A stretch of 64,000 nt of DNA. Source: Hormiphora californensis (taxonomy: Eukaryota; Animalia; Ctenophora). The stretch is taken from positions 1,612,001 to 1,676,000 of the forward strand of contig CM035359.1 in assembly GCA_020137815.1 (NCBI GenBank). Reading direction: 5' to 3'. Positions 1-64,000 of the stretch are shown here, in pieces. Every line of letters starts with the position of its first letter. The stretch's first letter is position 1. Made by a program: the position numbers and the translations under genes. Under the pieces are notes generated by a model, which worked only from the letters and a program-made list of their open reading frames with translations, had not been told where the DNA came from and did no database searches.

Positions 1-370
1 TAGTGGCAGTTTTCTAAATGATAAAAAAATACAAATTATTTATTACTAAAAGATAAAAGATACCTAAATTGGTATAACTGACAACAGATAGAAGTTAAAA
101 TTGCAGTAAAACCTCGATTTACCATGAACATCGCTATAATGCCAAACATATCTCAACAATTTATGGAAAAATAAGTCACAAAGGTCTTTCTGAACTTTCG
201 GGTACCAGCTACGCTTTTCCATCCAGTCATTGAGTAAATCGAGATTTTACTGTGCTTGAATTAAAAATCTATCACTTCAAAAATTCCTGTATTTCATTTA
301 CATTGTAAATAAATTACAGAAATTTACAAAAATTGAATATAACTGATGAGAGCCCCACAATGAAAACAAA

Positions 371-3084
371 TCATACTCCCTCCACAGGGCTGCCCCCTCC
401 TACCCTGAAAACAGACTTTACTTTGTTTTTAAGGGGTGCAAATCCATAGCAGTAAAGTAGGGGCGTTAAAAGCTGGTGAAAAATCAGTATCTGAACACTT
501 TTCACCTTGCTGGATCCTGGGTCCAGATTAGCAAACACGTTGCTGACGTATAGTCCGGTATCAAAGAGAGATACAATGAGGGCTTCACCCAAACAGCACC
601 CAACCACCAGGTATATCGATTGAAATTTGTCCATCTTACAATCCCTCAACTTCATATTCCGTACCGCAGCCGCACCCGGTCGGAGTCTTAGTGATATGCT
701 ACTGCTAGCCCTTCGGATGTCATAGTCTGATTTGCTTCTCATCCGAAACCCCGCTTTAGAAGGAGAGAAAGAGCTTCTTCGGTTGTCGATGATGGGCGAG
801 GAGGCGATGCTACGGATTTCAGCCGCTTTTTTGGTGCTTTTACCCCATCGAGCAGTGTCTAGAGGACCCTCGTTTCCTCGTATACCAGGGAGGGTGATAG
901 GTCTTGGTTGGATGGTTCCTCATGGGTGGATGCCATATGGAATGCTTCGTTCACTGGAATTATACCCTGGTCCTGATAGAGAGAGGATAACAGGGGTGTA
1001 AGCATAATCGATAATCGATAATTATCCTCGAGGCGGTGTGAAAAAGTATGAAGTTACAATAGTTGGAACTACAACGATCGCCATATCATACCACAAATAT
1101 TTCAGTCCCTTTCGGTAGACACAAATGGTTACTTACCAGATTTAATGGGTGAGAGTGCACTTTTGTTTTTGCTCCGATCCTTTTCTTTTTTGCTCTCCGG
1201 GACCGTTTCTTTTTCATCTTCTTTCCTGGAATTATAAAGTTAACATATTGTATCCTGGAATATTATTTCTTCGTCGGTATGTGATGTGTGCAGTTCCTGT
1301 CATCTAAAATTACCATGGGAACGGCTTCATTCCGTTACACTTACTAAGTGTGTGGATCATGGAGGAGTAAAGTAGCAAAAGAATCAAAATGGGGAGGATG
1401 TTGGTAATCAGGTACCAGGCATGAAATACCATGTTGTTGTTCATGTCCGGTAGGCAGTAGTTTAGTGTTGAGTTAAATGAACACCCTGCATGGGAATATA
1501 ATGTTGAATATTTGGGAAATATATAGTAACTATTTGTGTTGAAATGTTCAAATTGTAGTTGTTGAGTCAATTAAAAGAACACCCTGCATGGGAATATAAT
1601 GTTGAATTTGGGAAATATATAGTAACTATTTGTGTTGAAATGTTCAAATTGTAGTTGTTGAGTCAGTGATGGTTATGCTCATCACGATCTCAACTACTTT
1701 TCGATTACTTTTACGCAATGATGGGGCGCTAAACACATTCTCGTGATTGGACCATCTCTACACGTAAGAACTGTCAGAGCATTGGCCTGACCCTATTCTC
1801 ATTTCTTCAACACGAAGCGTGGTATTGACCTGGCAGCGTCAGACTTGTACGCCATGCGGTGATGGAACTAAAACAATGATATAACACATAACGTGAAATG
1901 AGTGTGGAATTGTGGAATTGAGATTGAAACCCTCTCTTATAAACGGCAAAGTATGTCATACGGCGGTATAAATTAAACCATGGATCTCAAAACATACCTT
2001 TGGTAAGATCCTCCATTATCACTGAAGGCATTATTACGATAATGATCATATTAACTGCTATGATCGAACCCATTTTACCGTGACTCATCACTTGTCGGTA
2101 TCGAAATGGATTCATTACCGCCAAAAATCTGGAAAGAGAGAGGAAGTTTAAAATATGTTTCCCAAACAATTTCTAACAGATTTGATTAAGAAATCTCATT
2201 CAGAGCATTCCATGGATATTTGATTGACTGGTTATAGATGGAAAAATTTGAATATATTATGTAACTATCCCATTATTAAGGATAGAGATAATAGCATGAA
2301 TATCAGATAAATAACCATGGAAGTTCCATATAAGGAAATTACTGGCAACATGGAATTGAAACCCCTAAAGGTATAGTTTACCTATCGATGGCTATTAGCA
2401 TAAGTACAACACGGTTAAGTCCACTTAATAACCATGTTAAGTAGCTGATCCCAATGCACCAGAGAAAAGAATGGTTACTCGTACTGATGCCCCAAAACCA
2501 TGTAACTGTCAGGGGAGAGAGAGGAAGCTGTTAATAAGTAATATTTGATGTAATGACTTATAGGGCAGCCCGCAGCTGTTTTCTAGAGACATGGGAGAGG
2601 AGTATGGCAAACATAATCTGTCAATGTTATCCTAATTCCCAAAGAAAATCCCATGCAGATTGCAGTACTCACCTTGGTGACATAGACACCGTGCGCGACC
2701 AAGATTGAGCTCACACACATATGTGTGAGCTCGATCTCGCACGCACTAGGTGTCAATGTCACCAAGTACTCACCTATGGTTCCTGATAAAAGGGTGTTTG
2801 ACTTAAAAAGGAGCACCAGCAGTAACAATGAAACAGTCTTTTTCCGTTGCTTTATACTTGTTATCTAAGACGGGAGATAAACTTAGTTGATAATCATGGA
2901 TTGTATTGGTAGACCAAAATTACCAGACGATTTTTAATTTTATATTGGGTTTTTCATCTGAAAAAAATTGATAATATGAATGATATTACCTTACCTCTTG
3001 ATATATAGCTAAAGTGACCATGAGAAGGTTTAGTAAAAGTCCGAGTCCAGCAAAAATCATAATTATCACATTATCAGTAGACAT
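371..3084 (-). CDS. Multi-exon rhodopsin-class (7TM) GPCR
   Basis: Spliced exons give MSTDNVIIMIFAGLGLLLNLLMVTLAIYQE (TM1, ~2990-3084), LLLLVLLFKSNTLLSGTI (TM2, ~2774-2856), ...VVLMLIAIDR|FLAVMNPFRY (TM3 DRF motif split by an intron, ~2382-2507 and ~1998-2128), FHAWYLITNILPILILLLLY (TM5, ~1314-1487), a charged loop exon (~1137-1225) and a last exon with HQLLTPLLYCYGF (TM7 NPxxY-like). The acceptor of the last exon is ambiguous. Confidence 0.75.
2674..2765. mobile_element. 92-bp MULE-like MITE in a GPCR intron, 9-bp TSD GTACTCACC
   Basis: TIR ttggtgacatagacacc/ggtgtcaatgtcaccaa, with GTACTCACC at 2665-2673 and 2766-2774. A related copy lies at ~46049-46108 with a degenerate TSD. Confidence 0.7.
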
Positions 3085-4400
3085 TTTTGTTGGAATCTGT
3101 TAACAAATGAGGAAACCGTTAGACATCATTACAATTTAATTTACATCAGCATAGATAAATGACAAAAAAGTTATTTTTCATTCCTCGAAGGCAGCAAAAA
3201 ATTAGTACACAAATTGTTTGAGCTAGTTTCTGACTTTGTTAGCTTATATCTCATCTGAGGTTCAAATGAGGGACGGAGGACCTCCGTCGGAGATTATCTG
3301 AATAAACTTTTCAAGACGAATCCAATGTAAACAAAATTAGACGAGAAACCTCTCAATTCTTGCACCGCTTTTACAAATGTTGTAGCATGGTGGTGGCGAT
3401 TAATTTTTAGGCTTGAAGCAAAGTCATTAATTTTACAGATTGCAACTATGTACTATGATCCGTAGTGGATTGTTATAGGTTCGGCATGCACTTCATCAAA
3501 ATATATCTTGCCAGTCGTTGTAAGTTCATCAAGATAAAATGTATCTGAACAATGAACTATCATCTGGGGTTTAAGAATTTACTGATAAATGGTAAAGGTT
3601 CTTACTAAAAAACTTTTTCAGTTACATACTATAAAACACATGCGTAATTGCGTAATATCAACATTTTTTTAAGAATAGATAAATGACAAAAAGTAATTAA
3701 GTAATTGGCATTCATCGATGGATTCATCGAAAATTTAGTTCTCGACCCTCTCTCAATTCCTCCACCGCTTTTACAAATTTTGTAGCAGGGTGGTAGCGAT
3801 TAATTTTTTTCTGCTCGAAGCAAAGTCATTAATTTAACGGATTGCAACCAGCAACTTCTACCGTAGTGGTTTGTTAGCTTGATCGTCAATTAATGAAGGT
3901 AAAAAGCAATCATACTTTCATATGAAACTTTGCCGGTCATTGTAAAACGCACATGATACGTTTTGAGCCTCTCACAAACAGGGTCATATCATTTTACGTT
4001 AAAAGTTCAACTTCGTGCATATTGATAGGCACGACCTTCCTCCTGTTCCCTCGAAGGGCGATCAGACAGGCCCTCACAAACAGGGTCCCTTTATATCATT
4101 TTGTTGAAATCACTCTCACAGCTTCTGAATAATTTATGAAAACTCTGTAAAGGACGACACAATGAAAACATAATTTGAATGGGGTCCTTAAGAAGAGAAA
4201 AGAGAACGCTTCCCTATTATCAAGACTTTGTGCTGCACTGTATGGTCTATAAAAAGCAAACGGAGATCAGGGAAAAGAAAATAACAGTGTTGAATTTGTC
4301 AGATCATTTGTCTAGATAGTCAGGCTCCCATAATTTGTTTATGTACAACTGGCTCCCATAATATGTAATATGTATCAGTATATTATAATATATACAAGTA

Positions 4401-4538
4401 CAGTCGGATCCCGATTTACCGGCCACAATTTACGGGGATTACCATTTACCGGGAGGATAAATTTCCCCTGATATAATAATGAATTAACGGTATTTGACCC
4501 ATTCCCCCGAGCATCAGGTATTAATCGGGGTCTGACTG
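4401..4538. mobile_element. Short Tc1/pogo-like MITE family (CAGTCGGACCCCGATTTA...TAAATCGGGGTCCGACTG)
   Basis: Short TIRs beginning CAGT, often flanked by TA. Further copies at ~12297-12363, 21436-21520, 22071-22154, 27005-27072, 31395-31501, 38746-38832 and 53862-54033. Confidence 0.75.
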
Positions 4539-5081
4539 AAATGTACAATTGATACGATATAAGTATAGGAGCATGTTTTAATTTGGAATCAGGAATTCTC
4601 GACCGAATACTACAGTATTACAACCAATACTCACACGTCTTAAAGTGTCACGTACTCGGTTATCGTTCTTATTCACCATTCAGCCCAGTTTTCCTGATTG
4701 TGTCGGTTCATCGTTCTTTGGAATACACTTTCTCTCTAATATACCTAAACTGATTACTCTCAATATCTCAATACAACATCTGAGAAAGTCTAACATAGAT
4801 GATCTCTTTCTTCTCTTCTCTAGTGCTCGCATCTACGCCCTCTCTCTTCCTCTCTCTCCTCCTCTCTCAGTCTCATCCATCGACATCGTCTCGCCGATAC
4901 TCTGTATTTTTTTATCAAAGCCTCCTCGTCCTCGAATACTTTAATCATTCTCTCGTTGATCTGAGAACGTTACTGTACTCGATCCTCTCTGGTAGTCTCT
5001 TCTCTGCTGTCTCGTCTCTCTCTCTCGTCTAGGTAATCTCAGTAGGGCTCGGTGAGTAGCGTTCTTTCTCTCTCTCTCTCC

Positions 5082-5178
<97 letters not shown>

Positions 5179-5334
5179 AGCAAGATTATATGGTTGAGAC
5201 TTAAGTGATCAGCAGTGCTCACAAAAGGTGTCTCTGTCTCTTTAAAAATATTCTCTTCTCTGATAATATCTGTCTACTGGACCCACAACATGCTCGATGG
5301 CACCGCACAAGATACTATCAATATTATTATTAGT

Positions 5335-5600
5335 AGGAGACACTAGCGTGGTACGCGCAAAAAATGCGCGCCACACCTTTTTTTAAACACACAATTTAAA
5401 GTTTTTCAAGATTTTTTTATACGTTTTGCCTCAGATGAGATAAAGACTTCAATCCGGTGCCATTCGATGTGCCTTATCCCTTTCTTTCCAACGCTACCAG
5501 ATCGATTTCTTTAGCTTATCAGGAATTGGAGATATTTGATCAATTATGAAAATTCCGCTTCTCGACACTCGAGATTTTGCTCGATTTAGATCATATCTCC
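5335..5600. mobile_element. Partial copy of the TA-flanked MITE family seen complete at 16297-17225
   Basis: Shares ggagacactagcgtggtacgc..aaaatg.g.gccacacc and the downstream ctttccaacg.tacc core. The right TIR is not evident. Confidence 0.6.
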
Positions 5601-7657
5601 TGTTCCTTTACCGGTGTCATTTGATGGGTTTTATCATTCTCTTTTTGGAAACAGTTTCTCAAATATAATCGCCACTATGAGGATACCGAATAGAAGTAAG
5701 TAAACAAGTTATTAGTAACAATATACGTATAATAATTCGTCTTTAACACAATACCGACTAAATGCAGAGATACCCAAGAGAATACGAAATTTTTCAGTTA
5801 TGCAATAAGTATACTTCGGCCTTTTGCACGTGCTTTCAAAAAACAAAAAAGGCTAAGCAACAATCTAGCAACTACCGCATGGACTACTTGCACGCGAAGG
5901 TCTATAAAACTAAATCCAGAATGGTTAAATGTCTGCATGGTTTCGAAACTAAATTGCCCATCAGACGGACATGGGCGAGGTTGCCTTACTATCACGCAAA
6001 GAAAGTCACGCGAAGACCAACTGTTGCAATCTCATGCTGAATAATCATTTTAAAATCGAGTTGAGATAATGATGATGCAGTCGGCCTCGAGCAAATTCCG
6101 CTCTGATTTCTCCCCAAATTACAACTTGTATCAGCAGGGGTGGAATTAAAAATAATTTTAATTATGTTATGTCTGAATATTCTAATTAAATACGTCTGAA
6201 AGGAAGGAGGGAGAGATGAAAGACTATAGCACCGGCCATGAGAAGCAACAATTATCGACCTCCCTGGGTAGTGTATATTACTGAGAGAGAGAGCACCGCA
6301 GCTGTGGCCTCTGCAGCCCAGGGCCCTTCTTTTTTTAACTTATTGCCTAAGGTTATATCATAAGTCATTGTCATGGGCCCTAACTTATAGTTATATATAT
6401 ATCATGCCCTATAGGCACGTGTGGTTTATAATAGTCGAGACAGCTGTGCATAAAAGCGAGGGTGTGGGGTAACGATCCTGCCGGATAAATTCAGGTAACA
6501 ATGAATGGTTTGAATAATATATATTATGGACGGAGAAAATTTAAGCTTTCTTATTCTATATAATGACAGTCCCATGGGAAGCATTCGAGCAGCACTATAT
6601 AACTTCGATAAGGACTCCTATAATTAGATCTGATTATGCAATTAATCCCTCAATTAGCAAATTCTAAGTATAATCAATGATCTATGATCAAACCTAGAAT
6701 TTGCTCCCAGAATCCCTAATTCCAAGAATTCAAAGTAAATTCAACGATATATTACAACCAATCGGAGATTAAAAATATTCTGGATATTGAAACGGGATAT
6801 GCCCCACCAACATTATATATGTGCAGCTGCAGAGGCCATACAACATGATGCATTATAAGGCCGTGAGATTATAATTGTACAGATGTATTTTCAGCTGGTC
6901 TATGGTAATGCAGTTCTCAGGCTGGACTCAATCTTCACAGATCTCAGAGAGATGTATATCGCATGGCCGAATTCTGCAATTAATCTCTTTCACATACGGC
7001 CCAGAAATAACAAGATTGTCCCACTCTCAAGTTCTGGCATCAAATTTTCACAATGAACTGAGAACTCCCTCTTTTTTCTCTCTATTATCATTCATTTTCA
7101 TTCATTTTCAATATCAATGCTGAAGTCCCACCACGGTGACCAGTCATTGTCATTTCTCTTAATAAAACCACTCACTTCTCTATCTAAACGTCTTCTATCT
7201 CTTTCTCATACTATGTACCTTCCCTCTCTTTTTTTTCTCTACCTTTCTCCCCACAATATCTTGTCAAGAAATGTAATCAGTACCTACGGTACTATAATAT
7301 AACACATCCAGTTCTACCTTAGGTGCTATTTTAGAAGCATACCAATACAAAAAAGAAGCTCATATCTCAGATATAGACAGAGGAGAACAATATATATTGT
7401 TCTCCTCTGTCTATATCTGAGATATTATCTGAGATATTATCTCATGGTACTGGTACAATTGTTGGTACTGTTGCCAGAAAGTTACTATGCGAGATACGAT
7501 CTTTTCTTCTTAGTTTTTATAGTAAAAACTATACCCGGAGAATTTCTGTATCGAACATTAACAGTATTGACTATCAAACATTAGCATTCAGTTAATTCAT
7601 TTGATATGATAATTGGTATATATTGGTTGTTTTGAGTCCTAAGAGTCTACATGGTGT

Positions 7658-9145
7658 CAGTGGTGGCCCCAGCCTGGGGTGGTGGGGGGGTGGCCACCCC
7701 CCCAAACATTTTCAGATAGGGGTTGTCGGGGGTGGTAAAATGGTTGAAAAATGTGTTCTAAATAGCTTGAAATTCGTCAAAAATCAAAATTTTCCGGGGG
7801 CTTCGCCCCCTTACCCACACCAATAGCTGACAATCGATATTATATCGGTCTAAATTGCTTAAAATTCATAAAAATTACAATTTTGCTGGGGCTTCGCCCC
7901 TTTCCATCATAACGAGGGCTAAATATGGTTGAAGATTTTTCTTAAATGGCTGAAAACTGTCCAAAAATTTGATTGAGATTGCATAAATTTATCAAAAATC
8001 AAAAATTTTCCGGGGGCTTCGCCCCCTAACACACACCAATGGCTGAAAATCGTTATTCTATTGTTCTAAATTGCTTAAAATTCATCAAACTAAAAATTTT
8101 TCAGTCTTGATAGTAGAGTCGATAACTACATCGACCTCTCCCAATTGTTCCAGTTTTTGTCACATCAGTTTGGAGCCTCGACACGACCTCTAAACAGGTG
8201 TTACTTTTTCACAAACTGTTTTCATCTTGGTGTAATCAGCAGTTGAAATGTTGTTGATCATAACAAAAACCTGACTAAATTTTTTCAACTTGGGGTAAAA
8301 CCATGGGTGTCAAAAGTTAGCTCTAGGTCCCCTGAGTAACCATCCGGAGACTCCAAGAGATATTTCAAGCCGTTCTCCTGTAATCATTAATCCCGGTAGA
8401 GCACATATTTGAGTATGGACGTACGTGCAATTGCCTACAACCTCAACTTTAATGTATAACGTTAATGTGCGTCTCTCTCTTTTCTCCCCCTTGAGAAAGA
8501 GTTATCTCGCGCGGCGCAACCGCACGTGCGGTTTTTCCAGAGAGAGTGAGAGTTATACAATAACATGTAAACAGCCTGCCAGCGCTCACGTACGTCCGCA
8601 TTGTATTTTTTTCTCCACCGGGATTAATGATTACGGGAGAACGGCTTGAAATATCTCTTAGAGTCTCCGGATGATTACTCAGGGGACCTAGAGCTAACTT
8701 TTGACACCCATGGTTTTACCCCAAGTTGAAAAAATTTAGTCAGGTTTTTGTTATGATCAGCAACATTTCAACTGCTGATTACACCAAGATGAAAACAGTT
8801 TGTGAAAAAGTAACACCTGTTTAGAGGTCGTGTCGAGGCTCCAAACAGATGTGACAAAAACTGGAACAATTGGGAGAGGTCGATGTAGTTATCGACTCTA
8901 CTATGAATGGCTGAAAATTGTTCAAAAAGTGGTTCTAGATTGCTCAAAATTCATCAAAAATCTAAAAATTTTCCGGGGGCTCCGCCCCCTAGCCCCCGCC
9001 AAGGGCTCTGCCCCTGGACCCCGTTGGGGGGCTGCGCCCCCCAAACCCCCTGCCGCAGCTCCCTCGGCGCCGCTTCGCGGCACCTCGGTCACTTGGTTTC
9101 GGGATTGACCACCCCCCCAAAATATCCGTGCTGGGGCCACCCCTG
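7658..9145. mobile_element. Non-autonomous hAT-like element, 8-bp TSD CATGGTGT
   Basis: TIR cagtggtggccccagc/gctggggccacccctg, with CATGGTGT at 7650-7657 and 9146-9153. Internal tandem ggggcttcgcccc subrepeats and a nested foldback element. Confidence 0.8.
8111..8903. mobile_element. Foldback/palindromic MITE nested in the hAT element
   Basis: Near-perfect inverted arms of ~290 bp (8111-~8397 and ~8617-8903) starting tagtagagtcgataactacatcgacc. Confidence 0.8.
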
Positions 9146-9415
9146 CATGGTGTTCCATACATTTTCTGGGTCGGTTGGCGAGCTGTCACGCAAAAACAGT
9201 GATAAAACGGTGTATAAGCATCATATAAGGCATCAAAAAGCTAATGCATACTTTCGGCATTTTTGGTTTTTGAATTCGCTCTATGGTAAATTCATACATC
9301 TGTTTTCACCGGTTCTTGTTGAATACTAATAAAAAGGTATGATTTTAGATGGACTAGCTGTAATTGTTAGATATCCGGCTTGGCTCGTGGGAGAGAGATA
9401 GATAGATAGTGATCT

Positions 9416-9488
<73 letters not shown>

Positions 9489-10058
9489 GAGAGATAAAGA
9501 GAGTAAGAGTGAAACGATTTTCAATTATCTTGAGGCTGATTTTATTCCAACTGTACCAACTAACTTTTCTTCGACTAATTCCCACTCTCTAGTCCTAATT
9601 TATTCTTTGAACTTATCTCTCGGGCTCGCATAAATTTAAGGAATGTTATTTTACCGTTCATATAATGTTCATTCTTTGTTAAGCGTGTGGCCCTGTTTGG
9701 CCTTGAAACTAAAAGCGGCAACCTATTCGCACCAATTACAAGGTGTCTTGCGAGCCAACTTTCTGTAATTGTATTCCGTTGGAGCTAGGAGAAAAATTGA
9801 TTTTCTCACACACAGCATGCTATGGTTTACTACAATTATTGCTAGTTTTTTTTGGTGTAATAGAGTACTTTGCAGATACTCTATTGTTGAATCGCCTTTC
9901 ACTGTGCCCTTAAAAATTAAAAATTAAGTGTGAAAAATTCAACTCCGTTGCTTCAATATTTTCATATTGTGCGGCTTTTATTAAATTAAATTGATCTTTG
10001 ACGTTTACGTTTTCTACGTGTTCACTGTTACAGTTGATAACACATCTTTCTTTCCCTT

Positions 10059-10136
<78 letters not shown>

Positions 10137-10160
10137 CCTCTCTCTCTCTCCCTCTCACTC

Positions 10161-10210
<50 letters not shown>

Positions 10211-10667
10211 AACTGTTCTTCCCTATACTATAGCTTATTGTGGTTTTTTTTTCAGTAGTACCAAGCCTAGATAGGTCTAACGTTAGATCGTACGATCGTT
10301 TTATGGCACAGAGCGAGTCCATGTATTGCGGTCCGGGAGTTAGATACAAGAGAATGTTCTAGAATTTAAAAGCGAAATCTCTTAACAGCTCATTTAGTGA
10401 AACCGAGCCATTAATTCGAGTTCTCGAAGAACAGTTGTCTTAATGAGCTGATCATTAAATTATGAAGTTAAGTGTTTAGGAGATCGCCTGTGTGACATGT
10501 AATGGGCGTGTGGATCGTGTGCGTGATGTGTGTCTGTGTGTGTTACACCAAATAGTAATGGTATTGTGTGTGAGCTCCAGGTGCAGTGTCTTTGTGTTTT
10601 ACCTTTTTGTTCGAATTACCTTCATTTTTGATAGTGGCTTTCATGCTTAAAAAACATAGTTTAGCCC

Positions 10668-10758
<91 letters not shown>

Positions 10759-13016
10759 TCTCTATCTCTCCGATCACCCTTAGTGTTACCAGGTCTTTGC
10801 TATAATAATTATAGGTTTGACAGCAGTAATAATAACAGTCAATGTTATCACTTACTGGGTGAGCTATATCTTAACCAATTAGCGGCGATTACGTCATTGA
10901 GGTATTAAACAAGCATTATATCATAACCATTATCGCCGATCCTGTGATTTCTATATCAAGCATCCTAAACCCACAAGTGCTTCAGAGCTTGTTGGTTTGA
11001 GTTTTTTCAACTCTCGTTTATCCGATACGATAAAATAAGTAATAATATGTTTTGAGCCGACCACCTCGGAGTATACGATAAGAGTGGTCAGTGACCACGC
11101 TGGTCAGGTATATTGCTGGTCAGGCATATTGCTAACATTTGGTAGCGGTTTTGAAGGCTACCATCAGTATGTCTTATTTATATAGTAAGATTCGCAAAGT
11201 CACGGATTCGAAGTTTAAGTTGTTTTTGTATTCAGCGTGTTTTTGTATTCTTTTTGGAATATATCAGTAATTCAACTTTGGGATCTTCAGCAGATTATAG
11301 AAAGCTTTCTAGGTTAAAATACGCACTGAACGAACGGCTTCGACGTTCATCTCCAAATTATGATATATAATTCTCGTAGCATTTTATAGTTTTGTTACAG
11401 ACCCCTCCCTATCTCTGCTCATCACTTTAAATTTTTATTTAAGATTTTGATCCTTTATGACTGATGACATTGGTGTTTGGCAATCATTATTTAGTACCTA
11501 TAGCTTCGATTTTTAGTAACTAAAAATCGAAGCTATAGGTACTAAAATTTAGTTTTTCATTAAACAAACTGTGATCTGCACAAACGTTAGGACTCGGATG
11601 ATAAAAACAAATTTATACTTAAAGTAGAGAACTAGCCATACAACCCGTAAATAAAATCAAATCCAAACATTGCAAGATACACAAATTGTCCATCAGTGCG
11701 GAGACGTCCCTATTTCATTCGAACATTGTTTCAATGTCTTCGACATTCAAGACATTTATATATGTGATAGCGCACCCATTGGGTGCGCCTCAAGTAAGGG
11801 CCTTTTGATAACCCACCCGGCTTCGCCGTGTGGCTCATTTCGCCACTTTCAACGTCAATAACACGGTTGCCATGGCAACTGAATTGGTAACTATGGGGAC
11901 TGGCCTGTTAAAAGTCATTCGAAATATTAAGAAACTTCCACTGGAACTTCAGAAAGGGTGAATAACAGCTTTACAGCTTTCGTCATATGAAGTGTTTTAT
12001 GAAGGAGCAGTCTGTCGCGTAGAAACGCACTGAACGAACGGCCATCACGACGTTCATCTCCAAATTATAATAGAGATTGATCGAATTAGGGAACTCAGAG
12101 CTGCTCGGAAGATTCCCATGAACAATTACGGCAACATATCTCTGATCTAACACATATACATAGTCAAATTCAGAAATCTCAGAAATATAATATGTCACTT
12201 TCTCTTTCTAGATTTATTCCCAGGAACTTGATCCGGAAGACACATTTCTGTACTACCTGAACAATTTTCATGTAACAGAGCACTATTTAATGATAAAGTC
12301 GGCTCCCGATTTACCAGGAGCATCGATTTCCCCCAAGCATCCCAGTAAATCGGGGTCTGACTGATTCAGTATAAACACATCGTGACAATTGTAGAACGCT
12401 CGAAATAATCCCCTAAAAACTGATCAAACAAGGGCCGTGAAGATAATAATGTTAAACTGGTTTAAATCACGACGCCGATCCCGAGGCGTCAGCCGAGGGT
12501 GAGGGGGAGGAGAATAGTATCACAAGGGGTAAGCTACTGAGCCTATACAGAATTCCATAAATTTTTCAAGAGATTCTTTATAATAACATGATATCTTGGA
12601 TATAATGTAGTTTAGCTTGAGGAATCCTTGCGCTTTTTAGAAAATGAGAACCCCGTGAGTACCTGCTTGACTACTATATTATGAAAAGAGAAATAATTAT
12701 AGAACAAGATGAACTTGAGGAAGTTTGGTTCTCTCCTTCCGGCTGGACAAAATGAGTAGACGGGGTTTTATTGAACTATTATTGTATATGCATTCCAAAT
12801 CAGAATATTAAAAAAACCTTTATTACTCAATACTCATGTCTCATATTCAAGTACATTGATAGTTATAGTGTCTTGGGAACGTCGTGTGAGGGGAGCGTGA
12901 ACAAAGATCCATGTGTTGATCGCGCTCCCCTACACAGTTAATACTGTCACTAAATATTTCAGTTTTACTAGAAGTAGAGTACGCACTCTTACTACTACTT
13001 TATGTATGTTTCTTAA

Positions 13017-13443
13017 AGGTTGACAAGATACCTAAAACTTTTCGTATATCGTCTTATTTTGATTTATCATTAATTTTCAGCATTTTTTCAGAATTTTTTG
13101 TCGGCTAGAAATATGTGCAAAATAGGGGGTCTACTGATAAACGAGAGGCGCAATTTAAAAATTGATACCGTAATATCTCCGGTTCCTGATGAGATACAGA
13201 AACCGTTTTGGTAGCGTTGGAAAGGTCTTATTGAGACCAATCCAACGCAACCAAGATCAAGTAGCTATCTTTTGAGGAACCGGAAACGTGAATTTCAATT
13301 TGCGAGACGCAGTGCTGACAATATCGGTAGACCCCCTATTTCGAATTTTTTCTAGCCGACAAAAAATTCTGAAAAAATGCTGAAAATTAATGATAAATCA
13401 AAATAAGACGATATACGAAAAGTTTTAGGTATCTTGTCAACCT
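13017..13443. mobile_element. Palindromic MITE
   Basis: Inverted arms of ~95-120 bp, aggttgacaagatacctaaaac...gttttaggtatcttgtcaacct. No clear TSD. Confidence 0.7.
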
Positions 13444-15657
13444 AGCCTTTAACATGAATTGTATCATCGCCCTCAAAGGGTTAAACAATGGAAGCCTAAG
13501 AGACCAACACAAGGGGTTGGATCCATCGCATCCTATTCTCGCTCCGCGAATAATAGGATCCCGGCCCGTTGAGAGCAAGAACTCACGTGCGCGCGATATA
13601 AAGCACGTTTTCAGCAGATCGCGCGTGATAGACCGTTTCTGGAGACCTTTTTAGCTGACCTAGCACTACTCAAAGGTCAATTATGGCCTCATTTCGCATC
13701 GTGATGAATCGGCGGGTATTTTCCCATACTCACAAGGCCATGAAGATTCCCCCAGTACCCGCAGATTGCCCCAGGACCGAGTAGGAGCTTGCAGCCAGGT
13801 CTTTAAATAATTGCTCATGTTTAGCGTCAATTTTGACCCACTATTCCCCAAATGCTGATGCTCGCGGGTATTTTCCGTAAAACTAGAGACAATTATCTGC
13901 CAAGAGCAACAAACGAGATGCAAATCGGTTCAGTAGTTCCTTGCAGCCAGGTCTTTGAAAAAGTTTGCTCTAAAATCAATAACGGGCCGGAGGCCTAGAT
14001 GTGAGATCGATCTCGGTCGCTGCGCGACCTCGATCTCACTCAGGCATCAATGTGGCCAACACAAGGGGGGGGGGAGAGGTTAGAACCAACAGAACTACAC
14101 TAAGTTGGCGATACCTAGATACCACACCTCCAAACAACAAAGCAAGGTATAAATCGAGGTTTGACTGTGCATCGAATCGTCTGCAACGAAGCTAGCTGAA
14201 CCGCTATGTCTTGCTCAGAGCTTCGAGACATCTGTCTGAATCAAACACTCCTTTAATGTAAGAACAATAGAGCTTATGTTACCGACTCTAATTAGGGGTA
14301 CCGGTGTTCACAAGGGCCAACGTTGTACACGGCCGAGAAAACTTCTAATTTTTTAGAAATCTGATAACAAATGCCCGTGCTTTATTTTTTTTCTCAGCTG
14401 GTCAAGTAGATACCTACAGTCTCATTACTGTATTACTGTAATTCCATTACGGTAATGCCACTACAAGCGGCAGCGTAACGATATAGCACCCCGATAAACC
14501 GGATATAATCGGACTGTATGAATAAAGTGATGATAGATACAATGGGGTCTAACTATCTGCAAATAATAAAAGGAAAGAGTGAGAAGAAAGCGAGGGAGTG
14601 CCGGAGCGTGTCGTTAAGCGTGTCATGGCTAGTGTGTCATGACTTGTGCTGTTGAACAATACTAGTCATGGCCATATGTTGAGCTGTACTTCTGGTGTTA
14701 ATACAATGGCACACGTGCTATTCGGGGATAGCTTTGGGCTTGGTCTCATGGTTTTATATTCTAGCACTCTCGTTGTAATGACTGCAATGTCTATTGGTGT
14801 AATTGAGACGTGTCTCAGCAGTAACAATGTGCGACATTACTTAATACATGTACACAATATAACTCAGAAAGAATAGAATGTAATACAGTTGGACCCCGAT
14901 TAGAGATTAACAGGTCCTCGATTTACCATAACCCCTGAATAATATATTAGATTAGAATGGCGATGACCAATAGCAATCGAGCAAACATGGGGTTTAGATT
15001 GAAAGTGCCCCTGATCTCTATCTGGTACCATGATACTAGATAGATTAGGGGCTCCTTTCTGAACAGCTTATGAAGATTCTTAGGAACTTTTTTGGCCATT
15101 TTAGGAAGAAAGTTAGAGAGTTAAGAAGATTGTTGTGCACCCATTACATCATGACCCTATCTCGATCTGTAACTTTCATCTCATCTTTATGTCGCAAAAA
15201 CTGCAATCTGCATTTAAAATGAGTTTTACATGCAGATCTGTTATGAGCTATCAGTTATCAGTAGCCAGCAAATCAGGTTGTTCTCAACTGCTAGATAAAA
15301 GGCATCTCTCAATAAATTGGGTCCGAACTATGATGGAAAAAGGTGAAATTGAAAATCGATATGTATGCCCGGATTAGAAATCAGGAAACATAATGCAACA
15401 TAACGTTCTCGTTTAAATAAGTATGTATATAAAATATTATAGTGATTCATTCAAAGAAACGAGTTACCTGGAGTTGGTGTGAGCATCAATACAACCTCAA
15501 TTTACCAAACCTTAATATACCACAACGTTGTTTGATTTTAAATTTGTCTATATGCCTAACAAGAGTGCGAGTCGTGACCTTAATTGAGTAAGTATTTACG
15601 TTCAAATGCAAATGATCGGTGGTTGGTTCGATATAACTCCAACCAGTGGTAGATAAA

Positions 15658-15791
<134 letters not shown>

Positions 15792-16296
15792 AGAGATAGG
15801 AGGCAGAGGTAGTCGAGGGAAAGAGTAGATTTGAGGATGTAATAGTAACGTCGTAAAATGGTTTGACTGTAAAATTTATATGTATTCAAATAATTACAGT
15901 TCGGAACAAAATTTTTAATATCTTCTTCGGCTTCTTCGGTTTCATAATATAAGACTGTCCTCTTCGTACCGGGCGAGCAGCGTACGTGAGGTGCTAATGC
16001 AAGATGTTAGCATTCAGTGCCTGACAAAGGAATGTTGTTTTTGGTTTATCTCGTTCAATGGCTGTATAAATATATGCTGAATGCGAGTTCGAGACTATAG
16101 AGAAGTGGTCAAAATGTCTCGACTACATCGTGGACAACCCTCCCCGCAGCATGCGTCACAGTGGCTGCAAAGTATTAGTAATCTTCACATATTTTCAAAA
16201 CAAAAAACCTCTGTCCAGTCATTGCTGACACACATACAATGACCTGTTCTGGTTATACCTATATCTCCGATCCTTTCTCTTCACTACATTCTTTTA

Positions 16297-17225
16297 GTGG
16301 GAGACACTAGCGTGGTACGCACAAAAATGTGTGCCACACCAATTTTTTTTTTTTCTAAAACACGCAAAAAAGTTTTTCAAGATCGACTTTTCACGTTTTG
16401 GCTCATAACTCCTGTTCCTGAGGCTATAAGCATACTGATCGTGATGATCATAATCAGGTCAGTGTGCGGACGTTTTGTTGGTCACCATCAAAGGAGCGCA
16501 CACACTGATGGTTATCATCATGATGGAGGCTTGATGCATCATGATGTTCTCAAACCATAGTGTGTTCACGTTTGATCATCATAAACCATAGTGTGCACTG
16601 TGCGCACGTTTGATCATCATAAACCATGCTCAACTTGCTGGAACTTGCCTTTTGATCATGATCATCATGACCAGTGTGCTCAGCATGATGATGATATCTC
16701 CCCCCTTGCCTAGTCGCGCGCCTCTGAGAGGCTGTTGCATATCACGTGACCTGTACAACAGCCTCTCAGAGCGCGCGAAGTCGTACCACGTGGTACATAT
16801 CACATGACTACAGTGCCAGCCCTCCATAAGAATAAGATCAGAACGTGCGCACACTAGGTGTTGATATCATCATCCAACTTAAGAGACGGCTCCAGGGCCA
16901 GCTCTTACGTGATGATCATAATGTTCCGCACACTGCAGTTTTTTGCAGATGATGATGATCAAAACCATGAGCACACTTCATCTTTTTAACTGATTATGAT
17001 CATCACGATCAGTATGCTTATAGCCTGATATGACTTCAAACTTTCGCCATTCGATGGGGGCTTGAAATTTCCTTTCCAACGGTACCCAAACGATTTCTGT
17101 GGCTTATCAGGAACCGGAGATATGATCAATTATGATAATGCCGAAGTCAAGACAGGAGTTGTGAGCCAAAACGTGAAAAGTCGATCGAAAAACTTTTTTG
17201 TGTGTACCACGCTAGTGTCTCCCAC
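16297..17225. mobile_element. TA-flanked MITE (Tc1/mariner-like) carrying a nested element
   Basis: TIR gtgggagacactagcgtggtac/gtaccacgctagtgtctcccac with TA on both sides. Confidence 0.75.
16422..17025. mobile_element. PIF/Harbinger-like MITE nested in 16297-17225, 3-bp TSD TGA
   Basis: 36-bp TIR ggctataagcatactgatcgtgatgatcataatcag, TGA at 16419-16421 and 17026-17028, and a central GC-rich palindrome at ~16714-16779. The copy at 5335 lacks this insert. Confidence 0.7.
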
Positions 17226-17584
17226 TATTAGGGATGAATAATCCTTCCAAAATTGATTAACAAGCCGGAATTCGATTATATAATAACATAAAAATACAAG
17301 CCAATCCAAACATATGCAAAATGCCGGTGGTGTTGGCAAAGTAATTATACATAAACTCTTCACGTGTATTCTTGATGCAATGGATGTATGATATATACGA
17401 CCATGCGATCCAAGAAGATGAGAAATATGAATTCTTTCTGCAGTATATTGAGGGGTATATATTATATATAATAGTGCAGCTTGCTGGTTTGAATATCTTT
17501 TTAATTAAGATACTTCCACCGGTACTTTCATGATCGTCAAGTGTAGTCAAAATTTAAATCATCTTGATAAATCATTGTAGAATA

Positions 17585-18350
17585 GCACTTCTTCAAAGTT
17601 CAAATTTTAAGATTAAGTTTATTACAACAAGTTTTGTGGAGGGGGGGGGGGGGCTATATCTTACTTATCAACTTCTTCTTGCCGTCCTTTTTTAATATTA
17701 ATAGATTCAAAGTTCAAATTTTAAGATTAATTAAAACTAATTATTATACATATATTCTGATTCATACATCAGTTTGAATTAAATACATTTATATGGTCTA
17801 TTATATAGATAAATGTTTTATAACTTTCTGATATTTTCTAATACATTTAATCCTAAAATTTATGTACTTTCATCGTCAAGTAGTCAAAATTTAAATTTTC
17901 TTGATAAACTACATTGTAAAATGCTGTGTTGTAAAAGTTCAACTCTTATTAGCCCTGTGACGTCCTAGTCCTATAAATTTTTGCAAACAATAGCTCAGCT
18001 CAGCAACTATACCATCTGGCATGGTTCCTATATAAAACAACAAAGGGTGCTAATTGTTTTATATTTGCTACATTGGCACTATATCAGCTCTATAGTAGAC
18101 GTTTTGTGGTGGGGGGGGGGGCTATATCTTACTTCTCAACGTTTTCTTACCTTCCTTTTTAATCTTCAAAGTTCAAATTTTAAGATTAAGTTTATTACAG
18201 CAAGTTTTGTGGAGGGGGGGGGGGGCTATATATTACTTCCCAACTTCTTCTTGCCGTCCTTTTTAATAGATTCAAAGTTCAAATTTTAAGATTAATTAAA
18301 ATTAATTATTATACATATTCTGATTCATACATCAGTTTGAATTAAATACA
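17585..18350. repeat. Local tandem segmental duplication
   Basis: cttcaaagttcaaattttaagattaag...ggggggggctatat...attaaataca occurs at ~17591-17790 and ~18165-18350, with a partial third copy at ~18100-18165. Confidence 0.75.
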
Positions 18351-18991
18351 CTAGTAAGCCCGTTCGCCCTACGGGCGAATGTCGGGGATGGTCAATGGTC
18401 AATGGTCATACAGTAAACTAAGCAAATAGTGTAGTATCATTTGAAATTTTTAAAATCAGTAAATTTATCAGGTAAATTAACCACAGCGATTCTTTCGACA
18501 GAAAAACCACGGGTACTCTTTTGCCAGGTCCTGAAGTATTTTATGAAGGAGCACATTTGCAAAATACTTTCACGTATTACTGCCATTTCTTATTAGTGCC
18601 ATTGATACTTTGTTATTACGTGTGTTGACAACATTTTTTGAATAATAATAACCTCTTTTGTAGGATTCTATCACGTAGTCTATAGGCGTCAGCGCCAGTT
18701 TGGGACATATGGCTCCTCCAAACTCGCTGGCGATTGTGTTGAAGTTGAGTAGTCATGTTCACGAAACGTGGTGAACAGGGGGTGAACAGATCAAATCGAG
18801 CAAACGATCAATCACACAACCGGCAGAGAGATGAATCAAGGATGCACGTGCAGTTTAAGGCTCAAGCTGGCAGGTTGCCAGGGTCCCTCTAGGGACAACA
18901 CGTGCAAAAGGCCATTTCCAGGAATTTTGTGCCATATTTGGTAAAAAAACCATCACCCATCATTTCCCTATTTGCTTTAATAATAGTATGA
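18351..18991 (-). mobile_element. Non-autonomous Helitron
   Basis: On the minus strand it begins TCATACTATTATTAAAG and ends with hairpin ttcgcccgtagggcgaa followed by CTAG. It sits between A and T with no TSD. The uninterrupted paralogous site aaatacatttatatggtcta is at ~17781-17800. Confidence 0.8.
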
Positions 18992-20665
18992 TTTATATGG
19001 TCTATATTATAGATCAATGTGTTATAAGCTTCTGATAATTTCTAATACGTTTAATCCTAAAATGTGCCGCATTACAAACAATAATTTATGAATGTTTAGA
19101 GGTTTTATATAATTATTACAGATTACTATATAATTCATAATGCAGAAAGCATATTTGAATTCAAACTGTCGCAAAATACTAGTAGTTATGTGTTTTGATA
19201 TTTCTCTTATTGAGCACTTAACAGTGAACAAAAACTTTGTCTCAAAATTGATCAGTTTTTGGAAGTGATTTAGGTGTTGTCAGTCTATATAGCAGCTACA
19301 CTAATTCTATACAAATTTACACTTACAGAGCCTGTCACGCGAGCAAGTGTGGCATATGTAATGTCTTGATGATTTGCTTTTCGTATTTCTTGAAGCATAT
19401 ATAATAAAATGCGGAAGAATAGCTAGTATTATATAGGTATAGTAGTATAAGTAGTATTTATATTAGTAAGTTGGACAATATACTGTGCAGCTCTTAGTAA
19501 AATCTCTATTCAAGTGCGGGTGAGCACTGAGCAATGTCGAGTCTGTATATAAAGAGTCTGTGTTATATATATATAATATATAATAGATCCTGTTTACAAG
19601 CCTATAACGTAGTCTTACCAAACTAAACAATATTATCATATTGAAAGTAACCGGCAGCCAGGTTAAAAGTCTACTAGTAGTTTAGGCTTGGCCTTTTCAC
19701 TGGATAAAAACTACAAAAGTAAACGTAGTTACAAGGCAATGCTCCAGTAGCCTATATTATGAGAATGTTTACTAGTATATCTAAGGGTTTCGTGGAAGCT
19801 CTAATAGAGGTTTAATATGACTCCTTAGTAAATAGTAAAACCTATACTGTCTTCCCCTTTACTGATACTAATACTATAGCCAGCTCTACTACTAGCTATA
19901 TAATGATATGAGCCTTCCGAGCCTTTACTAACTTCAGTGAATAAGTTTAGATTTCTCCTCCCGGCTGGACAAAATGATAGACTATTATAATACTATTATT
20001 ATATTACCCTTTATTGGTATAGGCTCCTAGCTACTATGGTCTAGTTACTAGGAGTCCTATACTGCACAAACACATATTATCTACCTATCGGTAAATGAAA
20101 GGCTTTCCGCCGAACAATCTCGGAATAAACCAAGTAGCAAAATGGGGAACATTTCATTCTTCTCATGCCGCAGCTAAAGACTAAGTTTTACTATATTTAT
20201 GCCGACTAAGTTTTACTATATTTATGCCGACTAAGTTTTACTATATTTACTGACGTGTTATATAATAAGGAGTGTTAATTCCCAGAATTCTGACCAAAAT
20301 AAGCAGAAACTGATACTATTCCAAACCACAGAAACTGAATTCACAAGTGGATAATTTTTCAATTTTCATCTAATAAAGTTACACATTTAAAAGTATAAAC
20401 TATAAAAAGCAACTACCATGCAGTGAACGAACATGATAGATAACTGGGTTAATGTATCATCACTCAACTCAACCTATACAGAAGACGATCTTATCTTGAC
20501 TGGATATGGAAAGTTACTTGCTCTCTTTGATTTTCTCATGCTGGGCATAGGTAGGTGATTTATAATGATACATTTTGTGGTCTGTTGGAGAAACAGCAAA
20601 TTTATAGATTTTATATCGGGTTTCGAAATGATATAATATCCCAATATGCTTACTAAAGTACACAT

Positions 20666-21028
20666 GGTAAGCGGTAAATACTCACTCGGTTCTTCACATT
20701 TTTTGGACGTTTTTGGCCATAACTCAGCCATTTCTTGACCAATTTGCAAAATCTTGGGCTTATTAGAAAAAGGACATTAAGACCTTTAAAATGAACCCTA
20801 GAAAATGAAAATCGGCGCAAAATGCGCGGCGTTATGGCGTAAAATGCGCGTTTTCGCCATAGCGCCGCGCATTTTGCGCCGATTTTCATTTTGTAGGGCT
20901 CATTTTAAAGGTCTTAATGTCCTCTTTCCAATGAGCCCAAGATTTTGCAAATTGGTCAAGAAATGGCTGAGTTATGGCCAAAAACGTCCAAAAAATGTGA
21001 AGAACCGAGTGAGTATTTACCGCTTACC
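20666..21028. mobile_element. Fully palindromic MULE/foldback-like MITE, 9-bp TSD AGTACACAT
   Basis: Arms of ~175 bp, ggtaagcggtaaatactcactcgg..., with AGTACACAT at 20657-20665 and 21029-21037. Confidence 0.8.
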
Positions 21029-22698
21029 AGTACACATATACTTATGCACGTATTACAAATCCTATTTTATTTTATAACCTCTACCTAGGTCTCTTTGGCA
21101 ACTCGATAGTCATATACAGCTCCACGAGATACAAAGCCATCTCAATTGATCAGGTCTCAATGGTCTTCCTGGAGAATCTGGCTACCTCCGAAGTGCTCAT
21201 ATTGGTCCTACATAACTTCCCAATTTTCGTCAGCGTTCTTTTCAAGAAGTGGATGTTTGGTAGGTTGAATATATATACACAAATCTTGTCCAAACAAGAT
21301 TAATTGCATTATGTTCTAACATAACGCTGAATTTCCCTGCCGTGTCAATCTATGAAGAAAGGAATTAATGACTAGATTTGCGTGATAGTGATACTCAGAT
21401 AATCAGAACACTAGATTACAGCATAATTTACGGTACAGTCGGACCCCGATTTAGGGACACCCTCGGGGGAAAGGCTCTTGTCCACTAAATCGGGGTGTCC
21501 ACTAAATCGGGGTCCGACTGTACAATTAAGCACGTGGAATAGTGGTTAGTGGTTGGCGATACGAAACACACGCACACTCACGCACACTCACACACACACA
21601 CTCACACACGCCCGTGACATGGCTAGAGAAATATGAACTATATTTTTATCTACTTAACCAGGAATGTGCTTTATAAGTTTGCACACGGAGGATAGCACTC
21701 ACATATTAGTAACTTCGTTACGCATAATATTGTGCTATCCTCCAATCTGCACGCCCATGGAGACATGAGGCCAGATTATGTTCAAAACCGTGTCAAACCG
21801 TGTCAAACCGTGTCACACGCTCACCTTGTATATAATGTATATATTCATTCAAATGTCAAGTTGGTTATTCAGAATGAAGATATCTGAACAAGAATTAAAT
21901 AGGGTAGAATATCGAAAAATACTGGGTTTGACCGGGAATTGAACCAAGTTGGTTAGTTCTTATAGGTAGAAAGTGATGGTAATCACTGCCATTTCAGGAA
22001 GCCGAATAAAAATGCTCCTTTTCTCTTCCATGTGGCCTCAAATATGACTGGTTTAGCGAACGTTTTAATACAGTTGGACCCCGATTTACCGGGCACTCCG
22101 ATTTACCGGGCAAATCCCCTTCCCCGAGCATCCCTGTAAATCAGGGTCCCACTGTATACGAGAAATTTGATTCTAAATTGTTGATTATAAGGTCTATACT
22201 TGCATTTAAATGATATATCAGCTAAAAATGTTGATTTTCACTCTGCTGAGGGTTTGTGAATATTTTCGAATGAATATTAACAATTTAGTATTCATAGTTA
22301 CCGAATCAGTTGCCATTGCAACTGTTCGGCGTACTTTATTGACGTTTTAAGGGACGAAAAGAATCATCTGACAAAGCACGTGCAAATACACGTCTTCCCC
22401 AATCTGTTAAATCTATAGCTCTATGAAAAAAGTTCGACTTCCTGTTTCCAATGAGCCCAAGATTTCTGAAGTTGGTTAAGAAATGACTGGCTGTATTCAA
22501 CGTAAAGTGAAGTTGGATTATGCAGGGGTGCAGTTGGGCTGGGTTAGCTGGGGGGCTACTAGTAGCTACTTGATGAATTCGCTAGTATTTTAATTGAATT
22601 ATTTTGAAAGACTTCTCTAGTATTTTAAAAGACTGAAAGTGTATGTATAAAGAGAAATTTCATTCCAACATGCAATACCCTACTATGTGGCTAGTCAT

Positions 22699-23950
22699 TC
22701 ACAACTGTTTGTTTGCTCTCCACTGGTTAGGCAGGTTCACCATCTCCATCTGGCTCCCCCTCACTTCTATCCCAAACCTCTCCTCCGCAAGCCTCCTAAT
22801 CATTTCCTCCGCTTCCTTGTCCACCACAGCATCAGCTCTAGATCTTAACTTGCCCTTAATCGCCCTGACTCATGGTACTGTTCTTTTGACTATCCTGTGA
22901 CATGGCCTGCAGAGCGATATCCGACCATCGTGTTTCAAGTCCGTTATGTGTCAAAATATGAGTAATAAATTCATTGGGATTGGCTAACAAAGACTCATAG
23001 CTATAGAATGGGAGATCGTCTGGTGACCTCAGGGTGGCTTCGCGAACAAAAACCTGGGTCCTCATCAGGAATCCATGAAGTATAAACTTCATGCCTGTGC
23101 CAACACCAATCCTCGCATTCTCCTCGAGGACTTCTTTACTTATAAAACCAGCTTTTATTAGTTTTTCTTTGATAAGAAATGGCGGTATTTTTTTCGTTTT
23201 TATGAAACCAAATGCTAAATAGGATGATACCGCCATCGGTTTCAATCTCCGATACAGAAACGCCTCTCGTACTCCCGGTAAGACTTTGTGAATCATGGTC
23301 ACGAGCATGTAGGTACCAAAACTGGGCTTTATGAAGTATCTCCTACTGGGGGATTTGGCCAGAAATAGGAGCACCGCTCGGAGCTTCTTCAACGTCACTG
23401 GATCATTAACCAAATCCGGATTTCTTATCACACAGCTTGAGATGTCGAAGAGAGGTCCAGGTTCTGCTAAAACCTGACACTGCCCTGTTCTGTAGATCAT
23501 GTTTGCAACTAGAGTTGATCCACACCGGCCTAAATTGTGAAGAATCCCAATGTTTGAGCCATCCTCGCTTTCCCTGTTTTGTATCATATCCAACGCAAGG
23601 CCCATTGATACCTCTCCCAGTTCAACGGCGTGAGCTTTCTTAGCCCTACACAGCCAGGGAAACGCCCTAACATCGTAAATATCGAATGCCAGGGGTGGTT
23701 CTTGCGAACACAAAGCTTGCTTTGGTGACACAAAACAGATGTACATCCTCCCGTTTCAGCCATTCTAAACCCCGTGTCCTAGTGAACTTGCGTAGAAAGA
23801 GAGCGAGGTTGTTGGCACCTGTATCCAATGCCGGTGTATCGTAATAGAGAACGTCGTAGCAGTTGACTAGGTTATGGGGACCATCAGGAGGGGGATATAT
23901 CAGATTCAGGATGGCCTGGAGCAGTTTCAGACCGTACGACAGGAACATAT
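22699..23950 (-). CDS. P-loop sulfotransferase-like protein (last coding exon, two apparent +1 frameshifts)
   Basis: HNLGRCGSTL PAPS-loop-like motif, plus VLAEP, FIKP, FLYR, SYESLL and AMSQDSQ motifs. The frame switches near 23685 (ORF 23667-23948 to ORF 22856-23746) and near 22865 (continuing AIKGKLRSRADAVVDKEAEEMIRRL...NKQL*). Acceptor gtgtttag at ~23951. Confidence 0.6.
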
Positions 23951-24506
23951 CTAAACACGTGGAAAGCTTATAACAACAACTTAAAACTATTGCATATTTA
24001 TTACGGGGGAGCGATCGGAATTGAAACGTCGTAAATGTCGGAAGAGAAGAATAAGATGTCTGGAGAACTTTTGCATGTTATTTCCTGTGGCCCAATTAAT
24101 TTACCGCGTACCCCGCAGAATACTCGGAGAGATAAAGTCATAAAAATGTTTGGAAGAATCATATAAACTACCGATACGATACAGAATTCCAGTTATAAAA
24201 ACAATTCCAGTTATATGTATATAGAGTACCTATTATATGTCGAGTAACGATATATGTAACCCCCTAGTTCCATGCACCGAGATTCTGCAAAATTTCAGAT
24301 ATTCTTTTGGAATTTTTTGCGAAACTACCGATACAGATTTCCAGTTATATATATAGAGTATATCGAGTTACGATATAATAAAGTTCAACAAAACACGAAC
24401 AAAAGGACGGTACTAAGTCAATTACAGTTGAGTCCCAATCTGTCCTCTTACGAGATTTCTATGTGGACACCACACGTGCCTAGATGCAGAATACATATAT
24501 CTATAT

Positions 24507-24715
24507 ATTATACCAAAACTAATTGAAATTAGTAGGCCGGAAAGGTTGCCCTATGATTTGAGCTACCTTTGCCACCGTAACATTCACGGGGTACTGCAGA
24601 CAGGGTATAACCGATGCTTCTTCTATCTTCAAAAGGGAATGTACTGGTGCCAAAGGTAGCTCAAATCATAGGGCAACCTTTCCGGCCTACTAATTTCAAT
24701 TAGTTTTGGTATAAT
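24507..24715. repeat. Inverted repeat, ~65-bp perfect arms with ~80-bp spacer
   Basis: attataccaaaactaattgaaattagtaggccggaaaggttgccctatgatttgagctacctttg and its reverse complement. Confidence 0.8.
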
Positions 24716-26114
24716 TTGCATCATTTTTGGGATTTTTTATCCATTTAGGTGTAGTAGAACAGTTAAGAAGAGGATGGAATCGCGAATTTGCAAAATTTTC
24801 ATTTTCGACGTCATTTTGACGTCATAAAATGACGTCAAGTCGTTATGACGTCATAATTATGACGTCATATTATCGGGATTACCTAGATGAAGATATTGAC
24901 CAAGTTTGAGATCGATTGGATGAGATTTGAGTCCGCTAATGCGAAAAAACCCATATACATACATGTAGTCATATCTATTTTTAAACAGTCATAACACTTT
25001 AGACCGTCTAAAGTGTTATGACTGTTTTAAGACCCTTATACGTCTAGTTTTGAAAATTCGCGATGTAGTTTCTGAAAGTTCAGACAGTTCTCTTTCCATG
25101 ATATAGCCTTCGATTTTCGATTAGAATCCGTCTTCAGGGTGTAAAATGAGCTCAAAGAATTTTAGAATTGGGACCTCTCATTTCCACTCTATCTCTATTT
25201 CCTAAATATTCCACTGGTGTCCAAGTATCCGAGTGTCCCACTCCCAGGTTGGTCGCGTAGCGACCAACCCCGTAGGGGTGAGGGCGATCGCCCTACGGGC
25301 GCGCGAACATGAGGGGCGCGACGTGCCCAAACTCCCAGGCTGTCTTTGCGTGACCTGCGATTTTTGATCATTACTAGGCTCCATTAAAATGATCATATCT
25401 CATCGAAAAATAGGTTAAAATGGTTCAAACAAAAACAGTGTTATAGAGAATTGTCAGGAGAACATTTTGGTTGGAAGATCTTCGTTCCAAGTCGTACCAA
25501 TAGTCAGCTATATCAAAAATACGTGTTTCTTAAATCCGCCCGAGGTTCAAGTTTTGAAAAATTCACAAATGCAAAGTTACTCTAACATAATAATAAACAA
25601 CACTAACCAGCCCAAAGTATTTAAAGCACACATTCTTGGCGAAGTTTCAACAGTGCGGGGCACATTGCATCAGTTTGATCAGATTGAACAGCCTATAATA
25701 TCATACACAGCCTAAAATCGGCAAAGCTGATCAAAATTGTATCACATCTATCAATGTTAGACTTAGAGTCTAGAGATTCAAAATGTCTAGAGATTCAAAA
25801 TGTACTGTTTGGGAGTAGGTTCGAGAATTACAACGTCTGTCGTCACCCTGATCAAATTAATTTCAAACCCCTAACAAGCCATGCAACGTACAAATTAATT
25901 TGGGCTGACGAGTTAATTCTCTAATGACCCCAGAAAAATCCCTCATCGAGTATCGACCCCCTACCATGGACATTCCTAGTTTTCCAACTTCATCTAACCC
26001 AGTAACCCACTATCTATTTAAAATGTACAAGCGTTTGATTTATTCAACAATAATGCATTATGTCAGGTTCTAACCCTAAACATGGGGTCGAGCAATGCAA
26101 TAAGTAAATATGTA

Positions 26115-26999
26115 CCGTGTGCGGCAAAAAAAAAGCCCCCCCCCCTAGACCACCATAGTTGCCGATGTGGTGGAGAGCTGTAACTTGGCAGGGTTGCTCC
26201 ACTATGTCTATCTTGATCCTGACAGAAAAATCAGAGCTCTAGCTCAAAATTCATTTTTTTGATAGGAATGAACATTGTCATTCATTCCAAGAAAAAAATA
26301 TTTTCGGTCCAGAATTCAAGCAATTATCTTTGGCCATCGATTAGCTTTCCAATGTGACCAAGATCATCTAAATTGGGCAACCACAAGAGACACAGTGTCA
26401 TCTTTCTTAAATTTAATCAGGTCATGTGATCTTCACCGAATCGTTGAGTGTTCAGTATTACGAATCGGTCTAAGTGGTAGAGAATCACGTATCACGGCTA
26501 CTAATGAGGGATGACGATGCTGATTGGTCATGAGATCTGTAGCTCTTTGATAAATGTCCTCTTTCCTCGAATCACATTACCCTGTATTGGTACACATACC
26601 TCATTAGCGGCCGTGATACGAGATTCCTCTGCCCATTGGCTCGATTAGCAATCCCGGATAATCAACGATTCGGTGAAGATCACATGACCTGACTAACTTT
26701 AAGAAACATGACACTGTGTCTCTTGTGGTTGCCCAATTTAGATGATCTTGGTCACATTGGAAAGCTAATCGATGGCCAAAGATAATTGCTTGAATTCTGG
26801 ACCGAAAATATTTTTTTCTTGGAATGAATGACAATGTTCATTCCTATCAAAAAAATGAATTTTGAGCTAGAGCTCTGATTTTTCTGTCAGGATCAAGATA
26901 GACATAGTGGAGCAACCCTGCCAAGTTACAGCTCTCCACCACATCGGCAACTATGGTGGTCTAGGGGGGGGGGGGGGGGGCTTTTTTTGCCGCACACGG
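26115..26999. mobile_element. Large palindromic TA-flanked MITE (Tc1/pogo-like)
   Basis: Arms of >300 bp, near identical (ccgtgtgcggcaaaaaaa...), with TA both sides. This explains the mirror ORFs 26275-26514 and 26604-26834. Confidence 0.85.
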
Positions 27000-27125
27000 T
27001 AGTTCAGTCGGACCCCGATTTACCGGGATGCTCGGGGGAAAGGGCTTTCCCCGGTACATCGGGGCCCGACTGTATATTATGATTGATTCACACCCCAATG
27101 CTGGTTATTTCATGTACAATTTCGC

Positions 27126-27212
27126 ACCTAATAGTGGCCTACCTAATAGTGGCATACCTAATAGTGGCATACCTAATAGTGGCATACCTAATAGTGGCCT
27201 ACCTAATAGTGG
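27126..27212. repeat. 15-bp minisatellite (ACCTAATAGTGGCMT)~6
   Basis: Direct inspection. It yields the PNSGI repeats of a spurious ORF. Confidence 0.85.
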
Positions 27213-28109
27213 CTCACTATATAAATTAGTGGATGGTGAAATTTTGAGGAAAAGTATGTATGTTTTACACCATGCTTGGTCAATACTTGAGTATATACGA
27301 TATTATTACAGTATAGATGGTCCTATTGCAGCTGTTATAAGAGGCGTAACAGAAAAAGCATTATATAGCACTTATATATTATGAAGCATGTCATATGCAA
27401 TACAATATAATATGCGGGCAGCAATTGTCACGAGTGAAGCAGGAGCCCAATTTGTTGTCGCATACCAATATGTTATATAGGTTCGAGCCAGTGCCATGGT
27501 ACTAGCAGAGTGATCGTGTTAGTAAATATAAGGTGTGAAACAGCTTTCAGTATGTGCTTTGATCATTGTGCGATACAAGTTCTATTGTAATGATTCTTGA
27601 TTCTGGGAAATAGCCTTTGTTCACATCCTGTTCATATATAATAAAATATTGGTCAACTGATTCTTGCATAGCTATAATTAGTACCTATATTCATATTCAC
27701 GACTCACAACCATACCATACAGTCAGACACCGGTTTGGGTTGACCAAAGTAACCTACATCATTTGAAACATTTGAAATAAAAATGGCATATCATACTGTA
27801 TACATTATGATCAGCTGGTCGGACTGGTTAGGGAGGGGGCATTATTATTTGTTGACTATATTGACAATATTTGTTGACTATAAATAAGTGGTGAATCAAG
27901 GAATGTACCGTATCACACCTGTTCTTGCACCACACAGCTGGATGTAGCTACTAGTTGTTTTATATTTCATCTAACCCACATAACTCATATTGTGTGTGTG
28001 ACGTGTGTGTGACGTGTGCGTATATTCAACTCCAAAGGGATTAAGAAATAAGGGATAAATAACGTGTTTTAAAAGTTGTGCTCCGTCTGCAAAAAGCGTT
28101 GCCTACGAC

Positions 28110-28287
28110 CCCTACCAGAATTTAGTTCGACGTTCACATGTGGATCAATCAAAAATCGATTGATAAACGATTGATAAACGAAAGTTTTGTCAATCGTTCG
28201 TCGCTTTGATCAATTGATTAACGATCGTCCAACGACTGTCGATCACTTGACTAAACGCTTGCTTCGTGGAACTAAATTCTGGTAGGG
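28110..28287. mobile_element. Small MITE-like inverted repeat
   Basis: ccctaccagaatttagttc/gaactaaattctggtaggg termini around a cgat/tgat-rich interior. Confidence 0.55.
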
Positions 28288-28406
28288 ATGCGGTCTTAGA
28301 CGCAGGATCCGCTAACATATAATATGTCGATTGCTTTATTCACGCGTCTAGGTCCGCATCGTTGGCGGTGCTGTGCGGGCGGAAAATATGAACACCACTC
28401 CACTGT

Positions 28407-29281
28407 TATAGGTATACTAGAAAGCCCATTGAAGTCCTACAACACCCCCCCCCCCCCCCCAACCCGTCTCTATGCCCCCCCCCCTCTCACTCTTTGTCTC
28501 TCCATGCCGGGGTAAAGAATACGGAGGTTGGTAGTGGTAGAGCGCTGGTGATAAACATCAAGGGAAATCCCGCTGAATAACATGTCGAATCAGGTGGATA
28601 AAGATCCGTAGAATTGTAGCTGTGTAGAGAATCAACGGGGTACGTAGGTAGAATGGCTTTGGCAATCATGGCGGCCCCAGCAGTAGATCCCAAAACGCCA
28701 CAGGAACGACACAGGAACACGCAACAAACAACCAAAAACATGCACGTGCAGTATCCCTCCTCCAATACCCCTCCCAAGCCACCTCCTTGGCAACCCCCTC
28801 TATTTGCATGTGATGATAGGACATCATCACCTTCACGACGTTCATTTGTACTTTATAGGTATACTAGAAAGCCCATAGTTAAGTCCTACAACAGCCCCCC
28901 CCCCCACCCGTCTCTATGTCCCCCCCTTACTCTTCGTCTCTCCATGTCGGGGTAAAGAATACGGAGGTTGGTAGTGGTAGAGCGCTGGTGGGAAATCCCG
29001 CTGAATAACATGTAGAAACAGGTGATAAAGATCCGTAGAATTGTAGCTGTGTAGAGAATCAACGGGGTACGTAGGTAGAAAGGCTTTGGCAATCATGGCG
29101 GTAGATCCCAAAACACCACGAAACACCACAGGAACACGCAACAAACAACAAACAACATGCACGTGCAGTATCCCCCAAAATCTCCAATACCCCTCCCAAG
29201 CCACCTCCTTGGCAACCCCCCACCATTTGCACGTGATGATAGGACATCATACTCCTCACGACGTTCATTTGTACTTTATAA
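28407..29281. repeat. Tandem direct duplication of a ~440-bp unit
   Basis: Units start tataggtatactagaaagccca at ~28407 and ~28854 and align throughout with small indels. Confidence 0.85.
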
Positions 29282-29520
29282 TATAGATTAAAACAGGAGG
29301 TCCGATCTTTATATGAATGTTGGGCGTTGGCATATATGTTGCAGGCCCGTTGCATGCCAGAGAGGCCTGTAGCGTATGCCAATTGTGTTGGAAAAGCTAA
29401 TGCCCCAAAATATCGACATATTTTTCCGTATTCTTCCGATTTATTAAATTGAAATTTCCGTCAGCCTTTTCACCAGCCTCACCCCATTAAGAAATTCTTC
29501 TCAAATGCATATATTTTCAG

Positions 29521-30320
29521 GTCCGTACATGTGCTACTTTACCGCATTCCTGGGGACGATGCCCTTTGTCGTTGAGATCTTCATCCTCGTGTCTCTGGCA
29601 TGCTACCGGGTCTGCGTCCTCAACCGATCCTCTACTATCAATGTCGGATCAGCGGATATAAAAGCGGACAAATACCGGATCCTGGTGAACCTGATTTGGA
29701 TTCTCGGAATATGCTACAGCTTCATCCTCATGTTTGGGATATCCGATAATCTGGCAGTGTACCTGCCGGAACGGTTCCGGTGCGGTCCCAGTAACTTCAG
29801 TAACCCCCAGTACCGGGTGGCCAACACTGTGTTGGTGTTTTGTGTCATACTCCTTCCGATGGTTGTCATAGTAACCGCCAACCTGTACATTCTCGGCAAA
29901 TTGACTGTGTTCAGAGTGAAACGCGAGATGGCCCTAAAAGGCAGTACAAATGTATTTCAGTTCCTATTGGATAAGATTGGGAAACAGAGACATGACAGGC
30001 GGACTAACAGTCAAGTGACATGCCCGAATACAGGGAACACCGTCCTCACCATTACCCTCATATGTTTTGTGTTTGTAGCCTCTTACACTCCCCTCATGGT
30101 GTCCATCGTTCTACGGAACCTGAAAATACCAATACCGGGGTGGTATGACATCTTCTTCACACATTGTCTCTCCCTGAACATTACTTTCAATCCTCTCATC
30201 TACGCAGCAACAAACAAACGATTCAGGCAGTACATGATTGAGAAATTAAGGATTGATTCCTCGGAATACTACGAGGAACCACTTCCGAGAATGAGGCCCA
30301 TTCCAGCGATGGCTGTGTGA
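29521..30320 (+). CDS. Rhodopsin-class GPCR, terminal exon (TM3-TM7)
   Basis: Acceptor ttttcag at 29520, LACYRV (DRY-like), TM5 LLPMVVIVTANLYI, TM6 FVASYTP, TM7 FNPLIYAATNKRFR. The upstream TM1-2 exon(s) were not identified. Confidence 0.8.
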
Positions 30321-30353
30321 ATTTACTAAATCACAACAGTAAAACTTAATTTG

Positions 30354-31051
30354 TGCACGAATTATACATAGGCAGTATAATATTTGCCTGGCTAGACTGT
30401 GTTTCGGGCGGGAGGGTTAGAACATAACAACAGTATTATATATCGAAAAATACTGAAAGACTACATTAAAATTAAAAAGTACTAGCAAAACTGGGGCGAT
30501 CGTACCGATCGCAAATCGAGGGGTCTGTTTTTCTCTCTGCCTGTCTGCTATATGCTATGTTAAGGAGTTTACCCTCCCGAACCCGAAGCCACCTATAATG
30601 CGAACCTGTCCTGTGGTCAGTTCCTGATGGTGGGGGAGGGGAGGGGGGCTATTCTCCTAGTGCCGGCGATATCGCATTGCGATAGTCCCCTGTGGGCTTG
30701 CCGTTGGCAAGCCCAGGCACTCCGTAGATAGATAGATATGCTATGTGATGTGATCCCTCTCTTTTTCTCTCTTTCTCTCTCTTTTATACATGTGATGTGA
30801 CCCCTCAAGTCGCAAGCAGTTCTCAACACGTGTGATACGTGATACCTACGAATCACGTCGTCACACTGACGGATCATGTCGTCACGCTGACGGATCACGT
30901 CGTCACATTGACGGATCACGTCGTCACATTGACGATAGGGTGTCACATTTCCGTGCAAATTTGCATTAGATATAGTTAGATAATAGTGAACAATTTAATG
31001 CGTAAATATGGACATAATGTTTCCCAATCCTGCCTATGTATAATTCGTGCA
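30354..31051. mobile_element. TIR element just downstream of the GPCR stop codon
   Basis: 22-bp inverted repeat tgcacgaattatacataggcag/ctgcctatgtataattcgtgca. No TSD resolved. Confidence 0.55.
30482..30980 (-). mobile_element. Non-autonomous Helitron nested in 30354-31051
   Basis: Minus strand A|TCTAACTATATCTAATGC ... hairpin gcgatcggtacgatcgc ... CTAG|T. Carries a 21-bp tandem repeat (gatcacgtcgtcacactgacg x~4, ~30850-30934). Confidence 0.65.
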
Positions 31052-32050
31052 GGCTGCATTGAAATATATAAAGCAAACGGGAACCTGTTCAGAATTCTGC
31101 AGAATCTTCATACAAATTATACAATGAATCGAATGCTGTGAATATAAATGTAACCAGCTTGAGCTAGTTTCTCTAACTTGCTGAAAAAATGGTTTCTTAA
31201 ATTTATTTCATGCAAAGATTTATTGTTCTAACACAGAGCGCACAGAAAAAGCTAGGCAAAAGATTTAGTTAAGTGGTGTGTGAAATTTTAACCGTTGTTG
31301 TAAATCTTTTTTATGATAGGTACATGGCGAATTCTAATGCAGCCAAATTTTGAAAAAAAGTTTTCACAAAAAATTGAAATCATAAAGAATAATACAGTCG
31401 GACCCCAATTTACCGGGATGCTCGGGGAAAAGTTTGTGTCTTTGCGGAGTTCCGGTAAATCGGGGTTCTGTAAATTAAATCAGTAAATCGGGGTCCGATT
31501 GTATGTTGCCCGGGAAGTGGGCAAGCCTCGTACAGGGGATCGCCCTTCAGGCACGCGAACATGAGGGTCGCGACGTGCCCAAGACTGTATGACGTTTTTC
31601 TACAATCCGTTAAGGGTCGAACAAGGCAAAATTGTATAGAAGCAGAACCGTTTCACAGTCATCGTTTCTGGTAATTTGGTAATTTCCTAATACACTACTA
31701 TAAGCAACTAACTATTAGAAGCAGAACTATATCTGGCAACGTGGGGCCGGGCTAATGATTCCCTGCAACAAGGGTAATGGGTATACAGTTTTATAATACA
31801 CTGATCAAGGTGGTAACAAGCAACAAATAAGCTGAAAATGATCTGGATCAGACACGATCGGAATTCATGAGTGTCGCCATATTATAAGATATTTATAATA
31901 ATACTTCTAGGAACCAGCGCTAACGTCTGCCACAGCATTTATACACATTTTACGTTTATTGCTGTACAAACTGAACCAAGTAATGCAAATTACAATTCTC
32001 CAGTTAGGCAGTTAAACTTTCAGCGAAAATGATTGCTTCATGAAGTTATA

Positions 32051-32326
32051 GGCGGAAAACAGCCGTACTGAACTGAACTCCAGTTCGACGGCTACTTACT
32101 GAGAAAAATACTGGAGTTCGCGCACCAGTACGGCTATTTACTGAACTGACCTCGAAACCATCGCGCGCTGGACGAGTTCTCTCAGTTCACAAATTTGAGA
32201 ACTGAGAGATCTGGTGTACTCGAGTACTCGAGTACTTACTGGAGTTCTTCCAGTTTTAACAGGTGATTGATAACAATGTTGCAAACGCGAGAGTGAGAGA
32301 TACTGAGATAGTAAGGGAGAAAGAGA

Positions 32327-32414
<88 letters not shown>

Positions 32415-33059
32415 AGGAAAGAGAGAGAGAGAGAGAGAGAGGAGAGAGTGACAGGTCGAGAGAAAAGAATGTGCTGTATGATTAAGGTAGGTTAGTAAAG
32501 ATATCGGGATTGTTAAAAAGATAACAAGACAGAGAGAAGCGAGATCAGAGATAAAACAGAAGGGCGTGAGAGAAAGCGACAGGGAGGGGGCGAGAGAGAG
32601 GGATCGAGAGAGAGAGTGAGAGAGCAAGAGAGGAGATATATATATAAGAGAGAGAGGAGAGAGTAAGTAGAGAGAGAAGAGAGAGAGTAGAGATAGAAGA
32701 GAGAGAAGAGACAAGAGAAGAGTAGAGAGAGAGTAGATAGAGAGATAGCGAGAGACCTCTATCGTATCTATATATAATATCTCTCTCATATAGCGTACTA
32801 CTCTCTCCTACTTCTTCTCTCTCTCTATCTCTCGTCTCTCTCTCTCTCGTCTCTCTCTCTCTCTCGAGAGAGAGAGAGAACGTGCTTGCGTGCTGCTAAG
32901 GTTTGGATGTTTGATTGTGGGAATTGTAAGATGGAGAAAACAGCGATTACACTCGAGTTTCGAGTACAGTACGGCTGTTCACTGAAAATAACTGAATCAG
33001 TTTTCCTTCAGTAAGTAGTCGGCGTACTGGAGTTCAGTTCAGTACGGCTGTTTTCCGCC
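32051..33059. mobile_element. TIR element enclosing a (GA)n tract
   Basis: ggcggaaaacagccgtactgaactgaactccagt/actggagttcagttcagtacggctgttttccgcc inverted termini. Confidence 0.7.
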
Positions 33060-33472
33060 AAAAGCTAAACAGACTGATTAAACTTGATCATGATCAAGAT
33101 CTTTGTCATGTCACATGTAGACAGACTTTATTGGACAAAAATACAGCTATAGTTTAGTGATGAGACTAGGCCAGGCCCGAGAGACTGTTCAGTGGTAACT
33201 GGGAGTGTGAGGTCATTTGCGCTGGAAATGAGAACTTGAGACAGATTCGAGTTGCATTTTTGTGAGGAGAAGAGCCCATTTTGGCGTCTGAGACGAGCGA
33301 AAGTGAAACGAATTACAATGCAACAAGAGATTCTGATCAAGGTGTTAACAAGTAGCAAATAAGGTGAAAATGATCGGGATCAGACACGAATTCAAAACAT
33401 TAAACAGTGGTGCTTGTTATAGTGGAGATACGGTAATGGTGCGGATATCTTAATGGCGCGGACTTTGTGTAA

Positions 33473-33710
33473 GGGTCACCACACACCAAAGTTAAAATTA
33501 AAATTAAAATTTTGATTTTCAACCCGCACACACCAGCGGCCGTTAAAATTTCTCTCCCCCATTCTAAAAGTAACAATCTCGCGCGCGATTTTAACGGCGT
33601 GTTAAAATTTTGTCATCCAACGCGACCGTCAAAATCGTGCGTGAGATTGTTTAGAATGGGGAGAGAAATTTTAATTTAATTTTAATTTTAACTTTGGTGT
33701 GTGGTGACCC
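33473..33710. mobile_element. PIF/Harbinger MITE, TAA TSD
   Basis: TIR gggtcaccacacaccaaagttaaaattaaa, with TAA at 33470-33472 and 33711-33713. Confidence 0.8.
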
Positions 33711-35761
33711 TAACACGCGAGTGATTTTGTCAAAAAGCTGTTAAAAGTGTATTTGGTCAGCACGTCATAAGTCGTTGATTGGTTCCGCTTGCGTGTCGTT
33801 TTGAACTGATACCGTGAGTGTGTATCAGCACCCATCAGTATTAGAAGGAGATATCAAAATCACTTCCTTTATGGTTGTTGTATATCAACTAAACCAAGTC
33901 TAAAGAGTACAAATTATAATTCTTCAGTTAAACCTTTAGCGAAAACGATGAAGACGATCAATGTGTGTTTAAAAGCTGTTCGATTTAGTTTTATCTAGGT
34001 GTATACCTATATCAATGGAGACGGCTTCCAAGAAGAAGAAGAAGAATTAGAAGAAGATATTAGAGAACTAAACACTGCAAACACCTTATGCACTCTTGAG
34101 CAATGGGCACCCCTTTAAGTTTAAGCATAGTCTAAATCTGAGTCATACTAGAGGATTATTCCCAAGTCGGGAATCGGCATATAAAGAATATTAAATAGTT
34201 TAAGGACTTTAATAGCTAGGCCTAAATGATGATTCTTGGAATCTTGGCCATGGCGTCCGTATTTCTATCTTAAATTAGTCGTATATTTTACCTCGCTAAT
34301 TCGCTATAAAAAAGTTACTGTACTACTTTTACTGTACATACTAACTATACGTGTTCTCGTACATATATCTCGTAGCTTATAGTAAGACAGTTATATAGGA
34401 ATTAATATGTCTCTATGATAAGTGGTTTGGGAATGATTTATATTGGCACGGTATGTCGGTATATCGACATTAGACAGGCACGCTTTATCAAGACCCATAT
34501 ATTATTGATAGATCAGGCGAAGTATATCGTCCTCACCAGCACCATTGCCTCGGATAGCTTGTGTATTCGCGTATGGAAACATAATTACTATGGCCTATAG
34601 CAATATATTGCCAGGCCATAGTAATAATGTTTCCATTCCGTAAAAGAATTGAAATGAACTTACCTTGGTAGTACTAGTTAACCCCACAACGCGTGTTTCA
34701 AATACCAGCGGAAAAAATTGAGTTGTCGAAATTTGGACTGGCGAAATAATTTTTACGTAGAAACATCTTTGACTCACAGTCACAAGTATCAACCCACAGT
34801 CGACACACTAAACCGACGAAAACCGCGGTGCGATCACGGAGCACCAGTATCTCGTATGACCGTATAGACTTAGCACTGCCACTACGGTCATATGTTCTTC
34901 CAGCAAGACAATGGAAGCACATTCAATTCAAGCAGCCCGCGAGCCCAGTCAATGTAGTACTCATAGGGTAGAGGGTGAACCCTCTAGACGCAGCACTCAC
35001 AAACAAACGTCAAATGAACTATGAACGTTTGTAGACTGGCGCGTTATCAAGTTGGCTGTTCCCAGCGCGAGCTGGGGACAGCCAACTGGAGTTTAATCGC
35101 CCGGCAGGGCGATTAAACTGGTTTAAATCCCGACGCCGATCCCGAGGCGCCAGCCGAGGGTGAGGGGGAGGTGATTTAAACCTATAACGCGATAGGCTAA
35201 CAAACGTTCATAGTTTATGAAACCCGATAGTAATTACACACAAATAAGAGACACAACACAAGGGGTAACACACAAGGACCACTGGCAAATAGTCAACAGA
35301 CACTCTCAAAATGTGTGTAGACTTAGTGTCTACTGTTCCTAACATGTTTGAGAAAGAGAGAGAAAGATTAGGGGCAAAACACACAGTGAGAGATATTGAA
35401 CAGTAAAAGAGAGAATGAGAGAGAGAAACGAATGGAATGCGACTATTTTGCCTCTTGATGAGAGAGATAACATTGAAAAGTGTTGCAGATGTGTTCCCCT
35501 CTCTGTTATTGACAGAACTGTGTGTTTACACACATTTTCATTACTTGGAAATTTACACGCATGTTATGGAAATGAAGAGAAACGCGTGAAAATGGGCACT
35601 GGTCTGATAAAGAGCGAGCAGGGTGTTAAATCCCCCATCTCGCAGTTAACGTGTGCGCGTAAAATGTTCAAACGACTGATAAATCAACTATCGGGTTTCA
35701 TACGCGTTTAAACGGTCGTTGTCATGGCACTGTAAGACGGTATAGGGAAATTCCCATCCCA

Positions 35762-36217
35762 ATGCTAATTCTGCACGTGCAAAATACTGATCGACTACTT
35801 GCTCACTCTTTCGTCATGGGTTTTGGCATTCCACGCAACCTCTCTTTTCCGGGTGTTCCCCTTTTCCCTATCCTACCGGCTCCTCCAAGATCTACGAGAC
35901 CCACTTCCCCCGGTACGTGGAGGCTAAACTCAAAACCCTCCAATATGGATACGTCTGACTCGGGATTGGATCAGACAAAGAGCGAGGGATCACTACGGAA
36001 ACTACGTCGTATTTCCAGCAAGCTCCTACAACGAGTTCGATCTTCAGGATCCACTTCTTCGATTGGAAGTCAAACTGAATCTGACGTGAAGGTGATTAGA
36101 GTTGCAGGAGCTGCTTCTACGATGTCCCTCCCGAAGCCTCCCTCTTCCCTTCTCAATACGACCATATCGGAATACCAAGTTATGCCTTCACCCCCTCCAT
36201 TGAGTGACTGCGAATGA
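35762..36217 (+). CDS. Hypothetical Ser/Pro-rich protein (possibly a last exon or small gene)
   Basis: 151-aa ORF, GC-richer than its flanks and followed by an AT-rich UTR-like region. No recognised domain. Confidence 0.35.
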   Translation: MLILHVQNTDRLLAHSFVMGFGIPRNLSFPGVPLFPILPAPPRSTRPTSPGTWRLNSKPSNMDTSDSGLDQTKSEGSLRKLRRISSKLLQRVRSSGSTSSIGSQTESDVKVIRVAGAASTMSLPKPPSSLLNTTISEYQVMPSPPPLSDCE

Positions 36218-36672
36218 TTCCCTCAAACTTAAATTGATTCAATGACTACAAACAAATAACTGAAATTAACTTAAACACAAAAATGTGTACTTTTGTATTA
36301 CAATTAAATTCACTGAAACAAATTTAAACAAATCGAAATACAGTTCATAGCAGTACGGGATTCTATACTAATTAGATACACATGTCAGAGATGTATGACC
36401 TTCACACGCTTAATTGCACTGCGGTGGCCATGATGATGTCGGCGTGGCCTTAAAAAACCAAGTAGTTGATATTAATTAACCGTTCTGATTTGAACTTCAG
36501 TACAATTTTTAGCTGCTCCAGTAATTAATTACGGCATTCTGTGGCATAGGGTTTTTTAGCGTCGACAAAATTAGCGTATCTCCCACACTTCAAGTGGCTC
36601 CTCTTTCGTCACTGCTGAGTAATTGCAGCTCAACTGTTGCAACAGTTATTAAAGAGTTATTGTTTGATTGTT

Positions 36673-36705
<33 letters not shown>

Positions 36706-36706
36706 T

Positions 36707-36827
<121 letters not shown>

Positions 36828-36913
36828 CTCATGTTCTTCTGAAGTTCATTTGTAGAAATTCTTCTTCTATTTAGAAACCTTCTTCTAATTCTATATTTCC
36901 ATTTCTGTATAAT

Positions 36914-39700
36914 TTATTTGTCCTTGTACTTAGCGTAGACCCTGGTAAACTTGCTCACAATAACAGTAACTGGCAGGGCTATGACGATCATCGAAAACAT
37001 CATACAGACGGAGGCTATCAACTTTCCTGGAAGAAGATAATGGATTTATTGGAGCACGCACGTATACAGTGTATAACCCGGATTTGGATAGAGCAAAACC
37101 GCCGTGATGTTTTAGCACAGTAAAAAAATCCGCAGGCTAATTGAAACCGAATGCAATTCTATTTTAATCAGTGTTACTTCGACTTTAATAATTTTCGGAG
37201 ACGGTCCCACTCCCAGTTGTCAAATTAGAGTCATATATGCGGGTCAGAAAAGAAAATGCAGTTGACTTCTCAACCTACCTATAGGAGTTTTGGGTACCAT
37301 GTCTCCGTAGCCAACAGTTGACATTGTGACCACTGCCCACCAGGAACTCTGAAAATAAAAACAAATTGTGGAGACCGCTCGGTATTAAGATAAGGCAAAC
37401 CTTTTTGGGGGAAACCTATCCGCCGGGTTTGGGGTTGCTCGGAGGAAAAGGGTTTTGCGCGGTAAATCGTAGCTTTTTGTATATACCTGGGGGAGGGGGA
37501 TTGAATACCTGTAAAATGGATGTAAACTCGCTCTCTTCATCGTACTCCAGGTAGTACATGATGGACCCGAAGATAATCACCCCAATGAACCAGAAGAAAA
37601 GGAGCAGAGCGAGTTCATTAACACTTGCCGCCAGGGTCTTTGTAACGATGATGATCCCCTTGCTGTGCCGGGCTAGTTTCAGTACTCGTATAACACGGAG
37701 AACACGAAGGACCACCAAGGCTTGGGCACTTTCGTTTTCCGCTGTTGAGATAGGGGAGATTCAGTTATTTGAATGATGAGAGTTTTACGATCCAACAAAG
37801 CAACAAGCTATGGGATTTCGCTTGTATCTGAGGCTCTGATGCCTATGATAGTTGCCATGGTGACGGTACATAATGTTTGGTAATGAAATTCCCCCTCTGC
37901 GCTAACTCAATATGCAATAATAGGGGTGACTTCGTAACCAAACATAATGTATACCTGAGAGCTGTATGTAGTAGGGTATGATTGTAACAAAATCTATCCA
38001 ATTCATGGCCGTCCTCAGAAAGAGAACCTTTTCCGGGCAGGATATGAACCTCGCAATGAAGCTCTATGGTAAAGAAGATGATGCAACTCGTCTCGATGAT
38101 GAAGAATGTAACTTGTAACTTGTTGGTGGTTTTCGATTCGATATCCTGCCTTTATGGCAGGAATGGTTTCCACAATAAACATGGCAACTGCGATGGTAAT
38201 GGCCACTACGTCGAGCACAGCCCAGACTCGGGCTGCCTTGGAAGAGTCAGGTTCTTCGAAGAAATCCCATACTCGTTGAAGGGCGGACTTTTTTGTCGTT
38301 TCAGTCACCTTCTTCTCGTCATCATCAACGTTATCCACAAACCTAGGGGAGAATTTTATTAATATGGGAAATCATGAATCTTATGAATCTTTCTGCACAA
38401 TGTCCAACATGCTTCTCTACCTCATATAATGGTCCTCATGTGTCTAATGCAGAAAGGATATTGCGAAATCATGCATGATCATGTTGCTTGTCGTCAAGGT
38501 TTCCTAGAACCTAGTAGTAGTAGTAATAGGGTGGGGTGTAAATATACCTCTTGTAGTGGTTTTCCAGTTTAAAAAATCGAACTTCCTCTAGAAACTGCTC
38601 CTCGGCTACGCAGGTGGGCCGGTAGAATTTGCCCTGGCTTTGGTAGAAATACAAAATCGAACTGAAATTGATATATTTTAGGATTTTCTCATGATGGTTA
38701 TACTTGTCTCGTTCGACCCTCCCCACGCCCCGTAACAAGGTTATACAGTCAAACCTTGACTTACCGACCTCCTTGGGGGAAGGCGTTTTGGACAGTAAGT
38801 CGAGTAAATCGAGGTCCGGTAAAGTTTGACTGAAGACGGTTGTCAAATTCGCGAAAAAGACTTTTTGATTTCCCAAGCCCATTACTTCAATTATCTAAAC
38901 TATTTTTGTTGCCATGGTAACCTGAAGATGAGCCTGTTTCGTTCAAGAAAGTACTCAGCCCGGTCCTCTAGAAAATATTTTTGTCTGTAGGTCTCAGATC
39001 CAAGAAGAGTGTTCGGGTACCTTTAACAGGGAAAAGAAGGGACGTCAAGATACAGTGTATCATGATATTTCATAAACGAATCGAAAACAAAACGACTTCA
39101 AACTCGAACTGCACCATTATCCTTATTATGAGTAGCTATTGCTCGAATTGGTCATTGCACCATAAGCTATAAATTATACAAGTAAAACAAGGAAGTTTTA
39201 GTTCAACTTCCTTGTTTTACTTGTAAATAACTCCTCGCAACCGTGAGTAGAGCACTCTCCGGGACAAAGATCATCAACAAAACATAAGCTATAAATACTA
39301 ACCTGTCTAGGGTATCTTTTGATACTTCAAAGTATCCTCCACTGACATTCAGTCTGACAATATTATGGGGAGTCACCAGAGAAACGTTGGAGCCACTCTT
39401 AAACAATCCATTCTCCGTCTCAATCGTACCAGGGACGGCAGGGACCGTGAGCTGCGGAAGGTGGTAATTAATGAGACACCTTCATCGGCCAGATACCTAG
39501 GTATATTTCCAAGGCATACCCTCCCCCCTAAGGTCAGGAATTGATCAGCCTTTTTGCCCCCCATCCCCTTAACTAAAATCCTTACAAAAGGCCCAGAGGT
39601 CCGCGAAAAGGGGGCACTTTGGGCTCTTCTCCGGAGAATGAGTGGTGAAGTGACAGGTGAGGCGTCGGGCGAGCACAGTTCTGCTGGGTGAAACATAACA
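36914..39700 (-). CDS. Shaker-family voltage-gated K+ channel alpha or regulatory subunit
   Basis: Exons encode T1 (IVRLNVSGGYFEVSKDTLDR|YPNTLLG...EYFLERNR...SILYFYQSQGKFYRP), S1 (VWDFFEEPDSSKAAR), S2-S3 (IETSCIIFFTIE...MNWIDFVTIIPYY), S4 (LRVLRVIRVLKLARHSKG), pore (WWAVVTMSTVGYGD, ~37280-37349) and S6 (36914-37026). Two apparent +1 insertions at ~38150 and ~38061. Further 5' exons possibly extend to an ATG at 42759. Confidence 0.85.
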
Positions 39701-40700
39701 AATATATTGACTACACAGATGTGACATATATCGAATCGATAGTACGGTCTCTCTCTCCTACTCTCTTATCTCTCTCCCTCCCTCTATTTCTCTCTCCTAC
39801 TCTCTGCTCTCTGATCTCTCTCTATCTCTCTCTCTCTCTGATCTCTCTCCCTCTCTATCTCCCTCTCTCTATCTCTATCTCTCTCTCTTCCTCGCTCTCT
39901 GTCTCTTTATCTCAACTGACAGGTGTCATATCCGATATATTTGCACCGGACACACAAGCAGGAACTTTTAAGGAGAGGATAAATACTGTAAGGGGAGCTG
40001 GCAGGCTATGGCTTGATTCTGTACTTCCTCTTGACCTATATATACAAAAGTAAATACATATTTCCATATTGTTGACTAATTTTTAATTTTCTAAAATTTC
40101 AACTGATTCACCTCCTTGTTAATCCCACAGGTTCAAGTGTTTCCACTGCAATGTATATTGTACAATGTATAATGTATATTGTATTACCTTTATAGGAGGT
40201 TTTTCCTGCAGGTGGTTCTCATTGTTGGCAACTATTGGCTCTGTCACTTGCTTTGGAAGAACTGGCGATCTTGAATCTAACTGAGAGGATATAAAATGGT
40301 AAGTTAAATATTTTAAAGTTTACCCTTCCTCTGTCAGCGAGATGACCACTCGCGAAGCGTGCAAGAAAGGGTCAGTGCGATGCCTGACAGGTCGACTCAA
40401 TCTCACAAAAACATCTCCAAAAAAACTTGTATGTATTTTTCATTTTCAAATACAAACCGAGGACCATGACGTCCTTTTTGGCCGAACACTGACAAGGCCT
40501 GTTTTGTGTTCAGATGGATTCGGCTTGGCGGGTCTTCTAGGACTGTACTGTTCTATAAGACAGTCTTCAAGATCCATCCCGTTAGGTCTGGAGCTGGAGA
40601 TGATGATATTCATATCCTAAAATTTATGCTCCATCGACCATCTGTTGATGAGAATAATATTGTATGGTAAATCTTTACACGTACCACAAGATCTTGCAAG

Positions 40701-41082
40701 ACCAACGTTAAAATTAAAATTAAAATTTGACGTTTTTGGTCATAACTCTACCATTTCTTGGCAAAATTGCTTCATTTTGGGCTTGTTGGAAAGAGGGCAT
40801 CGAGCCCGTTCTGAACAGCCCAAAAAACTTGAAATCCGCGCAAAGTGCGCGGCGTTACAGTGAAAAATGTGTGCGTTAAGATTTTAAAATTTTAACACGC
40901 GCATTATGAGCCTTAACGCCGCACACTTTGCGCCGATTTTAAGTTTCTTGAGCTCTTCAGAACGGACTCGATGCCCTCTTTCCAAAAAGCCTAAAGTGAA
41001 GCAATTTTGCCAAGAAATGACAGAGTTATGACCAAAAACGTCAAATTTTAATTTTAATTTTAACGTTGGTGTGTGCTGACCC
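40701..41082. mobile_element. Palindromic Harbinger-type MITE, left end truncated
   Basis: The right end ...aacgttggtgtgtgctgaccc resembles the TIR of 33473-33710. Arms of ~160 bp. Confidence 0.65.
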
Positions 41083-41634
41083 ATAGACATAGCCAAATGG
41101 CAAAATGCAAACTTAGTAATAGTGGGAGTATAATATTGCTTGAGTACTATTTTTTATTTATTTCCCGGAGGTTCAGACACGACTGTTCATGTTTTCCTCC
41201 CTATAATACTTGGTCTTTCGGGAAAATATTGAACTTAGTACCCCGTGTTATACTGGTAGGCAGTAGCAGAGTTAAAATTCAAATATAGGCACACAGAGGA
41301 CTTTATAGCTCAAATACATTGTTTGGCAGCCAGTGGGATCGGAAGTGGGCGGTAACAAAGGAATAGCTCAAATACAGAACAGCTTTACTATTTGAGACAG
41401 CTAATGACCCCTCTCTATAATTGCCCTCTCTTTCTCTCTCTCTCTTTCTCTTTTCAATCTTTCTCTCTCTATCTCTCCCTCTGAGTTGAAATAAACCGGC
41501 CTTTACAATAACTGTTATCGGTCTCAAGACGTTGGTATTACCAATGGTAAAGCTTAGGTCGTTAACTTAAGTTAATAGTTTTAATCGCTGCAAAGTGTTT
41601 GCAGTTCTTAAGGTCTTATAAGGACGTAGTTTGT

Positions 41635-41915
41635 AACTAGACCAAAAAACAAAGGAAGTTTGTTTGGAACACCCGTGGCCTTTTGTCGATACTTGACGCT
41701 GCGGGAAAAGCGGGAAAAGCACCCATAATCTGAGCGACTAGGTATCGCTGTGCCATGTATCTCCAAGTTCTAACACACGCACACTCTCTGAGAGAGTCTC
41801 TCTCTCACTCTTCCTCACGTCTTGCTCTGACGAAGGGTGCATTTCCCGCAGCGTCAAGTGTCGACAAAACGCCACGGGTGTTCCAAACAAATTCCCTTTG
41901 TTTTTTGGTCTAGTT
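41635..41915. repeat. Inverted repeat (~75-bp arms), probable MITE interior
   Basis: aactagaccaaaaaacaaagg...gacgctgcgggaaa and its reverse complement. Confidence 0.7.
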
Positions 41916-43027
41916 TCTCATGATTTTTGTAAACAGGTATCATAAATATGCAAATAACGGCTAAACAGTGCGAGATACAACTTTTTGTCCGGGGGACGAC
42001 CCCCCATAAATCGAATTTTCTGCGTCGAATTATGTCCATGAAAGCTTTCTAAGACTAGTTTATGCCGATAAATTCATAAAATTTCGCTCTATGTTTAGCA
42101 AAAATGTGAGAACCCATCGTAACTTTTGAACGGAACCATCGATCTACTTGAAATTTTTAACACTAATAGATTTGCCTAGCTAGACTGTGTTTCACGCGCC
42201 CCGCTCGCGAAACACAAATGTAAAGAAGCTTCTTTAGAACATAACAATAATAGATATCATTGAGGTAGCTTTAAATAAAAAATTTCAGCTTCATTATAGC
42301 TTGTCGGGAACATGGTTAAATAGACGCTCGAAAAGGGCGAAAGTCGCATCCGTATGGTATACTGCACTGGCCCCCGAATCGGGTGAAATTAAATTTTCTG
42401 CACCTGAGTTTATCCTTTCAGATTTGATCTTATAATGATAATGTTCTAGGATGACCTTAGAATGGTTTTTTTTCAATGCTGGGGGCTGTGCCCCCAGACC
42501 CCCCCCCCCTAGGGCCACGGGGCACTTGCCAGTGCAGTGATTGGTAAATAGGATCCCATTCCCATCTATATATATTATTATTTCCACGTTGATTGGCCTA
42601 TCGGGCACCAATATCACTGGTACAAAATTTTGGGTTATTTGGGTTACCCAATTTCTAGTGGTACTTCACCAGATACACTGAGTGTGAGATATTATATCTT
42701 ACCTCCATGTCCTCATCTTGGAGAGGTCCTCTGTTGATGATTTTAGTGAACTTCACCATCACACTTTTACCACATCACATCAAGGATCGTTGTTTTCATT
42801 CTGGGTGAAACACTGAACTTCAGATATATCAAAACTAGTAAATAAAAACAATAGCAAGTCAGGAGATAGAGAGATAGAGGGCTATGTGACTAAAACTAAG
42901 TTTTTTTTTCTAAAAACTTGACTCAATAAGCCAAAGAAACAAACTCCAGCCTAGGCACAACTTTTCTTGGCCTGCTAAGGCAATGATTCTACTTTCTGTT
43001 GCTAGCACATATTTACTCCACCTCTTG

Positions 43028-43208
43028 TAGAGATAGAGATAGAGATAGAGATAGAGATAGAGATAGAGATAGAGATAGAGATAGAGATAGAGATAGAGAT
43101 AGAGATAGAGATAGAGATAGAGATAGAGATAGAGATAGAGATAGAGATAGAGATAGAGATAGAGATAGAGATAGAGATAGAGATAGAGATAGAGATAGAG
43201 ATAGAGAT
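43028..43208. repeat. (AGAGAT)n hexanucleotide microsatellite, ~30 copies
   Basis: Direct inspection. Many (GA/CT)n tracts also occur, e.g. ~5067, 9420, 10063, 10671, 15663, 32330, 36673, 43313, 48620 and 62050. Confidence 0.95.
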
Positions 43209-43308
43209 TGTGAGTCAGCCTGTCGGTATTGATGATCCTGGTCCATAATCACCTTGACAATCCACACACTCTCATACAACCAGAACAAAGCATATTTACC
43301 GCACATCA

Positions 43309-43383
<75 letters not shown>

Positions 43384-44747
43384 TCCCTGATCTCTGTCTC
43401 CAGCTCTCTCTTATTCGTCTCCTGACTTCGCTATGTTGTCATTTTATAAAATTTCTTTTTTGAGTGTCACAGCTTGTTCTGTATCAAAAACAGCTTGATG
43501 GTGGTTGTTTTAAAGGAACGAAAAATTAAAAAATTATTAAATTTTATAAATTCACCAAGAATACCCCAATGATTTGTTGAGTATCATCTGCATTCTGCAG
43601 TAAGGCGACCTAAAATTAACTTAGCTAAAATTAACGTACCGAAAATTAACGTCAAAAAGTGTGGAAAAAAAATAGTGGAAGCTCTTACGGTTTTTTACCC
43701 AACTCAACAACCGGTGCGGTGATAGGAATTGGACAAGTTTCAGACAAACAGGGATTTGGATTTTGAATTGAGGTTTGGCCATAACCATGAACAGCAAGAT
43801 CCGCTCCTAAAAGCACCAAGATAGAGATCATATGGGATAAAAAGGAGAAGCTGTATCTTCCTAGGCGAGAGTATGATTATGTATGAAGACCCTTAGTGGA
43901 CTAAGGATCCTCGAGACACGGCGTGGAGATCGGAGGGGAGAGAGAGAGAGAGAGAGAGATGGAGAGAGAGAAAGAAAGATTCAGAGACAGATTTGAGGTC
44001 TAGTAATTTGCGTGTATGAGCGCCTAACGTCTACTCACTATATCACCAAACACTTGGTCACTATGTGGTTACTATGTGGTTCTATAGTAAACCACGAAAT
44101 TGTGCACAATACACATATTATTCTCAAAGCTGGGAATTGTTCTGTTTGGTTGGTTCGACAGTCGACTGAGTATCTGCTGCACGTACTGTGAGATCAAAAC
44201 GGGGAGAGGGTAAGGCTTATGACCAGTATAAAAGTTTGATTTTTTATAGAACTCACTTGAAATTGTAAACAGAACTTATTCGTGGAGCCTCCCAAGAAAA
44301 TATTTTGTGCAGCGGAGCCGAAATGAGCGCACAGCCACAGCGAAATTAAAATATAGGGAAGATGGGGTGTGCCAAAACAGTCTGCGAATTTTGAGTACAC
44401 AATTAAAAGATGCACACGTAATAAAAACACAGTAGAATACTACCCAGTCGCCGCTCACATGCAATGACTCTATTTTAATTTCACCGAGCTAATGGGCATT
44501 ACCGTTTCCTGCCAAGGCATTCAGAGAGACACAGAGACACAGAGGATTGATGGGAGTGAGATTGAGAGAGAAGGAGAGAAAGAGAAGGAGTGAGAACAAG
44601 TCAAAATAAAGATTGAATAAGTGAATCAGAAAAAAAAGAAATAACCGGCCCCTGAGTCTACTAAATCCATACCCCACCGGTGATTAGCCAAAAAACAAAC
44701 CTGTGACTTCCCCTTTTCTTCAGATGCTGATGTCGTGATGTTGAGCC

Positions 44748-44828
44748 GATCATGGAGGAGTCCATGGATCATGGAGGAGTCCATGGATCATGGAGGAGTC
44801 CATGGATCATGGAGGAGTCCATGGATCA
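44748..44828. repeat. 19-bp minisatellite (GATCATGGAGGAGTCCATG)x4
   Basis: Direct inspection. A separate 29-bp repeat (x~3) lies at ~45482-45559. Confidence 0.85.
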
Positions 44829-46165
44829 GAGTGGATCTCTGAAAGGGAGGTAGGTCGGGAATGATGTTCAACCAAGTCCCGGTTAGAGTGAATAGATTCT
44901 AGATCTATATCTTAGTCTTACCGTTTTGCTACTACAGCTGGCGATCTAAATTTTAAACCAATGTTGGCCAAGGTTGCGTTTAGGCATCACGGGAATCTAA
45001 TGGGTTAAGTTGGGATGGGTTCCACTAAGAGAGATGGCGATAGAAAAATATAAGTTGTGTGTGTGCGTGCCGGCAAAAATTAAATCCCTAAGTACAATGC
45101 CTCTGTGAAACAACAAGTTCCAAGTTGAAGGATAGTTCCTCATTTGCCCGCGAACATGAGGGGCGCGACGTTCCTCATCTCTTCTTTCTATCACCACTTG
45201 TTGAGTAAGTAACCCCTTACTACACAAATCAGTAAATCATCACCCCTTCGGGGGCCCCGGGGCCACACACCCACGAACAAATTGCATTTGCGGCAGTTCC
45301 TTGAGTGTTAATCCCAGGCACCTTCTAGAAGAAATCGAGGTCCGGATGAACCATGTTCATTCCTTGTCCTCCCGCTGATGCATCTATTAATAGATAGCAA
45401 TGCATACCTTTTATTTCGGGTCGGGGAAATTCTCGATGGCTCGGGGTATATTTATATCGTTGAATCAACACGATTCCAGAATCACAATTAGGATATGAAT
45501 TATGAATCACTCACAATTAGGATATGAATTATGAATCACTCACAATTAGGATATGAATTCGACCGACCCGGGGGGAATTGTTGGATTACAAATATGATAA
45601 ACTCACTGTTTTTTTTTGGGTTTTTTGAGCAATTTTGAAAACAATACATTAAAATTAGTATAAAATATCAAAAGTCATCTGACCCTGACTAGCTGTATAT
45701 CAACCAAGTACGTCAGAAGTAGTTCTTAGAAGTCATAGTTTCTATTACAGCTGCAAACTCTATTTTGTCTCTTTCACCCGCGTCTCTACATAAACGTTTG
45801 GTCTAAACAGTACCACATAATACATAGCTACAAAACTAACTGACTTTTTCCAATAACTTAACTCAGAAGTTAACTCTAATATCCCTTGATCTAGTATCCG
45901 TATTGTAATAGCTATGTATACGGTAAAATGTATAGTCTTGTTTGTACTCAGATATTAGAATGTTCTTGATCAACATCCATGATTCCCTGATCAAAAAGCT
46001 AAAACCACACAATGTCTAAACCAATTTAGCTCTGTCTAACGTCGTAAGTTGCTGACATAGACAGCTGGTGCGACCCCCGGAGGTCGCGCCAGGTGTCTAT
46101 GTCACCAACGTAGTAAAGATGTCACATTGTCTAATTTGCTTATATCGTTGCAACACCTATATTGT

Positions 46166-48226
46166 CTACTGTTTTGGGATAGAGTTAATCGTTTTGGTGT
46201 TCTTCATGTAACTGCTGCTCAGGTCTGTGTAGTAGTTGGAGAAGATTAGCTCGTAGGAGAATCCACCAAGAACAGCCGCCACCAGTGGTGCCACAACATA
46301 CACCTACAGGTATAATAGAGTTTAGTTTAGGGGACAACATAAACCTGGGTGAAGGATGAGTGAGACAGAGAGAGGAAGAGGGAGAAAGAATATGAAAAGC
46401 AGTGGTGCCACAACATACACCTACAGGTATATAATAGAGTTTAGTTTAGTTTATAACAGTACAACAATAAAAAGCTACAGCACAGTCCTTTAAAACACCC
46501 TATTAGAGAACATAGTGTAGTATGAGTATAGTTTACGGGAAGGAGGCCGAAGTAGGAAAATAAAAAGCGACAGAAAAGTATATAGTGAAGGTGAGAGAAA
46601 GATAATAGGGGCTTTTTAGACGGAAAAGAGGTTTAAAATTATACTTTTTAGTGAAGACATACTTCGAGAGACACACACAGTCATATATAACAGAGGCAAA
46701 GAGGGATATTGCGATCAGTGATAACGCGGTTAACGGCTAAAAACTAATGACGTTTGTGGTGGTGTATCCGATCTTGTGGTATACATTATACGAATCTAGC
46801 TGCATGTCATGTTCATCTTACCCAGTCATAGCCCTCAATCGTATCAAAGAATGCGTTTGCCAGGAGACTCCGCGGTGGGTTCAATCCACATCCAGTAAGA
46901 GGAACCTAGAGGGAGATTTTAGATCTAGATATGGGGAGATAGGTGTCTGAGCATCAAATTGGGGTATGGCGCCGCTATACAGGGAGATAGTTACTGTCAA
47001 CAAGGATATATGGAATAACGAGGGACCTATAACAGAGGGAGATAGGGATCCCTATATTCGAATTGAATAAGATGAACATAAGAGGAAGGAATTAGATAAC
47101 GTTATTATCAATTACATACAATTATATAACTAAACGATTTTGAGATATTTCAGAAGCTATAATATAGTTTCAGTAATTAATTAAATTGATAATTAAACAC
47201 TAATTACCAGGGCAAGATGTAAGAGGATGAAGGCGAGTCCAACGTACAGAGGGTACTCAATATTGGATTTAACTGTGCTGCGTAACTCGTTAGTAGCTGC
47301 TAGCGCCACGTATACCCATAGTAGAGTTCCTGAAGTGAATTAAATTGATTTTAATGTAGATAAATTGCAGTTTTAATTAGGGAAATGGAATAGGTAGAAA
47401 GGAGTAGAATCGTTTGGAATAGGTGTTGATGCAGTTTATCTAGTTTGGGCATCTGAGGTAAATCATTGATTACTGATCTGCTCATGATTATTGAAAAAAA
47501 AATAATTACCGAATAACTCAAAGAGGAATCCTTGACCAACGTTCACAGAGAGGTGTGTCTCTCCCATTTTCAGATCACACGCGTCCAGAATTGCTGAAAA
47601 TGTGGAACGAGTTCTTAAGTATTCTTGAGGTTGACGCGACAGTTTTTGGCAGATTTGACAATCACACTAGAGCTTCACAGAAGATCTAGCAACTTATTAC
47701 TCTACAAAGGGTATGATTTGGTATGTCCATGTCCATGAAAATTTTACTATGTACATACCTATTGCGAGGAGAGCGCCAAGAATCTGCATAATCCAATAAA
47801 TGAACATTCTAGTCAGGGAGATCCTTTGAACAACAAACATAGCCAGTGAGACAGCCGGGTTAAAGTGGGATCCAGAAATATCGGAGAAAATGTGGACCGT
47901 CGCCGCCAGTGCTGAACAAATGGGGTGGTTTTAGTTGTTAGATTAATCTTCCAAAAAGCCAAAACAAGGCCAAGGTGGTACATCAATAATATTGTATATT
48001 ATACAGACAGTATCATGGCAAAGTTGTACGTACCTGCGCCAAATCCGATTGCAACGCCCAACGTTTCAGTATTATCAGTGGTTGTTGTGGTTGAGTTATC
48101 GAGAGAGTGCTGAACCATGCACCCCCAGAAAATGTAGGAGAAAGTCCCAACTAACTCCGCTATGCATGATCTGTACAGTCTGCCCGATCGGCGGTCTGAC
48201 GGCCTTGGCAGTAGAGACCAACCCAT
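46166..48226 (-). CDS. Aquaporin (MIP family), six coding exons
   Basis: Spliced product MGWSLL...AELVGTF...GVAIGFGA|ALAATVHIFSDISGSHFNPAVSLA...|...GQGFLFELF|GTLLWVYVALA...VGLAFILLHLAL|VPLTGCGLNPPRSL...W|VYVVAPLVAAVLGGFSYELIF...KQ*. All junctions are GT-AG and in phase. Confidence 0.9.
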
Positions 48227-48648
48227 GGTGTGAACTGTAAGCTAGAAACTGCAGAAGTGAATTTAGTGTTTTTTGGGCTGGGATTGGCCTCGGGACCTCT
48301 TGCCAGCGCTTTGATACACATTATTATACGTGTGGTCTGGACGGGCCTACTAACAGAATATTTAAGACTAGTATCATGTATACACTCAATCTATAGGAAC
48401 GGAATCAAGGCGAAAGAATAGTGGGATAATATTGCAGGGATATTGGAATGTTGCAATGTTTTGGAATGTAACAGCGTGGAATGTCGTTATAGTATAACTT
48501 GTAAAACAAATACAACGAGAAAATAGCTTGGGTATATTGAGAAGGGCAGTAGGTATACAGTCAATACACTCAGAAAGGATCATCAATTTCAGGACTAAAG
48601 TGAGATTGTTACTTTTACTAGAGAGAGAGAGAGAGAGATAGAGAGAGA

Positions 48649-48716
<68 letters not shown>

Positions 48717-49187
48717 AGATCAAAAGGGAGATTGTTAGAATTACTAAGTAGTAGATAAAGTAGTACCGCTGTCACACCAAAAAGTGGGGTACACAAATAT
48801 TGAGGGTTTTTACCTCAACATTTAGTTATGCGGAATATTTATGATCATAATGATCGAAATGATCAAAATGATTATAATCAAAATGATCACAATGATCAAA
48901 ATCATCAAAATGATTAAAATGATCGAAATGATTCTGACAGCCAAACGTACATGCGTGGGCGACTAAATAACCTGTATGTGTGGGTTTAACTCAACCTTAA
49001 TTTTCCCGATCGGCAGATTCTGACAGCCAAACGGTAATGTGTGGGTTTAACCCATACTTTAAGCATGCGTGGGCTCTTAGCCGCTTAGCGAACACTGATA
49101 GACAAATACGGATAACTGCTATAGTTACTCACTTTTCGATACTACTGATTTACTTGTGTTACACTTTTTGTTGCTCAAGATTTCAAC

Positions 49188-52100
49188 ATGCCTTGTAAAA
49201 AGCCCTACTCCAATAACCGAAATAAACAATTGAACTGTCCAACGTGTAACAAGTCAGTAAGATCCGATAAAATAGGCCGGCACCTGTTGACACACAACGT
49301 ATCTAAAGAGTGTCGGTTTTGCAAAAAATATATTCGAGAGGATCGACTAGTGCGACACGAAACACTGTGCCAAGCCAAAGTTGATGAAAGTGTCTGTGAT
49401 CGTTCTACAGGAGTACATGAGCATTCCAGCGAGAGCCTCCCACAATGTACGTCGGTGTCAGGATTCTTCCGTTCGTATGACCTGGCAGTGGGAAACAGTG
49501 TTGACTACGATCAAATAATTGAGGATACCTGCTCCGCTGCAAAACCAATCATCAAAGAGTCGGTTAGGAGACACCCAATAAAGGCTCAACTCTCTATCTC
49601 GATATCATTTTATAAGGACGTTGATGGACAACGTAACGCTTCGGAAAAGGTTTTTCGATCTCAATGTGAACCAGTGATAGCAGGGGACAATATTGACGAG
49701 TTCCTCAAACGAGCGTCCGTCATTATTCGACATGGAGTTGAAGTCTACGAGAGGTATGGAAGTGGATGGATATTCGACGGTCATCAGGCTTCAAAACTTG
49801 AGCTGGCAAAGTACTCGCCCTTGTCAGCTTCTGGATTCGTCAGACTACCAAAGATCCTAAGAGACATGAAATCTCTGTTAAACGTCCAGTCAAAAGACAA
49901 CAAATGTTTCCTATATTGCATTCTGGCTCACCTATTCCCTGTCAAGACAAGTCAAGATAGACATACTAAGTATCTCATACATGAGGATAAAGTGGCTATG
50001 GGGGATGTCCAATTTCCAGTCAAACTAAAGGACATTCCCAAAATCGAGAAATTGAACAACTTCTCTATCTCTGTTTTTCAATGGTGTCGTCCGGATTTCG
50101 AGAAAGGAGAAACTGAGTGTGTCATCCCACTGAAACATGGATCTGGTAATGGTACCCGAATCGACTTGCTATATGTCGAGGACGAGTACACCTCCCACTA
50201 CCTACTCATCAAGGACTTCAACAGCTTCATGCGACATAGAACAAAGTACCACAATACGATGTTTTACTGTCGAAAGTGTCTCCATGGCTTTGTGTCGGAA
50301 AATAAACAGAAGTTGCACAGTGAGTTATGTAATCAGGGTATCAATCAGGTAACCGTGATGCCAAAACCTGGTTTTATCGAATTCGAAGCAACGCACAAAC
50401 AAGATGAGAAGCTGTTTCGTATTTACTACGACTTCGAATGTCTTACAGTTCCTTACAGCACATGCGTACCATCTGGTTCTTCTACAACAAAGGTTCAGAA
50501 ACATGTCCCTTGTGCCTTTGCTATTGTTGCAGTGTCAAAGTTTCCAGAATTCAACGAACCTCCCGTGGTATTTAGCGATGCTGATCCACTGGTTGTTACC
50601 CAGAAGTTTACATCGGAGTTATCTCGCATCCATGATAACATGATGAAATGCTACGAGGAAAACCAACACCCAATCAATATGACGAAAGAAGATGAAAAGG
50701 TTTTCAAGTCTTCCAAAACGTGTCACATCTGCAAAAAGGAGTTGTGTTGGGGGTCGGATACTAACTATCCAGTCCGGGACCATGACCACACAAGGAAACA
50801 TGACAACTTTCGAGGAGCGGCTTGCAACTCGTGTAACAGGAGTTATTTCAACCGTAGCAGAAGAATTCCAGCTTTCGCCCACAATATGAAAGGTTATGAT
50901 CTAAACCTGTTTATTAGAGACTTGGTTAAAAGCTGTGAGGAGGAAAGTGACGATGAAGAAAAGAAATCGGGTGGAAAGTCTAATATCAGTTTAATCCCTG
51001 AAAATCTGGAGAAAATTAAGGCAGTTTTCACAGAAAAGTTTACATTCTTGGATAGCTTTGCCTTCCTTTCAACTTCTTTGGATAAACTTGCGAAAAACCT
51101 GAAAACATCCGGAATTGACAAGTTTTCTCACCTGAAACAACAATTCCCGGAGCACTATGAACTGCTAGCTGACAAAGGAGTATTTTTCTACGACTATGCA
51201 TCCTCGTTCGGAGTTTTTGATGAAAAAGAACTACCGCCAAAAGAGTGCTTCTACAGTCAGCTAACTGAGTCAAACATAAGTAACGATGATTATGAACGTG
51301 CTCAAAGGGTCTTTAAAGAAACTGGATGCAAAAACTTGCTGGACTACATGCGTCTCTATGTTCTAACGGACACTCTGCAACTCTGTGACATCTTCGAGAA
51401 CTTTAGAGAGCTGTGTCTTAGTTCCCACTATCTCGACCCTTGTCATTATCTAAGTCTCCCTGCATTTGCTTGGGATGCGATGCTACGTATGACAAGAGTC
51501 AAGCTTGAGGTTCTTACCGATGTCGAAATGTATACATTTGTCGAGCAGGGTCTAAGAGGAGGAGTCACCACGGTTAATCATCGCCACTTCAAAGCGAACA
51601 ACAAATATCTGGAGGATTTTGACCCTAAAAACCCGTCGTCATTTATTCATTATATTGATGCGAACAATTTGTACGGGGCAGCAATGATGAATAAGATGCC
51701 CACAAAGAACTTCCGGTGGCTCGAAGAGGAAGAAATTGATTCGTTTGACGTTCTTTCCACAAGTGCAGATAGAGACAAGTGCTACATTTTGGAAGTTGAT
51801 TTGGAGTATCCCGAAGCTCTCCATGACTACCACACAGATTTCCCCTTGGCAGTTGAAGGGAAACAAATAAACGAGGCCCAACTTTCAGACTACAACAGGC
51901 AGTTTCTGGAACAGCATGGTGAGACGTTTACAGCCTCCAAAAAGTTAGTTCCGGATCTTCATCACAAGATCAAATACACTTGCTCGCTAAAGAACCTGCA
52001 GCTCTTTCTCCGGCATGGTTTGGTGTTAAAAAAGATCCACCGTATTCTTGTAGCAGATCAAGAGGATTTTATGACAGAATACATTCGTTTCAACTCTGCT

Positions 52101-53009
52101 AAACGCCAACAGGCAAGTGACGATTTTGCGAAAGACTTCTGGAAACTATGTAACAATTCCGTTTATGGGAAGTTCATTGAGTCGGTTAGAAACAGAACTG
52201 ATGTCAAGGTAGTCACCGATGAGAGGATGGCCCTAAAATTAACCTCCAAGCCACAGTATCTGGGAATGCATAGACTAGACGATGATATAGCTCTGGTGCA
52301 GTGTACCAAAACAAAGATCGTACTCAATAAACCGATTACGTGTGGTTTTATGGTCCTGGAACATGCAAAACATATCATGTACAGTTTCTGGTACGATGTG
52401 CTTAAACCTCTATATGGTGAAAAAATTAAACTCGTGCTGAGTGATACCGACTCTTTTGTGTATGCTGTCTACACGGATGATGGATATGCCGATTTACACC
52501 AGATGAAGGACCTTATGGATTTGGCTGGATACCACCCTGACTCTGTACTTGGACCGTTCAGGGAGTTAGAGAACAAAAAGGTACCGGGAAAATTCTCGGA
52601 TGAGATGCCGACAGCTATCATTCGGGAAGTTGTGGCCCTAAAACCAAAGATGTACTCCATCTCTACCAAACAACTCATCTGTTCCCAACTGTACAAAGAC
52701 CCATCTCACACTTGTTCTCCCGAGTGCGAAATTGGTCATTCTGCAAGAGCAAAAGGAGTATCCAGTACAGCGAAGAAACGTATTACCCATGAGGATTACA
52801 TCCAAACTTTACGGACTAGAGGAACTACGATGACTAAAAGTAGAGCGATAAGGACTCTAAATAATGAATTGTATAGCGTTGAAATTTGTAAGAGGGGTTT
52901 GTCGGCATTTGACGACAAAAAGTTTATTTTAGAGGATGGTATTAGTACACTTAGTTACGGCCATTACAAGTTGACACTTGCAGATCACAGTCAGGCTTCA
53001 TGCGTGTGA
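49188..53009 (+). CDS. polB: Protein-primed family B DNA polymerase (Polinton/adintovirus type) with N-terminal zinc fingers, terminal-protein/OTU-like region and endonuclease VII-like insertion
   Basis: Intronless 1273-aa ORF. Exonuclease motifs YYDFE, HNMKGYD, FLDS and YVLTD. Polymerase motifs YIDANNLYG, KLCNNSVYGK, SDTDS, KMY and KGV. Also GSGW, DNKCF...HYLLI, and CHIC...VRDHDH...FRGAACNSCN. Confidence 0.95.
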   Translation: MPCKKPYSNNRNKQLNCPTCNKSVRSDKIGRHLLTHNVSKECRFCKKYIREDRLVRHETLCQAKVDESVCDRSTGVHEHSSESLPQCTSVSGFFRSYDLAVGNSVDYDQIIEDTCSAAKPIIKESVRRHPIKAQLSISISFYKDVDGQRNASEKVFRSQCEPVIAGDNIDEFLKRASVIIRHGVEVYERYGSGWIFDGHQASKLELAKYSPLSASGFVRLPKILRDMKSLLNVQSKDNKCFLYCILAHLFPVKTSQDRHTKYLIHEDKVAMGDVQFPVKLKDIPKIEKLNNFSISVFQWCRPDFEKGETECVIPLKHGSGNGTRIDLLYVEDEYTSHYLLIKDFNSFMRHRTKYHNTMFYCRKCLHGFVSENKQKLHSELCNQGINQVTVMPKPGFIEFEATHKQDEKLFRIYYDFECLTVPYSTCVPSGSSTTKVQKHVPCAFAIVAVSKFPEFNEPPVVFSDADPLVVTQKFTSELSRIHDNMMKCYEENQHPINMTKEDEKVFKSSKTCHICKKELCWGSDTNYPVRDHDHTRKHDNFRGAACNSCNRSYFNRSRRIPAFAHNMKGYDLNLFIRDLVKSCEEESDDEEKKSGGKSNISLIPENLEKIKAVFTEKFTFLDSFAFLSTSLDKLAKNLKTSGIDKFSHLKQQFPEHYELLADKGVFFYDYASSFGVFDEKELPPKECFYSQLTESNISNDDYERAQRVFKETGCKNLLDYMRLYVLTDTLQLCDIFENFRELCLSSHYLDPCHYLSLPAFAWDAMLRMTRVKLEVLTDVEMYTFVEQGLRGGVTTVNHRHFKANNKYLEDFDPKNPSSFIHYIDANNLYGAAMMNKMPTKNFRWLEEEEIDSFDVLSTSADRDKCYILEVDLEYPEALHDYHTDFPLAVEGKQINEAQLSDYNRQFLEQHGETFTASKKLVPDLHHKIKYTCSLKNLQLFLRHGLVLKKIHRILVADQEDFMTEYIRFNSAKRQQASDDFAKDFWKLCNNSVYGKFIESVRNRTDVKVVTDERMALKLTSKPQYLGMHRLDDDIALVQCTKTKIVLNKPITCGFMVLEHAKHIMYSFWYDVLKPLYGEKIKLVLSDTDSFVYAVYTDDGYADLHQMKDLMDLAGYHPDSVLGPFRELENKKVPGKFSDEMPTAIIREVVALKPKMYSISTKQLICSQLYKDPSHTCSPECEIGHSARAKGVSSTAKKRITHEDYIQTLRTRGTTMTKSRAIRTLNNELYSVEICKRGLSAFDDKKFILEDGISTLSYGHYKLTLADHSQASCV

Positions 53010-53151
53010 TTAACACTGGCCAGGCTTGTACCGTTTTGTGAAAGATGGGTTTAGTGTGTAGTGTGACAAGAATGTAGAAAATTGTAATTAATATTGCCAT
53101 TTCTTTTATGTAAAAAACTACTTGTTTAAACCTTTGTAAAAAAACACACCC

Positions 53152-53186
53152 TATATAAATGCATCATCAGTTGGTTTTAGTCATTT
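53152..53186 (+). promoter_or_regulatory. TATA box plus initiator-like element for element ORF2
   Basis: TATATAAA at 53152-53159, TCATTT ~29 bp downstream, ATG at 53191. Confidence 0.5.
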
Positions 53187-53190
53187 CACA

Positions 53191-53739
53191 ATGTATTCGA
53201 ATTGCTGCGGTCAAACATTCTCGTCCAGAAAAAAACTTTTAGTTCACCACACGAAGTTTCATGGAGGTGTCTCATGCTACATTTGCAAAAAGAAGTTTTC
53301 GTCCTTTAAGAGTTTGGCTTCACATAGATACAGGTATCATAAGAAATCGTCGAATCAAAACTCCATGGATAACCAGTCAATCGACTCCAACGACTCCTTA
53401 CAAAACACTGACAGAAATATAAATCTTACGAGCTTGGGTAGTCATAAACACAGCGAGCATAAAAAGACATTGAAGCAGATTGCAGACTCCAAACATATAC
53501 GATCCATGGATACCGACGACTCCGAGAGGGGATCTGTCTTGTCAGACTATTCTATTGATTTGGATGTTCCAATTGATGAGTCATATAACTCGAATTCATA
53601 CTCGGACAGTTCATATTCATCTATCCATTCCATGGATTCCGATGACGGCCTCCAATCTCTAACCGATGAAGAATACGAGTTGTCTGATTGTTCTTCTCAT
53701 ATGGATGAATCAACTGATGAGTCAGATCTTTCAGATTAA
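53191..53739 (+). CDS. Two-C2H2 zinc-finger protein with an acidic Ser/Asp-rich tail (element ORF2)
   Basis: CCGQTFSSRKKLLVHHTKFH and CYICKKKFSSFKSLASHRYRYH, then a D/S/E-rich C-terminus. Intronless and inside the TIRs. Confidence 0.75.
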   Translation: MYSNCCGQTFSSRKKLLVHHTKFHGGVSCYICKKKFSSFKSLASHRYRYHKKSSNQNSMDNQSIDSNDSLQNTDRNINLTSLGSHKHSEHKKTLKQIADSKHIRSMDTDDSERGSVLSDYSIDLDVPIDESYNSNSYSDSSYSSIHSMDSDDGLQSLTDEEYELSDCSSHMDESTDESDLSD

Positions 53740-53861
53740 TATATTTTTAGCGTAGAGTTATAGAAGTGTTACAGAGACTACATAATTTTGAAAAATGACT
53801 TTTGTCAGCTGAAACTATTTATCCCTGCAAATATGCGTTTAATTCTTGTAGTTATTCATTA

Positions 53862-54033
53862 CAGTCGGACCCCGATTTAGGGCCCCCCGATTTAGTGGCA
53901 CCCCGATTTAGGGACAGGATTTTTTTCCCCCGATATAGGAAATTAACCTTATTTGACCCCGATTTAGTGGACACCCCGATTTAGTGGACAAGAGCCTTTC
54001 CCCCGAGGGTGTCCCTAAATCGGGGTCCGACTG
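53862..54033. mobile_element. TA-flanked CAGT-type MITE inserted in the Polinton-like element
   Basis: TIR cagtcggaccccgatttaggg, TA both sides. Its right half is the reverse complement of the copy at 21436-21520. Confidence 0.85.
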
Positions 54034-54035
54034 TA

Positions 54036-54832
54036 TTATGATAACTATGATTATTTTGATCATTATTATCATTATTTTTGATCATTTAATCATTTTGATC
54101 ATTATGATTTTAATGACCATCATTTTTGATCATTTTGATCATCATTTTGACTTTAATGACCAACATTTTTGATCATTTTGATCATTATTATCATTATTTT
54201 TGATCAATATTTTGATCATTATTTTTGATCATTTTGATCATTTTGATCATTATGATTTTAATGACCATCATTTTTGATCATTTTGATCATCATTTTGACT
54301 TTAATGACCAACATTTTTGATCATTTTGATCATTATTATCATTATTTTTGATCATTATGATCATTATTATCATTATTTTTGATCATTATGATCATTATTT
54401 TTGATCATTTTAATCATTATTCAGATCATTTTGATCATTTTTGATCCAAGAGTTGTCATATCTTTTTACTTTCATATGATCCATATGATTCATATGATTT
54501 CATATGATTTCACGACATAATATATATAATAATATATATCAAAAATAATCCGGATTTTTGATCATTTCGATCATTTTGATCACCATTCTTGATCATTTTG
54601 ATCATAATTTTGATCATTTTGATCATAATGATTTTAATGACCATCATTTTTGATCATTTTGACTTTAATGACCAACATTTTTGATCATTTTGATCATTAT
54701 GATCATCATTTTTGATCATTTTGATTTTAATGGCCATCATTTTTGATCATTTTAATCATTATTTTTGATCAACATTTTGATCATTTTGATCATTTCGATC
54801 ATTTTGTTCATCATTTTGATCATTATGATCTA
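54036..54832. repeat. GATCATTTT-based satellite-like array inside the element
   Basis: Dozens of degenerate 9-12-bp gatcatt(a/t)tt units with higher-order duplication. The same unit occurs in both TIRs. Confidence 0.85.
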
Positions 54833-56269
54833 TGATATCCCACAGTTTGTCCATATCTTTTAAAAAACCTTTTTTTTATTTTTATATGATCCATATGCTT
54901 CATATTATTTCACGCAAATCATATGAATCATATGAATCAATTAATCCGGATTTCAATTAATTAATCCGGATTTCATACACACATTGAAATTTCAAGTGAC
55001 CTGTATATTTCCCATGTTTCACTTATTACACTTAGACACTTTGATATAAAACGAGGTATAGTTAGGTGCAGTTATACACATAGTACAAACTTGAGATGAC
55101 GCCCGTGTTTTACTTTCATATGATCCATATGATTCATATGATTTCACGCAAATCATATGAATCATATGAATCAATTAATCCAGATTTCAATCAATTAATC
55201 CGGATTTCATGCTCACAATGACCTCCCCCGTTGGGGGAGGTCTTTGAATCTGCTGCATGTACCACATGTGCTGCATATGCAGCAGACTCATTCGCCCCAC
55301 CATGTTACCCGGTGGAGCGGGTATTGGGTTGAGTTAAACTCACACATGCAGTTTATTTAGTCACCCACGCATGTACGTTTGGCTGTCAGAGCAGAATCTG
55401 CCGATCGAGAAAATTAAACCCACACATGCAGGTTATTTGGTCGCCCACGCATGCACGTTTGGCTGTCAGAATCATTTCGATCATTTTAATCATTTTGATG
55501 ATTTTGATCATTGTGATCATTTTGATTATAATCATTTTGATCATTTCGATCATTATGATCATAAATATTCCGCATAACTAAATGTTGAGGTAAAAACCCT
55601 CAATATTTGTGTACCCCACTTTTTGGTGTGACAGCGGTACTACTTTATCTACTACTTTACTACTACTAGTACTAGAGACTAGAGAGAGAGAGAGAGAGAG
55701 AGAAATGGAAAAAAAATTTAAGATTGGAACATGTCTCGATGGGCCCCTTGAAATAATGGAGAAACAGTCAGTGATACACGTATCAAATACTCCCACGGTC
55801 CCCCTCTGTCCCACTGAATCTCTCTCTACTCTTTATCTCGATCTCTCAAACTCTATCTACCATGTATATCTCTATACTTTCTCTCCCTCTGTCTCTCTGA
55901 AAGTATTTGTAAAGTATACATGTAAAGAGATATGAAGGTCGAGACAGCAAAGTTTGCATGTTATGTTTCAAGTCGTTTCATACAACACTTCTTGATTCTT
56001 CTCAGCAGATAAGGGGGGGGGGTAGAAATATGGACCGTAGAATCAGAGGCCCTCTGATTTAGAGGGATGAAAGAAGTAGGGACTGTGGGTTCTACTCTAC
56101 TCAGTGTCACTGCAGTGAGTGCAGAATTAGAGCGGGCCGGGGCGCTAGAATATGAACTGTATCATCACTATAAATCACGAGGGAGGACTCTAGAATTAAT
56201 TGGACTGAGAGACAAAAAAGTAGAGACCATGATAGTCCATTTAATGTAAAGACAGGGAGAAGGATTGAG

Positions 56270-56600
56270 ACGGGAGATAGAGTATGAGGCGGGATCTAAA
56301 CAATGAAAGATAGGGACCATACCCTCCTCTTCAAGTTGAATAGTCCTATACAAAGAAAGCAAGCACGACAGAGGTACACACATGTGAACTGTGCAGTGTT
56401 GAATCATGAACGGACCCTGGTTATAGCTATTGTTGAACTATACTGAACACTCCACAAAGTAAATTGAGAGGACTGAATAGTGAATACTCCACATACCATA
56501 TGCAATATTGATTGTTGGGTACGTGACTATTGAACAAATAACGAACACCTTTGTCCTTTTAAAGGCCTTGATGTACTAATGACCTTGGAGAAGTTCTTGA
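56270..56600 (-). pseudogene. Possible decayed PIF/Harbinger transposase fragment
   Basis: The minus strand encodes PGSVHDS (~56400-56420), preceded across frameshifts by YPTIN..MVCG, resembling HSINVQxVCD...PGSxHDS of HARBI1-type transposases. Multiple stops. Confidence 0.3.
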
Positions 56601-59375
56601 AGACGTTTACCAAGTTGAAAGAACAATGAAAAGCTTGGCCAACTACTGGTGTCAACAAATTTATAAGATAGATATCATAAATCTCTCCGAGTCCTAAATT
56701 TGTCAAATAAGGATTGTCATTTGTCAATGACATCACCACCCCAACTGCACACATTGGTCGCCATGGTTAACGTCATAGCTATAGATCATATGTAAGATGG
56801 AATTCTAGAAATGGGCGTGCTGTGGAAACAGCGTGAAACTTGATCGGTAGCCGCACAGATGGCCTGGAGTTGTGAGCTTATAGCTGGCTTTTCCTATAGC
56901 TATCTTCTTTCCATCTCTCTCTCTCTCCCCTCTCTCTCTCTCAAAACCCCCCTTTTGGGGGGGAAAAAACTTTTCAAAAAAAGGGGGCACCTCACGGCTA
57001 ATTTAAAAAGATATAGCACCTCACAGGAAAGCTAAGACTTCGTTCTTTCACTAAATTGAACTTTCTATATTTCTCGATTTTTTGAGGTGCTGAGTAAATT
57101 TCCAGTGGCCACAGCTATGTTGCTATGATCATTTGAAAAAATTTGGTAGTTGCACAAGTTAAAAAAAATGACCATATACACACCATCATTCATCGTGAAC
57201 GGTCTTCAAGAACAACACTACATCTACTACTTCATACACCTTTTCTCTCATCCAAACATGCCAACTCCTGAAAACACTAGTACCATCAATAAATCACTTG
57301 GCCCATGCTGAGGGCCACGTGCACACGCCAAAAACTCTAAACTTTGTAAATATGTGAGACATGTTAAATCAATTGTAAAATAAAATACTCTTCCTCTGTA
57401 TTATGTACATACACCTGTAATATTATATATGACGTAATTCACCACTCTTTTCTATTAAAACCCAGCAGTCCTTCTTCACTATCACCCAAGTAGCACCTCA
57501 ACACCCTAGAACATGATTATCATAACCTCCCCGACCTTGCATTTACACACCCCTTCACACCCCTACTCCCCACTCACTCAGCTAACACTCACACCATCTA
57601 ATATAGCTCTCACCTCTGTACGACCAAGAATAGCAATCAGATACCACACGAAACGGACACCGTCCCAAGATGGCAACGGTACTATCAATTTCTACCAATT
57701 TCTCAAAGGCAAAACGTTACCTAGTTCCAGATTCATATAGGGAATTCCCAAGTTCTACTTGGTTAGGCCGGGAGTTAGACTCCTTGGAGCGTTTGAGGCG
57801 ATATGCTCTGCATAGTCCGAATCGCAGCACCACAACAACAACAACAACCTTCTTTTTAGTGTGCGAATAAATATGTGTGGCAAGCATTTAAGATAAATCC
57901 TCATCCCCAAGCTGCCCATACAACCCCTTGGCATGACATGTCCCTAGCATTGACAGTTGCTCTAATTCTTTGTTGAGTAACCCCTTGCTCTAACAGCTGT
58001 GAGATGAGCAACTTGTCCCCCTAGCTCCCCCCGTGACCCCTTGCCTAGTTAGATCCTGTTTACAAATGTGAAGGGCGGGTTGAGTGATCAACATTTAATA
58101 ACTTGTTCACTGTTTGAGGTTTCAGGCAAATTGTAGAGGACTGAAGAAGGAAGAGGAGGATCAACAAAGTGATATCACTGAAGAGGAAGACCTTGTCCTG
58201 AGTAAAAGATAGAAGGAGGCCGGACTGAAGATTGGACAGATAAACTGAACTGAATATAATGTTTTTCATGTGTTTTTTGTGTGACCTAGAGTTTTTACCG
58301 CTTCTCTTATTGTCTTGTCCCAGTAGCTGCCCTAATAATCCAATATTATTATTAAATGTGCATCCCAAATGGTTTTTTGTTACTAAAATTTGAAGACTAT
58401 AATATTTGTGTGCGTGTTCATATCTTTTTTCCCCTTGTGGTGCCGGTATAATAGTGTTGACTAAAACTATGACACTGGGATGATACCTATTTTAACCTGA
58501 CAATGTTAGGGTAAAGAAGAAGTACTTTTATTTTAAACCTTCTATCTCGAGATAAATTAAGAGTCACCCAGCTTCAAACATATATCAATATCACGATAAA
58601 CTTAAAGACGATAGCTATCTGTGTGAGAGAGATTGTTTTTCCCTACCCTGTTTCTTACAGAATCGTTATTAACGTGTTTTTATTTGCCACTTTACTCCTT
58701 GGAAATTTAGAAATGGCGCCTCAAAAACAGCTTGTTTAACGCCTTAACGGGTCTATAAAAAGCTGTGGAGGGTGAAAAGTGGCCGAACAAGCACTTGAAG
58801 CAGATAAATGCTCAAATGATGTACTTTTTACATAGCAGTGTCACCCCCGCGCGCGGACAGCACGCCATGGATAGATTTGAAAGGAAGACGGTAGGGAGTG
58901 ACTAGCGCGGAATATGTTACATTGCAGTGTATTGAGCAACTCACAAAATGTAATGTTTAGAATACAGGATGGGTGTTGGTAAGATTTGATGTGTTTTTTA
59001 GAAATGCAATTAGTCGGATCTCTCATTTCATATTTGAGTAATGTAAGAAATGCATAAATGATAAATCATTAGATAGTAGTGACTTCTAATAATACACTCA
59101 ACGAAAAACATTAACCAAAAACGAAAAGATTATAAAGAACTCCTAGTATTGTAATTACTCTATCTCTCTCACACACTCTCTCCCTCTAACTCTCTTTCTC
59201 TCTCCCTCTCTCTTTCTCTCTCTCTATGCACGTTGGTCGATAAAAAACTAAAAATTGTGCCCGGTTTCATTTCAACATCACGCACACCCTGTATGTATTA
59301 TATAACCAAATCATCACACGATGTAACACACACACAGATGTAAGGGAAGGTCCACAGAATCATTTACACAAACAC

Positions 59376-59409
<34 letters not shown>

Positions 59410-59436
59410 ACACACACACACACGCGACGCCGGGGG

Positions 59437-62044
59437 CTACTGTGGAAGACGCGAAGTCAAAACGTACAAATTGCTATTGGTTGTCGTGTCGTCATTTGCT
59501 GTCCTACTCTCTAGGATAATCATCTTAGCGCTGGATAGCAAACGGAACTGTTTTGATTCATCCTTCACCTGGGAATGCGGATTGTTAGACAAACAACGTC
59601 ATGGTAATACGGGTTGGTCCATAAAACCTAACTAAAACATCCATGGGGGTGATGCAATATATCAATATATACATAGGTCAAAGAAATGTATCTTACCTCA
59701 GCATCAATTTTCCCTGATATTAGATTTCTACCCTCCATACCGGCCCTATGGAACCCTAAAACTCCGCCCTCCAGAAACACGATGGAGGAAATTGGAGTTG
59801 AGAAAGTTATGGCACTTTTGGCTTTCGTGGCAGCCTTTTGGAGTCCACTCCTGTTAACAAACATTGCCTGGCGGGAGGGAGTGGGTTAGGGAGTGGGTTA
59901 GGGAGTGGGTTAGGGAGTGGGTCAGGGAGTGGGTTAGGGAGTGGGTTAGGGTAATGTTCTAACCATCCTTTGCAGTAGGGTGGGAGGTCAAACAACAAGC
60001 ATAGCGTAGCAAGGGAGGGGCTAGTAAAGTTAAAATTAAACTATATTATATAGCAGATAGCTTGTATATAATATATATATTGAGCTATATAATAAAATAT
60101 ATATTATAAGCTCACGCTTACAAAGGAAAAAGAACGTACCCTATTATCAAATCCGACCAACAGTGTGTCCGGTTCAATTTGCCGTAGTGTCGTTATAGGG
60201 AGGGGTGATAATTGTTGTCCACCAAGGAATACACTGCTATTATTCAGGTTGACTGTCTCCATTATTAACCCTCGGTCTCCTGGAATTATAGTGGATTAAT
60301 TCAGTGGTGTACTTTATGTACTCCTGGAATTTAGTAAGTTTGTATTAACAATCTCGGCCGCGGCAACTTGAATTTCATCTTCCGTAATTATGAGAGTCTG
60401 AGACCCATGATCATAGCGTGTATCATGATCAAATTGTATACATTCATACACAGTCATTATATGTGTAACAGTCCTAAAGCGTTATTATACACAGTAAAAC
60501 TCAGTGTGTCTCATATTACTAGTCTGGCATCGTGATTGGCTTCATGTGTAAACGCACTAAATACACACTCTTATATATTATCTTTCTCTCACTCTCTATA
60601 TATATCTATCTCTTACTCTTTCTATCTTACTCTCTCTCACTCTCTATCTCTTACTCTTTCTGACTCTCTCTGTCTCTCTCTGTCTCTCTCTTTCTCTCTC
60701 TCTGTCTCTTTCTCTCTAATTTTCAATTCTTCGATCTTTCTCTTTATTCCGTTGGCATAGTTACAAACTTTTCAGAATGTCTGAGGTTTGAGTAATTATT
60801 TGAAAGTCGTTTATTGTTACATTCTGACAAACAAACAAAAGTAATCGTCCATACCTTGATAAACTGAAACGCAGATGCTGGGATAAGGCTCATCGGGTCG
60901 AATAATACTTTCAAACAGGGGCGGGTTATAGTCCTGAGAGAGTGGAGTGAGAGGGGAGGGTTATAGTCCTGAGGGAGGGGAGTGAGAGGGGCGGGTTATA
61001 GTCCTGAGGGAGGGAGTGAGAGTGGAGGGTTATAGTCCTGAGAGAGGGGAGAGGGGAGTGAGAGGGGAGGGTTATAGTCCTGAGGGAGGGGAGAGTGGAG
61101 TGAGAGAGGGGGTTATAGTCCTGAGGGAGGGGAGAGTGGAGTGAGAGGGAAGGGTTATAGTCCTGAGGGAGGGGAGTGAGAGGGGAGGGTTATAGTCCTG
61201 AGAGAGTGGAGTGAGAGGGGCGGGTTATAGTCCTGAGGGAGGGGAGAGTGTGTTACACATCATTAACATCATTAACATCGATTAACAAATGGCCTATTTG
61301 AGCTTCTAGCTCAGGCCGCTTTCTATAGATTTTCCTATTTTGTTAATCGATGTTAATGATGTTAATGATTCAAAAAAGTTTGTATTGTTACACAAATTAA
61401 CATGACCACCCCCTCCCAACTTAAATCTGTAACGTACCGGCATTGGACATGGAATGGATTTGATGCACTCGAATTTAACCCGCTCCGTTCGCCACATATA
61501 CAGAAGAAAGCTGGTTGGAGTTAATACGCAGCACAGGTATTCTCTTGTATAGGGTACCACTGAGGGAGAGTTTTAGGGTTGTGATAAATGAAGAAACAAC
61601 AATCAACAATGGGGCAAAACAATAAGAACAGAAGGGGCCGGGGGGTAATGATCGAGCGACTTTCAAAATGGGTCTTGGTGGCAAAATGTAAACGTTCTAC
61701 TTACGAACTGCACAGGCTTTTTTCACGCCCCTGGTTTCATTCAACCTCTGACTTGCCATCAACTTCTTTCTTGACACCTGGAAACGATATATTGTAGAAA
61801 CATGAAGGGTCGAGAGAGAGAGAGAAAGAATAAAAGCGAGAAATTCCCCGAAAAATATAATATTTAAAGAGAAAGAAATGAAGCAGGGAGAGAGGGAGCT
61901 ACATAAAGATAGAGAAATAAAGAAAGATAGAAAGGGTTACTTACCTGTCGTTCTTCATCCTGCACATTTTCGTGAAGCAACAAAAGGTTGTGTGAGTAGA
62001 CGTAGGTGTGGTCCCCTGAAATCGTCAACAACCTGGAAGCAATG

Positions 62045-62106
<62 letters not shown>

Positions 62107-63270
62107 GAGAGAGAGAAGAGAGCGAGCGACTCTACTTCCTCTCGCTCCCCCTCTGCTCTCGCTCTCTTTCTCGCCTCTACTCTCTCTCCGTCTCTATCTC
62201 CGTTATCTCTCTCTCATCTCTCTTTCTCTCTCTCCTCTCTCTCTCGTCCTCTCTTTCTCTCCTCTCCCTCTCTTCTCTCTTCTCCCTCTCCCCCATCCCT
62301 CCTCGCCTCACCGGACCTCCCCCTTCACCCGTGTTTTCTATTTTCCTCTACCTTCCCGCACCACCCCTGCGTTGCTACCCGTCCCCCCCTAAAAAGTAAA
62401 CACCACTCAAACTTGTTTATTTAGTCACGTTACTGGCTTATCCAGCCAATCAGGGAACCAGTTTTTCCTGATGTCGGTTCGGTTTCTGGAGGTTCGACAT
62501 ACATGTTTCCAACATGGTGTTTCACAACTGTTTTGTTGAGTAACCGGAAGTGAAGTACAAATTTGAATCATAGCACACTTTTCTTCTCCTTCTCACACTT
62601 TCTCCTTGAATTCCCTTAATTACTCCCTTTCTCACTTCTCTTCTCTCTCTCTCCTTCTCTCTATATAACGACTTCTCATTATTTCCTCTACTTTTCTCAT
62701 TTCTACGTGAGACAGCTAGGAGTGTAATCATTGTCACCATCACTATGACTCACATTATGTCACGGGCTGGGCTCCGAGAATTAGAACAGCGGCGTAAGAC
62801 TAAAGGGTGGGTCAGAAGGAGAGAGATAAAAAAAAACAAAACCACAATGCCCATGGACCCATTAACACAAACTGCAACCCATACAAAACTGACAAAACAC
62901 ACGATACAAAACTGACAAAACAAACATGTATACACACTAACCAATTATGTTTGTCGTACACACTCAGCCATGTGACCTCGTTTTGTTCTCAGAATCACCA
63001 TACGGATCGCCTTGGTCGCTATATTCCAGAGTATATAACTTGTTCAGAGCCAGAAGCAACGTATACTATTCCTCCTTTGAGGGGTGGTCCATACCTGGGG
63101 GGTAGATAGTTTTCGGAGCTATACTTGTTACCCACAATGCCGGATTTTGTCATGTGAATTGCTCCATTGTCTCTCCTCGGAATATAAAATGTCAAAATAT
63201 AACACCTCGGTCGCGACTAATAGTTTGTCATCTATAAGTGAGACCACTTTTTCATTGATGTTTACTTGTT
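59437..63270 (-). CDS. MAP4K (GCK-I; MAP4K2/3/5-like) kinase, C-terminal CNH-domain exons, 5' part outside the window
   Basis: Spliced exons give VTWLSVYDKHNW|LLTISGDHTYVYSHNL...|VSRKKLMASQRLNETRGVKKACAV|LVPYTREYLCCVLTPTSFLLYMW...|DYNPPLFESIIRPDEPYPSICVSV|...ETVNLNNSS...QIEPDTLLVGFDNR|AMFVNRSG...ITFSTPISSIVFLEGGVLGFHRAGMEGR|...FRLLSSAKMIILESR...NSNLYVL*. This is colinear with the MAP4K3 CNH domain as I recall it. Exons above ~62940 contain indels. Confidence 0.8.
59877..59951. repeat. 12-bp repeat (GGGAGTGGGTTA)x6 at an intron 3' end
   Basis: Direct inspection. Lies directly before the acceptor at 59868-59870 on the minus strand. Confidence 0.9.
60918..61248. repeat. 34-42-bp minisatellite x9 overlapping a splice acceptor
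   Basis: Nine copies of gggttatagtcctgag followed by G/A-rich tracts. Confidence 0.9.
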
Positions 63271-63299
63271 TTTGAAACATTAGGGGTATGTGGTGTGAG

Positions 63300-63671
63300 G
63301 TCCCGTCCCCCCCCCAAAAAGGATCCCCTCCCCCGTCCCAAAAAGTACCCTTCCCCCCACTTGCCCCAAAAATTTTAAAAAAATTATTTAAAAATTCCCG
63401 GGGGGGGTTTCCCCCAAATGGGGCATAGGGTAATTAGGGCCCCCATCAAGGGCTATTAAAAGGTTAAAAATTGTTTCTATAAAGTTTTAAAAACAAAAAA
63501 TTATGGCTAATAAAAACTAAATTTTTTCTTTTAAACCAAAAACCCCCTGATTTTTTTTCTTTTTTTCCCCCCTTTTTTTTTCTTCTCTTCTTTTCTTTTT
63601 TTTTCCCCTTTTTTTCTTTTTTTTCCCCCCTTTTTTCTTTTTCTTTATTTTCCCTTTTTTTCCCCCCCCCC

Positions 63672-63702
<31 letters not shown>

Positions 63703-64000
63703 AAATTTTGGGGGGGGGGGGGGGGGAAAGGTTTTTTTTTGCCCCCAAAAAAAGGGGGGGGGGTTTTTTTAAAAAAAAAAAACCCACAGTCTATGGGTCC
63801 GGCTTTTTATTTTTCAAAAAAGGGAAATTTGGGGGGGGGGGAAAGGTGTTTAAATTTTTAAACGAAAGATTTATTGGGGGGATTTTTTCCTATTTTTTTA
63901 ATTTTAAATTCAAAAATTTTTTTTTTTAAACAAATTAAACCCCCCCCCCCAAATTTTAAAAAATTTTAAATCCCCCCTTAAGGAATTTTGTCCCAATTTT
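63300..64000. other. Low-quality homopolymer-rich sequence
   Basis: Runs of C, G, T and A typical of a degraded read end. The ORFs here are artefactual. Confidence 0.75.

Follow-up and report, generated by a model that had tools for sequence, protein, structure and literature searches.

A 6.9-kb Polinton-derived element of a ctenophore that carries a polymerase gene but lacks recognisable genes for an integrase or virion

Polintons, or Mavericks, have been defined by the possession of a polymerase together with an integrase (PMC5499653). As described in PMC8097293, the Maverick type, in which we include the Alpha-class adintoviruses with a pPolB2-type polymerase and HNH insert, has (AGT)2//(ACT)2 ends, long terminal inverted repeats (TIRs) and a 6-bp target-site duplication (TSD); the polymerases are reported to combine a vOTU motif with PF03175 (PMC8502044, PMC11161782) and to carry a nuclease insert (bioRxiv 2023.08.22.554363). 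Membership is commonly judged by TIRs of 100-1500 bp with (AGT)2//(ACT)2 or (AG)3//(CT)3 ends, a TSD of 5-8 bp (usually 6 bp) and a size of 13-25 kb. Here we describe a Polinton-derived element of 6,910 bp (~6.9 kb), with two genes only, at positions 48747-55656 of the window, the 64,000-nt stretch of Hormiphora californensis DNA that was analysed. It resembles Polintons in its ends, repeats, duplication and polymerase, and differs from them in its size and in lacking genes for an integrase, ATPase, protease or capsid. The literature searched did not describe Polintons in ctenophores, and the main texts of the mostly open-access papers searched gave no account of an integrated element with pPolB and neither integrase nor capsid. 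Of two genome surveys, one demanded five core proteins within 20 kb and the other combined several hallmark genes with a requirement for long inter-repeat loops; surveys of this kind filter on a polymerase plus integrase or hallmark genes, and their design would exclude short elements that carry only the polymerase.

The element starts with AGTAGT at 48747, ends with ACTACT at 55656 and is flanked by TTACTA on the left (48741-48746) and on the right (55657-55662). From the composition of the window, the probability of a random 6-mer match was computed as ~1 in 3,300, the true chance being somewhat higher because the insertion site is rich in TAC repeats. Arm-versus-arm alignment placed the left TIR at 48747-49046 (+ strand; gapped end approximate) and the right TIR at 55363-55656 (- strand). 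Between the two arms there is no difference in the first 202 nt (48747-48948 on the left); the following 37 nt (ungapped to 48985) differ at 3 positions, and a gapped alignment extends to ~300 nt (left arm to about 49046). The left TIR contains a 9-bp array (48841-48932). Both the TIRs and the TTACTA pair lie within the Polinton/Maverick ranges, whereas the size does not. Ends of this kind with a 6-bp TSD are those of Mavericks (PMC8097293), and the insertion bears the hallmarks of a Polinton integrase.

The larger gene, pPolB, is a predicted protein-primed family B polymerase of 1273 aa (49188-53009, + strand), identified from its ORF, Pfam, motif alignment and a structure model. It matches PF03175 (E 7e-17) and comprises N-terminal zinc fingers, a putative terminal-protein region assigned by its position, an exonuclease with motifs I-III that is interrupted by an HNH/endonuclease VII-like insert (aa 498-551; E 5e-4, under the Pfam cut-off), and polymerase motifs A, B, C and KxY. 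The window protein keeps every catalytic residue that was tested, and nearly every such site is conserved in 35-36 of the 36 clade sequences compared. Residues C240 and H337 are invariant (36/36), and we take them to be a vOTU-type pair; of the two marks of the Alpha adintovirus PolB class, PF03175 is matched and the N-terminal OTU domain is putative. The model of aa 85-1263 (pLDDT 89.5) had as its top solved-structure match the phi29 polymerase bound to its terminal protein (E 2e-18), and its top viral matches were adintovirus/bidnavirus-type PolB. Among the 40 listed of 621 rows, 22 of 30 differing pPolB sites fall at third codon positions (p 9e-6). A Pfam search of the element's ORFs gave no helicase family match. 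The polymerase appears to be of the Polinton/Alpha-adintovirus type and differs from the Tlr1-like helicase-polymerase that transpovirons use.

The second gene, ORF2 (53191-53739, + strand; from ORF and family comparison), encodes 182 aa with two C2H2-type fingers, whose Pfam matches fall under the cut-off, and an acidic Ser/Asp tail; a TATAAA 37 nt upstream of its start (53154-53159, + strand) is a candidate promoter. The fingers and acidic tail make a regulator likely. Folded alone, ORF2 gave an uninformative model (pLDDT 50.6). Atlas searches returned only generic zinc-finger clusters for ORF2 and no match for the C-terminal domain of its family, and PHROGs, NCBIfam and PDB-sequence searches gave no name for ORF2 or for the tail of its relative P0337.

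The right part of the element, ~1.67 kb (53740-55413), has no stop-free frame longer than 71 aa. It holds a 172-bp host MITE (53862-54033; perfect inverted ends of 21 bp and a TA on either flank), which occurs a second time in the window at about 21436-21521 and is a passenger outside the element's machinery. Beside it, repeat analysis located an imperfect GATCA-containing array of ~800 bp (54036-54830; 9-, 31- and 148-bp units), which is 73-81% similar to the array inside the terminal repeat, and two copies of a 114-nt module (54874-55221), 92% similar and 234 nt apart, of which contigs of a second organism (organism B) miss about one unit. A double DNA hairpin (55216-55286, + strand; z -4.7, with 0/200 shuffles equally stable), also covered by organism B contigs, is a candidate replication or integration signal. 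A 68-79-aa 'DHF' ORF in the right repeat was rejected as a gene, being a translated 9-bp array with no Pfam match, and three Rfam miRNA matches were discarded as far under their gathering scores. The original prediction of AGTAGT termini, long TIRs, a perfect 6-bp TSD, an uninterrupted polymerase ORF and one zinc-finger ORF was borne out throughout; its description of the last ~1.6 kb as repeat array without a credible ORF held for coding capacity and was incomplete as to the MITE, the module pair and the hairpin.

None of 226 ORFs from 28 loci matched the window outside pPolB, and the 14 ORFs of two fuller Polintons (L029, L030) gave no tblastn match there at E 0.1. The queries took in Pfam-confirmed rve integrases (L013, L014, L018, L029) and one Pfam-confirmed packaging ATPase, the only virion gene so confirmed; the protease and capsid ORFs of L029 and L030 are labelled as we read them. 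Neither an rve integrase nor a virion module (packaging ATPase, protease, major and minor capsid proteins) was thus recognisable, and no coding room is left for one. This agrees with the predicted absence of such genes, and the integrase remnants that might have lain at 53740-55400 were not found with the rve queries or among the ORFs of that interval.

These results lead us to favor, with a probability of roughly 60%, the view that this is a self-copying Polinton derivative without integrase or capsid, probably one of a family of short ctenophore elements, inserted by an integrase supplied in trans. Its pPolB would likely copy it by protein priming from the inverted ends; by analogy with known Polinton biology, it may free its own terminal protein via the vOTU domain and copy a linear extrachromosomal form. 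A retrovirus-type integrase of another element with matching ends would then link the AGTAGT ends to a host target cut with a stagger of 6 bp, and the GATCA arrays might, speculatively, be a target of ORF2. The satellite nature originally proposed is in keeping with the intact, conserved polymerase, the missing integrase and virion genes and the integrase hallmarks. We put the odds about even on whether the donor is a full Polinton or a polymerase-less partner, which fits as well as a full-length helper. In individual X2, right subterminal contigs had a depth of 99-109 against 32-36 for pPolB/ORF2 contigs, a weak hint of such a partner with the same ends.

Several indirect lines suggest a family rather than a one-off deletion. 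The window pPolB belongs to a 48-tip clade (support 1.0) whose named members are all ctenophores. In the Bolinopsis gene model P0149, pPolB is spliced onto a tail of the ORF2 family, and P0242, from another assembly, joins the C-half of ORF2 to the translated right repeat. At 4 of 6 Mnemiopsis loci the copies form adjacent pairs with consecutive accessions, as in KAL5253683/4 and KAL5248168/9, and the four pairs from the main cluster that were compared are 98.6-99.9% identical. P0001 consists of two tandem copies. Adjacent accessions in Mnemiopsis may reflect only gene calls that were missed, and the annotation shows no ORF2 between the pairs either. Element termini with flanks unlike either window flank were present in two other individuals, X2 and X5 (one contig each), and organism B has pPolB, ORF2 and the right-hand modules. 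Among representatives on contigs of up to 25 kb, none of 27 within the clade reached 10 kb versus 12 of 39 outside it (p 0.0009). Assembly type confounds this contrast, and 15 distinct contigs of 10-25 kb do carry cluster members. Two loci of the same pPolB clade, L001 and L003, have no ORF2 within 510-560 nt behind pPolB. At least three clade loci (L001-L003), none of them with both ends, were found in the 20 of 64 metagenome parts scanned; IMG/VR gave no match for the polymerase, the polymerase alignment, the terminal 20-mer, P0337 or P0342, and a scan of prokaryote genomes yielded only distant Polintons, which served as controls. The pPolB/ORF2 contigs of X2 lie at about half the depth of their flanks (62-71), a ratio that would at most point to a very small number of exact copies. 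No RNA data set was among those listed as containing the element. The mobile family that had been predicted is favored by joined gene models, adjacent pairs, other flanks and organism B, while the contigs examined included no further complete short copy with its two ends, and none of them, from X2, X5 or organism B, spans the whole element.

A full Polinton could instead have inserted with its own integrase and later lost its integrase and virion genes at this site, which we consider unlikely. Decay is widespread, with 96% of vertebrate Mavericks reported as degraded (PMC8097293); the arrays inside the element may make it prone to deletion, and it has already received a MITE insertion. ORF2 itself is a shortened member of its family: relatives elsewhere end in a conserved domain of ~100 aa that it lacks, which implies decay under way, and an in-frame remnant of that domain past the ORF2 stop was rejected for want of a profile match. 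Moreover, P0337 is fused to a tail that, in a comparison with 14 proteins, shows weak similarity (E 2e-4) to a small protein encoded beside a full Polinton's putative capsid gene, so that fuller relatives probably exist or existed. Against this, the same short ORF2 end recurs in diverged relatives (P0243, P0244, P0250, P0273 and P0274; 70-85% identity), the junction of ORF2 with the right repeat recurs in P0242, and the right-hand modules are common to organism B. The 202-nt identity of the TIR arms leaves little time for a deletion, and no core-gene remnant was found with the queries used. The short layout is likely to be a family trait.

Slightly less probable again is a nuclear linear plasmid that replicates autonomously with no helper and reaches chromosomes either when the host repairs breaks or when the HNH-like insert nicks DNA, the 6-bp duplication then stemming from microhomology in TAC-rich sequence. 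The 36 sequences compared share a conserved HNH-like motif, the insertion site is similar to the element's own ends, tandem copies such as those in Mnemiopsis and P0001 would suit concatemer integration, and no helper was seen among the sequences examined. However, base-exact ends and a duplication of precisely 6 bp are the signature given for the Maverick integrase (PMC8097293), and HNH inserts are also reported in the polymerases of ordinary integrase-bearing Polintons (bioRxiv 2023.08.22.554363). An assembly collapse over the GATCA array that conceals integrase and virion genes is very improbable: no contig examined spans the array, but its units are only about 60-92% similar to each other, the window contains no N, X2 and X5 pieces cover much of 54252-55628, most without differences, and none of the 24 loose ends listed (of 79) was shown to run into coding sequence.

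Returning to the trans-integrated derivative, a doubtful but possible extension is a split (bipartite) Polinton virus of comb jellies, with the element as polymerase segment and a polymerase-less segment with the same ends giving integrase and capsid; equally tentatively, its lineage would span lobate and other ctenophores, each half dependent on the other. If true, this would explain how a diverse clade fully conserves its polymerase without any insertion gene. Should the whole clade live in this way, the replication and the integration/packaging modules of Polintons can persist as separate cooperating elements, and this would be a surviving intermediate stage of the path by which Polintons are proposed to have given rise to linear plasmids, transpovirons and bipartite bidnaviruses. 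It also offers a compact natural polymerase with a fused putative terminal protein on which to test Polinton self-synthesis, long assumed but unshown.

Compared with known systems, the element goes a step beyond the capsid-less Polintons, nine of which are reported to have jointly lost the capsid, protease and ATPase genes (PMC4028283), in that the integrase is gone as well. The polB-lacking Polintons of Pieris mannii are likewise incomplete and form the mirror case, with the polymerase gone, the other genes kept and complete relatives in the same genome; they are described as still amplified, so that complementation in trans is implied (bioRxiv 2025.02.07.637071). Transpovirons and eukaryotic linear plasmids are also described as short capsid-less linear replicons with their own replication gene (PMC11161782). 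Transpovirons are described as mimivirid parasites with a Tlr1-like polymerase-helicase without exonuclease, and the plasmids as cytoplasmic or mitochondrial, whereas the element combines an exonuclease-bearing Polinton polymerase, without a helicase family match, with insertion into a chromosome and a TSD of 6 bp; the original likening to a transpoviron thus suits its mode of life and not its polymerase. The Bidnaviridae share a related, Polinton-derived PolB and are reported to have two segments with matching termini (PMC8502044). Unlike these single-stranded DNA viruses of parvovirus descent, the element shows no parvovirus-type gene and has Maverick-type ends and a target duplication.

The element spans 6,910 bp (48747-55656), starts with AGTAGT, finishes with ACTACT and is flanked on each side by TTACTA. 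Its inverted arms were identical over 202 nt, followed by 3 mismatches in 37 nt and a gapped alignment to ~300 nt, bearing out the original prediction of two termini, ~200-bp identical terminal repeats and a 6-bp target-site duplication. Mavericks are described with the same end motif and 6-bp duplication in the portion of PMC8097293 consulted. The predicted uninterrupted 1273-aa polymerase (pPolB) and 182-aa zinc-finger (ORF2) reading frames were likewise found, at 49188-53009 and 53191-53739, both on the forward strand. The element lies ~520 bp upstream of the start codon of an aquaporin/MIP gene, whose first exon is at 47999-48226 on the reverse strand (PF00230, E 2e-5). Left of the insertion, two 24-nt direct repeats (48597-48620 and 48723-48746; 83% alike), each ending in TTACTA, flank a GA microsatellite, and the target site is similar to the element's own TAC-rich ends. 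Other window features were a rhodopsin-family GPCR ORF (29448-30320, forward; PF00001, E 2e-13) and a 299-aa ORF (22856-23755, reverse) without a match in the Pfam search.

The pPolB protein matched PF03175, with an endonuclease VII match below the cut-off, and has exonuclease motifs I-III, polymerase motifs A-C, KxY, a Cys/His pair, which we take to be vOTU, and HNH-like residues. Nearly every one of these residues was conserved in 35-36 of the 36 clade sequences, with variation at two HNH positions. A structure model of residues 85-1263 was confident (pLDDT 89.5) and, among solved structures, best matched the phi29 polymerase bound to terminal protein; among viral models its best matches were adintovirus and bidnavirus-type PolB. 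Judging from domain order in the part of PMC11161782 consulted, pPolB holds a putative terminal-protein domain. Among related contigs, 22 of the 30 differing pPolB sites displayed (40 of 621 rows listed) were third codon positions (p 9e-6). Over 1,648 nt, one contig of sequencing run X2 showed 12 differences relative to the window; 12 listed differences cluster in an 80-nt patch (51023-51101), which would reflect either a mosaic of subfamilies or an effect of the assembly.

A protein search with pPolB returned 442 relatives (120 listed). In a FastTree tree of 124 sequences and 1136 columns, which left out P0044 and P0046 (too short) and P0045, P0047 and P0052 (fusions or partial matches) and used P0001 from residue 601, the window protein fell in a 48-tip clade with a long stem and support of 1.0. 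We infer that this is a ctenophore clade because Mnemiopsis leidyi and Bolinopsis microptera are the only members named in its clusters. In the distant relatives L008 (1-420) and L009 (1-660), at ~30% identity, an AGTAGT start lies just ahead of pPolB; in L009 the gene is followed by 1 kb of non-coding repeats (4990-6029). Both are possibly other short elements.

ORF2 combines two C2H2-type fingers with an acidic tail. Its close relatives (70-85%) share its end point; in more distant relatives the match is to the second finger (P0246, E 5e-11). A search with the relative P0245 gave 22 representatives in which a finger and an acidic linker precede a conserved C-terminal domain of ~100 aa. The window ORF2 matched the family finger profile (E 7e-8), and a profile search found no trace of the C-terminal domain in it. 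The family P0320-P0341 also has a basic patch, and its C-terminal domain matched no Pfam or Atlas family. One member, P0337, is fused to a tail that weakly resembles the small protein encoded next to the putative capsid gene in the full Polinton L029 (E 2e-4, 14 proteins), a pointer to fuller relatives, which probably exist or existed. The contigs L029 and L030 are of Polinton type (polymerase, integrase or ATPase); their place in bacterial MAGs is probably due to eukaryotic-virus contamination.

The predicted lack of integrase and virion genes was upheld by tblastn against the window: 226 ORFs from 28 metagenome loci gave no match outside pPolB, and the 14 ORFs of two fuller Polintons likewise had no match at E 0.1. 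Among the queries were Pfam-confirmed integrases and a packaging ATPase. Despite ends and a polymerase of Polinton type, the element thus falls outside the Polintons on the membership test. In the distant relatives L013 and L014, integrase immediately follows the polymerase. The right 1.67 kb, predicted to be a repeat array without an ORF, indeed holds no frame longer than 71 aa; the array itself (~800 bp, with a 9-bp unit common to the terminal repeats) is accompanied by a duplicated 114-nt module, a double hairpin (z -4.7) and a 172-bp MITE (53862-54033), which the prediction lacked. The TA-flanked MITE, with 21-bp inverted ends, is presumably Tc1/mariner-like and showed very high depth in sequencing runs. 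It is identical over 81 nt to its second copy near 21436-21521 and is therefore young; weaker window matches of this high-copy family lie near 22069-22172, 27005-27064 and 31389-31432.

The exact ends and the 6-bp duplication are observed; beyond them we infer, at a probability of about 0.62, that protein priming at the ends would copy a linear form of the element, which would be inserted in trans by the integrase of a second element whose ends match. That integrase may come from a full Polinton or from a partner lacking the polymerase. In X2, right-subterminal contigs were about three times deeper than pPolB/ORF2 contigs, the one hint of such a partner, which decayed copies would explain equally well. 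A split virus, with the element as polymerase half and a polymerase-less partner supplying integrase and capsid, is a less probable reading.

A one-off deletion of integrase and virion genes at this locus is unlikely, as several indirect observations favor a family of short elements. In the Bolinopsis gene model P0149, residues 498-1103 of pPolB are spliced to a tail of the ORF2 family; in P0242, a model from a different assembly, the C-half of ORF2 runs into the translated right repeat; and P0001 is a splice of two tandem copies. In Mnemiopsis there are six loci, each on its own chromosome-scale contig (a count resting on 26 of 29 and 13 of 15 cluster members), with consecutive protein accessions for two copies at four of them; four compared pairs in its main cluster were 98.6-99.9% identical. 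Among representatives on contigs of 25 kb or less (setting aside 14 clade and 32 outside representatives on longer ones), 0 of 27 in the clade reached 10 kb versus 12 of 39 outside it (p 0.0009). Parts of the element occur in runs of two organisms, the second covering pPolB, ORF2 and the right-hand modules, where its joints leave out roughly one 234-nt unit. In both X2 and X5, a single contig runs from a terminus into flank unlike either window flank. Against a family, no second whole copy was seen among run contigs or metagenome loci, 15 distinct contigs of 10-25 kb carry cluster members, ORF2 is not annotated between the Mnemiopsis pairs, whose neighboring accessions may be due to genes missed in annotation, and the loci L001 and L003 lack ORF2 within ~550 nt behind pPolB. 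Element contigs in X2 were at about half flank depth, which weakly suggests that exact copies are few. A helper-free plasmid entering by repair or through its HNH insert is slightly less probable still than a local deletion, and assembly collapse is very improbable.

In the literature searched, main texts in part, we found no description of integrated elements keeping only a polymerase, nor of ctenophore Polintons; the main text of PMC11797021 has no term for the latter, and the content seen of PMC12859917 is unrelated to them. Published Polinton surveys filter by several core genes. Three known systems come close, each as described in the portions consulted. Capsid-less Polintons (PMC4028283) share capsid loss with the element, which also lacks integrase. 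MELD viruses (PMC8502044) are similarly integrase-less but of capsid type, whereas the element has no capsid genes. Amplified Polintons without polB (bioRxiv 2025.02.07.637071) lack the polymerase that the element has kept.
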